Below, one piece after another: positions 1 through 64,000 of a stretch of DNA of 64,000 nucleotides. This stretch comes from Alphaproteobacteria bacterium (GTDB lineage: Bacteria; Pseudomonadota; Alphaproteobacteria; SP197): positions 960,001 to 1,024,000 of the forward strand of contig OZ219920.1 of NCBI GenBank assembly GCA_964291415.2. The letters run 5' to 3'. The position numbers and the translations under genes are program-made. The notes under the pieces were generated by a model. That model was not told the origin of the DNA. It did not search any database and saw only the letters and a list, made by a program, of their open reading frames with translations. How positions within the stretch are numbered: position 1 is the first letter of the stretch; each line of letters begins with the position of its first letter.

Positions 1-27
1 GATGGCCCGGATCACTGTGTTCAACAT
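1..27 (-). CDS. 5' end of a gene running off the window (MLNTVIRAI...), probably the BMP-family substrate-binding protein of the purine ABC transporter
   Basis: ATG at 27 preceded by a GAAGGGGAG Shine-Dalgarno-like sequence. Product inferred only from its position after the two permeases. Confidence 0.4.
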
Positions 28-80
28 TCGCTTCTCCCCTTCATCAGGTCGCTCATCTCACGACCTGGTCTTTGCCGGTC

Positions 81-1007
81 CTACCCCGTGGCATGGAAAC
101 TCCTGCCCAGGCACGCCGGAGCATTGAAACGCATCCTGACATCATCACGCGATATCAGGACCAGCACAACAATGGTGGCGATGTAGGGCAGCATGGACAG
201 GATCTGTGACGGGATGGCAACCCCCAGACCCTGGGCATGAAGCTGGATGATAGTGATGCCTCCGAAGAGATAGGCGCCGAAGAAGGCCCGCCATGGTCGC
301 CACGAGGCGAAGACGACCAGTGCCAGGGCGATCCAGCCCCGCCCCGCCGTCATGTTCTCGATCCACAGTGGCGTGTAGGCAAGGGACAGGCAGGCACCGC
401 CCAGGCCGGCCATGACGCCACCGAAGAGAACCGCCATCAGTCGGATCATGATGACCGGGTAGCCGATGGAGTGCGCCGCGTCGTGGTTTTCGCCGACAGC
501 CCGCAAGGCGAGTCCCGCCCGGGTGCGCTTGAGGAACCAGGCGACCCCGACAACCGAGACAACGGAGAGGTAGACCAGCGCGTCGTGCCCGAAGAGAAGC
601 GGACCAATGAACGGCAGGTCGGTGATGCCGGGAATGTCAAGCTTCGGCAGTCCGGCGAACGTGACTCCGACAAACCGGTGCCCGACAAGGGCGCTCAGGC
701 CGATTCCGAAGATGGTGAGCGCCAGGCCCGTGGCCACCTGGTTGGAGAGGAGCCACAGGGTAAGGCCTCCGAAAATGAACGCCATCAGGGCTCCCGACGC
801 CGCGCCGGCCAGCACGGCGAGAACCGGATCTCCGGTCACGATACCGGTGGCGAAGGCGCCGATGGCGCCCACGATCATCATGCCCTCGACCCCGAGATTG
901 AGGACACCGGATTTCTCGGCAACGATCTCGCCCACGGCGGCGAAGACCAGAGGTGTCGATGCCGTGATGATCGTCATGAGGGCGGCCACGAGGAAGTCGA
1001 TGGTCAT
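81..1007 (-). CDS. ABC transporter permease (nucleoside/purine, BPD_transp_2 family)
   Basis: Highly hydrophobic; EKSGVLNLGVEGMM and AGRGWIALALVVF motifs typical of simple-sugar/nucleoside ABC permeases. Confidence 0.9.
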   Translation of the reverse strand: MTIDFLVAALMTIITASTPLVFAAVGEIVAEKSGVLNLGVEGMMIVGAIGAFATGIVTGDPVLAVLAGAASGALMAFIFGGLTLWLLSNQVATGLALTIFGIGLSALVGHRFVGVTFAGLPKLDIPGITDLPFIGPLLFGHDALVYLSVVSVVGVAWFLKRTRAGLALRAVGENHDAAHSIGYPVIMIRLMAVLFGGVMAGLGGACLSLAYTPLWIENMTAGRGWIALALVVFASWRPWRAFFGAYLFGGITIIQLHAQGLGVAIPSQILSMLPYIATIVVLVLISRDDVRMRFNAPACLGRSFHATG

Positions 1008-1029
1008 GGGTCCTGGTGCACTCTCGGAA

Positions 1030-2088
1030 TCATGGGACGAAGCGGATGCGATAGCGGATGAGAATGTCGCTCGCCAGCAGGAAGAAGAGCAGCATGCCCT
1101 GGAAGACCCCGGTCACCGCATTGGGGAGATTCATCGTGATCTGCGCATACTCTCCGCCGAGGTAGGTGAGCGCCATGAGAAGTCCGGCGAAAACGACTCC
1201 GACGGGATGCAGGCGGCCGAGGAAGGCGACGATGATGGCGGTGAATCCGTAGCCCGGCGAGACGACCGGCACGATCTGGCCGATCGGTCCCGCCACCTCC
1301 ATGACGCCGGCAAGTCCGGCGGCGCCACCCCCTGCCAGCAGCGTTATCCACGTGATCCGCGTGCGGCTGAAGCCCGCGAAGGAAGCGGCGGCCGGGGCAA
1401 GGCCGACGACACGGATCTGGAATCCGATGATGTGCCGGGCGAGCAGGATCCAGGCGGTTGCGGCAATGGCGAGGGCGATCGGCCAGCCGATGTGAAGCCG
1501 GGTCCCTTCAAGCAGTACCGGCAGCCTGGCGGAGTCGTGGAAGAGACGCGATTCCGGGAAGTTGAACCCGTCCGGGTCCCGCCACGGACCGTGGATGAGA
1601 TAGCTCAGGAGGAGGATGGCGACATAGACGAGCATCAGGCTCGTCAGGATTTCGTTGGTGTTGAAACGGGTCTTGAGGAAAGCCGGAATGGCGGCCCAGG
1701 CCATGCCGCCGGCGATACCGGCCACAAACATGAGAGGAAGAAGCAGGGGCGACTCGTGGCCGTAGAGGGCAAGGGCAAGTCCGCCGCCGGCCAACGCTCC
1801 GAGGGTCAGCTGTCCCTCGGCGCCGATGTTCCAGACATTGGCCCTGAATCCCATGGACAGACCCAGCGCGATGAGAACGAGAGGGGTGGCCTTGACCATG
1901 AGCTCGGCCACTCCCCGCTCGGAGGACAGCGGCTGGATGAAGAATGCCTGAAGCGCGCGCACCGGGTCCGTGCCCAGGGATGCGAACATGAGGAGGCTGG
2001 CGGCCAGCGTCAGCACCACGGCGATTGCGGGCGATCCCAGCACCATGGCGCGTGATGCCGCACCCCTCGCCTCGAAGCGCAGGGCCAT
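1030..2088 (-). CDS. ABC transporter permease (nucleoside/purine)
   Basis: WNIGAEGQ and GYGFTAIIVAFLGRLHP motifs. Start placed at ATG 2088 (MALRFEARG), overlapping the ATPase stop (TGATG). Confidence 0.9.
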   Translation of the reverse strand: MALRFEARGAASRAMVLGSPAIAVVLTLAASLLMFASLGTDPVRALQAFFIQPLSSERGVAELMVKATPLVLIALGLSMGFRANVWNIGAEGQLTLGALAGGGLALALYGHESPLLLPLMFVAGIAGGMAWAAIPAFLKTRFNTNEILTSLMLVYVAILLLSYLIHGPWRDPDGFNFPESRLFHDSARLPVLLEGTRLHIGWPIALAIAATAWILLARHIIGFQIRVVGLAPAAASFAGFSRTRITWITLLAGGGAAGLAGVMEVAGPIGQIVPVVSPGYGFTAIIVAFLGRLHPVGVVFAGLLMALTYLGGEYAQITMNLPNAVTGVFQGMLLFFLLASDILIRYRIRFVP

Positions 2089-3590
2089 CACGAGCCCGCC
2101 ATCAGCAGACCGATCCGGCTGGCCGTGGCGTCCGCGGTCTTCATGGGCGCAGACAGCCGGCCTTGGCTGATCACGCACAGGCGGTCGGAAATCTCCATGA
2201 GTTCCTCAAGGTCCTGGGAGATGACCAGCACCGCCGCGCCATTCGCGGCAAGGTCGATGAGCGCCTGGCGAACCGCTGCCGCGGAGCCCGCGTCGACGCC
2301 CCAGGTGGGTTGCAGGGCAATGATGATTCCCGGGTTGTGCGAGATTTCCCTGCCGATGATGAACTTCTGGAGATTGCCGCCGGAAAGGCTCGATGCCGGC
2401 TGCATCACGCCAGGTGTCCTGACATCAAAATCCCTCACCACGGCACTCGCGAAGGCGCGGGCGCGGGCGCTTCTGATGATCCCCCGGTTCACGAGACTTG
2501 ATGTCGCGGCTCCCGAGAGCAGGGCGTTCTCCCACAGCGTCATCTGAGGGACCGCGCCGTGCCCCAGGCGTTCCTCCGGAACGAAGACCATGCCCGCGGC
2601 ACGCCGCCTGTTGGGTCCGGATGTGCCCACCGGTGTGCTGTCCGCCACGATGGCATGATCGTCGGCCAGAGGCGTTTCTCCCGACAGGGCGTCCATGAGT
2701 TCCTGCTGTCCGTTGCCGGCGATGCCGGCAATTCCCAGGACTTCGCCGGCCAGAACCTCGAAGGAGATGTCCTCCAGCGGCGTTCCGTGGAGACGGGACG
2801 ACGCAAGGGAAAGGTGTTTTACCTCCAGACGCGGAGATGCGCTTCCCGCCACGGACGTGCGCCGCGGAAGGGTCAGGTCCGAGCCGATCATGAGTTCGGC
2901 AAGTTCGTGAGCCGAGCGGGTGGCGGGGTCGCACTCGGCAACCACGCGACCGCCCCTCATGATCGTCGCCTTGTGACACAGGTCCCGGATCTCCTCGAGT
3001 TTGTGACTGATGTAGAGAATCGAGACCCCGTCGTCGGAAAGCCGGCGCAGGGTGGCAAAGAGACCCTCGACCTCCTGGGGTGTGAGCACGGATGTCGGTT
3101 CATCCATGATGAGAAGGCGTGGCTCCTGCAGAAGGCAGCGAACCACTTCGATACGCTGGCGTTCCCCCACCGAGAGTGCGTGAACGTGACGCCCGGGATC
3201 GAGAGGCAGGCCATAGCGTCGTGACACGTCGTGAATGCGTTCCTCGAGCCCCGATCGGGCGAAGGACCGTGGCAGGCCCAGGGCGATGTTCTCGGTCACC
3301 GTCATGGCGTCAAACAGGGAGAAGTGCTGGAACACCATGGCGATGCCGAGCCGACGCGCCGCCTTCGGATTGGCAATCCGCCGAGGCCTGCCTTCCCAGA
3401 AGAGGGTTCCGCTGTCTGCCGACTGCACCCCGTAGATGAACTTGACCAGGGTGGACTTGCCGGCGCCATTCTCGCCAAGAAGTGCATGTATCTCACCGGC
3501 TTCGACAGCGATACTCACATCGTCGTTGGCAACGACGCCGGGATAGCGGCGGGTGACGCCCTCAAGGCGGAGTCGGGGTTCTGTGTTCAC
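2088..3590 (-). CDS. ABC transporter ATP-binding protein (two NBDs, CUT2 type)
   Basis: Walker A GENGAGKST, LLIMDEPT, second-domain LSGGNLQK. Confidence 0.95.
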   Translation of the reverse strand: MNTEPRLRLEGVTRRYPGVVANDDVSIAVEAGEIHALLGENGAGKSTLVKFIYGVQSADSGTLFWEGRPRRIANPKAARRLGIAMVFQHFSLFDAMTVTENIALGLPRSFARSGLEERIHDVSRRYGLPLDPGRHVHALSVGERQRIEVVRCLLQEPRLLIMDEPTSVLTPQEVEGLFATLRRLSDDGVSILYISHKLEEIRDLCHKATIMRGGRVVAECDPATRSAHELAELMIGSDLTLPRRTSVAGSASPRLEVKHLSLASSRLHGTPLEDISFEVLAGEVLGIAGIAGNGQQELMDALSGETPLADDHAIVADSTPVGTSGPNRRRAAGMVFVPEERLGHGAVPQMTLWENALLSGAATSSLVNRGIIRSARARAFASAVVRDFDVRTPGVMQPASSLSGGNLQKFIIGREISHNPGIIIALQPTWGVDAGSAAAVRQALIDLAANGAAVLVISQDLEELMEISDRLCVISQGRLSAPMKTADATASRIGLLMAGS

Positions 3591-5899
3591 CGGCAGGAGT
3601 CGCGGGCGAGAATGTCGTCAACCGCCATGAGGATGGCCTCCGGTGTCGCCGGAGCGTCGAGGCGTGGCAGATGACGGTATCCGCCAAGGCGCGCGACGGC
3701 ATCGCGGATGGCGAGCCACACCGAAATGGCCAGGAGAAGAGGCGGTTCGCCGACCGCCTTCGAGCGGTAGATGGTCGGCACCGGATTGGGCATGTCGGGA
3801 AGGATGTGGACACTGAATTCCGGCGCCACGTCGCGGCTTCCGGGAATCTTGTAGGTCATGGGGCCATGGGTCAGAAGGTGTCCGTCGGCATCCCACACCA
3901 GCTCCTCGGAGGTCAGCCAGCCCTGTCCCTGCACAAAGCCCCCCTCGATCTGTCCGATGTCGATGGCGGGATTGAGCGATGCGCCGCAGTCCTGGAGGAT
4001 GTCGGTCTTCAGGACCCGCGATTCACCGGTCAGGGTGTCGATCACCACGACCGCAATGGCGGCGCCAAACGTGTAGTAGTGTGCGGGATGACCCGTCATG
4101 GTGTCGGCGTCCCAGGTGATGCCCGGCGTGGCGTAGTAGCCGGTGGCCGACAGGGACACCCGCTCGTCCCAGGAAAGCTCCGCGAGACGGGCGAAGGAGA
4201 GGCTCTCGTTGCCGGCGTAGACGCGCCCGTGGCGGAATTCGATGGTGTCGACCGCTGCATCCAGCGCCCGCGCGGCCACATCCGCCATGCGGGCCCTGAT
4301 TGCCGTGGCGGCATTGAAGGCCGCCATGCCGTTGAGGTCCGATCCCGAGGAGGCAGCGGTGGCCACCGTGTTGGGGACCTTGTCGGTGCGCGTGGCCGAA
4401 ACCCTGACGTCTGCCAGGGCGATTCCGAAGACCGAGGCGACCACCTGGGCAACCTTGATGAAAAGACCCTGTCCCATCTCGGTGCCGCCATGGTTGAGAT
4501 GGACGCTTCCGTCCGTATAGACATGGACGAGGGCACCAGCCTGGTTGAGCTTCGGCACGTTGAACGAGATGCCGAACTTCGCCGGCATCATCGCGATCCC
4601 CTTCTTCAACGTCCGGTTGGCGGCATTGAAACGCTCGATGTCCCGGCGGGCTCCCTCCCAGTCTGCGGCACTGCGCAGCCGGCTGACGATGGTGCCGATG
4701 AGGTTGTGGGAGACCTGCTGGCCATAGGGTGTCGTGTTGCGGTCTTCAGTCCCGTACCAGTTGGCGCTGCGCACGTCGTCGACGTCGAGACCGAGATGGC
4801 GGGCCACATGCTCGACGACCGTTTCGATGGCGAGCATGCCCTGGGGACCACCGAACCCGCGGAATGCCGTGTTGGACACCGTGTTGGTCCGGCAGGGATA
4901 GCCACGCACGGTGATGTTCGGCAGAAAGTAGCAGTTGTCGACATGGCACATGGCGCGGGTGAGAACCGACGCGCTCAGATCGGCGACATTGCCTGCCCTC
5001 AGCGCGATCATGATGTCGACGCCTTCGATCCTGCCCCTGGAATCGAACCCCGCCGTGTAGCGGATGAGACCGTCATGGCGCTTGCCGGTGACGATCATGT
5101 CGGCATCCCTTCTCAGCCGCAGCTTCGCCGGCCGTCCGGTCTTCGCGGCCACGAGCGCGGCGATTGCGGCGATGATCGACCCCTGGCTCTCCTTGCCGCC
5201 GAAGGCGCCGCCCATCCGCCGTACCTCGACCGTGACGGACGAGAGCGGGATGCCGAGAACCGTCGCCACGGCGTGCTGGACTTCCGTTGGATGCTGCGTG
5301 GAACTGAAGACCTCGAGGTCGCCGTTGTCGCGCGGCACCGCAAGGGCGATGTGGCTTTCGAGATAGAAGTGATCCTGGCCGCCGCAACGAACCTCGCCGC
5401 TGATCCGGTGCCGCGCTTCGGCAATCGCCGCCTCGGAATCACCGCTCTTCATGGTCTGTGGAGGTGATGTATAGGCCTCGTGCCTGAGAGCCTCGTCGAT
5501 GGTGAGGAGAGCGGGACGAGGCGACCATGCGACCTCGACAAGGCCGGCTGCCGTGAAGGCCTCATCGAAGGTCGTGGCGGCCACGGCGGCCACGGGCGCT
5601 CCGGCATAGTCCGCCACGCCGCAGGCGAGCGCCGGTTCACCGTCGGTGATCGGGCCGATGTCGTTGGCCCCGGGAATGTCGGCGGCCGTCAGGACGGCGT
5701 GGACACCGGGCGAGGCGCGCGCCGGCGCCGGGTCGATGCCGACGATTTCGGCGTGGGCGTGGGGAGAGGTCACGAGAACCACCTCGAGGGTGCCCGGAAG
5801 CTCCGGCATGTCATCGATGAATCGCGCCCGGCCGGTGACGTGCTCCAGGGCGCTGTCGTGCGCGGCCCTGGCAAACACCGCTGCATCCGGGGCATTCAT
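3587..5899 (-). CDS. xdhB: Xanthine dehydrogenase molybdopterin-binding subunit
   Basis: HDSALEHVTGRA, GGQDHFYLE, RRMGGAFGGKE, SNTAFRGFGGPQG and SKAVGEPP motifs. Start MNAPD at 5899 overlaps the xdhA stop. Confidence 0.95.
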   Translation of the reverse strand: MNAPDAAVFARAAHDSALEHVTGRARFIDDMPELPGTLEVVLVTSPHAHAEIVGIDPAPARASPGVHAVLTAADIPGANDIGPITDGEPALACGVADYAGAPVAAVAATTFDEAFTAAGLVEVAWSPRPALLTIDEALRHEAYTSPPQTMKSGDSEAAIAEARHRISGEVRCGGQDHFYLESHIALAVPRDNGDLEVFSSTQHPTEVQHAVATVLGIPLSSVTVEVRRMGGAFGGKESQGSIIAAIAALVAAKTGRPAKLRLRRDADMIVTGKRHDGLIRYTAGFDSRGRIEGVDIMIALRAGNVADLSASVLTRAMCHVDNCYFLPNITVRGYPCRTNTVSNTAFRGFGGPQGMLAIETVVEHVARHLGLDVDDVRSANWYGTEDRNTTPYGQQVSHNLIGTIVSRLRSAADWEGARRDIERFNAANRTLKKGIAMMPAKFGISFNVPKLNQAGALVHVYTDGSVHLNHGGTEMGQGLFIKVAQVVASVFGIALADVRVSATRTDKVPNTVATAASSGSDLNGMAAFNAATAIRARMADVAARALDAAVDTIEFRHGRVYAGNESLSFARLAELSWDERVSLSATGYYATPGITWDADTMTGHPAHYYTFGAAIAVVVIDTLTGESRVLKTDILQDCGASLNPAIDIGQIEGGFVQGQGWLTSEELVWDADGHLLTHGPMTYKIPGSRDVAPEFSVHILPDMPNPVPTIYRSKAVGEPPLLLAISVWLAIRDAVARLGGYRHLPRLDAPATPEAILMAVDDILARDSCR

Positions 5900-7335
5900 G
5901 CCTGGTTCACCTGGATGGCCGACTCTCCGGTGACGTCTCGATAGAGACGGATGAGGAGATTGGCGGCGACCTTGAGGCGGTAGGCCGCGCTGGCCCGCTG
6001 ATCGTCGATGGGCGTGAAATCGCGCGCGATGGCGCACCCGGCGTTCCTGACGGTGTCCTCCGACCATGCCTGCCCGGTCAGAAGACGCTCGGTTTCGAGT
6101 GCCCGGGCCGGTACCGCCGCCATGCCGCCGAAAGCGATGCGCATGTCCACGATGCGGTCATCGCAAAGAACGACACGGAAGGCGCCGATCACTGCCGAGA
6201 TGTCCTGATCATGGCGCTTCGAGATCTTCCAGGCGCGAAAGACGCTTCCATCGGCAGGCCTCGGGATCCTGATCCTGGTGATGACCTCTGCATCGCCAAG
6301 CACCGTGCGGCGGTAGGCACGAAAGAACTCCTCCAGAGGCAACCGGCGTTCGCCATCCGGTCCGGCGAGGTCCAGTTCCGCACCCAGCGCCATGAGGCAG
6401 GGTGCCAGATCGCCGACCGGTGAGGCGTTGGCGAGATTGCCGGCCACGGTGGCGGCATTGCGGATCTGCCGCGATCCGAAGCGGCGCATGATGGCGCCCA
6501 GCGCGGGCCATGCCTCCTCGCATGTCGGCAGGGCTTCCGCGACCGTCACTGCAGCGCCGATGCGGAGCTCATCGGCCGTTTCCCTCATGAGGCGCAACTC
6601 CCTGACATGAGAAGTGGAAATGGTAACCGCGGCGTGACGACGTTCCTTGCTGAACTGCAGGCCGACGTCCGTGCCGCCGGCGAGCAGCAAGGCGCCTGGA
6701 TGGGACCGTCTGAGGGAGAGCAGTCCGTCAAGGGTCTCCGGTGCGAGCCACAGGGCATCCCCGGTTGCCAGCGATTCCTGCGGTGCCGGCGCCGCCCTGC
6801 CAGGAGTCTCCCGGTCCGGCGGAGCACTCCTGCACGCCTGGCGTGCCGCCTCGACGATCGGGCGATAGCCTGTGCAGCGGCAGAGATTGCCGGCAAGGGC
6901 CTCGTGAATGGCTTCATCGTCCGGATTTCCGCCCTCCTGGCGCAACGCCCAGAGTGCCATGACAAAGCCTGGAGTGCAGAATCCGCACTGGCTTGCATGA
7001 CTGGAGATCATGGCCTGCTGGACGGGATCGGGAGCCTCATCCCTGCCGGACAGTCCCTCGACCGTCACGAGACTGGCGCCGTCGAGCTGACCCAGGGTGT
7101 AGAGGCAGGCATTGATGGCCTCGGGCCGGGTGCTGCCGTGGCGCACCATGACAACGCTACAGGCGCCGCAGTCCCCTTCCGCGCATCCTTCCTTGGTGCC
7201 CCTGAGGCCGGCTTCGCCGCGCAGGTAGTCCAGCACCGTCATCGTCGGCATGACGGACTGAGCCACGTGCTCGGTGCCGTTCAGAAGGAAGCGCACGCCT
7301 GTCTCCCGGCCGGGGCTACTGAGCGGCGGCGCCAT
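5896..7335 (-). CDS. xdhA: Xanthine dehydrogenase small subunit (2Fe-2S + FAD)
   Basis: GTKEGCAEGDCGAC, SQCGFCTPGF, GNLCRCTGYRPI and AGGTD motifs. Confidence 0.95.
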   Translation of the reverse strand: MAPPLSSPGRETGVRFLLNGTEHVAQSVMPTMTVLDYLRGEAGLRGTKEGCAEGDCGACSVVMVRHGSTRPEAINACLYTLGQLDGASLVTVEGLSGRDEAPDPVQQAMISSHASQCGFCTPGFVMALWALRQEGGNPDDEAIHEALAGNLCRCTGYRPIVEAARQACRSAPPDRETPGRAAPAPQESLATGDALWLAPETLDGLLSLRRSHPGALLLAGGTDVGLQFSKERRHAAVTISTSHVRELRLMRETADELRIGAAVTVAEALPTCEEAWPALGAIMRRFGSRQIRNAATVAGNLANASPVGDLAPCLMALGAELDLAGPDGERRLPLEEFFRAYRRTVLGDAEVITRIRIPRPADGSVFRAWKISKRHDQDISAVIGAFRVVLCDDRIVDMRIAFGGMAAVPARALETERLLTGQAWSEDTVRNAGCAIARDFTPIDDQRASAAYRLKVAANLLIRLYRDVTGESAIQVNQA

Positions 7336-8515
7336 GACGGATCCAGGTTCCGAGAAGCTGCCGCTCCTCGGGTGTCATGCCGGTTTCGTTGCCGAGCGGC
7401 ATGGTGTCGGTTTCCACCGTGGTGATTCTGATCGCCTCGACGTGGCTCAGGATCTCGGCAGCGGTGTTGAAGCGGACATCCTTCGGCGCGGCGTCGAAGT
7501 TCTCGTGGCGGGGTTCAGCCGCATGGCACGACAGGCAGCGTTCGTTGATGATCTGCCGGACCTCGCTGAAGGCGACCCGCTGGGTGGTCGGCCCCTGCGT
7601 TCCTCTCTCGAAGGCCGGCCAGGAGGCAATGATGGCCGCCCCCAGGAAGGGGAAGACAGCCGCGGCCAGGGGCCAGGGCTGGGGCCTGCCGGCGTTGCGC
7701 AGGTTGAACCAGTGACGCACCAGAGCGCCGGAGAGCGAGATGGCGATCAGAAGCAGCCAGTTCAGGGAGTGCCCGAACGTCATCGGATAGTGACTGCTGA
7801 TCATGATGAAGACGACGGGCAGAGTCAGGTAGTTGTTGTGAACCGAACGCTGCTTGGCCTGTCGTCCCAGCAGGGGATCGGGTTCCTCTCCGGCGAGACG
7901 TGCCGCAATCAGCTTGGTCTGGGCCGGAATGATGCGCACGAAGACGTTGATGACCATGACGATGCCGATCAGGGCGCCGACATGCATGTAGGCCGCACGG
8001 CCCGTGAAGATCTGGGTCAGGGCGACGGCGACCGCCGCGAGCGCGACGATGGAAAGCACATTGGCGGGAAGGGGGTTCTCGGCGCCGGCACGTGAAGCGA
8101 AGAGGGCATCATAGGCGAACCAGCCGACCACCAGGGTGGCAATCCCGACACCCACCGCCTGCAGACGGCTGAGCGAACCGGAACCCGCCTCGATCAGATA
8201 GGATTCGGCGCCGAGGTAGTAGACGATGGCGAGCAGCATGACACCGGTGATTCCGGTGAACCCGGCCTCCCACTTGAACCAGTGCAGGGTGCGCGGGATG
8301 GCCGCAGGCGCCACGAGGTACTTGTTGACCTCGTAGAATCCCCCGCTGTGCACCATCCACAGTTCGCCTTCGATGCCCTCCTTGCCGGGTTCGGGCTTCT
8401 CGAGATGGGCATCGAGCCACATGAAGAGGAAGGACGTGCCGATCCAGGCGATGCCGACGATGACGTGGGTCCAGCGGATGACGAGATTGGCCCAGTCGAG
8501 AATGGCGGTTTCCAT
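7316..8515 (-). CDS. puuD: Urate hydroxylase PuuD (membrane domain + C-terminal cytochrome c)
   Basis: RWTHVIVGIAWIGTSF, WMVHSGGFY, LHWFKWEA and RSVHNNY motifs; C-terminal CLSCH heme motif; purine cluster context. Confidence 0.9.
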   Translation of the reverse strand: METAILDWANLVIRWTHVIVGIAWIGTSFLFMWLDAHLEKPEPGKEGIEGELWMVHSGGFYEVNKYLVAPAAIPRTLHWFKWEAGFTGITGVMLLAIVYYLGAESYLIEAGSGSLSRLQAVGVGIATLVVGWFAYDALFASRAGAENPLPANVLSIVALAAVAVALTQIFTGRAAYMHVGALIGIVMVINVFVRIIPAQTKLIAARLAGEEPDPLLGRQAKQRSVHNNYLTLPVVFIMISSHYPMTFGHSLNWLLLIAISLSGALVRHWFNLRNAGRPQPWPLAAAVFPFLGAAIIASWPAFERGTQGPTTQRVAFSEVRQIINERCLSCHAAEPRHENFDAAPKDVRFNTAAEILSHVEAIRITTVETDTMPLGNETGMTPEERQLLGTWIRHGAAAQ

Positions 8516-8520
8516 GTCGC

Positions 8521-9036
8521 CTATTCCCCGAGTCTTTCCGCGATTCGCAGGCTGACGATCCGCCCGATGTTGGCGAGTGCTTCCGCTCTCTCCGTTTGCG
8601 GATCACTCCCGAGCCGCCGCCGGAATGCTTCGATGATGCTGTCGAGTGTATGGTCGCGGACCGCAATGATGAAGGGAAAACCGAACTTTTCCCGATACCT
8701 GCGGTTGAGATCCATGAAAAGGGTGAAGTCCGCATCCGACAGGCGGTCGAGTCCGGCGCTCGCCTGTTCGCGTGTCGAATCGGGTTCAAGGTCACGTGCT
8801 CTCGCCGCCTTGCCGGCAAGGTCGGGATGGGCCCGGATGAAGGCGAGTTTCTCTTCGTCCCGCGCCTCGTCAAGGACCCGCGTCATGGCGTGGATCAGTG
8901 CCGCACGCGACGGGAAGGGGCCATGGCGATGGGCGCGCCGGGCGAACCATGGCGAGCTTTCGAAGACATCTCCGAGCATGGCCGTGAACCCGTCCGCGCT
9001 GGCCCGGTTGATCGCCTCGAGAGTGAGTGCCGGCAC
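8521..9036 (-). CDS. uraD: OHCU decarboxylase
   Basis: AHPDLAGK, STREQASAGL and YREKFGFPFIIAVR motifs. GTG start at 9036 just after the puuE stop. Confidence 0.9.
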   Translation of the reverse strand: MPALTLEAINRASADGFTAMLGDVFESSPWFARRAHRHGPFPSRAALIHAMTRVLDEARDEEKLAFIRAHPDLAGKAARARDLEPDSTREQASAGLDRLSDADFTLFMDLNRRYREKFGFPFIIAVRDHTLDSIIEAFRRRLGSDPQTERAEALANIGRIVSLRIAERLGE

Positions 9037-9037
9037 G

Positions 9038-9976
9038 TCAACCGTTCCCTTCGGCAGGCGGCGGGAACCGCGCCCGCCAATGACGGGCGATGTCGATGCG
9101 CCTGCAGAACCAGACTCCCTCGTGACGACTGGCGTAGTCGACAAAGCGCGTCAGGGCGCCCATGCGTCCGGGACGGCCGGCGAGGCGGCAGTGCAGGCCG
9201 ACCGACATCATTCTGCCACCCTCGTTCCACAGCACATCGAACGCGTCCTTGAGATAGGTGAAGAACTGGTCGCCGGAGTTGAATCCCTGGGGCGTGGCAA
9301 AGCGCATGTCGTTGACATCGAGCGTATAGGGAACGACGAGATGCTGCCTTTCCCCGACAGTCGTCCAGAATGGAAGCTCGTCGCTGTAGTCGTCGGCATC
9401 ATAAAGGAAACCGCCTTCCTCGACGACGAGCCGGCGCGTGTTCGGGCTGGTCCGCCCGGTGTACCATCCCAGCGGACGCTGGCCGGTCAGCCTCGTCTGG
9501 ATGGCGATGGCGCGCTCCATGTGTTCGCGCTCCTCGTCTTCCCCCACCCTCTGGTAGTCGATCCAGCGGTAGCCGTGGGAGCAGATCTCGAAGTCCGCCT
9601 CCATCGCCCGTTCCGCCACGTCCGGGTTGCGTTCGAGGGCCATGGCGACACCGAAGACCGTGACCGGTATCGCCCGCTCCCGGAACAGCCGGAACAACCG
9701 CCACACACCCACCCGGCTGCCGTATTCGTAGAGCGATTCCATGCTCATGTGACGCATGCCTTCGATTGGAACGGCCGCCACGATCTCCGAGAGGAAGGCC
9801 TCGGATGCGGCATCGCCGTGAAGCACGCTGTTCTCGCCGCCTTCCTCGTAGTTGATGACAAACTGCACGGCGAGACGGGCGCCTCCAGGCCAGGCCGGAT
9901 CGGGCGGCGTGGCGCCGTAGCCTTTCATGTCTCGGGGGTAGGGAGCGTCTGGCGGCAAGGTGGGCTTTCGTTGCAT
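9038..9976 (-). CDS. puuE: Allantoinase PuuE (polysaccharide deacetylase fold)
   Basis: YPRDMKGYG, QFVINYEEGGE, ESLYEYGSR, GWYTGR and MMSVGLHCRLAGRPGR motifs. Confidence 0.93.
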   Translation of the reverse strand: MQRKPTLPPDAPYPRDMKGYGATPPDPAWPGGARLAVQFVINYEEGGENSVLHGDAASEAFLSEIVAAVPIEGMRHMSMESLYEYGSRVGVWRLFRLFRERAIPVTVFGVAMALERNPDVAERAMEADFEICSHGYRWIDYQRVGEDEEREHMERAIAIQTRLTGQRPLGWYTGRTSPNTRRLVVEEGGFLYDADDYSDELPFWTTVGERQHLVVPYTLDVNDMRFATPQGFNSGDQFFTYLKDAFDVLWNEGGRMMSVGLHCRLAGRPGRMGALTRFVDYASRHEGVWFCRRIDIARHWRARFPPPAEGNG

Positions 9977-10041
9977 GGTGGTCGCTGCAAAGGTAACACC
10001 GACATTGGATGTGTCCAGCACGTGCGGGGAAGGGAAGGGCC

Positions 10042-10380
10042 ATGCCAGGATTGACGACCCACGTTCTCGATACCGCTTCGGGACGCCCGGCTGCCGGGGT
10101 TGCCGTCACACTCGTCGAGTTGGTCGGAAACGAGCGCCGGGACATCGCCTCTGCCGTCACCAACGACGACGGCCGCACCGACCGGCCGCTCATGGAGAGC
10201 GTGCGCCAGGGCCACTTCGAGATCGTCTTCGACATCGGCGCCTACTTCGCCTCGAGAGGGCCGGGTCCAGGATTCCTCGACCACGTGCCGGTCCGCTTCC
10301 GTATCACCGACACGTCGCGTCACTGGCACGTTCCCCTGCTGGCAAGCCCGTGGGGCTACACCACCTACCGCGGCAGCTGA
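10042..10380 (+). CDS. uraH: 5-hydroxyisourate hydrolase (transthyretin-like)
   Basis: LTTHVLDT, TNDDGR and C-terminal YRGS signature. Confidence 0.95.
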   Translation: MPGLTTHVLDTASGRPAAGVAVTLVELVGNERRDIASAVTNDDGRTDRPLMESVRQGHFEIVFDIGAYFASRGPGPGFLDHVPVRFRITDTSRHWHVPLLASPWGYTTYRGS

Positions 10381-10482
10381 ACCCATGTGAACGCCGTTGG
10401 CACAAGGGACCGGCGCCTTCCCGTCGTCGATGCCAGAGCCCCGCGCGTTCCGGGACCCAGTCCCCGGTAGCGCGCCTCAGCC

Positions 10483-10888
10483 CTATGGCGTCCTTCTTGC
10501 TCCGAAGGCGCCGATGTAGCCGGTGGTGTCGAAGACGCCCCAGGCCTCCTCGTGCGCCGGCCCGTGGAAGGCTCCGGAGAGGTGGTCGGTCCCGGCGACG
10601 CCCGCGGCGAAGCGGCCGCCGGCAAGCGGCATGCCGGTCCAGTCGCCGATGGTGTGGCCGGCCACGTCGATGCCGACATCGACCCGCGGCTGCGAGAGAT
10701 CGGCGATGGTCACCGTCGCCGTGCCCATGAGCCGCTCGAAGGTCCCCGTCGGGCTCGCCTCGGCGATGCCTCGCCACGTCGCGCTCCCCGTGCCGGCGGG
10801 GTTCGTGCCCGTGTCATCGGGCGGCGAGGGCCAGGGCCGCGGCCACCACGGCCGCGGTCATCACTGTCCTGGAGTTCATCGCAAGCAT
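10483..10888 (-). pseudogene. Internally deleted surface (lipo)protein gene: signal peptide fused out of frame to a TbpB-like C-terminal beta-barrel fragment
   Basis: MLAMNSRTVMTAAVVAAALALAAR* is followed in another frame by TGTNPAGTGSATWRGIAEA...LSGAFHGPAHEEAWGVFDTTGYIGAFGARR, resembling the transferrin-binding-protein-like small barrel. Confidence 0.55.
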
Positions 10889-12959
10889 CCCTCTTGTCAC
10901 GTTGGATCCGCGCCGGCTCAGAAGCGCAGACGCACGTCAAGCCTGAGCAGGTGCTCGGTCCCGGCGCCCTCGCGGCGCTCGCCCGCAAACTCGACATGCA
11001 GGCGCTCCGCCTCGAAGCGCGTCCCCAGCCGCAGCCGCCGGCTGTCGCCGCCGGCCACGCCGGTCTCCGCAAACGGCGTCAGCAACCCGTAGGGCGTCAC
11101 GCCCAGGCCGTAGCCGATGCGCGCGTCCAGCGCCATGGCGCCACCCGACGCCTCGCCCACCGTCGGCAGCTCGGCGCCCCACAGCGCCTCGGCGGCGCCC
11201 GTGCCGGCGCCCCAGTGCGGGCTCAGCATCAGCGACAGGCCGCGGCCCTGCGCCCCGGGACCGACACGCGCCGTCACGCTCACGCCGCGCTCCTCGGCGC
11301 CCTCCTCGGAGTGCGCCGCCAGCCAGCGGCCCCGCGCCTCCACATGGAACCGCGGCGCCGTGTAGCGCACGCCGCCCACGGTCTCCAGGCCGCTCCCGGC
11401 CAGACCGTCGCCGCCGTCGCGCCGCGCCGCCGCCTCGACGAAGGGCACCAGCGCCGTGTCGCCGTCCAGCGCAATGCGCCGCGACGCCTCCAGGCCCGTG
11501 CGCAGGCGCCAGCTGTCCGCCGTCAGGCCGTCCACATAGTCCGGGCCGTCGTCGGTCTCCAGGCGCGCCAGGCTGGCGTCCGCCCGCACCGCAAGGTCGA
11601 TGCCGGCCAGGGCCGGAAGCGCATGGCGCAGTCCCGCCGAGCCCATCCACATCACAAGGTCGCTGGTCTCGGCCTCGCCGCCCTCCAGGCGGTGCCGCGC
11701 CTCGCCGCGGCCGGCGCCCAGGACGCCGTGCAGTTCCAGGTCCTCCGACAGCGTCCACCGCCCGTAGGGGTAGAGCGCCGTCAGATCGGTCTCCAGGCGG
11801 CCCTCGCCGGAGCCCGCCGCGCCGTCGAAGCGGTAGTCCGCCTCGCCCGTGCCGTGGCTCACCGCCAGACCCGCCACCCACGGTCCCGACCGGGCGTCGA
11901 TGCCCAGCCAGCCCGTGCGCAGCTCGCCCTCGTAGCGCATCCCTTCCGGGCGCCCCGCGAAGGTCCCCAGATCGCCGCGGCCCCACACCGCCCACAGCGG
12001 TGCATCCGAACCCTCGGCCTCACCCAGCGTCAGCGAGAACGCGCTCGCCTGCATGAGCTCCCCGGCCTCGACGCTCCGGCTGCGCACCGGGGCGCAGACC
12101 TCGCCGGCGTCCGTCTGCCCGAGGCGGCCCGGGACGTCGGGCACACACCTCCGCCCCACATCCGCAGGAGCCGCCCCGGACACCCCGAACGGCACCGTCT
12201 CGCCGGCCAGCGTCAGACCGCTCGCCGGCACCGAGGCCGCAAACCGCGCCGCGATGTTGTCGAGCGCGCTCGACAGAGCCCGCCGCGCCACCGCCGCCAG
12301 CGTGCGCCGCACCGAGCGCTTCACCAGCGCCGTGCGGGCGTCCGCCACCGTCACCTGGAACGTCAGGATCGCCGCATCCGTGTCCGCCCGGTTGGCGTCC
12401 GCATCGTCCGCCCGCCAGGTGAAGACCCACTCTCCCTGCGACTCCGGCGTCCCCGACAGCCTCCGCGTCGCCGCGTCGATGTCGAGACCCGCCAGGCCCG
12501 CGGGATCCGAGGTCAGGGCGTAGCTCAGCGCGCCGTTGCCCCCCGTCGCCGCCGGCAGCACCGCAGGCTCCATCGCCTCGCCAACCGTCAGCACCAGGGA
12601 TGCCATCGGCGCCCCGAAGACCGGCGCCGTGTCGCGCACCGTCACCGTCACCTCGTCGCTGCCGGCCAGACCCCCCGGGTCCGTCACCGTCAGGCGGAAC
12701 ACCATCGCGCCCGACTCCGCCGGCGCCGTGAACGTCGCCCGCGCCGTGGCCGCCCCCGAGAGCGTCACCGACGCCCCCGAGACCTGGGTCCACGCGATGG
12801 CTCAGCGCGTCCCCGTCCGGGTCCGTGCTCCCCGAGCCGTCCAGCGTCACCGACGCTCCCGGATCCACCGCCACGTCCGCGCCCGCAGACGCCACCGGCG
12901 TGCCCTCCGCCGGCTCTTCCCCGGGCGAGCGCGGGGTGGAGGCCGGAGGCGTCTCCGTG

Positions 12960-14545
12960 ACGTTCATGACCGGATGGTCCGTGAAGCTCACCGCCGGGCT
13001 CCCCGTGCGGTCGGCACGCCGGATCGGGTTCGCGCCCCTGGTGTAGCTCACCGTGACTCGTCTCGCCCGCGGAGACCGCCGGGGCCAGGGTCAGCACCAC
13101 CGTGCTGCCGCTCACGTCGACGCCGGAGACGGAGAGCGCGTTGCCCGCCGCCGTCACCGTGAAGTCGGCCGGGGCAGGCTCGGAAGCCTCGTCCAGCGCC
13201 TCGTCGAAGGTCAGCGTCAGCACCCGGCCGTCCACCAAAGCGGACGCGAGCGCGGGCGTCTCCGTGACGTTGGTGACCGCCCGGTTCGTGAAGCTCTCGG
13301 CCGGCTCCCCCGTGCCGTCGGCGCGCTGGATCGGCTTCGTCGCGTCCGCGATGTAGCTCACCGTGACCGTCTCGCCCTCGTTCGCCGGCGCGGCCAGGGT
13401 CAGCACCACCGTGCTGCCGCTCACGTCGACGCCGGTGACGGAGAGCGCATTGCCCGCCGCCGTCACCGTGAAGTCCCCGGTCGCCGGCACGGAGCCCTGG
13501 TTCAGCGGCTCGCCGTAGTCCAGGGTCAGCATCGTACGGTCCACCCACGCCGACTGGAGCACGGGCAGCACTTCGGCCGGCGGCGGTCCGTAGGTCACAG
13601 CCATGGCCTCGATGTCCGCCGCCACGTTGCCCGCAAGGTCCTGGATCGGGTGGTCGCCAGCCACGCCCGTGAAGGCGTCGTAGTCCAGGGTCACGTTCTG
13701 ACCCTTCGTCACCGCCTGGCCCAGGGTCAGGGTCATCGTCCGGCCGGCCACGGTGACGGCGGTCACCGTCGCCGGGATGGAGGTGGCCCCCTCGGGGGAG
13801 TTGACCTCCATGTCGACCTGGAATCGGCTCGCCGCCGGCGTGCGGGACGGAGCCAGCGTCTCGTCGTAGGTCAGGGTCAGCACGTGCCCCTGCACGGTGG
13901 CGGCAAGCAGCCCCGGCGCCGTGGTGTCGGACGACGTGCGGTTGTCGGCCGCGACCCCGGAGAAGCCCGCCGCCTCGTAGCGGTTCGCGTCGGTGTCCCG
14001 GATCGGGTTCGCGCCCCTCGTGTAGCTCACCGTGACACTCTGGCCCGCGGTGACCGCGGGGGCCGCCAGGGTCAGCACGACCGCGCTGTGGGTCACCTCG
14101 ACGCCGGTCACCGACCGGCCGCTCCCCGCCACCGTCACCGCGAAGTCCCCGGTCGCCGGGACGGAGCCCTGGTCCAGAGCCTCGTCGTAGAGCAGCGTCA
14201 GCGTCGTCTGGTGCACCACGGCGCTCTTCAGCGTCGGCAACTTCACCGCGATGTTCGTGACCATCTGTCCCGTGAAGCTCTCCGCCGGATCCCCCGCGCC
14301 GCCGGCGCGCCGGATCGGGTTCGTGCCCTTCGTGTAGCTCACCGTGACCGCCTCGCCCTCGCCGACCGCCGAGGCCAGGGTCAGCGCGACCGTGCGGCCG
14401 CTCACGTCGACGCCGGTGACCGACACCGCGTCGCCCGCCGCCGTCACCGCGAAGTCCCCGGTCGCCGGCACGGAGTTCTCGTCCAGCGGCTCGCCGTAGG
14501 TCAGGGTCAGCGTCAGGACGTCCACCGAAGCGGTCGCGAGTACCG
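12960..14545 (-). repeat. About five tandem ~100-codon SwmB-like intragenic repeats
   Basis: Near-identical DNA blocks, e.g. 13083-13166 vs 13392-13475 (84 bp, two differences seen, 309 bp apart), with a third copy from about 14373. Confidence 0.8.
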
Positions 14546-16853
14546 GGCCGCACGCATACGCCGTCGTGGCGACGATCTCCTTCGACACCGACGCCCCGTC
14601 GCTGTCGGTCGCCGTCACCGTGACCGTCGTCGTGAACGGGCTGTCCGGCCGTGGCGCCAGCGCGCACAGGTCGGCCGCGTCCTTGATCGTGAAGAACGCC
14701 CGATTCAGGTGGGCGGCGTAGCCCATGTCCTTGACCGCGTTGGCGGGCTCCGCCGTCACCGTGACGAGCAGCTGGTCGGCGGTGGGAGTGGGGTTGGGGT
14801 CAGTCTCGGTGGGAACGATGATCTCGAGGTCGCCGGCCGCGATGTTCGGGTCGGCGAAGACGATGTCCGCGGTCGTGAGAGCGTCCGGGGCCGCGTTCGG
14901 CGCCAGGTGCTCCTCGTCCGCCACGGTCGCGGTCGGCCGCCTGTTGGACGTGTTCACCGTCACCGGGAAGTCCCTGAAGAAGGCCGATGTCGGGGAGGCG
15001 CCCGGACGGTGGCTCACGGTGACCGTGTCGCCTCCCCACGCCGCCTCCGGCAGCGTGAGCGTCACCGGCGTGGTATGCACGTCGCCCGAAGCCGAGCCCG
15101 AGCCCACCGAGACCGCGCTCGGCGTCAGCGCCCGCCCGTTCACCGTGACCGTGAACTCGGAACGCTGACACGGACGGCGTGATGGGGGTGAAGCCTACGC
15201 TGTCATCCGCGGGCCTACCCCTGTAGGACAGCGTCAGCGTCGTCCCGTCCAGCACGGCGGACCCAAGCTGCGGGCATAGGGGAACGTCGGCGTTGCTGAA
15301 AAAGCTGGTCAGGAGAAACTTCCGCGTGATCGACGCCGTCGCGCCGTAGGGGTCGGTCGCCGTCAGCGTGGCGGTGACCGTAGGATCCGACCCGTTCCCG
15401 CGCGGCACGAGCAGCGGCTCGAGGTTCGCCAGCTCGCATTCGCCCTTGGACGATGTAGAAGAGTTTGTTTGATGTAGTGTTTTCATTGAACTCGCCGGGA
15501 ACGTGCGCGTCGTCGCGGCTCAGGCTCAGCGAGAACGTCAGCGCGTCGCCGTCGGGGTCGCTGAACCCCGAACGGTCGAGCGTCAATGAGACCAGGGTAT
15601 TTGACGGCGCGTTGATGATGTTGTCCGCCGGGTTGTCCGAGGTCGCGGTGAAGACGGGCGCGCGGTTGTTCGCCCTCACATCCACCGCTTCGTTGGCGAA
15701 GGAGACCGTCTCGTTGCCGGCGAGGTCGCGGATGGGCCCGTGGCCGAAGCCCCCCTGGCGCGCGCGCGACTTGTCATACCCCACCGTGACGGACGTGGCG
15801 TTGGACGGCACCGCCTTGGCCAGCGTCAGCGTGACGCTGCTGCCCGCACCACGGCGTTGTTGACCGTCCACAGGCGGCTGAACGACAGCCCGGGCTCCTT
15901 CACCCGAACCGAGAAGGCCGGGGCGCCCGGATCCGATCCCGGGTCCAGCGGCTCGTCGAAGTTCAGGCGAAGCCGCTTGGGCTTCGCCGTGACCAGGACG
16001 CGCGCTCGAAAGGGACGGAGGGTGGTCCACCTCATTTTCATGGCCGTGGACGGCCATCTTGATGTTGATGTCAACACCGTTGTTTGCCCAGTTTCCGCTG
16101 CTGCCCTTGTTGACGCCTCTGTCCGCAATGCTCCAGCCCGTCGCCCCGCCCGAATCCTCGCTGTCGGAGGCCGTGAACCGCACTTGAGGGCCTCTGTCCC
16201 CCGCGCTGGTCGTCTCCAGCACCACGAAGTACGTCGTGTCGGCGTCCAGGTCGATGCCGTCGCCGGAGGCCGTGAACGTGTTGACCTCATGGGTCAGCGT
16301 GGTCGGGTTCGTCAGCGTGCCCAGGCTGCTGTCAGGGAAGCCGTCCGCGCCCGCCGAGAAGATGCTCACGGAATAGTCCGGCTCCGTCGTGTTCGCTGGG
16401 GCGTCAACGTGCACATCAATGCGCGCGTCCTTCAGCTTGTAGCCGCCACCGTGGCTGCCGGTGGTGAACCCTTGGCCGTAGACGGTGTTTGGATCGAAAC
16501 CAATACGGTTACTCGGTCGACTGAGCGGTGTTGTCCACCAGCGTGACCGACGTCTGCGCCTCGGCCGCCCCGGCGGCGAACAGCAGGGAGAACGCCGCGG
16601 CGAAGGCGGCGGCGGGCGCGGGGCGGAACGGCCGGGGACGTGAAGCAGACCCGGAAGAGCCAGAGGGCGCGGGGCGGCTGAAGAGGCCGGACAGGCGAGA
16701 GAAAAGGGAGGAGAAAGTTCCCGCCGCGAGGCGGGACGGCAGGCTCAGCGCGCGGGCAGGGCCATTCGAGGTGCGGGCATGTCGCTCCCGCGAGCGGACG
16801 GCACGGCCCATGGCGTCAAGCCACGCACGGAACGGTAGAGACAGGGGGGCTCG

Positions 16854-16996
16854 GCTCGGCGCTCGGCGCTCGGCGCTCGGCGGCGCTCGGCGCTCGGCGC
16901 TCGGCGCTCGGCGCTCGGCGCTCGGCGCTCGGCGCTCGGCGCTCGGCGCTCGGCGCTCGGCGCTCGGCGCTCGGCGCTCGGCGCTCGGCGCTCGGC
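16854..16996. repeat. Tandem heptamer repeat (GCTCGGC)x20 with one 3-bp GGC interruption
   Basis: Read directly: 4 units at 16854-16881, GGC at 16882-16884, 16 units at 16885-16996. Encodes (SAERRAP)n on the minus strand. Confidence 0.97.
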
Positions 16997-17181
16997 ATCC
17001 ACTTTACCACAAAGACCGCTTTCGCGAACCGGATTTTCGACACGAATCGAAGTCACCGACCTATCTCCCTCTCGAACAGGCCTGCGCCGCCGGCCGCACC
17101 TCCAGGCCGCGGCGCGCAGGACCGAAACCAACCGTTTCGACTCCACTCTCAAGGGAATCCAAGGCCCGGAAAATCCTTCAC

Positions 17182-17553
17182 AATTGCAGGTATCAAGGGC
17201 CTGGAAACGGGGCGGGGAGGGCTCGCGTCAGCGCCAGGGCAGGGCGTCCACGACCAGGACCTGTCGCACCACGGCCACCTGTCGCGATGCGCCCGGCTTT
17301 CTGCAGACCTGCCGGAACAGCCAGCGCACGTCGTTCTCCCGAAGGCTGGCGGCGGCGGCGAGCGGCAGATCCTCCGCCGCGGCGATGCGTTCGAAGGCAC
17401 CGTCCCCGGGTTCACGCCGCGTCCTCCCACGGCGTGTCCGACGGATCTGGCGAAGGAGCCGGCCGGACAGGAACCGCTCCGGGCGCCGCCGGCGGGCAAG
17501 CGCAGGCCAGCCGGCATCGGCAGGAATGGCATCCCGTCAAAATTGCAGGTATC
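17182..17553. promoter_or_regulatory. Duplicated 13-bp motif AATTGCAGGTATC upstream of the adhesin
   Basis: Exact copies at 17182-17194 and 17541-17553, each preceded by ATCC..TCA. Function unknown. Confidence 0.35.
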
Positions 17554-17759
17554 GATCTGAGCGGCGCACAAGAAATCTGGCGCGAGAGGCGGCCGATTCA
17601 GGCCGGCCGCTCGATTGTCGGCCGGCTGCGCACCGCAAGACCGGCAACAGGGCGGCCTTGCAGTGCGCCGCGCTTCATGCGTGCGCAGCTACCGGCGATG
17701 TCCCCGTGTCGGACGGACGCCAACCCGCGCCGCATGCGGAGTCTCAACCTACGTGGATG

Positions 17760-18070
17760 TCATGGGGCCGGGTTCGAAAGCGGATGGCGTCGATGATCGC
17801 GGCCATCGGGGAAGGCCGCTGCGCACGGGACGTGCTCTGCGGGCTGGAAGTCTGCCAGGACGGGACCGCCGATGGTCGGGCGCCGGCGGACCCGCGCGAC
17901 CGCGACGGGGCGGCCGGCGCCATCCGGGAGCTGATCGGGCGCGTCGTCGTCACACCCGGCATGCCGCGCTTCACGGCGCCATCCTCGAACGGGCCGGAAG
18001 CGAGCCGCCGGTATCCCGCGGAACGGAATGTCGGTCTTGGCGGCAGCACGGGCGCGATGCCATCTGGTTT
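17760..18070 (+). pseudogene. Decayed C-terminal remnant of a large serine recombinase/resolvase
   Basis: RVRKRMASMIAAIGEG...LEVCQD...APADPRDRDGAAGAIRELIGRVVVTPG, then frameshifted GMSVLAAARARCHL, resembles recombinase tails recalled from alphaproteobacteria (ASMIAAIEDG / EAADAIRGLIERIVLTPG / MSVSVVAGARNH). Confidence 0.5.
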
Positions 18071-18245
18071 GGTCGGCCAGGAGACCGCGGATCACCTGTC
18101 GCGCGGCGTGTCCTGGCGACCACGCCACTGCGACGCGGGCAGGAAGGGCGGCGAACCGCGTCGACCGCAGGACACGCAAGGGCAGGGCCTTGGGCGATAT
18201 CGGGGTCCGGGTCGGGCGGCCCGGATCCCTGCCGGATGAGGTCGA

Positions 18246-19277
18246 TCAGACTGCGCGCGCGGCCTCGACGAGTCTCCGGAGCTTGGCGCGCGCCAGGTCC
18301 GAGCCCAGCATGATGAGGCCGCAGTCGGGCGCGGCCTTCAGGCGCTCGGCATCGATGTGGTCGAGCGCTTCCCTGAGGCGAAGGACGATCTCTTCAACTG
18401 TCTCGACGCGGCTCGAGGCAATCTCGACAACCCCGAGAAGGACCGTGGTGTCGGCGAAGGCCTCGAGCAGGCAGAGGTCGTTGTGCCTGTGCGCATCCTC
18501 GATCGAGACCGCATCGACGAGACTGGCGTTCACCGCGCCGGCCAGTCTGGAATAGACCTCCGGATCGGCCTTCACGTAGTCGGTCTCGTCGAGCCTGTCG
18601 GGATAGCCGCAACACATGTGCATCGTACGGGTGACGCCGTCGGGGACGCCGTGAAAGCAGCGCTCGAGATTCTCGACCCCGAATTCGAGGGCCTCGTCAG
18701 GCAGACGGGCAAAGAGCGGCTCGTCGACCTGAATGTGCCGGCATCCCGCCTCTGCCAGGCGACGAATCTCGACGTTGAGCGCATCGGCGAGGTCGGCGCA
18801 CCACGAACGGCGATCAGGATAGAAGAGGTTGGCGGTTGAGTCCGAGACCGTCAGCGGTCCGGGCACCGTCATCTTGACGGGCTTGGCGGTCGCACTCTGC
18901 GCGATCGTCCAGTCCCGCACCAGGAACGGAGCGCCCGCCCTGATTCGGTCTGTGAAGGTGGGCACCTCGGCCGTCCAGGCCCCGTTGCGCATGGTGCACT
19001 CGGTGAGCGTGTCAAGTTCGAAGCCGTCGAGGTGGGCGCAGTGATAGTGAACGTAGTTCGTCCGCCGGATTTCGCCGTCCGTCGGGATGTCGATGCCGAT
19101 CGAGTCCTGCTCGGCCACCACTTCGCGTGTGGCGCGATCGAGAATGGCCCGTCGCTCCCCGGGCGCGAGTTCCGCTGCGTCCGCCTCGCCGGTCTGCGCG
19201 TCATCGTGGAACCAGGCCATGTGCGGCACGTAGGCAGGCTTGGGATAGGCCCCGATGCAGGTGGTGGCGACAGGCAT
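18246..19277 (-). CDS. Cobalamin-independent methionine synthase II family protein (catalytic domain only)
   Basis: TTCIGAYPKP, PTDGEIRR, QVDEP; Zn ligands in HMCCGY...E and PDCGL; about half the length of MetE. Confidence 0.85.
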   Translation of the reverse strand: MPVATTCIGAYPKPAYVPHMAWFHDDAQTGEADAAELAPGERRAILDRATREVVAEQDSIGIDIPTDGEIRRTNYVHYHCAHLDGFELDTLTECTMRNGAWTAEVPTFTDRIRAGAPFLVRDWTIAQSATAKPVKMTVPGPLTVSDSTANLFYPDRRSWCADLADALNVEIRRLAEAGCRHIQVDEPLFARLPDEALEFGVENLERCFHGVPDGVTRTMHMCCGYPDRLDETDYVKADPEVYSRLAGAVNASLVDAVSIEDAHRHNDLCLLEAFADTTVLLGVVEIASSRVETVEEIVLRLREALDHIDAERLKAAPDCGLIMLGSDLARAKLRRLVEAARAV

Positions 19278-19396
19278 GAGTGGCTCCGGTGCTGTGGCCC
19301 CGTGAAAGGGTTGGGTTTCGAAACGGCAGCGTCAAGTGGCCGACAAGCGTCATGGGTCCATGTGCGTACTCATTGACGATGTGCTATGCACAAACA

Positions 19397-19423
19397 GGGC
19401 TCCCATTGTGAATGAAGGAGCCC
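19397..19423. promoter_or_regulatory. Inverted repeat in the divergent metE-like/dctP intergenic region
   Basis: GGGCTCC-CATT-gtg-AATG-aa-GGAGCCC; could be an operator or an RNA hairpin. Confidence 0.3.
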
Positions 19424-19472
19424 GAGGATCCAGGCGGTCGGCCGCCATCATGGGGATTGAGGGAGACAATCG

Positions 19473-20522
19473 ATGGGCGGGGCTCCCAGAACTCTTCTCC
19501 ATGCGTTGCTGGCCTCGCTTGTCGTGTCAACGTTGTGCAGCCTCCCGAACGGCGCAGGCGCGGAGCAGACCATCCTGCGGCTGCACACGTTCAACTCGCC
19601 CAAGTCGATCGCAGTCCGGTTGTTTCTCCAGCCATGGGCCGAGGAGATCGAGGAGAGATCCCAGGGCCGGGTCGCCGTTCAGGTGTTTCCTGCGATGCAG
19701 CTCGGAGGCAAGCCATCGGATCTCTACGGACAGGCACGCGACGGCGTGGTCGACATCGTCTGGACCTTGCCCGGCTACACGCCGGGGCGGTTTCCCCTGA
19801 CCGAGGTGTTCGAGCTTCCCTTCGTTTGCGCCGACGCCGAGGCGACCAGCCAGGCGTTGAACGAGTTCTACCAGGCGTGGTTGCGGGACGAGTACGAAGA
19901 CACCCATCCTTTGGTGTTTCATACCGCTGCGCCGGGCCATATCCACACCGCCGAACGACAGGTCCGCACGCTCGAAGACCTGGAAGGGCTGAAGATGCGC
20001 GCCCCTTCGCGGGCCAGCGCTGCGATGCTGGAAGCCCTTGGCGCGGTGCCGATCGGCATGCCGGTCCCGAAGGTGTATGAAGCGCTCGCACGGGGCGTGG
20101 TGGAAGGAGCCTGGATCCCCTGGACCATCATGCGGCCTTTCCGTCTGCACGAAGTGACGCGCCACCACACCGAGGTCTCCCTCTCCTGCGTCCTGTTCGT
20201 GATGACGATGAACAAGGCGCGTTACGACGGGTTGCCGCCAGACATCAGGCACATCATCGACGAAACGACGGGAACACAATTGGCGAAACGCCTCGGGCGC
20301 CTTTGGCAGGACGACGAGGAACCGGGTCGGGCGATCGCGCTGGAGCAGGGCCATGCGCTGTTCACGCTGACGGAAGCGGAACGCAAGCGCTGGAAGACGG
20401 CCACGCAGCCAGTCATCGACGATTGGATCGAGAAGGTCGACGCCATGGGCCATGACGGGGAGGCCATGCTTGCCGATGCAAGGCGCCTGGTCGCCGAGTA
20501 CGGCGATGACCTCCAGCAGTAA
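19473..20522 (+). CDS. TRAP transporter substrate-binding protein (DctP family)
   Basis: Signal peptide, GAGGGAG RBS, QLGGKPSDLYGQARDGVVDIVWTLPGYTPGRFP and DLEGLKMR motifs. Confidence 0.9.
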   Translation: MGGAPRTLLHALLASLVVSTLCSLPNGAGAEQTILRLHTFNSPKSIAVRLFLQPWAEEIEERSQGRVAVQVFPAMQLGGKPSDLYGQARDGVVDIVWTLPGYTPGRFPLTEVFELPFVCADAEATSQALNEFYQAWLRDEYEDTHPLVFHTAAPGHIHTAERQVRTLEDLEGLKMRAPSRASAAMLEALGAVPIGMPVPKVYEALARGVVEGAWIPWTIMRPFRLHEVTRHHTEVSLSCVLFVMTMNKARYDGLPPDIRHIIDETTGTQLAKRLGRLWQDDEEPGRAIALEQGHALFTLTEAERKRWKTATQPVIDDWIEKVDAMGHDGEAMLADARRLVAEYGDDLQQ

Positions 20523-21066
20523 GCTCGCGGAAGATCCGGAGGCCAGCGACACGCCTTGCGGTCCGAGCCCGTGCCCGGCTGGTCCGTACCTTGGAGCCCG
20601 GCTGGAGGGCCTGGCCCGGACTGTTGCGATCGCCGGAGGCGTACTGCTGATCGCGGTCGTGGTCATGACCGTGATCAGCGTTCTGGGACGCTATCTTTTC
20701 AACACCCCGATTCCCGGCGATTACGAACTCACGGAGCTTGCCTGCGGCATCGCCGTGTTCGCCTTCTTTCCTTACTGCCACGCCAGGAACGGCAACATCG
20801 TCGTGGAGTTTTTCACCGGAGGATTGCGCCCGCATCACAGGACGGTGCTGGACACGGTTCACGCCGTCGCCTTCGCGGTGGCTGCCGGCCTGATCACATG
20901 GCGCCTGTTCGTCGGTGCGGTACACAAGCTTGAAGATGGTGAGACGACGCTGTTTCTGGGTGTCCCGGTTCACTGGGCTTACTTCTCCGCCCTGTTCGGA
21001 GCCGGATTGCTGACTGCGATTTCTTTGCTGGTGGTCTGCCGCCACGTGCACGCCCTGAGACGATGA
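20506..21066 (+). CDS. TRAP transporter small permease (DctQ)
   Basis: Four TM segments; GRYLFNTPIPGDYEL and GNIVVEFF motifs; lies between dctP and dctM. Confidence 0.88.
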   Translation: MTSSSKLAEDPEASDTPCGPSPCPAGPYLGARLEGLARTVAIAGGVLLIAVVVMTVISVLGRYLFNTPIPGDYELTELACGIAVFAFFPYCHARNGNIVVEFFTGGLRPHHRTVLDTVHAVAFAVAAGLITWRLFVGAVHKLEDGETTLFLGVPVHWAYFSALFGAGLLTAISLLVVCRHVHALRR

Positions 21067-22379
21067 CTGGTTTCGAGTTCGGCGGACTCCTGTTCGTCGT
21101 CTGCCTTGCGCTGATAGCCTTGAGGATGCCGGTCGCCGTGGCGATGTTCGTCGTCGGGGGATTCGGCTTCGCCTCGCTCGCAGGGTGGTCGGCGTTCCTC
21201 AATCTGCTGAACACCGCCGCGTTTGGTCGGGTGTCGAGCTATACCCTCTCGGTGCTGCCGCTGTTCCTGTTGATGGGCCAGCTGGCGACGCGGTCCGGTC
21301 TCAGTCGCTCGCTCTACGGCGCGGCTCGTGCCTGGGTGGGTCACTACCGTGGCGGGCTGGCTGTCTCGACCATATTCGGGTGTGCCGCGTTCGGGTCCAT
21401 TTGCGGGTCATCGATCGCGACCGGAGCAACGATGGCATCGGTGGCGCTGCCCGAGATGAGGCGCCACAAGTACTCCGGAGCACTGGCCACCGGCACACTC
21501 GCTGCCGGCGGAACGCTCGGCATCCTGATTCCGCCGTCGGTCATCCTGGTGATCTACGCGGTCATCACGGAACAGTCGGTCGGCAAGCTCTTTCTGGCTG
21601 CGCTGGTTCCGGGACTCATCGCAACATTCGGCTACACGGTGGCGATCGCAATCTATGTTCGGCTGCGACCCGAGTCGGGCCCGGCCGCTCCGGCCCTGCC
21701 TTACCGCGCACGTATGCGCAGCCTGCGCGCGGTGTGGCCGGTGGCGGTGATCTTCTTTTCGGTCATCGGCGGGATTTATCTCGGCGTGTTTACGCCGACC
21801 GAAGCGGCCGCGATCGGGACCGCAGCCATCGCCGTCGTGGCGTTGGTTTCCGGCCGGTTGAGCCGATCCGCGTTGGTATCGAGCCTGCTGGAGACCGCAC
21901 AGGCCACCGCGATGATCTTCCTCATTCTGATCAGCGCAGAGATTTTCAACAGCTTCCTTGCGCTGTCGCAGGTCACCACCGAACTGGCGGATGCGCTGGC
22001 GGGGTCCGGATTGGCGCCCATATCGATCATGATCGGCATCGTGATCGTTTACCTGATCCTCGGTTGCTTCATGGACAGCCTGGCCATGATCCTGCTGACG
22101 GTGCCGGTCTTCTTTCCGTTGGTGACCGGCCTGGACTTCGGCTACACGGAGGAAGAGGTTGCCATCTGGTTCGGAATTCTGGCAGTGATGGCGGTCGAAA
22201 TCGGCCTGATCACTCCGCCGATCGGCCTCAACGTCTATGTGATCAACGCGCTGGACGGAAAGACCCGGCTTGGCGAATCGTTCAGGGGTATCGTTCCGTT
22301 CCTGTTGAGCGCGGTCGCTCTGCTTGCAATCGTTGTGTCTGTGCCCGCGATCTGCCTCTGGCTTCCGGGTCTGGACTAG
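21063..22379 (+). CDS. TRAP transporter large permease (DctM)
   Basis: GGTLGILIPPS, GVFTPTEAA and IGLITPPIGLNVYVI motifs. Confidence 0.93.
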   Translation: MTGFEFGGLLFVVCLALIALRMPVAVAMFVVGGFGFASLAGWSAFLNLLNTAAFGRVSSYTLSVLPLFLLMGQLATRSGLSRSLYGAARAWVGHYRGGLAVSTIFGCAAFGSICGSSIATGATMASVALPEMRRHKYSGALATGTLAAGGTLGILIPPSVILVIYAVITEQSVGKLFLAALVPGLIATFGYTVAIAIYVRLRPESGPAAPALPYRARMRSLRAVWPVAVIFFSVIGGIYLGVFTPTEAAAIGTAAIAVVALVSGRLSRSALVSSLLETAQATAMIFLILISAEIFNSFLALSQVTTELADALAGSGLAPISIMIGIVIVYLILGCFMDSLAMILLTVPVFFPLVTGLDFGYTEEEVAIWFGILAVMAVEIGLITPPIGLNVYVINALDGKTRLGESFRGIVPFLLSAVALLAIVVSVPAICLWLPGLD

Positions 22380-22563
22380 GCATCGCGTTGTGACTCGCAA
22401 ACGCGTGTGCGAGGTTGTCGCGAAGCACAGCGGGTCGCGTCGTCGCCTGTACAGGCGATAGCGCGGATACTGGAGCGGAATGTGCGTGGCGGTCGGATCG
22501 TCGCGGTCATCACGGGCACGAACGGAGCCGTGACAGTGACCGCTACCAAGGATAGGGATCGGC

Positions 22564-24330
22564 ATGGGGCAAGACGACTCTGACCAGGACATCGGGTCCC
22601 GTCGCAATCCGGATACGAAAACTCCTGTTCCGCTCAGCGTGGGACTCGCCCTGCAGATCGCATGCCTGGTGCTGCCCGGCGCGGTGGTGATTCCAACCGT
22701 TGTGTTTCGGGCGGGCGGTCAGCCCGAAGACGTGTTGCTGTGGGCCGTGTTCGCCTCGGTCGCGATCTGCGGCGCGACCGCAATGCTCCAAGCCTGGAGG
22801 ATAGGCCGGATCGGCGCCGGCTACATCCTCGCGATCGGAACGTCGGGGGTTGCCATCGCGGTCAGCATCGCCGCCCTCGCCGCGGGCGGGCCGGCGTTGC
22901 TCGCGACGCTGGTCGTCGCCCTCGCCCTGATCCAGTTCGTGTTCTCCGCACGCCTCTCGCTCTTTCGGCGGATTCTCACTCCCACCGTGACGGGGACAGT
23001 GCTGATGCTGACGCCGGTCACGATCATGCCGATCATGTTCGATCAGTTGAAGGATGTGCCGGACGGCACGCCGCCGCTGGCCGCGCCGCTCAGCGCCTTG
23101 ACAACCCTGATCGTCATTGCGGGCATCGCGCTGACGGCGAAAGGACGGGTGCGCCTGTGGGCGCCGGTCATCGGAATCATCGCAGGGTCGATCGTGGCCG
23201 GCGTGTTCGGCATCTATGACGTCGACCGCATCGCCCGGGCCTCGTGGATCGGCATTCCGAACCTTGAATGGTCGGCGCTGGACTTGCGCTTCGGGACCGA
23301 TTTCTGGGCGCTGCTCCCCGCGTTCGTGTTCATCGCCCTGGTCTGCACGATTCAGACCATCAGCGGCGCCGTTGCGATCCAGCGCGTGTCGTGGGCCGAA
23401 AGCCGGGCGGTGGATTTCAGAGCGGTGCAGGGTGCCGTCGCTGCCGACGGAGTGGGCAATCTGCTGTCCGGCCTGGCGGGCACGATGCCGCTCGGCTTCC
23501 GGCCAACGGGTGCGTCGATGGTCGAGATCACCGGGATGAGTTCCCGTCGGATTGGCCTGGCGTTCGGGGCATCCCTCATCGTGCTGGCGTTCCTTCCCAA
23601 GGCACTTGCCGTGATCCTCGCGATGCCGGGACCGGTCATCGGGGCATTCGTCACCGTCACGATGGCGACACTTTTCATCATCGGCATGAAAGTGATTGTC
23701 CAGGATGGCATCGACTATCGCAAAGGCCTGATTGCCGGACTGTCCTTCTGGATCGGCGTAGGCTTTCAGAGCGACGTGATTTTTCCCGCGCTTGTCGCGG
23801 AGTTTGCCGGCGCTCACCTGAAGAACGGAATGCTGACCGGAGGCGTTGCGGCAATCGTCATGACTGTCTTCGTCGAGTTGACGAAGCCGCGCAGGCGCCG
23901 GATCGAAGTGGAGTTCGATCCCTCCACACTGCACGAGATCCGCGAGTTCGTTGCGGCATTCGCATCGCGAAGAGGCTGGGACTCCGCGATGGCGGACCGT
24001 CTGGATGCCGTCTGCGATGAAACGTTGCTGACGCTCCAGCGTGAAAGCGAGCCCGGCACGGACATCGAGCGGCAGCGGCTGCTCCTCACGGCACGCGTGG
24101 AAGACGGCGGTGCGGTTCTGGAATTCGTCACCACGAAAGGCGAGGAGAACCTCCAGGATCGAATCGCGCTGCTGGGCGAGGCCAGTGACGGTTCGATGAT
24201 TGAACGGGATATCTCGCTCAGGCTCCTGCGTCACCTCGCCTCTTCGGTCCGTCATCAACAGTACCACGACACGGATATCGTGACCGTCCGGGTGGAGCCG
24301 CCGGGAGCGGGGATCGTGCGAGCGATGTGA
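22564..24330 (+). CDS. NCS2/UraA (xanthine-uracil permease)-family transporter fused to a C-terminal degenerate HATPase_c (RsbW-like) domain
   Basis: About 440 aa multi-TM region with TPTVTGTVLM, GAVAADGVGNLLSGLAG and PGPVIG, then a soluble tail (LHEIREFVAAFA..GW..RLDAVCDETLL...ISLRLLRHLASSVRH). Confidence 0.75.
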   Translation: MGQDDSDQDIGSRRNPDTKTPVPLSVGLALQIACLVLPGAVVIPTVVFRAGGQPEDVLLWAVFASVAICGATAMLQAWRIGRIGAGYILAIGTSGVAIAVSIAALAAGGPALLATLVVALALIQFVFSARLSLFRRILTPTVTGTVLMLTPVTIMPIMFDQLKDVPDGTPPLAAPLSALTTLIVIAGIALTAKGRVRLWAPVIGIIAGSIVAGVFGIYDVDRIARASWIGIPNLEWSALDLRFGTDFWALLPAFVFIALVCTIQTISGAVAIQRVSWAESRAVDFRAVQGAVAADGVGNLLSGLAGTMPLGFRPTGASMVEITGMSSRRIGLAFGASLIVLAFLPKALAVILAMPGPVIGAFVTVTMATLFIIGMKVIVQDGIDYRKGLIAGLSFWIGVGFQSDVIFPALVAEFAGAHLKNGMLTGGVAAIVMTVFVELTKPRRRRIEVEFDPSTLHEIREFVAAFASRRGWDSAMADRLDAVCDETLLTLQRESEPGTDIERQRLLLTARVEDGGAVLEFVTTKGEENLQDRIALLGEASDGSMIERDISLRLLRHLASSVRHQQYHDTDIVTVRVEPPGAGIVRAM

Positions 24331-24446
24331 GCCGGCGGCACCGTCACGCAATCGACATCGATGCGATCCGGAGCATTTGATTGACGTGAAGCGACGAGCA
24401 GTTAGCCTCGATGACTCAATTCGTCCAAGGGACAGGGGGAAGCTCG

Positions 24447-24746
24447 ATGTACTTCGTCGCGTTCGTTACCGACAAACCGGGAATGGAACAAAAGCACAGG
24501 GATCTGCAGGGAGCCTTTACGGGCTATCTGCGTGATCATCCTGATCATCCCGATGTTGTCGTTCATCATGCAGGTCCGACCCACGACGTCGATACGCACA
24601 GTATCGCAGGGTTGTTGCTGATTGTTGAAGCGCCCTCCGTGGCAGAGGCGCGGGCATTCGTGGCTGGCAGTCCATTCGGCCAGGCGGACATCTTCGCCGA
24701 AACCCAGATCCGGCGGTGGGACTGGAGAACAGGAAGTCCGGACTAG
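24447..24746 (+). CDS. YciI family protein
   Basis: TDKPG, AGP..., GLLLIVEAPSVAEARAF..SPF pattern; about 100 aa. Confidence 0.75.
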   Translation: MYFVAFVTDKPGMEQKHRDLQGAFTGYLRDHPDHPDVVVHHAGPTHDVDTHSIAGLLLIVEAPSVAEARAFVAGSPFGQADIFAETQIRRWDWRTGSPD

Positions 24747-25029
24747 CGCTGCCTCGTCTCCAACAGGTCATGGCGAACATCTGATCTCGGTGGCGTTGAG
24801 ATCTGTTCATGGTTTCCCGGCATCAATCAACTCGATCTGCGTGGGTGCATCGTCTCGCCGCGCCGCACGGCGCTTGCTGACTCCGGATTCCGGGATGTCC
24901 GGGGACGCCTTGAGGTTTTCGCCTGTCCGTCGGTTCCGGTCCGGAATGCGGCGCACCGGGAGATCCGCCGTGGATTGATGGATCACGAGCACCCCCCAGG
25001 GGGCCATGCCTGCCTTCTCCAGCCGCCCG

Positions 25030-25872
25030 CTATGGCTTCGAGCCTTGGTTCGTTGAGCCGCCGTTCAACGGCGCTGGCCGGCTCGCGTCCGATTGTCGGC
25101 GGCCGAGGCTGGCACCACCGTCGATGGTGAAGACGCTGCCGGTGATCCAGTCGCCGGCGGGGGAGAGGAGGTAGGCGACCATCCAGGCGATGTCGTCGGG
25201 AGTTCCGAGACGTGGTACCGGGAAGTTCCGGCTTGCCGCCTCACCGCTGTCGGATGCGTCGTACTGGCGCATGCCTTCGGTCATGACCGCACCGGGTCCC
25301 ACCGCGTTGACGAGAATCCGGTGGTCACTCCATTCGAGAGCCAGGGTGCGCGTCAGGTTGACGACCGCGGCGCGGGCCGCGGCGCCGTGGGCAAAGTGTT
25401 CCATCGCCCATGTGTGGGCAAAGACGATGTTGACGATGCGGCCCGGCGTGCCGCTGTCGCGATGCGCCCGGGCAAAGGCACTGCTCATCTGCCAGGTGCC
25501 CTGGACGTTGAGATCCATGACGGCCCTGAAACCATTGGCCGAGATGTCCTGCGCCCTGGCCGAGAACTGGCCACCGGCGTTGTTGACGAGATGATCGGGC
25601 AGGCCGCGCTCCCGGACGGTCGTCCGGAGCACCTCCTGGCAGGCCGAGTCGTCACGGATGTTGAGGACCTGGAAGGCGGCATCGATGCCGTGCCCGGCCA
25701 GTTCGCCGCATGCCTCCTCGAGAACCTGCTGGCGACGCGCTGCAATCGTGATTCTGGCGCCAAGCAGGCCAAGCTCCCGGGCGCAGCCGAAACCGATGCC
25801 CGTGCCGCCGCCGGTGATGAACACGTGGCTCCCGTCAAGGAGACCGGAGCGGAAGATGGAAGATGAACCCAT
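25030..25872 (-). CDS. SDR oxidoreductase (2,4-dienoyl/trans-2-enoyl-CoA reductase-like)
   Basis: ITGGGTGIG, LVNNAGGQF and VNAVGPG motifs. Confidence 0.85.
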   Translation of the reverse strand: MGSSSIFRSGLLDGSHVFITGGGTGIGFGCARELGLLGARITIAARRQQVLEEACGELAGHGIDAAFQVLNIRDDSACQEVLRTTVRERGLPDHLVNNAGGQFSARAQDISANGFRAVMDLNVQGTWQMSSAFARAHRDSGTPGRIVNIVFAHTWAMEHFAHGAAARAAVVNLTRTLALEWSDHRILVNAVGPGAVMTEGMRQYDASDSGEAASRNFPVPRLGTPDDIAWMVAYLLSPAGDWITGSVFTIDGGASLGRRQSDASRPAPLNGGSTNQGSKP

Positions 25873-25881
25873 CCGGCGCCG

Positions 25882-27132
25882 CTATTCCCGGTTCAGGCCC
25901 CGGGAAAGCCGTTCCCGCATGCCGTCCCGGTTGTTCTCGTGAAAGGCTCGATCGCGCTGAGCCGCGGCTTCATCAAGACAGAGGTTGCGGAAGTCGGGCA
26001 TGATACATCCGTCTTCGGCCATCGCCTCGAGGCGGGCATTGATCGCCTGCTTCTTCTCCACCTGGTGGGGCTGGACCTCGTGCATGAGGGACATGTCATG
26101 CTCCTCGACAACGAGAACGCCGGCATCGATGGCCTCCTGCATCAGGGCATCGCCGCGGCCGGTGCGGCTGATGAACGTGCTCCATCCACCGTCCTCGTTC
26201 CTTTCAGGCGCTCCGCCGGGCCAGGCGTCGGCCACCGTGACATCCGTCGTCTCGCCCGTGGGATCGGCGCAGATCCGGCAGCGGAACTGGAACGTCCAGC
26301 CCTGCGGCCCGTACCAGAAGTCGAGGTAGTCCTCGTCGAAGATCCTGCCGTCGCGATCAACCGCCCGGGTGGGTCCGGGACATCCGTGACCGCGGTAGCG
26401 AAAGAGCGAGAGATTGTCTTCACCCGCGGCGCCCCCCGGAAATCCCACCCGATCCAGCATCTGCCGCGAACAGTCGAGGTCTGCGAAGGTGCCGCAGGAA
26501 AACGCCAGCGTGGCACGCACCAGTTCGCCGACCCTGGGGTCGTGTCTGGCGTAGTTGTGGACGCCGGAGATGTCGCAGGGCTTGCCGATGACGGCAAAGG
26601 GGCGACCCATGTCGAGGAGTTCCGTGAAGCGGTCGAGGGGCGCCACCGGACCATACCGCGACCCTGCACCCGCCAGCACGTCGTCGCGAGTCCACGAGAC
26701 ATGGCTGCGCGAACGCATGGGACGGTTCTCGTCGGCCCTGACGTGGCTGATGAAGTCGACGCCGCCGCTGTCGAGGAGGTGGAGGGCAAGCGCCGTCAGC
26801 GCCCCGCCCGAAGCCGCCATGTGGCGAATGGAAGCGTCCCGCGCATGACCCTTCCAGATGCGGATCCAGGGTCCGAATGCCGGATCCACGGCTACCGTGT
26901 CCTTGTGCCGCGCAGGATCCGGGGCGCCGTCAAGCCGCATGCCCGGGCAGGTCTCGAGAATGGCACGCTCGGTCGCCGGATCCAGACGCTGGCGGATCAC
27001 CGGACGCAGGCGCCCCGGCGGATCGACCCAGTCCATGGCGACCCTGTCCCTGCCGGCAATGGCCTCGCACAGGCCACATCCCAGACACAGTCCGTTCTCG
27101 ACGATCTCCTTCAGCGACTGCGGGTGACGCAT
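25882..27132 (-). CDS. Coenzyme F420 hydrogenase/dehydrogenase beta-subunit (FrhB/FdhB) family Fe-S flavoprotein
   Basis: CLGCGLC, CPG, ASGGALT, AGSRYGP, IGKPCD, YRGHGCPG and RCRICADP motifs. Confidence 0.85.
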   Translation of the reverse strand: MRHPQSLKEIVENGLCLGCGLCEAIAGRDRVAMDWVDPPGRLRPVIRQRLDPATERAILETCPGMRLDGAPDPARHKDTVAVDPAFGPWIRIWKGHARDASIRHMAASGGALTALALHLLDSGGVDFISHVRADENRPMRSRSHVSWTRDDVLAGAGSRYGPVAPLDRFTELLDMGRPFAVIGKPCDISGVHNYARHDPRVGELVRATLAFSCGTFADLDCSRQMLDRVGFPGGAAGEDNLSLFRYRGHGCPGPTRAVDRDGRIFDEDYLDFWYGPQGWTFQFRCRICADPTGETTDVTVADAWPGGAPERNEDGGWSTFISRTGRGDALMQEAIDAGVLVVEEHDMSLMHEVQPHQVEKKQAINARLEAMAEDGCIMPDFRNLCLDEAAAQRDRAFHENNRDGMRERLSRGLNRE

Positions 27133-27133
27133 G

Positions 27134-28303
27134 TCAGGTCCAGCCGGTGTAGGGATCGAGGCCGCGCTTCGTGATCTGGCCTGCCATGATGACCTTCTGG
27201 ATCTCCGAGGTGCCTTCCCAGATCCGTTCGAGGCGGACGTCCCGGGTCAGCCGTTCGACGGGATTCTCGCACATCATGCCGCGCCCTCCGAAGATCTGAG
27301 CCGCACGGTCGACGACCCTGAAGGCGGCCTCCGAACAGTAGTACTTGATGGCGCTCGCCTTGGCATGGGCCGCGCGGCGGTCGAGGCCGGAATCGATCTC
27401 CTGGGCGGTGCGGTAGAGCATCGACTTGCCGGCCATGATTTCGGTTGCCATGTCGGCGAACATGAAGCCGATGCCCTGGAACTCGATGATGGCCTGACCG
27501 AACTGACGGCGCTCCCGGGCCCATTCGAGGGCCAGTTCCGAAGCGCGGATCGCCATGCCGATACTGCGCGCCGCAATCGCCAGCCGGGCCTCGACGAACC
27601 AGTCCTTGGTGAGTTCGAATCCTTCGCCGATCTCACCCAGCATCTGTGTCGCCGGGATCCGCACGTCAACAAGGTCGACCTCGGGGTGCGCGTGACCCGA
27701 GCGCTGGGAAAACCGCGGCGAACGCCGGATGTTGAACCCTTCGGTGCCCTTGTCGACGAGAAACAGGGTCGGGCGCTCCGGGTCACCATCCATGATGGTG
27801 GTCACGAGATTGACATGGGCGCTGTCGGAGTAACTGGCGAAGCACTTCTCGCCGTTGATGACGTAGCGGTTTCCGGCCAGTTGCGCCGATGTCCTGATGC
27901 CGCCGGCATCCGAGCCGGCTCCGGGCTCCGTGACGCAGAACGACACGGTGACGTCGCCACGGCATGCCGGCACCAGGTAGGCGGCGATCTGTTCGGGCGT
28001 TCCCTGTTTCAGGCAGACGGGGGGCTGCCAGACCCGCCCCCAGAGTCCGTTGGTGGCCGAACCGACTTCCTCGTTGACGATACACTGCTGGACGATCGTC
28101 ATACCCTGGCCGCCATGCTCGGGATCGTGGTTGATGGCGTTGAGGCGGTGATCGAGGACCCCCTGGCGTATTCCGGCTTCCGTGGCCTCGTCGAGGGATT
28201 CGTTCTCGTCGAGAGTGATTTCGTGAGGCCAGAGATGCTGTCGGGCAAAGCTGCGCGCCCGTTCACGAACGTCAAGGTCGTCGTGTGTGAGCGTCATGTC
28301 CAT
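27134..28303 (-). CDS. Acyl-CoA dehydrogenase
   Basis: VTEPGAGSD, INGEKCF, RRQFGQAI, QIFGGRG and IWEGTSEIQ motifs. Confidence 0.93.
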   Translation of the reverse strand: MDMTLTHDDLDVRERARSFARQHLWPHEITLDENESLDEATEAGIRQGVLDHRLNAINHDPEHGGQGMTIVQQCIVNEEVGSATNGLWGRVWQPPVCLKQGTPEQIAAYLVPACRGDVTVSFCVTEPGAGSDAGGIRTSAQLAGNRYVINGEKCFASYSDSAHVNLVTTIMDGDPERPTLFLVDKGTEGFNIRRSPRFSQRSGHAHPEVDLVDVRIPATQMLGEIGEGFELTKDWFVEARLAIAARSIGMAIRASELALEWARERRQFGQAIIEFQGIGFMFADMATEIMAGKSMLYRTAQEIDSGLDRRAAHAKASAIKYYCSEAAFRVVDRAAQIFGGRGMMCENPVERLTRDVRLERIWEGTSEIQKVIMAGQITKRGLDPYTGWT

Positions 28304-28326
28304 GGAATGCTTCCTTCCTTCGATGA

Positions 28327-29124
28327 TCAGCGACTTGAGTCGAACACGTCGCGGCGGTCGATATCGAGAGCGTCCGAGATGAAGTCTCCCAGCATGCGCC
28401 CGAAATGAGCCAGGAGTTCCTCGCCAAGCGCCGCTGTCGCCTCACCGGCCCGGCCGACGACCCCCTCGGGGTTGAGATCCTCGGCCCGCCAGGCAAAGCC
28501 GAGCCGGCCGCCGTGGCCGAATCTCCGGTGCCGGGAGGCCAGCGATGTTGCCGCCGACGGAAAGGTGCCGGCGTGCGCCATCTCGACCAGGTCCGGGTGG
28601 AGGGCGAGCATGATGGCGGTTTCCATCATGCCGCCATGGTGTCCCCCGGGGTCGAGGCCGGCGAGGTGAGCGGGCAGGGGCCAGGCCATGTAGTTGGCCC
28701 GGACCACCAGCATGTCGTGGCGGTCTCTCAGGTCCTGTGCCGCCAGATCGACGATCTGCGGTTGGCCGCCATGGGCATTGACGATGACCAGGCGGTGGAT
28801 GCGGCTGGCGGCAAGGCCGGAGCCGATCTGCCTCACCATGGTCAGCAGGGTTTCCGGCTCGTGGGTCAGCGTTCCCGGAAACGAGGTGTGTTCGCTGCTC
28901 TTGCCGATGGCGAGTGGGGGCAGCACGACAACCGTGCCCGGGGTTGCGATATGCTGACGCGCCCGGTCGATCAGGCCCCTGGCAATCATCGTATCGGTGC
29001 CGAGCGGCAGGTGGGGTCCGTGCTGTTCCGTCGCCCCCATGGCGAGAACGGCCACGCATCTGCCTCGGGCCAGTCGCTGCAGTTCGGGAGAGGTGAGGTC
29101 CTCCCAGGAGCGCAGGTCGGCCAT
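28327..29124 (-). CDS. Creatininase-family amidohydrolase
   Basis: GATEQHGPHLPLGTD, SSEHTSFPGT, NAHGG and HGG..ET motifs. Confidence 0.9.
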   Translation of the reverse strand: MADLRSWEDLTSPELQRLARGRCVAVLAMGATEQHGPHLPLGTDTMIARGLIDRARQHIATPGTVVVLPPLAIGKSSEHTSFPGTLTHEPETLLTMVRQIGSGLAASRIHRLVIVNAHGGQPQIVDLAAQDLRDRHDMLVVRANYMAWPLPAHLAGLDPGGHHGGMMETAIMLALHPDLVEMAHAGTFPSAATSLASRHRRFGHGGRLGFAWRAEDLNPEGVVGRAGEATAALGEELLAHFGRMLGDFISDALDIDRRDVFDSSR

Positions 29125-29125
29125 G

Positions 29126-29917
29126 TCAGACCATGGTGAGGCGGACCTCGCCAAGATCCTCGACGGCGCAGACGATGTCGTCTCCCTCGTCGACCAGGAC
29201 GGCTTCGACCAGGGAACCCGTCAGCACGACGTGTCCGGCCAGAAGCCTTGCTCCGCGTTCTGCCAGGCAGTTGGCAAGCCATGCCACGGTGTTGAGGGGA
29301 TGACCCAGGCTGGCCTCCCCGTATCCTTCACCCCGAACCACGCCCGAGATGGCGGTGGTGGCCCGGAGTGCGGCAAGGTCAAGTGACTGCCATCCGGCGA
29401 CTTCCTCGCCGGTGACGATCAGTTTCTGGAAGAAGTCGTCCGCCACCTTTTCCGCCGGCGCCATGTCGGCGTGTTCGGGATGCCGCAGTTCGGCCAGTTC
29501 GATGGCTGCCATGCAGGATTCGATGCAATGGGCAACGCTCGTGCGGTCGTGTCCGCCTTCCCTTGGCTCCAGGTCCTGCCCGATGCGCACGGCGATCTCG
29601 CATTCCGCCACCGGGCTGGTCAGGCCGGATGCCGCCTGGCGCGCCGGGGTGACGTGGTGGTTTGCGGCGAGCACGGCGCCGCCTCCCGGTTGGTCGAGCC
29701 CCAGCATCTCCTGCATGACCTTCGACGTGCAGCCAACCTTCCAGCCCGCCTGTTCCATGCCGCTGGCGGCGCGCTGGCGGATGACCTCATCCTGGATCGC
29801 GTAGCCTTCCTGCATCGAGACGGGCCGCACGTCGGCAGGAAGGCGGGGGACCTCGCCTCCGGCGTCGCGCGCCCGGATCAGCATGGCGGCAGCCTTCTTC
29901 ACGTCATCAGGTGTCAT
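29126..29917 (-). CDS. 2-keto-4-pentenoate hydratase / fumarylacetoacetate hydrolase family protein
   Basis: YAIQD, GWKVGCTS, ECEIA, GHPLNTVAWLAN and VVLTGS motifs. Confidence 0.85.
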   Translation of the reverse strand: MTPDDVKKAAAMLIRARDAGGEVPRLPADVRPVSMQEGYAIQDEVIRQRAASGMEQAGWKVGCTSKVMQEMLGLDQPGGGAVLAANHHVTPARQAASGLTSPVAECEIAVRIGQDLEPREGGHDRTSVAHCIESCMAAIELAELRHPEHADMAPAEKVADDFFQKLIVTGEEVAGWQSLDLAALRATTAISGVVRGEGYGEASLGHPLNTVAWLANCLAERGARLLAGHVVLTGSLVEAVLVDEGDDIVCAVEDLGEVRLTMV

Positions 29918-31110
29918 GCCGGCACTCCCCGGTGTTTGTGGATGTGCTGGGTGGCCGTCACCGTCAGCACGGAAAAGATCAGCATGATCGCGGCGAGGCG
30001 GAACAACCACACCACATGTCCCCCGTCCATGAGCATGCCGAAAAGCGGTGGGGCGATGAAGGTGCCGGCATCCATGCCCAGGGTCATGAACGCGAATACC
30101 TTGCCGGTTTCCGAAGGCGGTGTCACCCGGCGCACGATGAGATCGCGCGAGGGCGTGACCACACCGGCGCCCAGGCCGGCTATGGCAATCAGGATGAAGA
30201 TCGTTGCCGTGCCGCCGGCGACATCGCCGACCAGGAAGATGCAGGTGGCGGCAATGACGAATCCGCCGGTCGCCGTCAGGTCATGCCGGGTCGTGTGGTC
30301 GGCAATCACGCCGCCAATGAGGATGCCAAGGGCGGAAAATCCGAAGAAGACCGTCAGCGCGAAGGTGCCCAGCGTCTCGGGAATGCCGTGATGCTCGAAG
30401 AGCGATGCCGGAAGGAAGCTGTCGAATCCCCAATAGGCGATGGTTGTCAGGAAGAAGAAGGCGAAGCACATCTGGACAGGCAAGGTCAGGAGGATGGCCC
30501 GGCCTTCCCGGCGCCGGTTCCTGTCGCCGGAGTCGGTTCCCCTGCCATCGACCAGAATGTCACGGTTCAGCGTCATGGTCGCGGCCACGGCGAAGCCTGC
30601 CAGCCCCAGGGTGACGAGTGCGCTTCTCCAGTCCCAGTAGAGAACCGCCAGTCCGATGAATGCCGGCGTCAGGGCGAAGCCCGCATAGCCGGCAAAGGTG
30701 TGCACGCTGAAGGCGCGCCCGAGCCACTGTTTCGGTACGCCGGCCGACAGGATCGTGTATCCGCATGGATGAAAGACGGTGTTGCCAAGCCCCATGAACG
30801 CGGCCCAGATGAGAAGCTCGACGTAGCTTTGGGCGAACCCGAGTCCGATCACCGAAAGTGACAGGACACACAGTCCTGCAATCAGGACATGGCGTGCCGG
30901 TACCCGGTCGGTGAGAATGCCGACTGGAACCACGGACACGGCTGACGTGATGGCCGTCACAGCCATGATGACGCCGATGGCGGTGTAGTCGATGGCAAAG
31001 TCCTCAACCCATGTGACCACGAGTGGCGGCACCACCATGACGATGAGATGATTCATCAGGTGCCCCAGACTGACGAGGGCCACCACCTTGACGGGACGTC
31101 GCCCCCTCAT
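29914..31110 (-). CDS. MFS transporter
   Basis: About 12 TM segments; GILTDRVPAR (motif A) and GNTVFHP. Confidence 0.88.
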   Translation of the reverse strand: MRGRRPVKVVALVSLGHLMNHLIVMVVPPLVVTWVEDFAIDYTAIGVIMAVTAITSAVSVVPVGILTDRVPARHVLIAGLCVLSLSVIGLGFAQSYVELLIWAAFMGLGNTVFHPCGYTILSAGVPKQWLGRAFSVHTFAGYAGFALTPAFIGLAVLYWDWRSALVTLGLAGFAVAATMTLNRDILVDGRGTDSGDRNRRREGRAILLTLPVQMCFAFFFLTTIAYWGFDSFLPASLFEHHGIPETLGTFALTVFFGFSALGILIGGVIADHTTRHDLTATGGFVIAATCIFLVGDVAGGTATIFILIAIAGLGAGVVTPSRDLIVRRVTPPSETGKVFAFMTLGMDAGTFIAPPLFGMLMDGGHVVWLFRLAAIMLIFSVLTVTATQHIHKHRGVPA

Positions 31111-32060
31111 GCCTGGCGCCTGCGGGCAAGACGTGAACGCCCGGAGGGGAGGAGCTGTGCGACAAGCACACCGGTGATGATGAGAATGCCGCCAACCACG
31201 TGCCCGGTCGTCGGCGGGATTCCCTCCAGTGTGCGGATGGCCACCACCACCACAGGCACCAGGTTCGAATAGATCGAGGCAATGGTGACACCGACCCGGC
31301 TGACCCCCCAGTGCCAGGTAAAGAGGGAAAACGAGGCGGGGCCTGCTCCCAGATAGAGGATGAACGCGATCGAACTCCAGCTGAGCTCGAAGCGGGTTTC
31401 GGCGATTCCGAGCCCGATGAGAACCGGCAGGGCGACCATCATGGTCATGGCGCCGATCATGATGGTGATGGCGGTGATGCCAAGTTGCGAGAGACCCGTC
31501 AGCCAGCGCTGGGCGCCTATGGAGTACCAGGTGAAGAGGGTGATGGCGGCAAGAATGAACAGCTCACCGCCCCGGACGGTTCCGATACCCCCTGCCGCCG
31601 ACCCGAGAGCGGCGATGACGCCCCCGGTGACGGCAATGACGGCACCGAACGCCACCCCCAGCGTGAGTGGAATGCCAAATCCTGCCCGTGCCACGAAGGC
31701 CGCGACGATCGGAGCGGCGGCGGCGACGATGGACGCGGGAACGGCGCCTGCGTACTTCACACCAAGGGTGAGAAGCACCGTCGAGACGGCGATGCCGGCA
31801 CTCCCGAGCAGCAGGGCCGGTCTCCAGGGTACCCGGGCAAAGGGACGCCCCCTGGACTGCAGGGTGAGAAAGGTGAGCAGGAATCCGGTGGCCGACAGCA
31901 AGCGGGCCATGGTGAGGAAGTAGGGATCCCACCCGGCAAGCAGGATGTCCGTCACAATGAAGTGCGTTCCCCACACCGAGGTCCCCACCGCCAGCACGAC
32001 GTTGCCGGCGACCTTCTGCCTGACGGATACGGACGTCCCGGTGGACATCGCGCCGGTCAT
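31107..32060 (-). CDS. DMT/EamA family transporter
   Basis: Ten-TM pattern; SVWG, YSNLVPV and GGILIITGV motifs. Confidence 0.85.
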   Translation of the reverse strand: MTGAMSTGTSVSVRQKVAGNVVLAVGTSVWGTHFIVTDILLAGWDPYFLTMARLLSATGFLLTFLTLQSRGRPFARVPWRPALLLGSAGIAVSTVLLTLGVKYAGAVPASIVAAAAPIVAAFVARAGFGIPLTLGVAFGAVIAVTGGVIAALGSAAGGIGTVRGGELFILAAITLFTWYSIGAQRWLTGLSQLGITAITIMIGAMTMMVALPVLIGLGIAETRFELSWSSIAFILYLGAGPASFSLFTWHWGVSRVGVTIASIYSNLVPVVVVAIRTLEGIPPTTGHVVGGILIITGVLVAQLLPSGRSRLARRRQA

Positions 32061-32071
32061 CCGGCCGCTTG

Positions 32072-32884
32072 TCAGCTCGAATAGGGTGGCAAGGTATGGC
32101 CGGCAGGCGACAGCGTGAACACCTCGAAGCCGTCTTCGGTCACGGCGACGGAATGTTCCCATTGCGCCGAGAGGCTCTTGTCCCGGGTCACCGCTGTCCA
32201 GCCGTCGTCGAGGATCAGTGCTTCCGGGCGACCAAGATTGAGCATCGGCTCGATGGTAAAGAACATGCCTGGTTCAAGTTCGAGACCGGTCCCCGGTTCG
32301 CCGACGTGAAGGACGTTGGGCGCGTCGTGGAAGATGCGGCCGATGCCGTGGCCGCAGAACTCGTAGACCACCGAGCAGCGCTGTGCCTCGGCATGGCTCT
32401 GGATCGCGTGACCGACATCGCCGAGCCGGGCCCCCGGCCTGACTGCCTCGATGCCGAGCCACATGGATTCGTGGCACACCTCGCACAGGCGCGAGGCTTT
32501 CCGGCGCACGTTGCCGACGTAGTACATGCGGCTGGTGTCGCCATGCCAGCCGTCGAGCAGAACGGTGACGTCGATGTTCATGATGTCCCCGTCGCGCAAC
32601 ACCCTGCCGGAACTCGGTATGCCGTGACAGATCACGTGGTTGATCGAGGTGCAGATCGACTTGGGATACCCGCGATAATTGAGCGGCGCCGGGACCGCTC
32701 CATGATCGAGTATGAAGGTGTGACAAAGACGATCCAGGGTCTCTGTGGTGACACCGGGAACGACGTGAGGCGCGATCATGTCGAGTGTCCGTGCTGCAAG
32801 CGAGCCGGCAGCACGCATGCCGTCCATGTCCTCCGGAGAGTGGATTGTCACGTGCGAGTCGCTCTGGCGACGCTTGAGCTGCAT
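32072..32884 (-). CDS. map: Methionine aminopeptidase type I
   Basis: CTSINHVICHGIP, NIDVT, HGDTSRM, CGHGIG, FTIEPM and SAQWEHS motifs. Confidence 0.97.
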   Translation of the reverse strand: MQLKRRQSDSHVTIHSPEDMDGMRAAGSLAARTLDMIAPHVVPGVTTETLDRLCHTFILDHGAVPAPLNYRGYPKSICTSINHVICHGIPSSGRVLRDGDIMNIDVTVLLDGWHGDTSRMYYVGNVRRKASRLCEVCHESMWLGIEAVRPGARLGDVGHAIQSHAEAQRCSVVYEFCGHGIGRIFHDAPNVLHVGEPGTGLELEPGMFFTIEPMLNLGRPEALILDDGWTAVTRDKSLSAQWEHSVAVTEDGFEVFTLSPAGHTLPPYSS

Positions 32885-32903
32885 CGGAAAACTCCGGTGT
32901 CTG

Positions 32904-33608
32904 TCACGAAAGGCGGACCGGAATCCGCCGGTCGATCACGATGTCCTCGGTGGTCAATCTACACGAATAGGCCAGTGTCTCAACGCCCATGCCCGAGGCC
33001 CGCGTCACGGCTGCCGCGAATCCGGGGTCGATGTCGTCGGCAATTGCAAGGGAGTCGCAGTCCATGCGCTGGACGCACCAGACCACAACGGCCCGATGAC
33101 CGGCCCTGACCACCGACGCGAGCTCCTCCATGTGCCGGGCCCCGCGCGTGGTCACCGCATCCGGGAACTCTGCGCACGTCCCCTGCCGGCGCATGTGGCA
33201 GTTCTTGACCTCGACGTAGCAGGATCCGCGCACGGGATCCTCGAGCAGGAGATCGAAGCGCGAGTGGTCGCCCCAGACCACTTCGCGGCGCAGTGACGCG
33301 TAGCCGGCCAGCTCGGCAATGCCGTCCCTCGAGATCGCCTCTTCGATGAGCCGGTTCGGCTTGCCCGTGTGGCAGCCGACAAGTCCCCCGTCGGCACACA
33401 CGAGTTCCCAGGACCAGGCGAGCTTGCGTTTGCTGCCGGAGACATCCTGCAGCCAGGTCGTCATGCCGGCTTCGGCAATGCCTGTCATCTGACCCGGATT
33501 GGCGCAGTGCGCGGTGACGACGCTTCCGTCATCCAGCCGGTGATCGGAAAGAAACCTCTTGTAGCGCTTCACCAGCGTGGCGCGTCTGAGCGGCGAGGCA
33601 AATCTCAT
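32904..33608 (-). CDS. sfsA: DNA/RNA nuclease SfsA
   Basis: RYKRFL, AHCANPG, SRFDLLL, YVEVK and FPDAVTTRG..H motifs. Start MRFASPL at 33608. Confidence 0.93.
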   Translation of the reverse strand: MRFASPLRRATLVKRYKRFLSDHRLDDGSVVTAHCANPGQMTGIAEAGMTTWLQDVSGSKRKLAWSWELVCADGGLVGCHTGKPNRLIEEAISRDGIAELAGYASLRREVVWGDHSRFDLLLEDPVRGSCYVEVKNCHMRRQGTCAEFPDAVTTRGARHMEELASVVRAGHRAVVVWCVQRMDCDSLAIADDIDPGFAAAVTRASGMGVETLAYSCRLTTEDIVIDRRIPVRLS

Positions 33609-33913
33609 GGCTCCACGGCCCGGTAACGGTACGTGACACGACGCTTCGGTAACGCAAACAGCGGTTCGGTATCGAGAATGATGCTCAACGGCCGAAGTCC
33701 CGCACAGGCTTCCGGTTCCAGGAAAGATGCGCAGGGCCGACGGGCACGCCCCTGGCATTGGCAGCAAGCGCCAGCGCGGACCCTTCCGGGTGCGGCTCCG
33801 CCCGCGGAGAGATATGTCTCCTGGGCGTCCAGAATGATCGCAGACGTGCTCTTGCGGGCTTCCGCAAGCCGCAGTGCAAGCGGGTCCGGCAGTTTCAGCG
33901 AGATCGTTGCCAT
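33605..33913 (-). pseudogene. Decayed vapBC-type toxin-antitoxin pair (CopG/RHH antitoxin with a frameshift + 27-codon PIN toxin stub)
   Basis: MATISLKLPDPL..RL (RHH start), then shifted GSALALA...GPAHLSWNRK...FGR*. Its stop overlaps a TTG start (33688) of MSIILDTEPLFAL..., resembling a PIN-domain N-terminus (ILDTGPLVAL). Confidence 0.65.
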
Positions 33914-34081
33914 GAGGTTTCAGGGTATTGCCGCAGACGTGGCGGATTGATTCCATGGCATGGCGTGAGTCGTCAATTCCGCATCGCTCTGAAGCCCGGA
34001 TGACACGCCTCGATGTGGCCGAACGTGTTCTGCAGACCGCGTCAGGGAGAGGTCCCTTTTCCAGGTCAGTGCCCGACGTCA

Positions 34082-35140
34082 TCAGGATGGGTGATCCCGA
34101 CACCTCCTGGTCAATGGACCGGGCCGGTCGCCTGGTTCGTTGTCGGCGATCCATGCCGCGTAGTCGGAAAGGCCCTGGCGGAGCGGTCTGGAGCGCCACC
34201 CGACATCAGAGATGATGCGCGTGACATCGTAGGCGCCCCAGGCGCCCGCCTTGCGAGCCGGAGAACCGACGACATCGGCGACGTCGCCGGGTGCGGCCTC
34301 GCGCCAGGTCGCCCCCGGCACAACCGAGCAGACCAGGCGGGCGAGTGCGTCCAGCGTGGTCGGCTCGCCGGAGGCGATGTTGTAGACGTCGTGGCGAAGG
34401 GCGGGTGCCGCAAGCAGATCACAGATCGCGCCGGCCACGTCGGCGGCGTGGATGAAATCGCCGACGCCTTCGGCGCCCGAGACGCTCCAGGGCACTCCGC
34501 GCAGGGCCTTGTGCACCATCACGTGGGGAGCGCAGGCATAGTCACGCCCGGGTGTCGGGCGATCCATCGGTCCGTAGACGCTGGCCAGGCGCACGATGTG
34601 AAGGGGCAATCCGAACATCTCCTGCCACCGCCTGGCCAGCAACTCGCCGGAGAGCTTGGTGATGGGATAGAGCGTGACAGGAAACGGGCGAACGTAGCCG
34701 TCCTCGGGAAGCGGTCCACCGTCCTCGGGTCCGTCGTCACCGTAAACGCTGCCGGTGGAGACATGGACCATGCGCTCGAGGTGGTCGAGGGTGCGCGCGA
34801 ATTCGAGGCAATGGACCGGGCCCATGATGTTGACGCCGGCGATCGTTGCCGCCCGGGATTGTTCTGATGCGCCGATCGTAGGCGTCATGGCTGCGCCGCA
34901 CACCACATGGGTCAACGACGCCTTCCCCGGTATCGTGCCGAGCAGGTGCGGGTCGCGAACGTCTCCGGTGACCACGACCAGCCGTTCCCGGACGGGCTCG
35001 AAGAAACGTTCCGCGAGGGAGTCGGGCGGCGCGATATCGACGGAAACGGCAGACGCCGAGGGATGACGTTCGAGCCAGGTCCGCACGACATGACTCATGA
35101 CGAATCCGGTGCCGCCGGTCACGAGGAGTCGCATCGTCAT
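34082..35140 (-). CDS. NAD-dependent epimerase/dehydratase (extended SDR)
   Basis: LLVTGGTGF, VSTGSVYG, YPITK (YxxxK) and VYGP motifs. Confidence 0.88.
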   Translation of the reverse strand: MTMRLLVTGGTGFVMSHVVRTWLERHPSASAVSVDIAPPDSLAERFFEPVRERLVVVTGDVRDPHLLGTIPGKASLTHVVCGAAMTPTIGASEQSRAATIAGVNIMGPVHCLEFARTLDHLERMVHVSTGSVYGDDGPEDGGPLPEDGYVRPFPVTLYPITKLSGELLARRWQEMFGLPLHIVRLASVYGPMDRPTPGRDYACAPHVMVHKALRGVPWSVSGAEGVGDFIHAADVAGAICDLLAAPALRHDVYNIASGEPTTLDALARLVCSVVPGATWREAAPGDVADVVGSPARKAGAWGAYDVTRIISDVGWRSRPLRQGLSDYAAWIADNEPGDRPGPLTRRCRDHPS

Positions 35141-35338
35141 GTCCCTTCAACGGGTTGGCCCGCACGAGTCCTGTCTTCGATGTATGTGCGTTCAGTTTCG
35201 CCGGCATCGACGCCGCGCAGCCGCGCATGATCAGCCGGCTTGTCTGCCGAATCGATCACCAACCCCCGGAGCCGGGGGAACCTGCCATGACCGCAGACAT
35301 CGTGCTGCCCTGTCTGTCGCGCCAGGAGACCGGAGAAC

Positions 35339-35860
35339 CTATGTCTCGGATTGCTCGTCGAACTGGAAGACATCCTCATCCTCCGGGTCGGGCTTGGCGG
35401 GAAGTTCGCGGCGGAACTCGGTCTGGCTGGTGAACTCGAGGCGGCTGGCGCCTGCCGGTCCGGTCTCTTCAAGGCGGGCCAGCAGCTTGCTGGCCAGTGA
35501 CTTCGCCCTCTCGCCGGCCTTCTGCAGCCGTGAGACCGTTGCCGTATCGTAGGGGAAGGCGAACACTCTGGGTTCCTGGCCGTCGGGCATCTCGAGCCAC
35601 AGGTAGATCGCCTTGTCTTCGTGAATGTCCCAGGCGATCACCGTGTGATAGGTGGTGAAGTCCTCCAGCCAGGCGCTGCTGGCGGGCTTGGGCCTGCCGA
35701 GCAGTTCGCTGACGGAGCCATAGCCTGCCGGCACGAGGAGGGCGAGGGCCACCAGCGCGGCGATCTTGCGGGGCAGGCGTCCGGCCGAGGAGACCGCCGC
35801 CCAGCCGGCAACGGCAGCCAGCATGAAACAGGCGACGAAGCTGATGGCGACGAGTGACAC
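35339..35860 (-). CDS. Hypothetical membrane protein (2 N-terminal TM + soluble domain), third gene of the MotA/ExbB module
   Basis: GTG start 3 bp after the upstream stop; two hydrophobic helices, then LLGRPKP, IYLWL and PRVFAFPY. Confidence 0.7.
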   Translation of the reverse strand: MSLVAISFVACFMLAAVAGWAAVSSAGRLPRKIAALVALALLVPAGYGSVSELLGRPKPASSAWLEDFTTYHTVIAWDIHEDKAIYLWLEMPDGQEPRVFAFPYDTATVSRLQKAGERAKSLASKLLARLEETGPAGASRLEFTSQTEFRRELPAKPDPEDEDVFQFDEQSET

Positions 35861-35863
35861 GGG

Positions 35864-36469
35864 TCACAGCCTCTGGCTGTCAAAGAGCGAGGTGTAGAGA
35901 TTGTTGACCGTGTGCGGCAACAGCCCTCCCGCCTCGTTCAGGTTGAATCGATAGACGGTTTCTTCCTGATCGACACGCACAAGGTCGACCTTGCCGAGGA
36001 GGATCTGGCGGGCGGGTTTGTCGATGTCGAGCTTGACGCTGATGATGACATAGACCGGCACCGGCCAGATCTCGGTGTCGTTGCGGTACATGTGGACATT
36101 GACGACGTATTCGCCGTGCGGAACACCCCGGGAATAGGCCATCTCGTGATTGGCTGCCGTGAGATCGTTGAGGTAGCCAAGATCGTCACGCAGGAGGTCG
36201 AAGATGGCGCCGCCGCGCTGCGACCAGCCTACGGCGCCATCGCCCGGAGCCCTGACCCAGAGGTCAACGTCGGCATCGATGCTCTCGGGCCACTTGATCT
36301 CGACGATCACGTTGCCCGGAGTCATCAGGTCCGATGTCTTCTTTTCCGGGGGATTGACGTGCGGCAACAGCAGGATCACCAGGGCGACGAACCCCAAGAG
36401 GGCAAGCAGGATGACGTCGCGAAAGACGGTTCCGGCGGGATCGTCGTCGAGCGGATCAAGAGCCTGCAC
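35864..36469 (-). CDS. ExbD/MotB-like single-TM protein with a periplasmic YfaP/DUF2135-like domain
   Basis: N-terminal TM with membrane-embedded Asp (VFRDVILLALLGFVALVILLLPHVNP), then WP...DVDLWVRAP...LLRDDLG...NHE...GEYVVNVHMY. GTG start overlaps the upstream gene end. Confidence 0.7.
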   Translation of the reverse strand: MQALDPLDDDPAGTVFRDVILLALLGFVALVILLLPHVNPPEKKTSDLMTPGNVIVEIKWPESIDADVDLWVRAPGDGAVGWSQRGGAIFDLLRDDLGYLNDLTAANHEMAYSRGVPHGEYVVNVHMYRNDTEIWPVPVYVIISVKLDIDKPARQILLGKVDLVRVDQEETVYRFNLNEAGGLLPHTVNNLYTSLFDSQRL

Positions 36470-37118
36470 GGCTTTCGCCCAGTTCCACGATGGTGTTGAT
36501 GAGCCGGACCGTCCCGGTGGTGAGCAACTGGTAGTTGGCCATGAGCCAGATGTTGAGAAGGCCACCCACGAGGGTCGTCACGAGTGCCGTGGACATGCCG
36601 GCAATGAGGGCCGAGACCATGGGAGCGATGTTTTCCGTCTCGCCGGCAAGATCGGGGTCGACGCCCGAAAGGGCGATGATGAAGCCGAGAACGGTGCCGA
36701 TGAGGCCCAGAAACACGAGACTCGAGGCGAGATGGCGGATGATGGTGATGTTCTGCGAGAGTTCGAGGCGCAGCGCCTGGGCCAGGGTCTGGCGGCTGTC
36801 GGCATTCTTGCCGGCCGTTCGTTTGACATGGGTGGCGGCACGGCTCCCCTGGTCAGGTTCCGCCTGTCTCGCCTGGTTGAGTTCGCGGCTCGTCCACACC
36901 ACCCGCTGCAGCGCGAGGGCAAGGCCGACCACGAACACCACCACGATGACGAAGACGAAGGATGTCGAATCGGCATCGATCGCCCGGCTGACAAGGCCGT
37001 TGGCCTCGCATGCCAGGAGCAGGGCGACGGCAACGATGTTGAGAAGCGCGAAGCGCAGTATCAGTCGAAAGGCGTGGGGGTCGGCCCGGGATTCCGCGGG
37101 TCGCGTGGCGGTGGTCAT
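36456..37118 (-). CDS. MotA/TolQ/ExbB proton-channel family protein
   Basis: Channel helices LVFLGLIGTVLGFIIAL and GMSTALVTTLVGG, plus two N-terminal TM segments. Confidence 0.88.
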   Translation of the reverse strand: MTTATRPAESRADPHAFRLILRFALLNIVAVALLLACEANGLVSRAIDADSTSFVFVIVVVFVVGLALALQRVVWTSRELNQARQAEPDQGSRAATHVKRTAGKNADSRQTLAQALRLELSQNITIIRHLASSLVFLGLIGTVLGFIIALSGVDPDLAGETENIAPMVSALIAGMSTALVTTLVGGLLNIWLMANYQLLTTGTVRLINTIVELGESRAGS

Positions 37119-37277
37119 GTCGAGTTCCGCGTGATCCGGAAGTGAGCGAATATAGCCGCGCTGGGCCTGTCCGCAAACGCAGCAACCGGTGAAGCCTGTC
37201 CGGGTCGCATGCGGAGTGTTTGCAAGTCACCCGCCTTGCGGGCCAGACTTCGGGTGGTGCCTGGCGGGGAATCCCTG

Positions 37278-38042
37278 ATGAGCGAAACTGTCACCGCTGC
37301 CGTGGTGGTCATCGGCAACGAGATACTGTCCGGACGCACCCGGGATGCCAACATCGCCTTCCTGGCAGAGAACCTCACCGCACTCGGTATCCGTCTGAAG
37401 GAGGTGAGGGTGGTCGGCGATGTGGAAGAAGAGATCGTCTCCGCCGTCAACGAATTGCGCCCCCGTCATACCTATGTGTTCACCACGGGCGGCATCGGTC
37501 CCACCCATGACGACATTACCGCCGACAGTATCGCGGCAGCATTCGGCGTCGGTATCAGCATTCACCCGGAGGTCCGCGATTCACTTGAGGCGTACGCCCG
37601 CAAACGCGGCATCGAGTCCAATGAGGCCCGCCTGCGCATGGCGCGCATCCCCGATGGCGCCAGTCTCATCGACAACGAGGTGAGCATGGCGCCGGGCTTC
37701 CAGATCGGCAATGTGTACGTGCTGGCCGGTGTGCCCGAGATCGCAAGGGCCATGTTCCGGGCGGCGAGTGCGGGATTGCGCGGAGGGCCCCGCATTCTGT
37801 CCCGCGCCATCAGGGTCCATTGCGGAGAGGGAACCATTGCCGGGGCTCTCGGCACACTCCAGCAGGAGTTTCCCGATGTCGACATGGGGAGTTACCCCTG
37901 GCGTGATGACGGCGTCTTCGGCACCAGCATCGTGCTCCGCTCAACCGATCGCGAACGCCTCGATACCGCCTTCGACCGTGTCTTCGATGCATCGGCACAG
38001 GCAGGGGGACGCCCTGTCGAGGAGGACGCGGCCAGCTGCTGA
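37278..38042 (+). CDS. Molybdopterin-binding / CinA N-terminal-like protein
   Basis: VIGNEILSGRTRDAN, TTGGIGPTHDDIT and LAGVP motifs. Confidence 0.9.
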   Translation: MSETVTAAVVVIGNEILSGRTRDANIAFLAENLTALGIRLKEVRVVGDVEEEIVSAVNELRPRHTYVFTTGGIGPTHDDITADSIAAAFGVGISIHPEVRDSLEAYARKRGIESNEARLRMARIPDGASLIDNEVSMAPGFQIGNVYVLAGVPEIARAMFRAASAGLRGGPRILSRAIRVHCGEGTIAGALGTLQQEFPDVDMGSYPWRDDGVFGTSIVLRSTDRERLDTAFDRVFDASAQAGGRPVEEDAASC

Positions 38043-38169
38043 CACGCGTCCGGACCGCCGCCGCGGCCGGATGCGGCTTGCCGGTCTGTGTCTTCTTCTG
38101 ACTCCACCGGACCGGCGAACGAGCCTATGATCGCCGGGAAGGCGCGCATGTCTCATCGAGGAGGGGGCC

Positions 38170-39414
38170 ATGGAACTCAAGACACACCTGCGTGAACAGA
38201 TCGATTGGGAGCTGCCGTTTCCACCCGAGGAGTACGCCGAGCGCCGCAGGAAAGTGCGCTCCGCAATGTCGGATGCCGGTGTCGACCTTCTCCTGCTTTG
38301 CCGGCTTCCGGACATCAACTGGCTGACAGGCTACGACATGATCTTGAACCACCTGCGCAACTCGGCGACGCTGGTCGTGCGGGCGGACAGCGACGACACC
38401 CTGTTCTTCGATGCCGCGGCCCATACCACGCTCCTTTCGCTGCTGCCCGAGATTCGCGACGCCGTGATCTTCGATCACGATCCGATGGCCAGCGCTGGCG
38501 ACTTCGACGTCATCGCGGACGAACTCGCTGCCCGGGGACTGACAGACGGTACGATCGGCCTTCAGTTCTGGGGTTGGGGCCCCGTTTCTTCGGTCATCGA
38601 AACGCTTGCCGGAAAGCTCCGCGGCAAGGGAGCCGAAGTCGTCGATACGTCGCTGCTGGTCGAGACGCAACGTGTCTACAAGTCGCCGCGCGAGGTGGAG
38701 GTGATGCGGCAGGCGGCAGCCGCGACCGACAATGCGCTCGAGGCAGCACGCACCGCCATGAAGCCAGGCATGACGGAGACCGCGATCGAAGCCGTTCTGG
38801 TCGCAAGCCTGATGGAACAGGGCTGCAACTATCCGGCGATCCATACCATGGTAGCATCGGGTGTTCGCTCGGGCACCCATCACTCGCCACCGACTCAGCG
38901 CAAGGTCAAGGATGGCGATCTGGTGCATATCGACGTGTGTGGATCGCTTCACCGCTACCACATCAATACGTGCCGCACGTTCTCGATCGGCAAGGCCGAC
39001 AGCAGATGGCTGGACGTGATGGAAAGGGCCTCGGGCTCGATCGACGCCATCATCGAGAACGTGAAGCTCGGCGATCCGCTGCCTCGCGTCGACGAGATCG
39101 CCAACGCGCACATCCGCAAGGTCGGCTTGGAGGACAACGCATGGTGGATCGGAGGCTACCCGCTAGGCATTTCGTTTCCGCCCGACTGGACGGGAGCGTA
39201 CTGGGTACACTGGAACGAAGAGGACTTCGGCCCGACGGCTGAACAGCTCACGGTCCAGCCCGGCCTGGTGTTCAACTACGAGAATCAGTTCGATATCTGG
39301 GAAGGATGGCCGGGCGGTACGGGTTGCAACTTCATCGATACTTTTCTGGTAACCGACGATGGTCTGCAACTGCTCTCGCGTCTGCCCCGCACGATCCGCT
39401 CGAACGGAGACTGA
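38170..39414 (+). CDS. M24 Xaa-Pro peptidase family protein (creatinase/ectoine hydrolase-like)
   Basis: PFPPEEY..R, INWLTGYD, KSPREV, H..P..R and RYH...CRT motifs; strong GGAGG RBS. Confidence 0.85.
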   Translation: MELKTHLREQIDWELPFPPEEYAERRRKVRSAMSDAGVDLLLLCRLPDINWLTGYDMILNHLRNSATLVVRADSDDTLFFDAAAHTTLLSLLPEIRDAVIFDHDPMASAGDFDVIADELAARGLTDGTIGLQFWGWGPVSSVIETLAGKLRGKGAEVVDTSLLVETQRVYKSPREVEVMRQAAAATDNALEAARTAMKPGMTETAIEAVLVASLMEQGCNYPAIHTMVASGVRSGTHHSPPTQRKVKDGDLVHIDVCGSLHRYHINTCRTFSIGKADSRWLDVMERASGSIDAIIENVKLGDPLPRVDEIANAHIRKVGLEDNAWWIGGYPLGISFPPDWTGAYWVHWNEEDFGPTAEQLTVQPGLVFNYENQFDIWEGWPGGTGCNFIDTFLVTDDGLQLLSRLPRTIRSNGD

Positions 39415-39458
39415 ACCGGTCACGGGGCGTTTCGCAAGCGCAAGCAGCCGTCGTCGGT

Positions 39459-40606
39459 CTACAGGTTCTCCAGCACGTCCGAGAGCATGGCGATGACATG
39501 GGTCATGTGGTCGTCGGCGTCACCGTAGACACTGTCGACGACGCTGAACCAGGCGGCCGCGGCTTCCTTGTCGGGCCGTATCATGAGGAACTGCCCGGCA
39601 TAGCCGCCATGGCCGATCCAGGTGCCATCGGTAAACATGTGATTGCTGTAGGAAAGCCCGGGCCATGAGCCCTCGAAGGGGGCCCCCTTCCTGGTGCGCG
39701 TACGCTCGATGAATCCGGCATCTCCGGCAGATTCCCCCATGACACCGGCGCCACTGCGGGCGAACAGCAGTCCGTATCTCGCCATGTCCCGCGCCGTCAT
39801 GGCGCCCCCTCCGCTCAACACCGGTACGAAGGCGCAGTCCAGCGAGACGAAGAACACCCCCTCCAGACCGGCGCCCTCGATGTTCGTGAGATGAGATCGA
39901 AGAGACCGGAGCCGCTGGCGCGCTCGGCGATCCAACCCGCCAGGTCCGTGTTCGGAGAGGCGTAGCGGGCGCGGTTGCCGGGGATGTCGTCCCTGTCTTT
40001 CTCGAGAGTGACGGCGAACTCCCTGACACCGAATTCTTCCCTGCCCGGGGGTGGAAGGCGCCATCCCATGGCCACCTCTTCCTGGCCATATCCGCGTCGT
40101 TCCCCGGGCCCGGGTGGCGGATCCCACGGCGCCGCATAGTCCTCGTCGAAAGCGAGCGGCACGTTCATGTCGAGAACCTGCTGCAGCGTCACCCCGCGAT
40201 ATCCGCTGCCGATCTCGGGAATCCACGTCTCCACCGTCCGCCCGGGATCGACCCTGCCGGCGGCGATGAGGCGGCCGAACACGAGATTGAGATGGGTCTT
40301 GGTGATCGACTGCATCGAATGAAGGGTGTCGGGGCTGCAGTCGGCTGCATGGGCTTCGAAGAGGACATCGCTGCCTTGCGCCACCACCATGGCACTGAAG
40401 GACGGCAGGGCCGTCAGCCGGGCAACGTCGCTCCTCCTGGCGATCGCCGGATGGTGGCGGTCCCGAAGTGGCAGGACATGGCCCGAACGAAGGGCAAGAG
40501 CGCGCCGGTTCAGCCTGTGGATGTTCTGGAATCCATGGCGGCGGTTCTCCGCCCGGTTCCACCAGGCGAGATTGTCGTGGCCGACCTCGAGTTGCGGGTT
40601 ACGCAT
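39459..40606 (-). CDS. Serine hydrolase (beta-lactamase/NylB-like), with a single-base frameshift near 39890
   Basis: SxxK (MQSITK), YASPN and GHGGYAGQ motifs. The frame changes at DLI/TNIEG, where ATCCTC appears to have lost a C. Confidence 0.8.
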
Positions 40607-40619
40607 GTGATTCCTCCTT

Positions 40620-41087
40620 TCAGAAGATGCCGGCGTCGAGGCCGGCAGCCATGAGCATGCCGAGTTCGTGAGCCTCGCCGGCAAAGCCATCCTGCCATTC
40701 ACCCTTGAGCAGCAGGGGTTCGCTGATGGCGCGCCAGCCCAGGCCACCGGCGATGCTCTCCACGGCACGCCTGGTCCCCGTGCCGTCGAGGCCGGCGCGG
40801 ATGTAGAGCGCGTAGGGCTTGGCGCGGGTTTCCTCGAGGCATGGGTAATAGCAACGATCGAAGAAGTCCTTGAGCGCGCCGGACATGTATCCCAGATTCT
40901 CTGTCGTGCCGAGCACCAGGGCGGCGGCGGCCTTGACGTCGTCCGGCGTGGTCTCGAATGGTGACCGGGCATCCACGGAGAGCGCCTCGGCATCAACCGA
41001 AAGCGCGCCCTCCAGCACCGCATCACGCAGACGCTGCGTGTTCGGCGAGGGAACGTGGCCGATGATGAGAAGCGTTCTTGCCGTCAC
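40620..41087 (-). CDS. Flavodoxin-family protein
   Basis: HVPSPNT, GTTENLGYMSGALKDFFDRCYYP and AGLDGTG motifs. Confidence 0.85.
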   Translation of the reverse strand: MTARTLLIIGHVPSPNTQRLRDAVLEGALSVDAEALSVDARSPFETTPDDVKAAAALVLGTTENLGYMSGALKDFFDRCYYPCLEETRAKPYALYIRAGLDGTGTRRAVESIAGGLGWRAISEPLLLKGEWQDGFAGEAHELGMLMAAGLDAGIF

Positions 41088-41392
41088 GATTCAGCCTTTC
41101 GCAACCGACGGATCCGCGGGGCCGGCGAACGTCGTGTCAGGGCGAGCGTTCGCGAACTCGCCCGGAGTCCGGAGTATCCGGTAGCGCCCTTGATGCTGCG
41201 GGCAGGCATCATCGCATGACGATGAAGAGGGAACGTCGTCGTGACATCACGCGTTCCCCGCCGCTGTCTGTCGCCCGGACGGACGGACCGCGGGGAGCCG
41301 GTGCCTCGCGCCGCTCCAACCCCGGTCTCGCTCGCCCGGGATGGACCCGACCCACCGTTCCTCCGGCCGCAGGTTCATGGCAGTCCCTGAAT

Positions 41393-43864
41393 CTAGAAGC
41401 GCATGTTGAATGTGAGGAAAAGGGTTCGACCCCAGCCGGCGGCTGTGGGTCCGTCGACATCGGAGGGATTGGCTGTGTCGACAGTCAGCCCGGCGTTGGT
41501 GAGATTGAAGATGCCGGCGGCAAGCCGCGCTCCTGCCAGCCCCAGGGGATCCTTCCAGTCGAGGACTGCGTCGTGGCCGGTCCAGGACTCGAACGTGCCC
41601 GTGCCCTCCGTATTCCTGAAACCGGCACGGTAGTTGACGGTCCACACCCCGGTCACGCTGCCGTAGCGTGCCATGAACCGGACTCGGGCCATGTTCCTGG
41701 AAATGGCGTACCGAATATCGTTGCCCGCTATGGAGAGGTCCGTGCCGATGACGTGCCGCCATGCGCCGCTCATCCCGATCTCACCCCAATCCATCGGGAA
41801 GGATGCACCGTACCGCGCCGTGATGCCGGAAATCTCGGTTTCCACGATGTTCGCGTAGCTGTCAAAAATCGTGATATCGCCACCAGTGCGGCTGATGCAG
41901 TTCGAGGCGGCGTTGCCCGTGCACTCGGGCAGATTCTGCATGGACCAGTCCGCAGTGTTCTGTCCCACCAGATCCGAGCGCGACAGCCGATACCACTCCA
42001 CGCCCACGGAGTACTGGTTCTTGCGAAGCTCGGCGCCGACGGAGACCCTCTCGGTCTGCGAGGGCTCAAGCTGCGGATTCCCGGTGGTGCTTCGGGTGAC
42101 CTGCCGGGGATTGGGGCTCGGACAGGCGCGCGGCGGGGCTCCACGTCCGGGATCGCACGTGATGTAGGGATGGTCCTGGTCCTCCGTGCTGTACAGCCGG
42201 GACATCGACGGCGCCCTTTGCCCCACGCGATAGGAACTTCGCAGTGTGAGCATCTCGTGCGGACGGTAGTCGGCCGCAAGGCCCCAGGACTTCAGTGTGC
42301 CGACATCGTCGTACTCGTCGCCCCGGCCGGCGACCCTCACGTCCAGTGTTTCGGCAAGGGGCACCAGCGCTTCGGCGAACACCCCGGCCGCATCGCGCTC
42401 TCCGGCATAGCTGACCCCGCCAGAACCGAGGACCCTGGTGACGTCATGGGCCTGGCCCGCGCTGTCCAGGAAGCGCAGCAACGAGTGAACTTTGACACGG
42501 GATGCCTCAAGACCGGCTGTCCAGGCCGTCTTGCGGTCGCCAGGAGCGACCGCGTGGCCTTCCAGCGCCAACCGGGTGCCCAGGTAGGTCGATCCGAAAT
42601 CTTCGTCCTCACGCAGGCTGCTGTTCGTGATGGCCTGCAGGTGCTCTGGCGCGTCCGAGAAGGGATTCTCGAGGTCATAGTTTCCGTCTTGTACTTCCCG
42701 CCTGATCCTGTCGGCGTGAACGAAGGTCGTGCCGGTGCGCGATCCGTCGAGCCGGTAGGCGTCAACGCGCGCGTCGTAGCCGAGGTCTTCGGAGAACCGA
42801 CCCTCGATGCCCACGGCGACGTCGAACTCGTCATAGTCAGACCGCCAGTCGCGGTTCCCGTGTCCGACAAATCGGTGGCCCACCGCGAAGATGTCGTTGG
42901 CGTCCGCAATCGTGGCGCCGGCCGCGCGGTTGATCGCGTCGATGATGTCCTGGGTTGGGACAAAGGAGAACGTGCCGACCGATGGCGCATACCGAAAGGA
43001 CCAGCCACCCTGACCGATGTTTGCCGTCAGGCGAAACGTGTTCTGTTCGCCTATCGGATGCTCAAGGTCGAGAATGGTCGTGTCCTGTTCAAACTCGGTC
43101 GTGTTCCACATGATGTCGCCGTATGCGAAGCCACAGCCCTTGTCTCCGTTCCGGATTCCCGGGGGATTGCCGAGCGGACCGGTGTAGCCGGCCGCGGGGT
43201 CGCACTCGCCCAGTGCAACCGATCGCACGCCCGTGATCTCGTTTGCTGCATCGCGTTGGAGAGTCCAGACCGTGTTGCCGCCGACACTGACATTGCGGGC
43301 ATCGCTGAAGGAACCACCCGGTGTCCAGGAGGAACGACTGTGCTCACGGGCCCGTGCCGGAATCTCCTGGCGCCTGAGGGCATCCACACCAATGGTGATG
43401 CGCCCCTTCCCGAACGGGCCACCCCAGAACGCGCTGCCCTGCCAGCCGTCGCCACCGTCCTGGCTCGGCATTCGCGTGAGTGCCCGGGTCTCGAAGCCGT
43501 CCAGGGAGTTGCGCAGGACGACGTTGATGGCGCCGCGCACGGCGTGTCCGCCGAGAGTGCCAAGACCGTCGCCGCTCAGGAGCTCGAGCCGTTCGATGGC
43601 CGAGAGTGGCAGGGTATCGAGGTCACTGGCGGTCGAGGCGTACGGCCTCCCGTTCACCAGCACCGGCAAGGGCTGGCCGCCGGTGAAGAAGTAGCGAACG
43701 ATGCCGGTATCCAGAAGTTCCTCAAGGGTCTGGGCGCCCGATCGCTCGAGGAAGTCCCGGTCGCGTTCCGAGACGACACGCACGTTGGGGGCAAGGGACC
43801 CCGCGTCTGCCATTGACGCTGCAAGAATGATGATGACGGGACACAGGCGAGAGAGAATTCTCAT
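41393..43864 (-). CDS. TonB-dependent outer-membrane receptor
   Basis: Signal peptide, plug motif VLVNGR...DLDTLPLSAIERLELL...GAINVV, GNPQLEP, GIFNLT and C-terminal aromatic (FNMRF). Confidence 0.9.
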   Translation of the reverse strand: MRILSRLCPVIIILAASMADAGSLAPNVRVVSERDRDFLERSGAQTLEELLDTGIVRYFFTGGQPLPVLVNGRPYASTASDLDTLPLSAIERLELLSGDGLGTLGGHAVRGAINVVLRNSLDGFETRALTRMPSQDGGDGWQGSAFWGGPFGKGRITIGVDALRRQEIPARAREHSRSSWTPGGSFSDARNVSVGGNTVWTLQRDAANEITGVRSVALGECDPAAGYTGPLGNPPGIRNGDKGCGFAYGDIMWNTTEFEQDTTILDLEHPIGEQNTFRLTANIGQGGWSFRYAPSVGTFSFVPTQDIIDAINRAAGATIADANDIFAVGHRFVGHGNRDWRSDYDEFDVAVGIEGRFSEDLGYDARVDAYRLDGSRTGTTFVHADRIRREVQDGNYDLENPFSDAPEHLQAITNSSLREDEDFGSTYLGTRLALEGHAVAPGDRKTAWTAGLEASRVKVHSLLRFLDSAGQAHDVTRVLGSGGVSYAGERDAAGVFAEALVPLAETLDVRVAGRGDEYDDVGTLKSWGLAADYRPHEMLTLRSSYRVGQRAPSMSRLYSTEDQDHPYITCDPGRGAPPRACPSPNPRQVTRSTTGNPQLEPSQTERVSVGAELRKNQYSVGVEWYRLSRSDLVGQNTADWSMQNLPECTGNAASNCISRTGGDITIFDSYANIVETEISGITARYGASFPMDWGEIGMSGAWRHVIGTDLSIAGNDIRYAISRNMARVRFMARYGSVTGVWTVNYRAGFRNTEGTGTFESWTGHDAVLDWKDPLGLAGARLAAGIFNLTNAGLTVDTANPSDVDGPTAAGWGRTLFLTFNMRF

Positions 43865-44016
43865 CGTACTCTCCAGACAGGCTGGCCATTGAAAGAGATT
43901 CCGACTTCAGACGGACCGGCACCAGGTATGGCCGGATGCGTTCCCAGGCGTGAATCGGGCGCCTGATCGGTGGTTGCGCTCAGGTCGACGGACATGTTCG
44001 TCTCGTCCCATGTTGG

Positions 44017-44161
44017 CATGATGCGGCCTTCGCAGCGTGAATGAAGTCTGCCTTGATTCGCCGGCTGTTGTGCAGACAGCAACGTCGAATGCTGTCGGGG
44101 GCGTGATGGAACGGAGTAGCAGGGAGGCGTTTCCTTGAAGTCATGATGCGGCCCTCATAGC
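44017..44161. promoter_or_regulatory. Duplicated 20-bp motif in the divergent TBDR/dioxygenase intergenic region
   Basis: CATGATGCGGCCTTCGCAGC (44017-44036) and CATGATGCGGCCCTCATAGC (44142-44161), 17/20 identical. Confidence 0.35.
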
Positions 44162-44200
44162 CTGCCATGTCTTGAGGGTCCGCGAGACCGGAGAACCCCG

Positions 44201-45403
44201 ATGTGCCGATCAGTGCACTCGCACGACATCTTGCCCGACCGCCGCATCGTCCTCAACTGGGCCGATGGTGAACGCAATCACTACCATTTCGTCTGGTTGC
44301 GTCAGCAGCACTTTCATCCGGCCATCGGCCGGTCCGATCAGGCGTCTGACGACGCCTTGCGCCTGCCGGATGATCCGGCCTCCCTTCAGGTTGCCTCATC
44401 GGCCATCGAGAACGGCGAACTTGTCGTTCATTGGGCGGGCGATGGTGTTGTCACCCGCCATGATCTCGCCTGGTTGCGGCGCAATGCCTATGACGGGCCG
44501 TCGCGCCTGGGACGCAAGGTGCGTCAACAGACCTGGACGGGGAGGGAGGCGGCGGTCTTTCCCTGGCTGGACTGGGAAGCACTTCTCGCGGATGACGAAG
44601 CCCTGCTTGCCTTTGAAGTGCGTCTGCGCGACTACGGTTTCGCCCGTGTGCGCGGCGCGCCCGCCGGAGATGACGAGGTGGCGCGCCTGGCCGAAAGGCT
44701 GGGCGCCCTGCGCAACACGGACTTTGGACCTGTTGCGACGATCGAGAACCGGCCGCCTTCGAAGGAGGGTCGCTACACCAATCTTGGGGCCGGCGGGTGG
44801 GTGCGCCTCGCACCCCACACCGATGAAGGCTGGCGCTATGCTCCGCCTGGCATCAGTTTCCACCTTGGCCTGGAGTCGACACCGGGAGAGGGCGGCGAGT
44901 CCATCCTCGTCGATGGTCTTCTCGCTGCCCGTCGCCTTGCTGCCAGGGATGCCGACGCCTTTGAGTTCCTTGCCCGCCAGCCGTTCCGGTTCTGCGCCGA
45001 GCGCAATCCCCGGGAACGCTATGTTGCCCGCGGTCGCATGATTGTCACCGACCAGGACGGGGAGGTGGTCGGCATCCGGTTCTCGGATCGTACCCTGGGT
45101 GTCCAGGACCTTGATGAAGCGACGATCGAACCCGCCTACAAGGCGCTGGGCGCCTTCGCCAGGGAGATCTATTCCGAGGATCTTGTCTACCGGCACAAGC
45201 TTCAACCAGGTGAGTGCCATGTCTTCGACAACCACAGGATTCTCCATGCGCGGACTGAGTTCGACCCTGCGTCGGGGCCGAGACGCATCGCGCAGTGTTC
45301 CGTTGACAGGGAGGAATTTCACAACAGCTATCGCCAGTTATGCGAAAGACTTGGACGCATGGATGACGCCAACATTATCCTCCCGAACGGGGCACTCGGG
45401 TAA
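44201..45403 (+). CDS. TauD/TfdA-family Fe(II)/2OG dioxygenase (gamma-butyrobetaine hydroxylase-like)
   Basis: N-terminal GBBH-like domain (FVWLR...WLRRNAYD), HTD facial-triad motif, GGESILVDG and FDNHRILHAR. Confidence 0.88.
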   Translation: MCRSVHSHDILPDRRIVLNWADGERNHYHFVWLRQQHFHPAIGRSDQASDDALRLPDDPASLQVASSAIENGELVVHWAGDGVVTRHDLAWLRRNAYDGPSRLGRKVRQQTWTGREAAVFPWLDWEALLADDEALLAFEVRLRDYGFARVRGAPAGDDEVARLAERLGALRNTDFGPVATIENRPPSKEGRYTNLGAGGWVRLAPHTDEGWRYAPPGISFHLGLESTPGEGGESILVDGLLAARRLAARDADAFEFLARQPFRFCAERNPRERYVARGRMIVTDQDGEVVGIRFSDRTLGVQDLDEATIEPAYKALGAFAREIYSEDLVYRHKLQPGECHVFDNHRILHARTEFDPASGPRRIAQCSVDREEFHNSYRQLCERLGRMDDANIILPNGALG

Positions 45404-45448
45404 CGGCCTTGCACCGGGGCGGCGGATCATGTAGCGCGCATCGTATGG

Positions 45449-45535
45449 GCGGACGTGGCGGAATGGGTAGACGCAGCGGACTTAAAATCCGCTTCCAGGC
45501 ATGGAGTAGGGGTTCGACTCCCCTCGTCCGCACCA
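45449..45535 (+). tRNA. tRNA-Leu (anticodon TAA)
   Basis: Acceptor stem GCGGACG/CGTCCGC + ACCA, D-arm GGCGGAATGGGTAGACGC, anticodon arm GCGGA-CTTAAAA-TCCGC, long variable arm, GGTTCGACTCC T-arm. Confidence 0.95.
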
Positions 45536-45551
45536 CTTCGGCAGCGCTTTC

Positions 45552-46589
45552 GTGACCGGTGTCACGCCATGGAGCGAGACCGGCAGCACGCTGGACTACC
45601 TGCGTGATCTGGCGCACCGGTCGCTTGATCGGTGGGGCCTTCCCTCTGCGACCTCGGTGACGCTGGTCAATGTATCGGAAAACGTGACCTGGCGGCTCGA
45701 TGGCCCCTCGGGGGAACGCTGGATCCTGCGGATTCATCGCGACGGCTATCATTCGAGAGACGGAATCAGGACCGAGCTCGTCTGGCTGCACGCTCTCCAG
45801 AACGACATCGGGATCGTCACGCCCCAGGCAATTGCCGGCGTCGACGGTGACGAGATCCAGACCGGTCATGTTCCCGGTCTGGCAGGCCCCCGGAACATGG
45901 TGCTCTTCGAATTCATCGATGGCGTGGAGCCGTCAATGGACGTCGATCTCGAGGAGCCTTTCCGGCGCCTGGGCGATGTGAGCGCCAGACTCCATCTCCA
46001 TGCCATGACGTGGCAGCGTCCTGAGTTCTTCGAGCGTCTGCACTGGGACACCTCCGGTGTCTTCGGTCCTCACCCGAACTGGGGCGACTGGCGTGACGGC
46101 CCGCTGGACGACACGCATCAGCGCTCCTTCCTCGAAGGCGTCGAAGGGGAACTTCACCGACGTCTGGAGGCCTACGGCAGGATGCCCGGGCGTTTCGGCC
46201 TGGCGCACTGTGATCTTCGCCTCGGCAACCTGCTGCTGGTCGGCGACGACACGCGCGTCATCGATTTCGACGACTGCGGCCTTTCGTGGTTTCTCTATGA
46301 TCTCGCGTCAGCCCTGACGCTGATCGACAATCTCGATACCACCGGCGACCTCGTGGACGCCTGGTTCAACGGATACAGGTCCGTCCGCGCCCTGGATGCG
46401 GACGACCTGGCCATCGTTCCCTCGTTGGTCATGATGCGCCGCTTCGCCATTCTCGCCTGGCTCGGCAGCCACGCCGAGACCGAGCTTGCAGTTGACAGCA
46501 AGGAGGGATACGCAGCCGCCGCGTGCGCCATGGGTGAAGCCTTTCTTTCACGGCCCATCGATGGAGATGGCGTTCTTCCCTGGCTGTGA
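45552..46589 (+). CDS. Aminoglycoside phosphotransferase / type II homoserine kinase-like phosphotransferase
   Basis: NVSENVTW, ILRIHR, AHCDLRLGN (Brenner motif) and IDFDDCG; start codon uncertain. Confidence 0.85.
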   Translation: MTGVTPWSETGSTLDYLRDLAHRSLDRWGLPSATSVTLVNVSENVTWRLDGPSGERWILRIHRDGYHSRDGIRTELVWLHALQNDIGIVTPQAIAGVDGDEIQTGHVPGLAGPRNMVLFEFIDGVEPSMDVDLEEPFRRLGDVSARLHLHAMTWQRPEFFERLHWDTSGVFGPHPNWGDWRDGPLDDTHQRSFLEGVEGELHRRLEAYGRMPGRFGLAHCDLRLGNLLLVGDDTRVIDFDDCGLSWFLYDLASALTLIDNLDTTGDLVDAWFNGYRSVRALDADDLAIVPSLVMMRRFAILAWLGSHAETELAVDSKEGYAAAACAMGEAFLSRPIDGDGVLPWL

Positions 46590-46615
46590 GTTGACGACAA
46601 GAAAGAGGGACTTCA

Positions 46616-47728
46616 ATGAACCGGAAGACGGGATTCCTGTTTCACGAACTCTACATGTGGCACGACACGGGACATGCCGCCCTGTGGCATCGGCCCGGAC
46701 TGACGGTGCAGCCTGGCGAGCACGGAGAAAATGCCGAGACCAAGCGGCGCATGAGGAATCTCATGGACGTGGCCGGCATCCTCGACAGCCTCGTTGACGT
46801 GCGTCCGGTGATGGCGAGCGAAGAGGACATCCTGAGGGTGCACACCCGAGACTATGTCGAGAGGATCAGGGAGATGTCGGCCGGTCATGGCGGTGACGCT
46901 GGCGAAGCGACACCCTTTGGTCACGGCAGCTACGAGATCGCCTGTCTGTCGGCCGGGGGCACGATCGCCATGGTGGACGCCGCCTTGCGTGGTGATATCG
47001 ACAACGGTTATGCCCTCGTGCGACCCCCCGGCCACCATGCCGAACCGGACATCGGGCGGGGATTCTGTATCTTTGGCAATGTCGGCGTGGCCATCGAGCA
47101 TGCGCGTCACCATCACGCGATTGAGCGTTGCGCCGTCGTCGACTGGGATGTGCACCACGGCAACGGCACCCAGCGGATATTCTGGGAAGACCGGGATGTG
47201 CTTGCCATCTCGATTCACCAGGACAACTGGTACCCGGCCGACTCCGGACACATTGACGAGATCGGCGAGGGTGCGGGAAAGGGAGCGACCATCAATGTGC
47301 CGCTGCCGCCAGGGTCGGGCCGGGATGCCTACATCGGTGTCTTCGAGCGTGTTGTGGCGCCGGCGCTGCGGCGTTTCCGGCCGCAGCTTATCGTCGTCGC
47401 ATCGGGTTTCGACGGTTCGATCTACGATCCCCTGGGACGCATGATGGTGACGAGTTCCACCTACCGGCGGTTGACCTCAATCATGCTGGATCTTGCCGAT
47501 GAACTCACCGGCGGCACGCTGGTGGCAAGTCACGAGGGAGGGTATTCGGCCGCCTATGTTCCCTATTGCGGCCTGACGGTGATGGAGGAGCTGTCAGGGA
47601 GCTCGTCGACGATCGAGGACCCCTTCGCCCAGTACGTCGACTCTGCCGGTGGCCATCAACTCTATCCCCACCAGGACGCCGTCATCTCGAAGGCTGCGGC
47701 CTTGGCCGCCGCGGTCCCGGCTGGCTGA
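46616..47728 (+). CDS. Class II histone deacetylase-like amidohydrolase (HDAH/acetylpolyamine amidohydrolase family)
   Basis: RPPGHHA, GFCIF, DWDVHHGNGTQ, SGFD...DPLG and HEGGYS motifs. Confidence 0.93.
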   Translation: MNRKTGFLFHELYMWHDTGHAALWHRPGLTVQPGEHGENAETKRRMRNLMDVAGILDSLVDVRPVMASEEDILRVHTRDYVERIREMSAGHGGDAGEATPFGHGSYEIACLSAGGTIAMVDAALRGDIDNGYALVRPPGHHAEPDIGRGFCIFGNVGVAIEHARHHHAIERCAVVDWDVHHGNGTQRIFWEDRDVLAISIHQDNWYPADSGHIDEIGEGAGKGATINVPLPPGSGRDAYIGVFERVVAPALRRFRPQLIVVASGFDGSIYDPLGRMMVTSSTYRRLTSIMLDLADELTGGTLVASHEGGYSAAYVPYCGLTVMEELSGSSSTIEDPFAQYVDSAGGHQLYPHQDAVISKAAALAAAVPAG

Positions 47729-47754
47729 CACGTGGGGGGCGATGAAGCCGGTGG

Positions 47755-48417
47755 CTACTCGCAGACGACGCCGTCGCCGTCGCCATCTCTCATGAACTGG
47801 TAGGCCGGATGCTCGGCCTTGACCGGCGCGATGCCGTGACGGCGCGCTTCGCTGCAGGAAATCGATCCATTGCTGTTGTCGTCGTAGAGGGCCAGCATGT
47901 CGCCTTCGGACGAAACATCCGTTGTTTCAGGCTCTTCTGCCGGCAAGGTGACGCCCCGTCGCCAGTCCCAGGGAGCGACGAACGCGCCTGACCACATGCC
48001 GCGGCCATGCTGTCGTGCTTCATCCTCGTGTCCGACGTACGCCATGGAATACTTGCGGTAGGCGAGAGCAAGGCCCCGGCGCACGAGATCACCGCCGATG
48101 TCCACCGAGCCGGCGTAGCAGACTGCAATCAGTCGGCCATAGAAGTCGCGGGTGTCACCTTCACATCGGACGGACTTGCCCCCGGTCAGGTCCTCCACGG
48201 CGCGGGTGGCCTCCCTGCCGCAGGGCCAGCCATCGCCGCAGTCCTGGTTGCTCTCGGGAGCATCGATCCCGAAGAGGCGGATGCGTTCGGTGCCGATCAC
48301 GAGAGTGTCGCCATCCACCACCGTCGCTTCTCCTGTCAGGGCCTGGGCGCCGGGCGGCGCCAGCACGAGGGCAAGGAGCGCGGCGCATGCCCTCCGGGAC
48401 CATGACCTAGCCGACAT
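47755..48417 (-). CDS. Secreted thermonuclease (SNase) family protein with an Excalibur-like Ca-binding C-terminus
   Basis: Signal peptide; VVDGDT, RIRLFGIDAPE and YGRLIA (catalytic residues present); C-terminal DGDGDGVVCE. Confidence 0.85.
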   Translation of the reverse strand: MSARSWSRRACAALLALVLAPPGAQALTGEATVVDGDTLVIGTERIRLFGIDAPESNQDCGDGWPCGREATRAVEDLTGGKSVRCEGDTRDFYGRLIAVCYAGSVDIGGDLVRRGLALAYRKYSMAYVGHEDEARQHGRGMWSGAFVAPWDWRRGVTLPAEEPETTDVSSEGDMLALYDDNSNGSISCSEARRHGIAPVKAEHPAYQFMRDGDGDGVVCE

Positions 48418-49833
48418 CCGGACGGCGCGCCGGATTGGTGTACCAGGGATCGGCTGCCTCGACGGCGTGACCGATGCGAAACACCGTCGGATCGTCGTAC
48501 GTGCGACCGACGATCTGCAGGCCGGTCGGTACATGATTGCGGTCGAGCCCGGACGGAACGGTGAGAACGGGGCAGCGCGACATGATGTTGAACGGATAGG
48601 TCATGACCCAGCCCAGCATCGGATCGACGGCAACGCCGTTGATGGAGAGGTCTTCCTTCGTGGAGTCGAACTCCGCCGGAACCGCGGACAGTGCATTTGT
48701 CGGGCACACCAGGGCGTCATAGCGCGACAGCAGCGGGCCCAGGACGTCGTACATTTCCCCGGCAAGTTTCTGGGCATCGAGAAAGTCCTCGCCCGTGGTG
48801 CCGGCGCCGAAGTCGGCAAAGGCGACGGTGTAGGGCATCAGTTCATGGCGATGCCGGCGCAGGGCAGGGGCGATGGAGTTGCCGAAGAGGTGGCCAAGGT
48901 AGTTCATCGCCGCCGTCAGCGCGTCCCACGACCAGCCGATCTCCACCTCATCGACGATGGCGCCTGCCTCCTCGAGCTTGGTGGCCGCATCCAAGGTGTT
49001 CTTGCGCACGTCCTCATCGACCTCGCAGTACCCCAGGTCGATGGAAAGGGCGATGCGCATGTCCTTGACCGGCGCATAGTCGAGAGGAAGACGCAGCTTC
49101 GGCTTCAGTGTGGCAATGTCCCGGGGGTGTGGGCCGGCCATGGCGTTCTGCAAGAGGGCACAATCGGCAACGGAACGCGCCATGGGTCCCGAATGGCAGT
49201 AGGTGTCGAGATTGAAGATATGGGTCTGCGGATTTCGCCCGTAGGGGGCTTGAAGCCGACCACGCCCGAACAACTCGCAGGGATGCGGATCGATCCGGCA
49301 ATGTCGGAGCCGGTGGCGAGGGGGGATCCGCCTGCCGCCAGGGTTGCTCCCGATCCACCCGAAGATCCGCCGGGCGTGTAGTCCGTGTTCCACGGGTTGC
49401 GCGTCACGCCCCAGTGCCGGGTGTAGCAGACCCCGGCGCAGGAAAACTCCGGCGTCGTGGTTCTCACATGCATGACGGCACCGGCATTGAAGCAGCGCTC
49501 GACAATGGGCGTGGTTTCTTCGCCGATCACATGCCGAAAGGCGGTCGAACCCGACGTGGCCGGCAGCCCCTTGATCGTCTCCTCGTCCTTGACCGCCAGT
49601 GGCAGGCCTTCGAGCGAACGGGTGCGGCTGCCTCTGCCATAGCGGGCCTCGGCCTTCTTCGCCTGATCGCGGGCTTCATCGAAGAACGTCTGGCTGAAGG
49701 GATTGAGGTGCGGCGCCACGGCCTCGGCGCGCGCAATCACGGCGTCCATCAGGTCCACCGGCGACAACTCGCGGCTGCGGAACATCCGCACCGCGTCAAC
49801 GGCGCCGAGATAATGAAGATCGCTGGAAGACAT
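48407..49833 (-). CDS. Amidase (amidase signature family), with a single-base frameshift at the G5 run 49244-49248
   Basis: GLPLAVKD, TPGGSSGGS and GSDIAGSIRIPA motifs. KPP-YGRNP is restored by adding one C to the homopolymer. Confidence 0.85.
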
Positions 49834-49861
49834 GCCTGATTCTCCGATGAATGTTGCCAGA

Positions 49862-52201
49862 CTATCCGTGAAGCCTGGCTGACGACAATCCCGCGCGCTC
49901 AAGGCACAAGCTGGAGGCGGCTTCGACGATCGCGGCGGCGTCAATGCCGTGCAACCGGAAGAGATCCGGGATATCGGCACTCTGACCAAAGTCCGTCACT
50001 CCGAGAGCGTGAACCCGGTGGCGACCGACAGCCGCCATCCACGACAGGGTGGCGGGATGGGCGTCACAGACCGTGACAAGACCAGCGTCTCCAGGGAGGC
50101 GCGCGAACAGCCGCTCGGCCTGTGAACGACCGTCGCGCCTGTGCCAGCCGGCCATCAGGCGATCGGCGGACGTCACGACGAGAAGGCCGATATCCCCGAG
50201 ATCCTCGGTCAGCATGGCGCGGGCGGCAATCGCCTCGGTGACCGCGGCCCCCATGGCAACGATGGCGATCTCCGATGCCGCCCCGGGCTCGAAGAGCCAA
50301 TAGCCGCCGGCGATGGTTCCGGACACCAGATCCGGCGTGACGGGACGCTCGATCTGCTCGACGGGACGGGTCGAGAGCCGCAGATAGACGGAACATCCGT
50401 CACGCGCCTGCATATGCTCGAATCCCCAGCGCATGATGATGGAGAGCTCGTCTCCGTAGGCCGGCTCAAAGGCGATCAGTCCGGCCTGGCCGAGTCCGAT
50501 GAGGGGGGTATAGATCGACTGGTGCGCCCCGCCCTCGGGGGCCAGCGAGATCCCTGACGGTGTGCCGGCAAGCATGAATCGGCTGTCCTGGTAGCAGGCA
50601 TGGTTGAGGGCGTCGAGGCCGCGACAGATGAAGGGATCGTAGAGCGTGCCTATCGGCAGCAGCCGCACCCCGAAGAGGCTGTGGGCAAGGCCCATGGCGG
50701 CGACGAGAAGGAAGAGATTGTTTTCGGCGATTCCGAGCTCGATGTGCTGGCCCTTGTGACTGATGTCCCATGACTGGGCCGACATCACCTTTTCGGCCTT
50801 GAAGGTGTCGATGTGTTCCCGTCGGTCGAAGAGACCCCGCCTGTTGATCCAGGGACCAAGGTTGGTCGAGACGGCAACGTCCGGAGAGGTTGTGACGATG
50901 CGATCGGCCAGTTGATGGTCGCTGCGGCCGAGTTCGTTGAGGATGGATCCGAACACCTGCTGGGTCGAGGTCCGAGCCTCGTTCTTGAAGGGCAGGCGCT
51001 CCGGCACCGCGATCGTCGGTGCCGCGCGGCGGCGCGGAAAGTCCTCGGCAAAGGGTACGCGGGAAAGAAAGGACCGGAGTTCCTCCGCCTGGTCCTCCAT
51101 GCCGGCAAAGGGATCCCACTCGCTCCCTTCGGCAATGCCGTTCTGGTCGCGAAACTGCGCCATCTGTGTGGGATTCATGAGCCCGGCGTGATTGTCCTTG
51201 TGTCCGGCGAAGGGCAGGCCGAACCCCTTGATCGTGTAGCAGATGAAGCAGACCGGCTGGTCATCGCCGGTCATCCCGCCGGTGAAACCCTCCAGCAGGC
51301 TCTCGAGATCGTGTCCGGCAAGGTTGGTCATCAGGCGATGAAGGGAATCGTCGTCGAAGGTGTCGATGAGACCGCGCCCGGGGCCGCTGGCGCCGAAATC
51401 CCCTTCGAGGTGTTCGCGCCATGCGCCGCCGCCCTTGAAGCACAGCGCCGAGTAGAGATCGTTGGGGCAGGCATCGATCCAGGCGCGCAGGTCCTCGCCT
51501 CCCGGTTGCCGGAATGCGGCTTCAAGTCGCTTGCCGTACTTCAGCGTGACGACCTTCCATCCGACTGCCCCGAAGAACCCCTGGATTCTCCTGAACAGCC
51601 GGTCCGAGACGACGCTGTCGAGACTCTGCCTGTTGTAGTCCACAATCCACCAGACGTTGCCGATGTTGTGCTTCCAGCTTTCGAGGAGGGCTTCCCAGAC
51701 GTTGCCCTCGTCGAGCTCCGCATCGCCGACGAGCGCCACCATGCGTCCGGCGGCGCCGTTGTCGGGGATGAGGTTCTTGCGGCCAAGATAATCCTCCACG
51801 AGCGCGGTGAACGCCGTCATGGCAACGCCCAGCCCCACCGAACCGGTCGACAGGTCGACGTCATCGCGATCCTTGGTGCGCGACGGGTAGGACTGGGCGC
51901 CGCCCAGGGCCCTGAAGGCTTCCATCTGTTCACGACTCTGGTGCCCCAGAAGGTACTGGATCGCATGGAAGACGGGACTGGCATGGGGCTTGACGGCGAT
52001 CCTGTCCCGGGGCGAGAGGACATGGAAATAGAGTGCGCACATGATCTGGACGATGGAGGCGCACGATGCCTGATGCCCGCCCACCTTGAGCCCGTCACGG
52101 GACGGGCGCAGGTGATTGGCGTGGTGAATCATCCAGCTCGACAGCCACAGCACCTTCGTCTGCAGGGCATCGAGGCAAGCGAGGTCGGTACGGTTCATCA
52201 T
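49862..52201 (-). CDS. ThDP-dependent AceE-like 2-oxoacid dehydrogenase E1 / transketolase-like protein
   Basis: KVGGHQAS, STGSVGLG, GDAELDEGN...YNRQSLD, HIELGIAENN and EGGAHQS motifs. Start MMNRTD. Confidence 0.85.
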   Translation of the reverse strand: MMNRTDLACLDALQTKVLWLSSWMIHHANHLRPSRDGLKVGGHQASCASIVQIMCALYFHVLSPRDRIAVKPHASPVFHAIQYLLGHQSREQMEAFRALGGAQSYPSRTKDRDDVDLSTGSVGLGVAMTAFTALVEDYLGRKNLIPDNGAAGRMVALVGDAELDEGNVWEALLESWKHNIGNVWWIVDYNRQSLDSVVSDRLFRRIQGFFGAVGWKVVTLKYGKRLEAAFRQPGGEDLRAWIDACPNDLYSALCFKGGGAWREHLEGDFGASGPGRGLIDTFDDDSLHRLMTNLAGHDLESLLEGFTGGMTGDDQPVCFICYTIKGFGLPFAGHKDNHAGLMNPTQMAQFRDQNGIAEGSEWDPFAGMEDQAEELRSFLSRVPFAEDFPRRRAAPTIAVPERLPFKNEARTSTQQVFGSILNELGRSDHQLADRIVTTSPDVAVSTNLGPWINRRGLFDRREHIDTFKAEKVMSAQSWDISHKGQHIELGIAENNLFLLVAAMGLAHSLFGVRLLPIGTLYDPFICRGLDALNHACYQDSRFMLAGTPSGISLAPEGGAHQSIYTPLIGLGQAGLIAFEPAYGDELSIIMRWGFEHMQARDGCSVYLRLSTRPVEQIERPVTPDLVSGTIAGGYWLFEPGAASEIAIVAMGAAVTEAIAARAMLTEDLGDIGLLVVTSADRLMAGWHRRDGRSQAERLFARLPGDAGLVTVCDAHPATLSWMAAVGRHRVHALGVTDFGQSADIPDLFRLHGIDAAAIVEAASSLCLERAGLSSARLHG

Positions 52202-52294
52202 GGCTGGTTCAGCATCGCTGGCACACCTTGCGCGTGAATACCGAAATCTGCCGAAGTGTGCCACTGTGGGGTGACGCAATCGCCGGGGACAGGA

Positions 52295-53686
52295 ATGAAG
52301 TGCTTCGTCAATGATGCGCCTGGCGCTGTCGGCCTTGACCTTCTTGCCCGCGGCAATCTCGAGAGCTGGCTTGACACCATTCCCGATCACCAGGCCCGCT
52401 GGATCAGGAGCCACGATCCCGGGAACTCCGGATTGCGGCATCTCGTGGTGCCGGGTGCGGATGGTGATGTCGCCCGTGTGCTGGTTGTTGTCGACGAATC
52501 CGTTGGCATGATGACGCTTGCCGGGTTGCCGGTGCGCCTGCCGGCCTCCATGACCTGCCGTCTCGCGGAAGACACTGACGGCGAAACAGCGACGGCACTT
52601 TCCCTCGGCTGGGCGCTGGGCAGCTACCATTTCGGCCGCTATCAGAGCAGCGACCGGAAGACGGCGCAGCTGGTCTTCCCCGGCCAGGCTGATCGGATGG
52701 AGGTCGAAGCGGTGGCCCGCGCGGTCTGGCTTGGACGCGATCTCATCAACACGCCCGCCGAAGACCTCGGTCCGGCGGAACTCGCCGGGGAAGTGAAGAC
52801 GATTGCCGATCGCCACGGCGGCGAAGTGACGACAGTCGTCGGTGATGACCTGTTGGAACAGGATTTTCCGTCAATCCATGCGGTTGGTCGTGCCAGTTCA
52901 CGCCCACCGCAGCTTGTCGACATGACTTGGGGCGATCCTGATGCCTACCGTGTCACCCTCGTGGGCAAGGGGGTCTGCTTCGATTCCGGTGGTCTCGACA
53001 TCAAGCCGTCTGCCGGCATGTTGCTCATGAAAAAGGATATGGGGGGTGCCGCCACCGCCATTGCCCTTGCTTCCATGATCATGGATCTCGACCTTCCCGT
53101 GAGGCTTCGCCTCATGGTTCCGGCCGTCGACAATGTGATTTCCGGCAATGCCTTCAGGCCGCTCGATGTCTTCCGCACACGAAAGGGGCTCACCATCGAA
53201 ATCGGCAACACCGATGCCGAGGGCAGGGTCATTCTCTGTGATGCCCTCGCCGAGGCGTCATCATCGGGGACGGACCTGCTGGTGGACTTTGCGACCCTGA
53301 CCGGTGCGGCCCGCGTGGCCCTTGGACCCGATCTGCCGGCGCTTTTCTGTAACGACGATGCTCTTGCAGAGGACATCATCGAGAACTGCCGGCGGGTCGA
53401 GGATCCTCTTTGGCGACTGCCCTTGTGGTCCGGTTACGCTTCGGACATCAGCAGTGACGTGGCGGATCTCCGGACCACGGGCTCGACGCCCCTCGCCGGA
53501 GCCATCTCGGCGGCTCTCTTCCTCGAGAGGTTCGTGGACGGGACCATTCCCTGGGCCCACATCGACCTCATGGCCTGGAACCGGCGCCACAAGCCAGGCC
53601 GTCCCAAGGGGGGTGAGGTCATGGCTGCACGCGGACTCCTCGAGACGATCCGTGCCAGGTGCGCGAAGCTGAGGGCGGCCTCCTGA
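52295..53686 (+). CDS. M17 leucyl aminopeptidase (PepB-like)
   Basis: LVGKGVCFDSGG, MKKDMGGA, NTDAEGR and ATLTGA motifs. Confidence 0.93.
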   Translation: MKCFVNDAPGAVGLDLLARGNLESWLDTIPDHQARWIRSHDPGNSGLRHLVVPGADGDVARVLVVVDESVGMMTLAGLPVRLPASMTCRLAEDTDGETATALSLGWALGSYHFGRYQSSDRKTAQLVFPGQADRMEVEAVARAVWLGRDLINTPAEDLGPAELAGEVKTIADRHGGEVTTVVGDDLLEQDFPSIHAVGRASSRPPQLVDMTWGDPDAYRVTLVGKGVCFDSGGLDIKPSAGMLLMKKDMGGAATAIALASMIMDLDLPVRLRLMVPAVDNVISGNAFRPLDVFRTRKGLTIEIGNTDAEGRVILCDALAEASSSGTDLLVDFATLTGAARVALGPDLPALFCNDDALAEDIIENCRRVEDPLWRLPLWSGYASDISSDVADLRTTGSTPLAGAISAALFLERFVDGTIPWAHIDLMAWNRRHKPGRPKGGEVMAARGLLETIRARCAKLRAAS

Positions 53687-53698
53687 GTACCGGCGCCC

Positions 53699-54154
53699 CT
53701 ATCCGGGCGGCTGGATGCGTTGCCAGATCATCCGTGCAGCCCTGGTGATGCGGCGGATGTGCCACGCCGTGAAGCCGGCCGCCGCCAGCAAGACAAGGCC
53801 AATGGCCTGCACGGCGTGTGAATCCTGGATGATGAGAAAGACGCCCATGAGGCCGATCAGGATGCATCCGGCAGTCTGGCGCCCGACGGGCAATCGCCCC
53901 ATGACGCCCGTCGTGTGGTTGTAGAGGGCGAAGACGAGAAGGAAGTCATGCTTCCTGACACCGCACGCCGTGACCTGGTCCCGCTCGGCGACAGGTGTGG
54001 GGTGAGGCGTAAGGAAGGAGCCGGGGCGCCTCATGCACGCCGGACGATTGTCAATGCGGAACCAGGTGGCATGTCGGCCAAGTCCGAATTCCCACCCGGT
54101 CTGGATGGCGCTGACAGATCCGGAAACTACGGTGAGTTGCATGGTTGAGGTCAT
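53699..54154 (-). CDS. Hypothetical membrane protein (two C-terminal TM helices)
   Basis: Fills the gap between convergent/divergent genes; two hydrophobic stretches; no recognised family. Confidence 0.55.
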   Translation of the reverse strand: MTSTMQLTVVSGSVSAIQTGWEFGLGRHATWFRIDNRPACMRRPGSFLTPHPTPVAERDQVTACGVRKHDFLLVFALYNHTTGVMGRLPVGRQTAGCILIGLMGVFLIIQDSHAVQAIGLVLLAAAGFTAWHIRRITRAARMIWQRIQPPG

Positions 54155-54225
54155 CGCCCTTTTGAGCGACCTTGCACCGCGCCGTCGAGACGGTAAACCC
54201 CCACTCCGACACGACCCGATGAACC

Positions 54226-54657
54226 ATGGAACAGCGACTCAGCATCATCACCCTGACCGTTGACGACCTTGCGAGGGCGAGGGCGTTCTATGAGGCGCTT
54301 GGCTGGCGTGTGGCAAGTGAGGCGACTAAGGAAATCGTCTGCTTCACACTCAACGGGATCGGTTTTGCCCTCTATCCGCGTCACCGGTTCCGCGAGGAGA
54401 TAGGGGTCGGAAATCTCTCATGTGAGGCGGATGGTGGCGTTGTGCTTGCCTACAACGTGCGGTCCCGTGACGAGGTGGCAAGGGTGCTCGACGAGGCCGT
54501 CAAGGCGGGAGGCACGCTCATGAAGCCGGCGGCGGACGTCTTCTGGGGTGGCCATTCCGGCCATTTTCGCGATCCCGACGGTCACATCTGGGAAGTGGCG
54601 TTCAATCCCTTCTCGCCACTGGACGACTCCGGTAACTTTTCCTGGTCTTCCACCTGA
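54226..54657 (+). CDS. VOC/glyoxalase family protein
   Basis: RLSIITL.V.DL..ARAFYEALGW and FWGGHSGHFRDPDGHIWEVA motifs. Confidence 0.92.
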   Translation: MEQRLSIITLTVDDLARARAFYEALGWRVASEATKEIVCFTLNGIGFALYPRHRFREEIGVGNLSCEADGGVVLAYNVRSRDEVARVLDEAVKAGGTLMKPAADVFWGGHSGHFRDPDGHIWEVAFNPFSPLDDSGNFSWSST

Positions 54658-54671
54658 GGAACACTGGTTCC

Positions 54672-54860
54672 ATGCTCGATCCCGAGGACTGCATCAACGA
54701 GACGTGTCCCTGGTCTGGAAAGCCGGTTGCCGCCGATTCACTCATCGAGTTCAACGGCGATGTCGTCGGCTTCTGCAACCCGGGTTGCCGCGACAAGTTC
54801 GCCGCCGCGCTCGATCACTTTGCGAGGGCACGCGAGGCGAAGACCAGCGGTCAGCCCTGA
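54672..54860 (+). CDS. Small YHS/TRASH-like metal-binding protein
   Basis: CINETCPWSGKPV...VGFCNPGCRDKF; GAGGA RBS. Confidence 0.75.
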   Translation: MLDPEDCINETCPWSGKPVAADSLIEFNGDVVGFCNPGCRDKFAAALDHFARAREAKTSGQP

Positions 54861-54892
54861 CCACCGCCCCGGAGTCATCGACAAGGGCAACC

Positions 54893-56257
54893 CTACGTGT
54901 CGGCGGTTTGCAGCAGTGTCGGGCGGTGGAGCCTTTCCATGTCCAGGCGCAGCCGAACGGCAGGATCCGAGCCATCGACGGCGACGTCCGACCAGCGGAC
55001 CACGTGTCCCCGCCTGACCGCATTCACCAGTGGGGTCCGGTGGGTCAGGCCCATCGGCAGGGCGCCCTCGTGCAGCGAACGTGCGGCGGGCATCAGCTGT
55101 CCCGACACCGTGTAGCCGCCCTCGCCGTCGAGCAGTTCGCCGGCCGCAAGATCGCGCTTGGCGACGGCGACCGTATCGGCCCTCCAGCCGTTCGCAGCGC
55201 CTGTCGGCTCCCCGCGCAACGCGACGCTGGCAACGCTTGTGCCGAGCTCCAGCCCGATCAGGTGCCATCGCTTGTAAAGGGCGGCGTAACGGCCGCTGTC
55301 GTCGGTCTTGAGACCGTACTCGCGGAAGCACCGGGCGATGTAGTCGGTGTCCGCCTCGAAGACGACGAAGACGCCGAAACGGATGTCATAGTCGATCGCC
55401 ACGCCATCGCGATGCAGCGAGGAGACCACTTCGACCTGACCCTTGTGGTGCAAGGTGCCGCCCTGCGAACGCGGTCTGCAGACTTGTGGCAATCCGTCGA
55501 TGCTGGTTGGCGGATAGCCGAGGCCATCCGGCGCCGGCGTGAGGCCCGTGGCGTTGGCGACTGCCGTGCTCTCGATCGCCGGCTTGGTGCCGTCGAGGAA
55601 GGAGGTGAACATTCTGGGGTTGAGTCCGCCTTCGACGGCCTCATCCGGCGTCAACCCGTATCCGTCCCAGACGTTGTCGGGCGTGTAGTACCGGTACTCC
55701 GGCAGCCACTTGTGGCCACGCCCCGCGGCGACGACGTCGAAGCCGCTGGTCCGGGCCCAGTCGACGAGATCACAGATCAGCGCCGGCTGGTCGCCGTAGG
55801 CGAGCGAATAGACGATGCCGGCCTCGCGGGCCCTTTCGGCCAGTAGCGGGCCGGCCAGAGCGTCGGCCTCGACATTGACCATGATGATCGGCTTGCCATG
55901 TTCGCAGGCGAGCAGCACATGCCGCACGCCCGCCGCCGGATCTCCGGTGGCGTCGACGACGAGGTCGATGGCCCCTTCGCGGAACGGCGCCTCTACGTCA
56001 TCGACAACCCAGGTTGCACCCGAGCGCAGCGCCGCTCCAGGATCCGCACTGGCGTAGCGTTCGCCCGGCCAGCCGATGCGCGCCAGGTTCCTGCGGGCAC
56101 CCTCCGGGTTCACGTCGGCGATGACGGCAATGTGGAGTCCCGGCGTCCGGATCGCCTGGGCGAGGAACATCGAAGCGAACTTGCCGCACCCGACAACACC
56201 GATGCGAACCGGATTGTGCTGCGCCTGCCGAGCCAGCAACAGGCGGTGAAGATTCAC
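54893..56257 (-). CDS. Homoserine dehydrogenase-like NAD(P)-binding oxidoreductase with a C-terminal SAF domain
   Basis: IGVVGCGKF, MVNVEAD, AYGDQP, SFLDGTK and AKRDL.AGE.LDGEGGY motifs. GTG start overlaps the upstream stop. Confidence 0.85.
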   Translation of the reverse strand: MNLHRLLLARQAQHNPVRIGVVGCGKFASMFLAQAIRTPGLHIAVIADVNPEGARRNLARIGWPGERYASADPGAALRSGATWVVDDVEAPFREGAIDLVVDATGDPAAGVRHVLLACEHGKPIIMVNVEADALAGPLLAERAREAGIVYSLAYGDQPALICDLVDWARTSGFDVVAAGRGHKWLPEYRYYTPDNVWDGYGLTPDEAVEGGLNPRMFTSFLDGTKPAIESTAVANATGLTPAPDGLGYPPTSIDGLPQVCRPRSQGGTLHHKGQVEVVSSLHRDGVAIDYDIRFGVFVVFEADTDYIARCFREYGLKTDDSGRYAALYKRWHLIGLELGTSVASVALRGEPTGAANGWRADTVAVAKRDLAAGELLDGEGGYTVSGQLMPAARSLHEGALPMGLTHRTPLVNAVRRGHVVRWSDVAVDGSDPAVRLRLDMERLHRPTLLQTADT

Positions 56258-57057
56258 GCGACGGCTTCGGCCGATCCGGGCATCGGCTCGGTCAGGCAGT
56301 TGTCGGACAACGGTTCGATCGGGGCAAAATCGCGATGGGCGACCCATTCCGGCCGCTTGAAGCGCCGGATGTGGTTGTCGACATGGCATAGCGACAGATA
56401 GACGACGGTCCTGCCCCACGGCGACATGTTGGGCGAGGACGCATGGACGAGGTTGCCGTGGAACATCAGAACACTGCCGGCCTTGCCCTTGGCCGAGACT
56501 ATCCCGCCCCGTTCTGCCAGGTCCGTCACCGTCGCCCGATCGAGCGTCCAGAGCGGGTAGCTGGTCGTATCCAGGTCGTGCCCGGCATCGTAGACACCAC
56601 CGCGGTGCGAGCCCGGAATGATCCACAACGGACCGTTGAACTCGGTCACGTCGTCGACGAACAGGGCAATGTTCATCGCACGCGCCTCGGGCATCAGGTC
56701 ATCGCGAGACCACGTGCCGTAGTCCTGGTGCCATTGCCAGACGTCGCCGCTGAAGGCGACCTTGGCGTTGACCTTGTACTGATGCATGTAGACCGGACCG
56801 CCGAGCAGCTGCTTGACGGGTTCGATCAGGCGCGGATGGCGTCCAAGCCGCCGGAAGGCTTCGTGGTAGCAGTGCGCCGCGAAGGCCGTGCGCGGTGACA
56901 CGCCATCCTTCTCGCGTACCACCTCCTTGCGGTCCAGGGCGTAGACCTCGGCCGCAGCCTGTCGAAGAACCCTTGCCTCGTCCGTGGAGAAGAGGTTGGC
57001 AAGCATGAGATAACCGGTCTCGTGAAACCGGTTCATCTGATCACGGTCAAGGTGCAT
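56254..57057 (-). CDS. PhyH-family Fe(II)/2OG dioxygenase (proline/ectoine hydroxylase-like)
   Basis: HQYKVNAK, WQWHQDYGTW, NGPL.IIPGSH and FHGNLVHAS..N.SP..R motifs. Confidence 0.88.
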   Translation of the reverse strand: MHLDRDQMNRFHETGYLMLANLFSTDEARVLRQAAAEVYALDRKEVVREKDGVSPRTAFAAHCYHEAFRRLGRHPRLIEPVKQLLGGPVYMHQYKVNAKVAFSGDVWQWHQDYGTWSRDDLMPEARAMNIALFVDDVTEFNGPLWIIPGSHRGGVYDAGHDLDTTSYPLWTLDRATVTDLAERGGIVSAKGKAGSVLMFHGNLVHASSPNMSPWGRTVVYLSLCHVDNHIRRFKRPEWVAHRDFAPIEPLSDNCLTEPMPGSAEAVA

Positions 57058-57096
57058 GAGCGTCCGCCTCCACGCTCGGAGCACGATCAGGAAAGG

Positions 57097-57137
57097 CTAG
57101 ACCCGGATGGTGACGCTTTCAACCGATCCGGCTGTAG
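57097..57137. repeat. Imperfect palindromic (REP-like) intergenic element
   Basis: CTAGACCCGGATGGTGA-cgctt-TCAACCGATCCGGCTGTAG forms an imperfect hairpin with CTAG-like ends. Confidence 0.4.
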
Positions 57138-57240
57138 CGCACATGGGAGTGTACGCGGAACGTCGACGACGCGCTTGAGGAAACCCGAGGCGAATTCATC
57201 CTTCAATGGCAGCGCTAAAGAGAGAAAACCGAACCTTCTC

Positions 57241-58335
57241 TCAGCTGTCCGGCAAGGCGGGCTGATCATTGGTGTGGCAGTGGACGCCGCCGCCCGCCGC
57301 CCAGGACTCGAGCATTTCGATGACGTAAATGTCGCGCCCGGGAAAGTAGGTCTCGAGGCGTTGTCGTGCGGCTTCGTCTGCCTCGGCGTGGCCGAAACCC
57401 GTCGTGATGACAAACCCGTTGCCAACCAGCCAGTTCATGTAGTTCGTGTGGAAGGTCATGCCGCGATGGACCACCGCCGTGTCGACAGGATCACGAATGA
57501 CGGTGAATCCGGCTGCAGCGATGGTCTCGGCGGCATTCTCGAAGACTGCGCTCGTGGTGGCGGGGCAGCCTGCGCTGTCCATGCACCGGGCAACGACGAC
57601 GGTGTCGTGATCGATGAAGCGGGCGATACCGTCGATATGCCCGTTGGTGAGGTCACCCATCGGCACCCCTTCGATGAAGACCACCTTGCTGACACCGAAG
57701 TGCGCTCTCAGGTCCGCCGCGGCCTTCTCGCGGGTGTAGTCCGCATTGCGCCGCGGATCGCCGATCACACTCCAGTTGAGCATGACGGTATCCCTGCCGT
57801 TGAACTCGAGATTGCCGCGCTCGTGCACGATGGCCACGGACTCGTGGGAGAGCCCGGTGATGCGGGCCACCTCAATCGGGATTCTATCGTCCAGGGCATA
57901 GGGGATCTGTGAGCCGAAGGCTCCTCCCCAGGCATCGAATCTCCAGTCCTGGACGAGGAGCGTGCCGTTGTCGATGACCCACACCGGTCCGTTGTCGCGC
58001 ATCCATGCGCTGTCGCTGGCAACGGCGTGCCACGTGATGCCCGGATGATCGGGGTCTCCTCCCTCGCGGGCAATCACACGCCTCGCGCTCTCCAGGATGG
58101 CCGGGCCGGAATGGAGGATGTGGAGTGTCTCGTAACGGGCGATGACGTTTGCGATTCGTGCGAAGGCGGTCTCGTAGGACTTCTCATACGGTCCGGGCCA
58201 TTGCATCCAGATCGCTTCCTGCGGTTCCCACTCTGCCGGTACCTGACGAGTGGAATCGCTTTCAGCGCCTGCCGAGATCGTTGCTCCGACGAGGATGGCC
58301 ATGAGTCCCTGGAATTGGCGTCCGATTGACATCAT
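57241..58335 (-). CDS. Agmatine/peptidylarginine deiminase family protein with a predicted signal peptide
   Basis: PAEWE, WMRDNGP, GHIDG, YMN and GGGVHC motifs; hydrophobic N-terminus LMAILVGATISAGA. Confidence 0.88.
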   Translation of the reverse strand: MMSIGRQFQGLMAILVGATISAGAESDSTRQVPAEWEPQEAIWMQWPGPYEKSYETAFARIANVIARYETLHILHSGPAILESARRVIAREGGDPDHPGITWHAVASDSAWMRDNGPVWVIDNGTLLVQDWRFDAWGGAFGSQIPYALDDRIPIEVARITGLSHESVAIVHERGNLEFNGRDTVMLNWSVIGDPRRNADYTREKAAADLRAHFGVSKVVFIEGVPMGDLTNGHIDGIARFIDHDTVVVARCMDSAGCPATTSAVFENAAETIAAAGFTVIRDPVDTAVVHRGMTFHTNYMNWLVGNGFVITTGFGHAEADEAARQRLETYFPGRDIYVIEMLESWAAGGGVHCHTNDQPALPDS

Positions 58336-58454
58336 GGAACATTCTGCGCGCCGTCGCGCTGCCCTGGCAACAGGCAGGGATGCAGCCTGCCGAACCTGAT
58401 GGCGCTGCATCGCTCTTGGAGTATGGTGGAGGTCCGGTCAGGGAAGACGTTGCC

Positions 58455-59654
58455 ATGTCTGAAGCCTATATCTGCGATGCGGTGCGTACGCCCTTCGGGC
58501 GCTACGGCGGTCAGTTGTCCGGCCTCAGGACCGATGATCTCGCGGCCGTTCCCATACGCGCAATCATGGACCGCAATACCACGGTGGACTGGTCCAGACT
58601 CGATGACGTGATCTACGGCAACGTCAATCAGGCCGGAGAGGACAACCGCAATGTCGCACGCATGGCCGCACTGCTCGCCGGACTGCCCGTGGAGGTTCCC
58701 GGAGTCACGGTCAACCGGCTGTGCGGTTCCGGCCTCGAGGCCGTTCTGCAGGCCGGTCGCCTTGTGAAGCTGGGGGAGGCCCATCTCGTCATCGCCGGTG
58801 GCGTGGAGAGCATGTCGCGCGCTCCGTTCGTCATGGCCAAGGCCGAGACGGGGTTTTCGCGCCATGCGGAAATCCATGACACGACCATCGGCTGGCGCTT
58901 CGTCAATCCGCGCATGCGGCAGCTTCATGGTGTCGACCAGATGCCGGAAACAGCCGAGAACCTGGCTGAGGAACGGGGCATAGCACGCGAAGATCAGGAC
59001 GCCTTTGCCCTGAGAAGCCAGCAGCGGGCTGCCGCGGCCATCAGGGACGGAAAGATCGCCGAGGAACTCGTCCCGGTCACGGCGCCGTCCGGTCGGACGA
59101 CCGTCAAGGTGACAACCGACGAGCATCCGCGGGAGACGTCACGCGACAAGCTGGCGGGCCTGCGGGCGCCCTTCCGTGACAACGGAACCGTCACCGCCGG
59201 CAACGCCTCGGGCGTCAACGACGGCGCCTCGGCTCTCCTGGTGGCATCCCCGGAGGCGGTGGCACGGTACGCCCTTCAACCCCTTGCGCGCATCATCGGT
59301 GGCGCGGTGGGAGGAGTGCCGCCCCGAATCATGGGGATCGGGCCGGTCCATTCGACACGCAAGCTCCTCGAGAGGGAGCGCATTCGCCTGGGCGATGTCG
59401 ACGTCATTGAACTCAACGAGGCCTTCGCGGCCCAGGTGCTCGCGGTGACCCGCGAACTCGGGCTCGCCGATGATGCCGCGCACGTCAATCCCAATGGCGG
59501 CGCCATCGCTTTCGGCCACCCGCTGGGCGCATCGGGTGGCAGGCTGACGGCCACGGCCGTCTACGAATTGCGCCGCCGGGACGCCAGGCGCGCGCTCGTC
59601 ACCATGTGTATCGGCGTCGGGCAGGGTGTGTCGGCGCTTGTTGAACGCGTCTGA
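58455..59654 (+). CDS. pcaF: 3-oxoadipyl-CoA thiolase (PcaF/PaaJ type)
   Basis: NQAGEDNRNVARMA, NRLCGSG, DTTIGWRFVNP, NEAFA, GHPLGASG and MCIGVGQG motifs. Confidence 0.9.
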   Translation: MSEAYICDAVRTPFGRYGGQLSGLRTDDLAAVPIRAIMDRNTTVDWSRLDDVIYGNVNQAGEDNRNVARMAALLAGLPVEVPGVTVNRLCGSGLEAVLQAGRLVKLGEAHLVIAGGVESMSRAPFVMAKAETGFSRHAEIHDTTIGWRFVNPRMRQLHGVDQMPETAENLAEERGIAREDQDAFALRSQQRAAAAIRDGKIAEELVPVTAPSGRTTVKVTTDEHPRETSRDKLAGLRAPFRDNGTVTAGNASGVNDGASALLVASPEAVARYALQPLARIIGGAVGGVPPRIMGIGPVHSTRKLLERERIRLGDVDVIELNEAFAAQVLAVTRELGLADDAAHVNPNGGAIAFGHPLGASGGRLTATAVYELRRRDARRALVTMCIGVGQGVSALVERV

Positions 59655-59687
59655 TCGCAGTGAACGATACGTCAGCGATTCTCCGCG

Positions 59688-60221
59688 CTATTCCACCGTT
59701 TCCTCGTCCTTGAGCAGGGCGGCGGTTTCCGCCATGGCCTTCTTGCGGGCACTGCAGGCACAACCGCCCTTTTCAGCCCAGACGACTGGATCGATGAAGG
59801 GGCCGGCCCATATGCCCCGCTCTTGCGTGGCGGCCACGAGCTCGCGTTCGGCGTAGTCATCGCCCAGGGTCTCGTCGCGTACCGCCAGACCGGCATCGAT
59901 CATCTGACCGGCGAGATCGACACCATCAACGGCGCAGCGAGCGAGAGGGGTTGACGAACCGCTGTCGGCGGCCTCGACGCAGACGACTTCACCGCCACCG
60001 ACCAGTTCCTCGAGATGGAGAGCCGCTTCCCAGCCGCATGACCAGACATTGCCGATCTCGCCGCAGGTCTGCGTAATGGTCGGCGCATGCACACCGAAGA
60101 GATCGACCTTCTTTTCGCCAAAACTCATGGTGTCGCCGTCCAGGACCATGGGATTGCCCACGAGATCGGCATGGGCAGCCAGGGGAACGGACAGCGCCAG
60201 GATGGCCAGGAGATGTTTCAC
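59688..60221 (-). CDS. Secreted thermonuclease-fold protein with a degenerate active site
   Basis: Signal peptide, VLDGDT, WSCG and GIWAG.F..P..W; KKVDLFGVHAPT in place of R.RL.GIDAPE. Confidence 0.75.
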   Translation of the reverse strand: MKHLLAILALSVPLAAHADLVGNPMVLDGDTMSFGEKKVDLFGVHAPTITQTCGEIGNVWSCGWEAALHLEELVGGGEVVCVEAADSGSSTPLARCAVDGVDLAGQMIDAGLAVRDETLGDDYAERELVAATQERGIWAGPFIDPVVWAEKGGCACSARKKAMAETAALLKDEETVE

Positions 60222-60285
60222 GTCATCGATCCTTCATGCAGTCCGATGCGCATTATGGGGGGGACGGCCTGCAGGCTTCAAGGGT

Positions 60286-61077
60286 TCAGCGATGGGACAG
60301 CACCGCAACAATCTCCTGGCTGAGGTCGAGAAATGTGATGTCCCGTCCACAGGTGGCCGCCAGGGACTGCGCCTGGGCGCGATAGGTCTGTGGCATGTTC
60401 TTCCTGGCGCCCCCGAGTGATCGCACCGGATAGCTCACGACAACTTTGGGAATGTCCTCGAGGCGGTGCATGAGATCGACAGCGGCTCCGGGTTTCTGGC
60501 GTTCGAGACAGGGCAGGGTCTTGAGCACCAGGGCGACATCCGCATCGCCCGGCAGGACTCCGCCGAGAAGATCCTGCCAGAGACATCCACCCGGCCGTTG
60601 CGTGATGGCCAGGAAACGCCTGACGGCGTCGACCATGCGCCGGTCGATCTCGACCGCCGTATAGGACACCGCAGGGTCAAGACCTGAAAACGGCAGGGAG
60701 AAAGCGTTGAGTCCGGCGGCCAGATCAAGAATGTGCCGAGGAGTTCCACAGTGATTCCAGATTGTTGCATGGAATGTCTCGACGAATGAGAGACGTTCGG
60801 CGGTGGAATGGTGAAGTCTCAGGATGCGTCGGCATACGGCGCGGGTTTCATCGCCGGTCTCGAGCGCATCAAGGTGACGTTTGAGGGAATCGAGCTTCAC
60901 GGCATAGGCGCCGAACACCTGATGGAGCTTGCGCTTGGCTGCCTTGAGAGCCGGTCCCGGCTTTGCATGGCGGGCCACGGCCCAGTCGGCGGTCCGCGCC
61001 AGAAGGTCGGCGCTGAGGTGCCGGTACCTCGACGAGGAGGCGAGGCCCTCGATGACGTTCTGCCGGAGGTCGCTCAC
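60286..61077 (-). CDS. 16S rRNA (guanine(1405)-N7)-methyltransferase, ArmA/Rmt/Sgm (FmrO) family
   Basis: SRYR, KRKLHQVFGAY, HHSTAERL, ILDLAAGLN, EID, DVALVLKTLPCLE and VVSYPVRSLGG..KNM..TY match the family motif order. GTG start overlaps the ligase stop (GTGA). Confidence 0.85.
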   Translation of the reverse strand: MSDLRQNVIEGLASSSRYRHLSADLLARTADWAVARHAKPGPALKAAKRKLHQVFGAYAVKLDSLKRHLDALETGDETRAVCRRILRLHHSTAERLSFVETFHATIWNHCGTPRHILDLAAGLNAFSLPFSGLDPAVSYTAVEIDRRMVDAVRRFLAITQRPGGCLWQDLLGGVLPGDADVALVLKTLPCLERQKPGAAVDLMHRLEDIPKVVVSYPVRSLGGARKNMPQTYRAQAQSLAATCGRDITFLDLSQEIVAVLSHR

Positions 61078-62873
61078 GCCTCGGCGTTCCGCCACGTGAC
61101 TCCGGCACATGCCATCCCGTCTTCCTCTTCGAGGATCGGTCCGAGTTCGAGCGACGTGGCGTGGCCTGCAAGATCCGGAGCGATGACTGAAAACCGGGAC
61201 AAGAGTCGCGCGAGATCCAGGCGAAAGGCGCACGTGCCTGGAAACCATGTGCCGTAGACCCGATCGATGAGTGTGCCGGCGGTCCCGGCGTCACATCCTG
61301 GCAGAGCCCATGCCTCCTGATCCGATCCGCCCTGGCGCACGCCCACCAGAGGACCGAAAGTGGGATCGATCATCATGAGAAGTGTCGGCATCACGCTTGC
61401 ACGGCTCTCTCCTGTCGATCGTGCAAGACCGAGCGCGGCAGGCAATCCGTCGTCCAGGGCCGGAGTGGGGGAGAAGGCCACCGGCGGCGGTGGCAGCTTG
61501 CGGTTCCGCCAGGAAAGCGCGTGCCTGATGGCAAGGAGGGACTCTCTTGTGCCGCAGAGGACGACAATGCCGTGGCGGCTCATCTCCTGGCCAGCCGTCA
61601 TCAGACCCGACATCGGTGTGTTGAGGATGGCCGAGACAGGCTTGCCGGTCCGGCCGGACGCCGCAACAAGCGCCTTCGCATAGCCGCGCTCGACAGTCGG
61701 ATTCCACTGAAAATCGCCACAAAAGGTGACCATGGAGACACCGGGGTCATGCGCCATGGCAACAAAGTAGGCCTCGAAGTCATCCTCGTAGTTGTGGGCG
61801 GTGCCCCAGGCATCAAGGGGATTGACGGGCTCCAGGGCGTGGTGGAGGTGAGGGCGGATGCGCGCCTCCGTCTCTCCGGTGATCACGGCCAGGGGAACGC
61901 CGGTATCGTCCGCAAGATCGGTGAACATCTCCCTTTCGCCCCCCGAATCGAGAACGACACCGAGTCCGCCCGGAGCGAGCTGGCGTTCGTGGGAGAGCAG
62001 GGCGAGAAGATTCGCCATTTCATCCATGCTGCCGACGCGCATGACGCCGTAGTGATCAAAGACGGCCTGGTAGGCATTGTCGTTGCCGGTATCGGCATCG
62101 GAATGGACGCGCGCGAATTCGGCGGCGAGCCGGGTCCGGCCGACCTTCATGACCACCACCGGGATGTCTTGCCTGCGCGCTTTCTCCAGGACCGCCGTGA
62201 AGGCCCCGGGATCCCGCGCTTCCTCCATGAAGAGCGCAATGACTGCTGTCGAGTCCATGTCCAGCGCATAGTCCATGTAGTCGGCCATGGTGCCGTTGAT
62301 CTCCTGGCCGCACGAGACGATCAGATTGCACGCATAGCGAAAGTCGTTGTTGCCGATTTCGCTGAACACGGTTCCCGAATGGGTGATGAAGGCGACATTG
62401 CCGCCGTCACGCAGCTTGGATGAGGCGTCGAAGATGGTGACCGGCAGGCGCCGCGCGAGATTGATGAACCCCATGCCGTTGCCGCCACAGACCGGAAGAC
62501 AGGCTGCTCTTGCCTTTGTCTTCAGGCGGTTGAGGAGACCTCTGTCGCTCTCGCCGTCGAGATAGCAGGTATCGAAGATGACGGCCCCGCCGGCGTCAAT
62601 GGCAATGGCGTCGTCGAGTTGTTCTTCAAGGCGGGTGCTGTTGACGCCGAGCATGGCAAGGTCGACCGGTTGCGAAAGATCCCTCAGAGTCTCGTGGCAG
62701 GGGAGACCGGAGATGCTCCGGTAGCGCGGATTGACCGGGAAGATGGCGCCATCGAAACCGGCGTTGATGAGACCGTGTATCATGCCGTGACCGGCACTGC
62801 CTTCCCGTTGCGAGGCGCCGACGACGGCAATGGAACGGGGATTGAGCATGCGGTCGAGACGATGGCCCGTCAT
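61074..62873 (-). CDS. Acetate--CoA ligase (ADP-forming) family protein with a shortened ATP-grasp region
   Basis: PRSIAVVGAS, FPVNPRY, GGNGMG, HSG, KVGRT and NPLD motifs; C-terminal DPTFGP remnant. Confidence 0.8.
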   Translation of the reverse strand: MTGHRLDRMLNPRSIAVVGASQREGSAGHGMIHGLINAGFDGAIFPVNPRYRSISGLPCHETLRDLSQPVDLAMLGVNSTRLEEQLDDAIAIDAGGAVIFDTCYLDGESDRGLLNRLKTKARAACLPVCGGNGMGFINLARRLPVTIFDASSKLRDGGNVAFITHSGTVFSEIGNNDFRYACNLIVSCGQEINGTMADYMDYALDMDSTAVIALFMEEARDPGAFTAVLEKARRQDIPVVVMKVGRTRLAAEFARVHSDADTGNDNAYQAVFDHYGVMRVGSMDEMANLLALLSHERQLAPGGLGVVLDSGGEREMFTDLADDTGVPLAVITGETEARIRPHLHHALEPVNPLDAWGTAHNYEDDFEAYFVAMAHDPGVSMVTFCGDFQWNPTVERGYAKALVAASGRTGKPVSAILNTPMSGLMTAGQEMSRHGIVVLCGTRESLLAIRHALSWRNRKLPPPPVAFSPTPALDDGLPAALGLARSTGESRASVMPTLLMMIDPTFGPLVGVRQGGSDQEAWALPGCDAGTAGTLIDRVYGTWFPGTCAFRLDLARLLSRFSVIAPDLAGHATSLELGPILEEEDGMACAGVTWRNAEA

Positions 62874-62968
62874 GTGTCGGTCACTCCCAGAACTCGGGAA
62901 GGTCTTGCGCCACCACGGCGCCCGGCCGCAGTGTAGCGGTGGTCGTTCCGTCCGGTAAGGAGGTCTGC

Positions 62969-64000
62969 ATGGTCTACCCGATGTCCGCGAAGGCCCGTCA
63001 GTGGCAACGGGCCATGCGCTCGCTTGTCGAGGGCGAGCTCATGCCGCGGGAGGTCGAGGCCGAGATGAACGAAGGCTTCATCGCCGATGAGGCCCATGAT
63101 GCCATCTTCCGGACAACAGAGGAGATGGGCCTCCTCTATCCTTCCCTTCCGGACGAGAGTGGCGGCCGGCACCTGCCGTATTTCGAGATTGCCGTCATCC
63201 AGGAAGCGCTGGGCAGGGCGACCAACGGCCTGTGGGGCTGCTATCACGACCTGTCGCCATTTCTCTGGCACACGGCGAACCCCTGGCAGATGGAGACGTT
63301 CATCCGGCCGCTGATCGAAGGACGCAGACGGGTCGCCTATGCCATTACCGAACCCGGGACCGGCAGTGATGTTGACGCCATCGAGGCAACGGCACGGCGC
63401 GACGGCAACGGCTGGCTTCTCAACGGCACCAAGATGCATGTCACCGGAGCCAATCTCTCCGACTGGATCATCTTCCAGGCAAAGCTCGAGGATGGCCGCC
63501 ACGCTCTCTTCTGGGTGGAGAAGGAAGCGCCCGGTGTCACCGTCCTGCGCACGCCGCACTACATGCATCACTACCGTGGTCATCACCTGGAGATGGAGTT
63601 CCGCGACGTCCATGTGCCCGCGGACAATCTCATCGACGAAAAGGGTGGAGGTCTTCAGTGGACTTACGCCTGGTTTCGCCAGGAACGCATGAAGATTGCG
63701 GCGCGCTGCTGCGGCGCCGCCAGCCGTCTCATCGACGAAGCACTGGACTTTGCCAGGAACCGCGTTCAGTTCGGCCGGCCGATCTGGGAAAACCAGGCTG
63801 TCCAGTTTCCCCTTGCCGACAGTCTGACCGAATTGTGGGCCGGGAGACTCATGACTTATGACGTGGCTCAGGCGATGGATCGGGAAGACGACGTCAAGGT
63901 TCTCCACGGCAAGTGCGCCATGGCCAAGCTCTTCTGTTCGGAGTTCGCCCACCGGACAGCCGACCGGGCCGTGCAGATCTTCGGTGGGCGCGGATACATG
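62969..64000 (+). CDS. Acyl-CoA dehydrogenase (3' end off the window)
   Basis: AAGGAGG RBS; MVYPMSAK...; AITEPGTGSD, LNGTK, RVQFGRPI and AVQIFGGRGYM. Not in the ORF track because there is no stop within the window. Confidence 0.9.
   Translation, partial: MVYPMSAKARQWQRAMRSLVEGELMPREVEAEMNEGFIADEAHDAIFRTTEEMGLLYPSLPDESGGRHLPYFEIAVIQEALGRATNGLWGCYHDLSPFLWHTANPWQMETFIRPLIEGRRRVAYAITEPGTGSDVDAIEATARRDGNGWLLNGTKMHVTGANLSDWIIFQAKLEDGRHALFWVEKEAPGVTVLRTPHYMHHYRGHHLEMEFRDVHVPADNLIDEKGGGLQWTYAWFRQERMKIAARCCGAASRLIDEALDFARNRVQFGRPIWENQAVQFPLADSLTELWAGRLMTYDVAQAMDREDDVKVLHGKCAMAKLFCSEFAHRTADRAVQIFGGRGYM

Follow-up and report, generated by a model that had tools for sequence, protein, structure and literature searches.

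A heptamer array in the leader of an autotransporter adhesin gene as a candidate frame switch in a probably sponge-associated alphaproteobacterium

Introduction

Phase variation driven by short tandem repeats is textbook biology of host-adapted pathogens; to our knowledge, it has hardly been described for GC-rich environmental or symbiotic bacteria. In the opa genes of Neisseria, a CTCTT pentamer is located in the region coding for the signal peptide, and several paralogs per genome switch independently of each other. The neuO O-acetyltransferase gene of E. coli K1 (CUS-3 prophage) contains (AAGACTC)n in its 5' coding region; full-length translation follows n mod 3, and 42 of 64 genomes, with 3-53 units, are OFF (PMC13001214). 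For hmw1A of H. influenzae, expression is reported to fall with rising n of (ATCTTTC)n (PMC12721329). TAACTGA heptamers occur in tandem just upstream of start codons in marine Beggiatoaceae, Cyanobacteria and Bacteroidetes, and their presence in distant lineages led to the suggestion of horizontal spread (PMC4679880).

Here, we analysed a window of 64,000 nucleotides (contig OZ219920.1 of assembly GCA_964291415.2), which contains a (GCCGAGC)n array on its minus strand in front of an autotransporter adhesin gene. The array shares with neuO a unit of seven nucleotides, located close to where a coding frame (here a putative one) begins, with hmw1A and hmw2A a 7-nt repeat before a giant secreted adhesin (the hmw repeat is part of the transcript, in which it folds into a long RNA hairpin; PMC12721329, PMC8262952), and with TAACTGA one tandem heptamer common to distant lineages. 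Like the opa pentamer, its unit length is no multiple of 3, and it would belong to the part that encodes the leader peptide in a family of outer-membrane adhesins. In contrast to neuO, the repeat lies in a short upstream frame that precedes a second conserved start and a signal peptide, with three outcomes possible; its unit is GC-rich and quasi-palindromic, and the gene is predicted to encode an autotransporter in a bacterium that probably lives in association with sponges. The opa repeat is situated inside the signal peptide after a single start, whereas the present one is upstream of a second conserved start and a long N-terminal extension. The hmw repeat is reported to be untranslated and to serve as a rheostat by way of RNase III, whereas the comparative data presented here point to translation through the array; moreover, the present hairpin is formed by the array itself and not with a G-rich partner. 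The TAACTGA repeats are not known to be frame switches. A full-text literature search did not retrieve the doubled unit 'GCCGAGCGCCGAGC'. In the literature on contingency loci of sponge symbionts, as far as the retrieved texts extend, nothing concerned this system, and the nearest match dealt with a shipworm symbiont.

Results and Discussion

The array is located between an upstream start and a signal peptide

Tandem Repeats Finder described the array by a period of 7, 20.0 copies, 95% matches and a score of 259. On the minus strand, its 143 nt consist of 16 perfect GCCGAGC units (16996-16885), an extra GCC (16884-16882) and four further perfect units (16881-16854), which are followed by CGAGCCCCCC. 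An earlier note on this DNA had counted 20 heptamers between an upstream GTG and ATG 16811 and had found no stop in any minus-strand frame of the repeat. Both statements agree with the output of the program and with direct reading; all three frames are open and each encodes (AERRAPS)n. The unit of 7 nt is not a multiple of 3, and sister loci have units of 5 nt and 8 nt. Removal of the A turns GCCGAGC into the palindrome GCCGGC, and a stretch of 16 units accordingly folds with -75.3 kcal/mol; such a hairpin structure would be expected to favour slippage. The high depth of the bin 16758-16930 (5977 in sequencing run X1, 688 in RNA run X5) stems from repeat words of many contigs and was discarded as having no evidence value. 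The features of the locus are compiled in Table 1.

Table 1. Coordinates of the array, its leader and the downstream gene in the window.
Feature	Position	Strand	Remarks
(GCCGAGC)n array	16854..16996	-	Tandem Repeats Finder and direct reading of the letters
Shine-Dalgarno-like GAGAGGGAGA and GTG 17056, start of the upstream frame	17054..17073	-	Kept in paralogs C and D
Upstream reading frame, present phase	16745..17056	-	103 codons; through the array and past ATG 16811, ends at TGA 16747-16745
TAA closing the signal-peptide frame, just 5' of the array	17004..17006	-	Within the A-rich box TAAAGT
TGA ending the third frame (GTG 17043 / ATG 17000)	16816..16818	-	4 nt before ATG 16811
ATG in the signal-peptide frame	16809..16811	-	ATG/GTG at the equivalent codon in most relatives
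Extended signal-peptide region, 85 codons	16556..16811	-	Hydrophobic core AAAFAAAFSLLFAAGAAEA, then Q; cleavage site by eye
GC-rich hairpin TCCCGCC-TCGC-GGCGGGA	16719..16736	-	Followed by a CU-rich tract with CCUCC
Upstream open frame	17228..17536	-	C-terminus like that of a 427-aa PAS/GerE-like protein (both Pfam matches under the cut-off) upstream of paralog B
Type Va autotransporter adhesin gene	10921..16811	-	N-domain, SWM/Big_5 repeats, He_PIG, PKD-like domain, beta-barrel; split over frames
Autotransporter beta-domain (PF03797)	11407..11988	-	E = 2.4e-11, 44.3 bits vs cut-off 26
First frame break, signal peptide / conserved N-domain	16512	-	One X1 contig with one base fewer, depth 5 of 11.2
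Frame break	15161	-	One-base-shorter form in X1 contigs, depth 13 of 33.8
Frame break	13058	-	One-base-shorter form in X1 contigs, depth 18.1 of 18.1
Frame break ahead of the C-terminal region	12796..12799	-	One-base-shorter form: X1 21.4 of 27.4, X2 2.7 of 2.7

The GTG at 17056 is part of GAGAGGGAGATAGGTCGGTG (17073-17054), with GGGAG 8 nt upstream of it. In the frame of ATG 16811, TAA 17006-17004 is the closing stop and the open stretch begins at 17003, in agreement with the earlier note. The frame arithmetic of the note was correct, too: the distance between 17056 and 16811 is 245 nt, and the addition of one unit creates an in-frame fusion; from the alternative GTG at 17043 it is 232 nt, and the loss of one unit has the same effect. 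In the database homologs P0004, P0006 and P0011, the annotated start is the codon that corresponds to ATG 16811. Inspection of the start context revealed no Shine-Dalgarno sequence in front of ATG 16811. The downstream hairpin and its CU tract recur at the equivalent place in related leaders, and an Rfam search gave 0 matches at E <= 1. The A-rich box TAAAGT around TAA 17006-17004 could double as a weak -10 element.

A proposed switch with three outcomes

With moderate confidence, we regard the array as a hypermutable tract within a short frame that starts at the SD-GTG 17056 and feeds the 5' end of the autotransporter adhesin gene. Gain or loss of a 7-nt unit would cause ribosomes to exit the array in a different frame, with three outcomes. 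With n = 21, 18, ..., the upstream frame would continue into that of ATG 16811 and its signal peptide, yielding an adhesin with a longer N-terminal extension (fusion). With n = 19, 22, ..., it would stop at TGA 16818, 4 nt before ATG 16811, where ribosomes could restart (coupled). In the present state (overrun), it crosses ATG 16811 out of frame until TGA 16747, and expression is predicted to be low or off. It is plausible to assume that the present state is OFF. The anatomy of the locus, the frame arithmetic, the conservation of the upstream start and the coding signature of this frame in related cassettes are observations; slippage at this locus, the states that yield protein and the functional capacity of this copy are what we infer. 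The earlier note had proposed an ON/OFF switch. Its exceptional array where a surface-protein gene begins stands, but there are perhaps three states rather than two, because ATG 16811 is conserved and could itself serve as a start, and because a stop ends one of the alternative frames 4 nt in front of this codon.

Arrays in the same genome and genus

The genome of 4.44 Mb was scanned for perfect arrays of units of 4-12 nt with at least five copies, or at least four for units of 6 nt or more. Only two long short-unit arrays were found, the heptamer described here and a pentamer array; the heptamer array is no chance feature. The pentamer array, (GCCGA)18, is located in the leader of the autotransporter paralog B. 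Both arrays lie approximately 250-290 nt upstream of the signal peptide in paralogous autotransporter genes, which supports the proposed switch. Further support comes from paralogs C and D, which have kept SD and GTG while the array is reduced to one or two degenerate units. In both, the GTG frame is stop-free into the signal-peptide frame despite the unequal length at the repeat site, and the indels downstream of this site are multiples of 3 in the alignment. Paralog C also contains a GTC at the codon equivalent to ATG 16811, which argues in the same direction, whereas the ATG or GTG found there in most relatives counts against the switch. A DNA search with 15800-17600 against 40 relatives identified leader homologs in the window's own genome only; elsewhere, the matches were to the array and to regulator fragments. 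The motif TGACGCC(A/G)T(G/C)G has about 90 matches in this genome, and its mere presence means little.

In genomes of the same genus, arrays with 7- and 8-base units occupy the equivalent leader position. The unit counts in related loci are 20, 12.4, 6.9 and ~4.7 for heptamers, 18 versus ~16 for pentamers, and 14.9 for octamers. All five repeat-bearing loci of the genus (the present locus A, paralog B, two loci in genome G011 and one in G006) are in the overrun state, and one of them precedes an open, intact homolog of 2,089 aa. This uniformity counts against the switch: either OFF is common in this genus, or overrun is not OFF. Fused forms are known from G030, L077 and L084 and from the database proteins P0005, with (PSRAE)5, and P0008, with (SAERRAP)6.

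Is the upstream frame translated?

An indication of translation is provided by the cassette that we designate CAKWLE (5 loci). Of its core codons 5-16, five are invariant, four vary only synonymously (including Leu CTG/CTT/TTA) and three non-synonymously. Differences at second codon positions are depleted (26, 8 and 30 at the three positions), and the sums over all pairs are 26 synonymous and 18 non-synonymous changes in the upstream frame, compared to 1 and 38 in the +2 frame. In a second pair, L039 (TNRDPGGIIG) and G006 (TNRDDAGGIMV), four synonymous changes and a 3-nt indel were observed. These patterns support the notion that translation may enter the array from a conserved upstream start. 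Counting against it, the upstream frame lacks a third-position excess among A, C and D ([4,2,3], [2,6,4] and [5,5,5]). Between the array and the signal peptide, no frame has a synonymous excess, and codon-position and synonymous/non-synonymous tests on the A/C/D and A/B leaders singled out no frame decisively; in the gappy alignment of the A and B leaders, the overrun frame has 6 synonymous and 9 non-synonymous differences and the signal-peptide frame 0 and 11.

The strongest alternative resembles the hmw system. Transcription would begin just upstream of or within the array, translation would start at ATG 16811, and the array would be part of a 5' untranslated leader, and its length would determine how stable a long RNA hairpin is or how it is processed; the amount of adhesin would be tuned without any frame switch. 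The precedent is hmw1A, whose (ATCTTTC)n is transcribed in the 5'-UTR and forms a hairpin cut by RNase III (PMC12721329). In 25 of 75 loci, the 20 nt in front of the array contain a -10-like box (background 5.3%), and several of these boxes are perfect TATAAT, which fits a transcript starting at the array. TATAAT, TACAAT or CATAAT is found 0-5 nt before the array in L028, L036, L039, L079, L070, L090, L076 and L023, and TATAAT immediately precedes the G006 octamer; at the present locus, the box reads TAAAGT. However, a sigma-70 scan of 16500-17500 yielded no promoter-like site (0 sites), the spacers between perfect TTGACA and TATAAT are 7, 20, 20 and 22 nt (by eye), none within 16-18 nt, and the putative -35 element of G011b is modified by a TTG>CTG exchange in a Leu codon. 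Moreover, coding constraint acts on the upstream frame that bears the box in both the CAKWLE and the L039/G006 cassettes. The ATG or GTG kept right behind the array and called as the start in three homologs would suit initiation at this codon, as would the lack of protein-level constraint downstream of the start, but ATG 16811 has no SD. Likewise, the array RNA folds as a long hairpin and the leader contains a conserved hairpin with a CU-rich tract, whereas the fold of the whole leader is not more stable than that of shuffled sequences (z = -0.36) and a complementary arm is not clearly enriched (137 6-mers downstream versus 86 upstream in 74 loci). On balance, we consider an untranslated leader repeat less likely than the switch, but a serious rival to it.

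Frame breaks in the autotransporter gene

If whole, the gene would encode a product of approximately 1,960 aa, with a signal-peptide-like segment preceding a passenger of SWM/Big_5/He_PIG repeats; its PF03797 domain was also recovered by a whole-genome search. In this assembly, signal peptide, passenger and barrel are not in one open frame. The "giant adhesin" of the earlier note is indeed a surface autotransporter gene, but the open reading frame from ATG 16811 has only 100 codons, up to TAA 16511-16509, and the remainder is distributed over several frames. At least five frame breaks occur in the 5.9 kb gene (near 16512, 16000/15846, 15161, 13058 and 12796), and these count against the switch. 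Since they lie in the gene body, the repeat alone does not decide the expression of this copy. At each break, contigs of public sequencing runs contain a form that differs by one base, and because this is the case at every one of them, whole alleles probably exist in the population. The interpretation of the earlier note is supported in part: the conserved SD-GTG, the coding signature in related cassettes and the variation in unit number and size favour it, and the present OFF state is no more than plausible.

The frame breaks are an argument for a second alternative, according to which there is no working switch: this copy would be a decaying pseudogene or a mis-assembled multi-strain consensus, and the array would have expanded neutrally, driven by the structure of a GC-rich motif prone to slippage. 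While the adhesin gene is interrupted, both rpoB and rpoC are unbroken; like the present copy, paralogs B and C are split over frames, the homolog P0009 has a frameshifted tail of its own, and the contamination estimate of the genome is 8.99%. Furthermore, GCCGAGC arrays of at least five units exist at no fewer than 123 places in many GC-rich taxa, many of them without a secreted gene downstream, for example in Halomonas and Streptomyces. In contrast, a purely neutral expansion is at odds with the shared position of the genome's two long short-unit repeats in paralogous leaders, with three unit sizes at one position within the genus, one of them before the open 2,089-aa gene, and with the conservation of start, stop and upstream-frame features around arrays across phyla. 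The one-base-different public contigs, which make whole alleles probable, also speak against decay, and we rate the absence of a switch as improbable.

Very improbable is an attenuation-like account, in which the upstream frame encodes a separate leader peptide whose stop position controls the downstream RNA structure, the stop at TGA 16747, 9 nt before the hairpin 16736-16719, being permissive and the present phase ON: a terminator-like hairpin with a T/C-rich tail does lie past the stop, the TGA of the upstream frame is embedded in CTGA(G/C)C or much the same surroundings at A, B, G011a, G011b and G006, and the genus loci all share the present phase, but the tail is CU-rich with no U run, the frame of the TGA relative to the start differs between two cassette types by our own count, and fused forms occur elsewhere.

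A candidate cassette in several phyla

The preferred reading, a frame switch entered from an upstream start, is also supported by features of further loci. In L028, L075, L077, L079, L091, G011, G030, L023 and L018, the first start past the array overlaps a TGA as (A/G)TGA. An SD-like motif and a start codon 40-60 nt upstream are present in several cassette types. In 18 of 78 loci, the 30 nt that precede the array contain stops in two or more frames, compared to 143 of 2972 random positions. The same heptamer is present in different phyla together with a leader that is 78-87% identical between their genomes, and this similarity points to a possible transfer of the regulatory module rather than of the gene. 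A scan of metagenomes for the A-type upstream motif GAGAGGGAGANRGGTCRGTG gave 31 stretches, with the leader downstream in none of them (0/31). A homology of the upstream starts of A and L079 was considered and dropped on account of a weak alignment.

Tentatively, and as a reading less probable than not, we suggest that a horizontally mobile 5' switch cassette is common to several phyla and gives giant adhesins stochastic three-state control in symbionts. It would begin with a short upstream frame that is translated and with stops that close frames; a repeat with units of 5-8 nt that forms a hairpin, a start that overlaps or adjoins a stop, and an extended signal peptide would complete it. The bacteria that carry it belong to the class of this genome, Gammaproteobacteria, Acidobacteriota and Gemmatimonadota, and some of them seem to live with sponges or other invertebrates.

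An upstream frame combined with a repeat and with a stop beside a start could be a new route to more than two expression levels from one repeat. If the existence of the cassette holds true, it would represent a contingency-locus system in symbionts instead of pathogens. Should the switch be functional, the largest surface proteins of sponge-associated bacteria would vary stochastically, and such variation would bear on the dealings of symbionts with host recognition, phage and neighbours.

Array and reading frames of locus A

The heptamer array before the autotransporter gene A was found by Tandem Repeats Finder where the earlier note had placed it (period 7, 20.0 copies, 95% matches). On the minus strand it consists of 16 perfect GCCGAGC units, an extra GCC and four perfect units, followed by CGAGCCCCCC; it reads (AERRAPS)n in all three minus-strand frames. 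The distances of 245 nt and 232 nt on which that note had built its frame arithmetic are correct. Ribosomes starting at GTG 17056 would traverse the array, and n mod 3 (n being the number of units) would fix the frame in which they exit. With n = 21, they would continue into the signal peptide; with n = 19, they would stop at TGA 16818, where a restart at ATG 16811 would be possible. With the assembled n = 20, they would pass ATG 16811 out of frame (overrun) and stop at TGA 16747.

Features of locus A. For frame changes, variant/total depth is given from contigs of public runs X1 and X2 (contigs of four runs were aligned to 10900-16930); because the likeness threshold was 90%, other strains may add to the variant depths.
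Feature	Position	Strand	Remark
Heptamer array	16854-16996	minus	
GAGAGGGAGATAGGTCGGTG	17073-17054	minus	puts GGGAG 8 nt before GTG 17056
Frame of ATG 16811	open from 17003	minus	closed by TAA 17006-17004
Frame of GTG 17056	to TGA 16747-16745	minus	through array, past ATG 16811; 103 codons
Frame of GTG 17043 / ATG 17000	to TGA 16818-16816	minus	stop 4 nt before ATG 16811
Mini-ORF, conserved	16789-16745	minus	11 codons, own GGGAG-N4-ATG; MPAPRMALPAR* in A and C, MPAHLEASLTR* in D; terminal TGA shared with overrun frame
Hairpin, then CU-rich tract	16736-16690	minus	tract with CCUCC (anti-Shine-Dalgarno-like)
C-terminal part of ORF upstream of leader	17153-17361		copies at G000:C2:304415-305373 (same genome) and in same-genus genomes G014 (three places) and G016
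Tandem duplication	12948-13531		309 nt, 1.9 copies, 83% matches; SWM-repeat passenger region
Small ORF just downstream of A	10486-10857	minus	C-terminus ...HEEAWGVFDTTGYIGAFGARRTP
Frame change	near 16512		X1, 5 / 11.2
Frame change	around 16000/15846		further indels in run contigs at 15998, 16000, 15846/15847
Frame change	near 15161		X1, 13 / 33.8
Frame change	near 13058		X1, 18.1 / 18.1
Frame change	near 12796		X1, 21.4 / 27.4; X2, 2.7 / 2.7

The autotransporter gene and its frame breaks

Downstream of the array, gene A contains a signal-peptide-like segment (AAAFAAAFSLLFAAGAAEA, then Q), an N-domain common to database homologs, six SWM_repeat/Big_5 units (E = 3.7e-80), He_PIG and PKD-like domains, and a PF03797 autotransporter barrel (E = 2.4e-11; C-terminus ...LRLDVRLRF at 10921). 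The proposed giant adhesin belongs to the type Va autotransporters, would be about 1,960 residues long if whole and does not form a single ORF in the assembly. The first frame change cuts the conserved N-domain (compare homolog P0009, ...AEAQTSVSLVDNTGQSTSDIVGFD...FTTGSHGGAYKL). Both rpoB (open frame of 1,618 aa) and rpoC (1,407 aa) are whole, and the assembly is therefore in general not indel-ridden. One-base-different forms were present at each break in the public-run contigs. The window's copy either is a decayed allele alongside whole ones or reflects a wrong consensus at the break sites; either way, the array is not the sole obstacle to reading copy A, and the assembled count of 20 units should best be treated as one allele.

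The C-terminal 1.77 kb of A and paralog C are 98% identical, a similarity that suggests gene conversion in the recent past. ORFs resembling the small downstream ORF also follow paralogs C and D; this ORF had no Pfam match, and its C-terminal motif is, we presume, reminiscent of surface-lipoprotein barrels. A full-length relative of the ORF before the leader lies upstream of paralog B and has sub-threshold PAS_8 and GerE matches only. Difference-free short pieces occurred in runs labelled as sponge metagenomes (X2 record 10, X3 records 19 and 23), which fits a sponge-associated organism.

Arrays in paralogs and in the genus

A genome-wide scan for perfect arrays with units of 4-12 nt yielded only two, the array of A and (GCCGA)18 at G000:C4:546147-546236 (L001:10148-10237). 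The latter is likewise on the coding strand and precedes the signal peptide of paralog B, whose gene is also split over frames, by about 290 nt. Directly before this pentamer array, CTGATTAAG closes two frames with stops; the one upstream frame that stays open exits in overrun phase too. Paralogs C and D match the leader of A nearly base for base and carry one or two degenerate units at the array site. Among same-genus genomes, G011 bears arrays of 12.4 and about 4.7 GCCGAGC units at two loci, and G006 has (GGTCGCCG)14.9 at L170:2203-2321 before a homolog with an open frame of 2,089 aa. Units of 5, 7 and 8 nt thus occupy an equivalent position. The G006 octamer array directly follows TTGACA-N20-TATAAT, and a TTG about 190 nt past it would yield the textbook signal peptide MGRGLRPVLAAALLALPLLAALPTGAEA.

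The five loci of the genus that bear repeats (A, B, L003 and L173 of G011, L170 of G006) all exit in overrun phase, and the TGA ending their upstream frame stands in a CTGA(G/C)C context, although unit sizes and numbers differ. With the first phase given, the chance of this agreement is about 1 in 81. It fits none of the proposed explanations neatly.

Spread across taxa

Scanning species-representative genomes for five heptamer units gave at least 123 stretches, and 80 loci were fetched. Among the matches listed, a long same-strand ORF directly follows the array in about 20 of the 80, and many GCCGAGC stretches belong to Halomonas or Streptomyces without an obvious link to secreted proteins. 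Four genomes show 78-87% identity to one another over the 90 nt that follow the start: G011, G030 (which belongs to the same class but a different family), and the metagenome-assembled genomes L077 (Gammaproteobacteria) and L023 (Vicinamibacterales, Acidobacteriota). L018 from Candidatus Palauibacter (Gemmatimonadota) holds a degraded copy (59-66% identity). Leaders from other phyla likewise have a hairpin and a CU-rich tract at the equivalent place, although the encoded residues differ.

GCCGAGC arrays are numerous in each of the Halomonas genomes, often with ATGATG within the next few bases and in a context unlike the adhesin cassettes (L016, L017, L033-L038, L046, L052, L056, L059, L061, L064, L065, L073, L078, L081, L082, L086, L088, L089); the ORF downstream of the L035 array appears LexA-like by eye. 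In L028, three tandem ACGGTATAA copies precede the array and end in a TATAAT adjoining it, so this A/T-rich box itself belongs to a short repeat.

Is the array translated?

Several observations argue for translation. In paralogs C and D, reading from the conserved GTG leads uninterrupted into the signal-peptide frame, with both remaining frames closed; the equivalent of ATG 16811 in C is GTC. In the CAKWLE cassette (G011 twice, G030, L077, L084), purifying selection acts on the short frame entering the array: core codons 5-16 comprise five without variation, four with synonymous changes only and three with non-synonymous changes, and 8 of 64 differences fall at second positions. L039 and G006 have TNRD..GGI in common, with four synonymous changes. 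The upstream starts of these cassettes are preceded by SD-like motifs. The remaining two frames are stopped close to the 5' edge of the array more often than at random (18 of 78 loci versus 143 of 2972 random positions), and in nine loci, of several cassette types, the first post-array start overlaps a TGA. Fused versions are known (G030, L077, L084; proteins P0005 and P0008). A three-state translational switch is the most likely mechanism at locus A, at about even odds.

Against translation, the array by itself could fold into a long hairpin, as does the hmw leader, and the post-array ATG is conserved and serves as the annotated start of P0004, P0006 and P0011. That the array is instead a leader repeat of the hmw type is a less likely alternative. 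A -10-like box adjoins the array in 25 of 75 loci (5.3% background); however, a sigma-70 scan found no site at locus A, and the perfect TTGACA and TATAAT pairs have spacers of 7, 20, 20 and 22 nt by manual count. No codon-position signal was detected among A, C and D alone, and no frame is under constraint between array and signal peptide. An array without function is improbable. Least probable is an attenuation-like reading of the upstream frame.

Relation to known systems

The closest known systems are neuO, with a heptamer in the 5' coding region and n mod 3 dependence (PMC13001214), and hmw1A, with a heptamer in the 5'-UTR before a giant adhesin and a leader that forms a long hairpin (PMC12721329). 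Locus A unites features of both and additionally has an upstream frame and, next to the start, a stop. The switch proposed in the earlier note is supported in part: its OFF state is unproven, and copy A is broken elsewhere. A is likely to be a contingency locus, for which a frame-dependent mechanism is favoured.

Follow-up and report, generated by a model that had tools for sequence, protein, structure and literature searches.

A conserved three-gene cassette of bacteria and tailed phages, probably encoding a MotA/ExbB-type motor with a DUF2135-like periplasmic head

Ion-driven motors of the 5:2 type power flagella, gliding, Ton-dependent uptake, the Tol-Pal system and Zorya defence, and every new motor output described so far has been informative on the conversion of membrane potential into work. 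The main text of a recent survey adds TolQ-like genes paired with vWA proteins which bear an aspartate-containing 'transpore helix' (Williams-Jones et al. 2025; PMC12204202). It thereby sets a precedent for heads other than that of ExbD on Asp-bearing helices with TolQ-like partners. The locus considered here lies in a window of 64,000 nucleotides from an alphaproteobacterial genome (GCA_964291415.2, contig OZ219920.1, positions 960,001 to 1,024,000). A first-pass annotation of the sequence had noted three tightly coupled genes, designated here A, B and C, and these are indeed found on the minus strand as set out in Table 1.

Table 1. Coordinates of the A-B-C cassette and its features within the window
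Feature	Position	Strand	Description
Gene A	36456..37118	(-)	MotA/TolQ/ExbB-type channel subunit, 220 aa
Gene B	35864..36469	(-)	Axle-type subunit, 201 aa
Asp18 codon, gene B membrane helix	36416..36418	(-)	Position of the MotB/ExbD/TolR ion-binding Asp
A/B overlap, 14 nt, GTGCAGGCTCTTGA	36456..36469	(-)	Read directly from the sequence
Gene C	35339..35860	(-)	Two-helix hairpin, OB-like barrel, C-terminal motif, 173 aa

The overlap of A and B suggests that the two genes are translationally coupled, and gene C starts with a GTG 3 nt past the stop of B. In the mechanical listing of open reading frames B begins at GTG 36565, giving 233 aa. Its true start is likely to be GTG 36469, overlapping the stop of A; relatives of B are 201-205 aa long and 97-100% of the 201-aa version is covered. 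The triad recurs in other genomes, as the first-pass annotation had anticipated. All three genes were detected at 68 of 75 bacterial loci; five further loci have A and B without C, two of these being interrupted by a contig end, and the two loci with B only are large DUF2135 proteins rather than B-type genes. Where all three genes are present (110 loci), the order A-B-C on a single strand is kept in 108, and the stop-to-stop distance from A to B has a median of 598.5 nt, approximately the length of B. This arrangement occurs far more often than chance would allow, and the three genes make up a self-contained unit that is conserved. Scanning 34900-37400 for promoters and terminators revealed nothing resembling a promoter and a single terminator-like site, which lies on the opposite strand and does not exceed the yield from shuffles. 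Short contigs from one RNA library, a sponge metatranscriptome, are 90-97% alike to pieces of C and of the B/C junction; they hint at expression of A-B-C, DNA carry-over being possible.

Gene A is a minimal channel subunit of the MotA/ExbB family, in agreement with its initial assignment from the channel helices. It matches Pfam MotA_ExbB (PF01618) with an E-value of 3.4e-11 and 43.4 bits, against a gathering cut-off of 22.9, and carries LGLIGTVLGF and MSTALVTTLVGG. The protein has four hydrophobic helices and a cytoplasmic loop of only ~50 residues. Across 46 sequences of the family G138, G141 and G145 are invariant, whereas L137, L139, G174, T182 and G185 are each shared by at least 90%; conserved small and polar residues fall in the last two helices, where they would line the ion path. 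When the family profile was compared with the PDB, the best solved structure was MotA (8gqy, 9.8e-10), and ZorA (1e-5), TolQ (2.4e-5), PomA (3.5e-5) and ExbB (2e-3) were also recovered. ZorA models in PADLOC are matched weakly (1.2e-5) and in the channel part only; these models span 383-729 positions against the 220 aa of gene A, and the scores lie far below the cut-offs. Phage copies of A vary in their fit to PF01618. One (L070) scores 34.9 bits, two (L081, at 21.6 bits, and L088) fall below the cut-off, and no match was obtained for A of phage 16-3 or for the two divergent copies tested (L083, L098). In some phage copies the cytoplasmic loop is nearly gone.

Gene B consists of one membrane helix bearing Asp18 (in FRDVILL), a 14-residue linker and a beta-sandwich (residues about 53-180). 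Asp18 sits near the cytoplasmic end of the helix, as does its counterpart in ExbD, TolR and MotB. The first-pass annotation had placed it at the position of their essential Asp, and the residue is conserved: 119 of 128 rows have Asp, comprising 66 of the 71 from bacteria and 53 of the 57 from viruses, the other nine being eight gaps and one Gly, and it is at least 90% conserved in alignment A1. The positive-inside rule gives no support for an N-in orientation of B, whose N-terminal tail is acidic (0.69 K/R versus 2.7 D/E), and this orientation is assigned by homology instead. B is matched by no Pfam, NCBIfam or PADLOC model at E<=1. Thus B possesses neither the ExbD-type periplasmic domain (PF02472) nor the OmpA-like peptidoglycan-binding domain (PF00691), both absent in Pfam at this threshold; TolR and Pal from the same genome, serving as positive controls, matched ExbD at 1.1e-26 and PF00691 at 7.4e-19, respectively. 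B is therefore, as first proposed, no ordinary ExbD/TolR or MotB.

The head of B carries a DADVDLWV / LLRDDLG / NHE / GEYVVNVHMY pattern and an invariant acidic cluster; D67, D69, D95, D96, N107, E109 and N124 do not vary across 128 sequences. A likeness to YfaP, presumably the DUF2135 protein of E. coli, had been suspected from this pattern, and the head is in fact homologous to DUF2135-type domains. The B protein of the window lies below the Pfam threshold for DUF2135 (PF09906) and gives no match, whilst seven of 71 relatives match it weakly, with a best E-value of 0.0061. Alignment of B with P0300, which bears PF09906, by hhalign gives 97.3% and E 1.7e-11 over 108 columns. Furthermore, two large proteins recovered with the B profile match it through DUF2135 ends, and the Atlas model matched by the head is named DUF2135. 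Fold comparison assigns the head to the TerD-type beta-sandwich fold, and the title of the TerD entry 2kxt gives Ca2+-binding. Given this fold and its invariant acidic residues, the B heads probably bind Ca2+. Against the PDB the B profile found nothing significant, a phage penton base appearing at E 0.54. Its N-terminal 50 residues, which hold the membrane helix, reached a non-significant E=1 with chain F of 8qyd, which we take to be ZorB, the A chain of this entry being ZorA. A search for fused forms of B, in itself weak evidence, returned a single longer protein.

Gene C had been recorded as a two-TM protein of no known family, and this description stands: two hydrophobic helices are present and Pfam, NCBIfam and PADLOC give no family match. 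As modelled, C is a membrane protein whose helices form a hairpin, followed by a small beta-barrel that is OB-like (residues ~64-147). Its proline-rich tail carries a conserved C-terminal F..P.P.LP.K motif. The DUF4131 family (PF13567) is weakly matched by 16 of 44 C relatives, with a best E-value of 0.0076 and all far below the Pfam threshold; DUF4131 corresponds to the N-terminal region of ComEC, for which an OB fold with a proposed DNA-binding role is described. The C profile yielded only chance matches to membrane helices in the PDB, and a structure search with the whole model was filled by the helical hairpin and uninformative on the barrel. No likeness to TolA or TonB_C was found in Pfam and profile comparisons, and TonB_C is not among the 25 families listed, of 38 matched by the 44 C relatives.

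The cassette is present in both bacterial chromosomes and tailed-phage genomes. Amongst 401 sampled alphaproteobacterial genomes it occurs in 54, of which 11 are only 0.8-1.6 Mb, and it is also found in some other Pseudomonadota; Azospirillum brasilense has two copies, on megaplasmids. In the present genome it occupies a conserved housekeeping position and no prophage, the order cinA, A-B-C, sfsA-map being conserved in this lineage. Adjoining the triad are an NAD-dependent epimerase gene and a CinA-like gene, with no tonB, tolA, flagellar or Zorya effector gene adjacent, as noted at the outset; the term 'orphan' used in the first-pass annotation is apt insofar as no output partner is encoded nearby. 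At 22 bacterial and 59 viral loci no further gene is conserved throughout with the triad. The commonest real neighbours after it occur at 7 and 5 of the 22 bacterial loci, the larger bacterial neighbour clusters being opposite-strand reading frames over A and B, and the commonest further genes at viral loci are found in at most 10 of 59.

The first-pass annotation had mentioned similar triads in further alphaproteobacteria and in some large phages, and both statements are borne out. The cassette is carried by 59 IMG/VR contigs, some of which (L062-L064) are bacterial in appearance, and by 10 records of cultured rhizobiophages, among them the temperate phage 16-3 (p038/p040/p042); large carriers are phage contigs of 196-347 kb. 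The flanks of the eight viral loci checked, out of 59, hold portal, terminase, capsid, DNA polymerase, SbcCD-like, endolysin and baseplate genes. A tree of B calls for at least 3-4 transfers of the cassette between phages and bacteria, and for the A, B and C reading frames among 133 ORFs compared PHROGs gives no family at E<=1e-5. As the gene set is shared by bacterial chromosomes and numerous phage genomes, where it lies beside capsid or replication genes at the loci checked, certain viruses seem to bring along an ion-powered machine of their own.

A description of this kind of motor was not found in the literature searched. DUF2135 was not found in the full texts searched, no YfaP paper on motors was among the matches listed, and the combination of TerD or YfaP with MotA, ExbB or stator was likewise not found among the matches listed. 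Nothing relevant was met on phage-borne ExbB/TolQ, and papers on DUF3108 were uninformative by title. DUF2135, TerD and YfaP are absent from the main text of PMC12204202, where phage is mentioned for ZorAB only, and the two surveys of the MotA/ExbB motor family that were searched, that main text included, do not mention phage carriage of such a cassette.

The cassette is best explained, with moderate confidence, as a self-contained MotA/ExbB-type motor in which the head and the accessory protein are both new, serving an envelope or periplasm task on the periplasmic side of the inner membrane. By analogy with known members it is probably a motor of the 5:2 type, in which a pentamer of A would surround a dimer of B as in the solved structures. 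Ions would pass between Asp18 of B and the Thr/Gly faces of the last two helices of A, turning A relative to B. Because A is nearly devoid of a cytoplasmic domain and the linker of B has only ~14 residues, the motor would work on the periplasmic side of the inner membrane, neither on a cytoplasmic rotor nor by reaching to the outer membrane. The B heads would sit on top of the pentamer, probably with Ca2+ bound. The first-pass annotation had put C forward as a possible force transducer. The place of C and any contact with B are drawn by analogy too: the hairpin would most likely dock on the exterior of the pentamer, like the TonB and TolA helices, so that the OB-like domain is moved relative to the B heads and acts on a periplasmic or envelope ligand. 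The role is most likely a housekeeping-type task in the envelope or periplasm which phages also need in lytic growth.

On a bolder and less probable view, viruses encode MotA/ExbB-type motors of their own, the first such family: tailed phages, from 16-3 to the large carriers, would produce all three motor proteins in the host inner membrane and turn the host membrane potential into mechanical work on the periplasmic side in the course of infection. One possibility is that the ComEC-like OB domain handles DNA or envelope polymers, excluding rival phages or conditioning the envelope; the chromosomal copies would then represent this machine in cells. An envelope or periplasm task is preferred, on indirect grounds, to a dedicated immune system. 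The latter would be a membrane-level anti-phage or superinfection-exclusion device which senses or blocks periplasmic events, such as incoming phage DNA at the OB domain of C, and which phages carry against competitors. Exclusion is a frequent task of phage morons and early genes, and the movement of the cassette between phages and bacteria, the faint ZorA resemblance of the A channel in PADLOC and the PDB, and the weak DUF4131 matches of C relatives would all accord with it. However, the ZorA matches are confined to the channel of a protein without the long ZorA tail, and no nuclease or other effector gene accompanies the triad at the 22 bacterial and 59 viral loci. The conserved housekeeping position in this lineage, the retention of the cassette in very small genomes, and the location of phage copies in replication or structural modules, not beside repressor or immunity genes at the loci checked, further make such a device unlikely.

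Other readings fare worse. A regulated ion leak, in which A and B dissipate the membrane potential so as to time lysis or reprogram the infected cell with the B head and C as a gate, might be read from the phage context, from the minimal A without cytoplasmic output domain and with its loop nearly gone in some phage copies, and from an endolysin gene within ~3 kb in L072 and a lysozyme gene within ~4 kb in RHph_X2_25. It is distinctly improbable, as a toxic leak is hard to reconcile with stable chromosomal inheritance beside sfsA and map and with presence in 54 of 401 genomes; a gate would also hardly need two periplasmic domains of such size and high conservation, and no holin or spanin gene adjoins the triad at the loci checked. 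The genome itself invites the suggestion of a non-canonical Ton-like energiser, with C replacing TonB. It has only two MotA/ExbB genes, gene A and tolQ in the tol-pal operon, no TonB_C match anywhere, and a single TonB-dependent-receptor-like barrel gene at 41393-43864, 4.3 kb from the triad. Yet in a genome of the same genus (G210) the triad occurs with a single ExbD but without any receptor barrel, three further genomes with the triad possess 3-4 separate ExbD genes, no receptor gene belongs to the conserved neighbours at 22 bacterial loci, C resembles neither TonB_C nor TolA, and phage carriage suits such a role ill, all of which renders it very improbable. Least probable of all is a device handling Ca2+ or lanthanides for periplasmic PQQ-dependent dehydrogenases through the acidic head, whose fold is that of the Ca2+-binding TerD. 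Genes for these enzymes, some with cytochrome c domains, do lie within 5 kb at 7 of 22 bacterial loci. Their orientation to the triad varies between convergent and divergent, however, so that they do not form one operon with it, and since the genomes may be kin the seven do not amount to seven independent cases. Moreover, a PQQ-dehydrogenase is found neither among the annotated neighbours of the triad in the window nor among the top 14 clusters at viral loci.

The cassette is unusually small and self-contained, with a minimal A, a DUF2135/TerD-type head on B and a nameless family in C. It should thus be well suited as a minimal model for structure and mechanism, and would give DUF2135/YfaP-type domains their first functional context. 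Cultured carriers are at hand for direct tests in phage 16-3 with Sinorhizobium meliloti and in Azospirillum brasilense, both being genetically workable.

A number of parallels, and some marked differences, emerge on comparison with the described systems. In common with ExbB-ExbD and TolQ-TolR, A belongs to PF01618, the helix of B bears its Asp at the equivalent position, the genes adjoin and overlap, and a third membrane protein lies beside them, as do tonB and tolA. By contrast, B is without the periplasmic domain of ExbD/TolR, C presents a pair of helices and an OB-like barrel in place of the C-terminal domain of TonB/TolA, the four hydrophobic helices of A are accompanied by only a very short loop in the cytoplasm, the triad comes with no gene for an outer-membrane partner, and it also occurs in phages. 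MotAB and PomAB share with it the four-helix layout of A, whose best PDB match is MotA, and the Asp-bearing helix of B; they differ in the torque-generating cytoplasmic domain and the OmpA-type domain, which A and B respectively lack, and flagellar genes are not found near the triad. The channel part of A is distantly similar to that of ZorAB of Zorya, but the long C-terminal tail of ZorA is missing, B bears another head, and no ZorC/D/E-type effector gene was seen near the triad in the window or at 22 bacterial loci. Outside the motors, the N-terminal part of ComEC (DUF4131) may resemble C, both having membrane helices and, after these, a small extramembrane beta-barrel, whereas the competence channel and the nuclease domain are absent from C and the DUF4131 matches are sub-threshold.

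The vWA systems, as presented in the main text of PMC12204202, come close in plan, as they too combine a TolQ/MotA-type gene without exbD or tolR with a partner whose Asp helix is fused to an unrelated periplasmic domain. In the present cassette the head is instead DUF2135/TerD-like, a single B gene takes the place of heterologous pairs, and a third gene is conserved. Finally, whilst DUF2135 proteins such as YfaP and the VIT/vWA-DUF2135 proteins are soluble or multidomain secreted proteins, B is tethered to a motor helix, and its family is set apart from DUF2135, YfaP and TerD by invariant LLRDDLG and N.E motifs of its own.

The three linked genes constitute a variant of the MotA/ExbB-type ion motor in which the head is of the DUF2135/TerD type and the partner is an OB-like protein of no named family, and this cassette is widespread and mobile between phages and bacteria. 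Gene A encodes the channel subunit, gene B a partner with an aspartate in its membrane helix and gene C a two-helix partner. All the coordinates and motifs claimed in the first-pass annotation are present in the window sequence, and the genes follow one another on the minus strand with no real gaps. A mechanical ORF list places the start of B further upstream, at 36565; since relatives of B are 201-205 aa long and match 97-100% of the 201-aa version, the start in the table is the likely one.

Features of the window discussed in the text (positions in nucleotides)
Feature	Position	Strand	Remarks
Gene A	36456-37118	minus	220 aa; TGA stop inside GTGCAGGCTCTTGA
Gene B	35864-36469	minus	201 aa; likely start GTG 36469, within GTGCAGGCTCTTGA
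Gene C	35339-35860	minus	173 aa; GTG start three bases past the B stop
NAD-dependent epimerase gene	34082-35140		between C and sfsA
TonB-dependent-receptor-type barrel	41393-43864	minus	PF00593 match at 2.4e-23, Plug match at only 0.0019; 4.3 kb away from A-B-C
Sponge metatranscriptome contigs	35335-35535 and 35749-35995		over C and spanning the B/C junction
G+C-rich stretch	10001-14000		G+C 0.74 versus about 0.64 elsewhere; negative GC skew

Gene A belongs to the MotA_ExbB family of Pfam, scoring 43.4 bits against a curated cut-off of 22.9. A profile built from 46 relatives picks up the pentamer-forming chain of every solved motor of the MotA/TolQ/ExbB kind: MotA (8gqy, E 9.8e-10), an unnamed protein with a MotA/TolQ/ExbB domain (8vvn, 2.7e-7), ZorA (1e-5), TolQ (2.4e-5), PomA (3.5e-5) and ExbB (2e-3). 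Four hydrophobic helices in a MotA-like layout are predicted from the sequence, and among the 46 relatives the conserved columns sit in the last two, with G138, G141 and G145 invariant and T182 kept in at least 90% of rows. On the same reading only about 50 residues separate the second and third helices, and this stretch is nearly absent in some phage copies, so that A would lack a cytoplasmic domain able to push a rotor.

Gene B has no match in Pfam, NCBIfam or PADLOC at E<=1, while two controls from the same genome score strongly (TolR as ExbD at 1.1e-26, Pal as OmpA at 7.4e-19). Thus B is neither an ExbD/TolR nor a MotB-type protein, as the first-pass annotation had claimed. Its family is large, with 2592 relatives in a word-indexed search and 1487 clusters at 50% identity in an exhaustive one; among the word-search matches listed, every named protein is 'hypothetical' and none has a Pfam domain. 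The aspartate noticed earlier in the membrane helix, Asp18, is kept in at least 90% of 71 diverse members. In a second set of 128 rows (from 135 hits, seven covering fewer than 150 profile positions having been dropped) it is Asp in 66/71 bacterial and 53/57 viral sequences, the rest being eight gaps and one Gly, and every one of the 128 rows keeps W60, D67, D69, R94, D95, D96, G98 and E109. The AlphaFold2 model of B (pLDDT 92.2) has a long helix (residues 11-38), a 14-residue linker and an eight-stranded sandwich. The proposed likeness of this head to YfaP/DUF2135 is real homology: seven of the 71 members match PF09906 weakly, the B profile recovers two large proteins in which Pfam assigns the matched ends to DUF2135, and the protein Atlas also points towards DUF2135. 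The only longer relative found, a 994-aa TPR/VIT/DUF2135 protein, aligns with the B alignment in hhalign at 97.3% (E 1.7e-11, 108 columns); the LLRDDLG and N.E motifs are the B family's own and absent from it. By analogy with TerD, the invariant acidic cluster of B may bind Ca2+.

Gene C diverges fast, a word search returning only 26 relatives, and was recovered beside B in distant bacteria and phages by transitive clustering and a profile. Conserved features are two membrane helices, L-G-x-P-x-P directly past the second, then A-I-Y-L-W, P-R-x-Y-x-L-P-W, a helix and a terminal F...P.P.LP.K motif. The loop joining the two helices contains many Lys/Arg residues (mean 2.6, versus 0.25 Asp/Glu, in 44 rows), so by the positive-inside rule the domain should be periplasmic. 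DUF4131, the N-terminal part of ComEC, is matched by 16 of the 44 relatives (best E 0.0076), and 'OB-like, ComEC-N-like' is a lead rather than a membership. One bacterial locus carries two tandem C copies after B (L058:5534-6124 and L058:6137-6763).

A, B and C form one unit. Scored with profiles built in this analysis, all three are present in 68 of 75 bacterial loci; five have just A and B, a contig end truncating two of these, and the two 'B only' cases are the large DUF2135 proteins. Where all three occur, in bacteria or viruses, they lie in the order A-B-C on one strand in 108/110 loci, the exceptions being one A-C-B (the bacterial locus L034) and one C-A-B, and the stop-to-stop distances, with medians of 598.5 and 535.5 nt, roughly equal the length of the gene that follows. 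The expected co-occurrence is borne out. No further gene family is common to all triad loci among 22 diverse bacterial and 59 viral ones: the commonest other real neighbours in the former are PQQ-dependent dehydrogenases (seven) and DUF3108-like genes (five), and the next clusters in the latter reach at most 10/59. The dehydrogenases, some of which include a cytochrome c domain or have a cytochrome c gene alongside, are found within 5 kb of A-B-C, in varying orientation, at L044, L045, L046, L050, L051, L052 and L057, all bacterial and belonging to the long-stemmed clade of B described below. A DUF3108-like gene directly follows C at L043, L047, L048, L049 and L056, with a 4-nt overlap in L047 and L056; L047 and L048 have several such frames, with three apiece in the cluster, and in L047 these overlap one another. 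In this clade the gene may be a fourth component. A trypsin-like protease lies just upstream of A in a cluster of 7/59 viral loci (Pfam-confirmed at L072:3969-4676 and L102:4379-5002) and in the cultured rhizobiophages 16-3 (L121, p036) and RHph_X2_25 (L122).

The similar triads mentioned earlier for other alphaproteobacteria and for phages do exist. Single-protein searches found B in 54 of 401 sampled alphaproteobacterial genomes (45 of 336 good-quality ones), including 11 genomes of 0.8-1.6 Mb; a profile search of a phylum-wide sample gave 15/401, two being DUF2135 proteins and seven lying outside the class. Among plasmids (PLSDB) it occurs in 7/72,556, all Azospirillum megaplasmids with two places each. 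These replicons (e.g. NZ_CP012915.1) measure 1.75-2.05 Mb, the best place has 54.5-55.4% identity, and the PLSDB gene table lists no gene there. Viral contigs in IMG/VR yielded 59 loci, 40-41 with complete A-B-C by profiles; clustering placed B in all 59 loci, C in 52 of them and A in 51, with seven divergent copies of A in addition. Three (L062-L064) closely resemble bacterial copies and may be host DNA. The flanks of eight of the 59 (133 ORFs) were checked against PHROGs, in which the A, B and C frames had no family at E<=1e-5. In L070 the triad separates small terminase and portal genes from those for scaffold, major head protein and head-tail adaptors; in L081 it separates DNA polymerase, resolvase and exonuclease genes from SbcCD-like genes and thymidylate synthase. 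L072 has genes for an endolysin and a DNA transfer protein close by, and L104 has primase and methyltransferase genes. L112 and L120 (256- and 196-kb contigs) match baseplate-hub and head proteins, and L065 and L088 (the latter from a 347 kb contig) have fewer phage-typical matches, none structural. GenBank phage records gave 10/50,697, all rhizobiophages: 16-3 (two records), AP-16-3, NV1.1.1 and six RHph phages. In 16-3 the profiles identify p038 as A-like (3.6e-11), p040 as B (5.6e-53) and p042 as C (4e-9), with two small ORFs interspersed, a trypsin-like protease upstream and an exonuclease downstream.

A FastTree of B (101 sequences, rows more than 92% alike removed) divides in two. One clade, on a long stem, is almost purely bacterial (26 bacterial rows, one viral); the other mixes 46 viral with 28 bacterial rows and includes the window's protein. 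The viral/bacterial label changes at least eight times, four of them forced by well-supported branches (33.6 in shuffles); on an IQ-TREE of 85 rows (80% cut, long-branched L124 left out) it needs six changes, three forced. The cassette has thus passed between phages and cells several times, on trees that fix neither root nor direction of transfer. Within the window's own lineage the locus is stable. Among 22 related loci (L001-L020, L023, L024) cinA lies on one side in 19, and sfsA and map on the other in 20 each, all three being present in 17; L004 (cut by a contig end) and L008 have neither sfsA nor map, and L009 and L012 have no cinA. The epimerase gene looks like a recent insertion, as it is confined to the nearest relatives and sfsA directly follows C in more distant kin. 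No prophage context was seen at the window's locus. The metatranscriptome contigs are short and 90-97% alike; a DNA-type run contains 95% of the sampled words.

The analysis establishes the family of A, the Asp helix of B, the folds, joint inheritance and carriage by phages; the original observation is confirmed and its interpretation as an ion-driven motor is supported. As in the solved motors, an A5B2 assembly would form, ion flow via Asp18 turning A around B. Given the short linker of B and an A subunit without such a cytoplasmic domain, output would be at the periplasmic face of the inner membrane. The C hairpin probably sits on the outside of the pentamer, where the TonB and TolA helices bind according to cryo-EM work cited in PMC12204202, and its barrel and tail would be moved relative to the B heads, acting on a ligand.

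A general envelope or periplasm task ranks first, because very small genomes keep the cassette, its position in the window's lineage is a housekeeping one and the phage copies checked lie among replication and structural genes. The main rival is a role in exclusion or defence, against which the phage copies checked are not among immunity genes. A Ton-like role was worth testing, since the window's genome (G000) has only two MotA/ExbB genes, A and tolQ, no TonB_C match and a single TonB-dependent-receptor-type barrel, near the triad; the tolQ operon reads ybgC-tolQ-tolR-(tolA)-tolB-pal-cpoB, its TolR being the genome's only ExbD. However, a same-genus genome has the triad without the barrel, and three of five other triad genomes also carry 3-4 ExbD genes, so this role is rated low.

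In their main texts, PMC12204202 and PMC12505986, the latter a MotAB survey, refer to phage solely in the context of Zorya, and DUF2135, TerD, YfaP, OB-fold and DUF4131 are absent, whilst the supplements may list more families. The sole close published precedent found for the motor proposed here is the pairing, described in PMC12204202, of TolQ-like genes with vWA proteins bearing an Asp helix.
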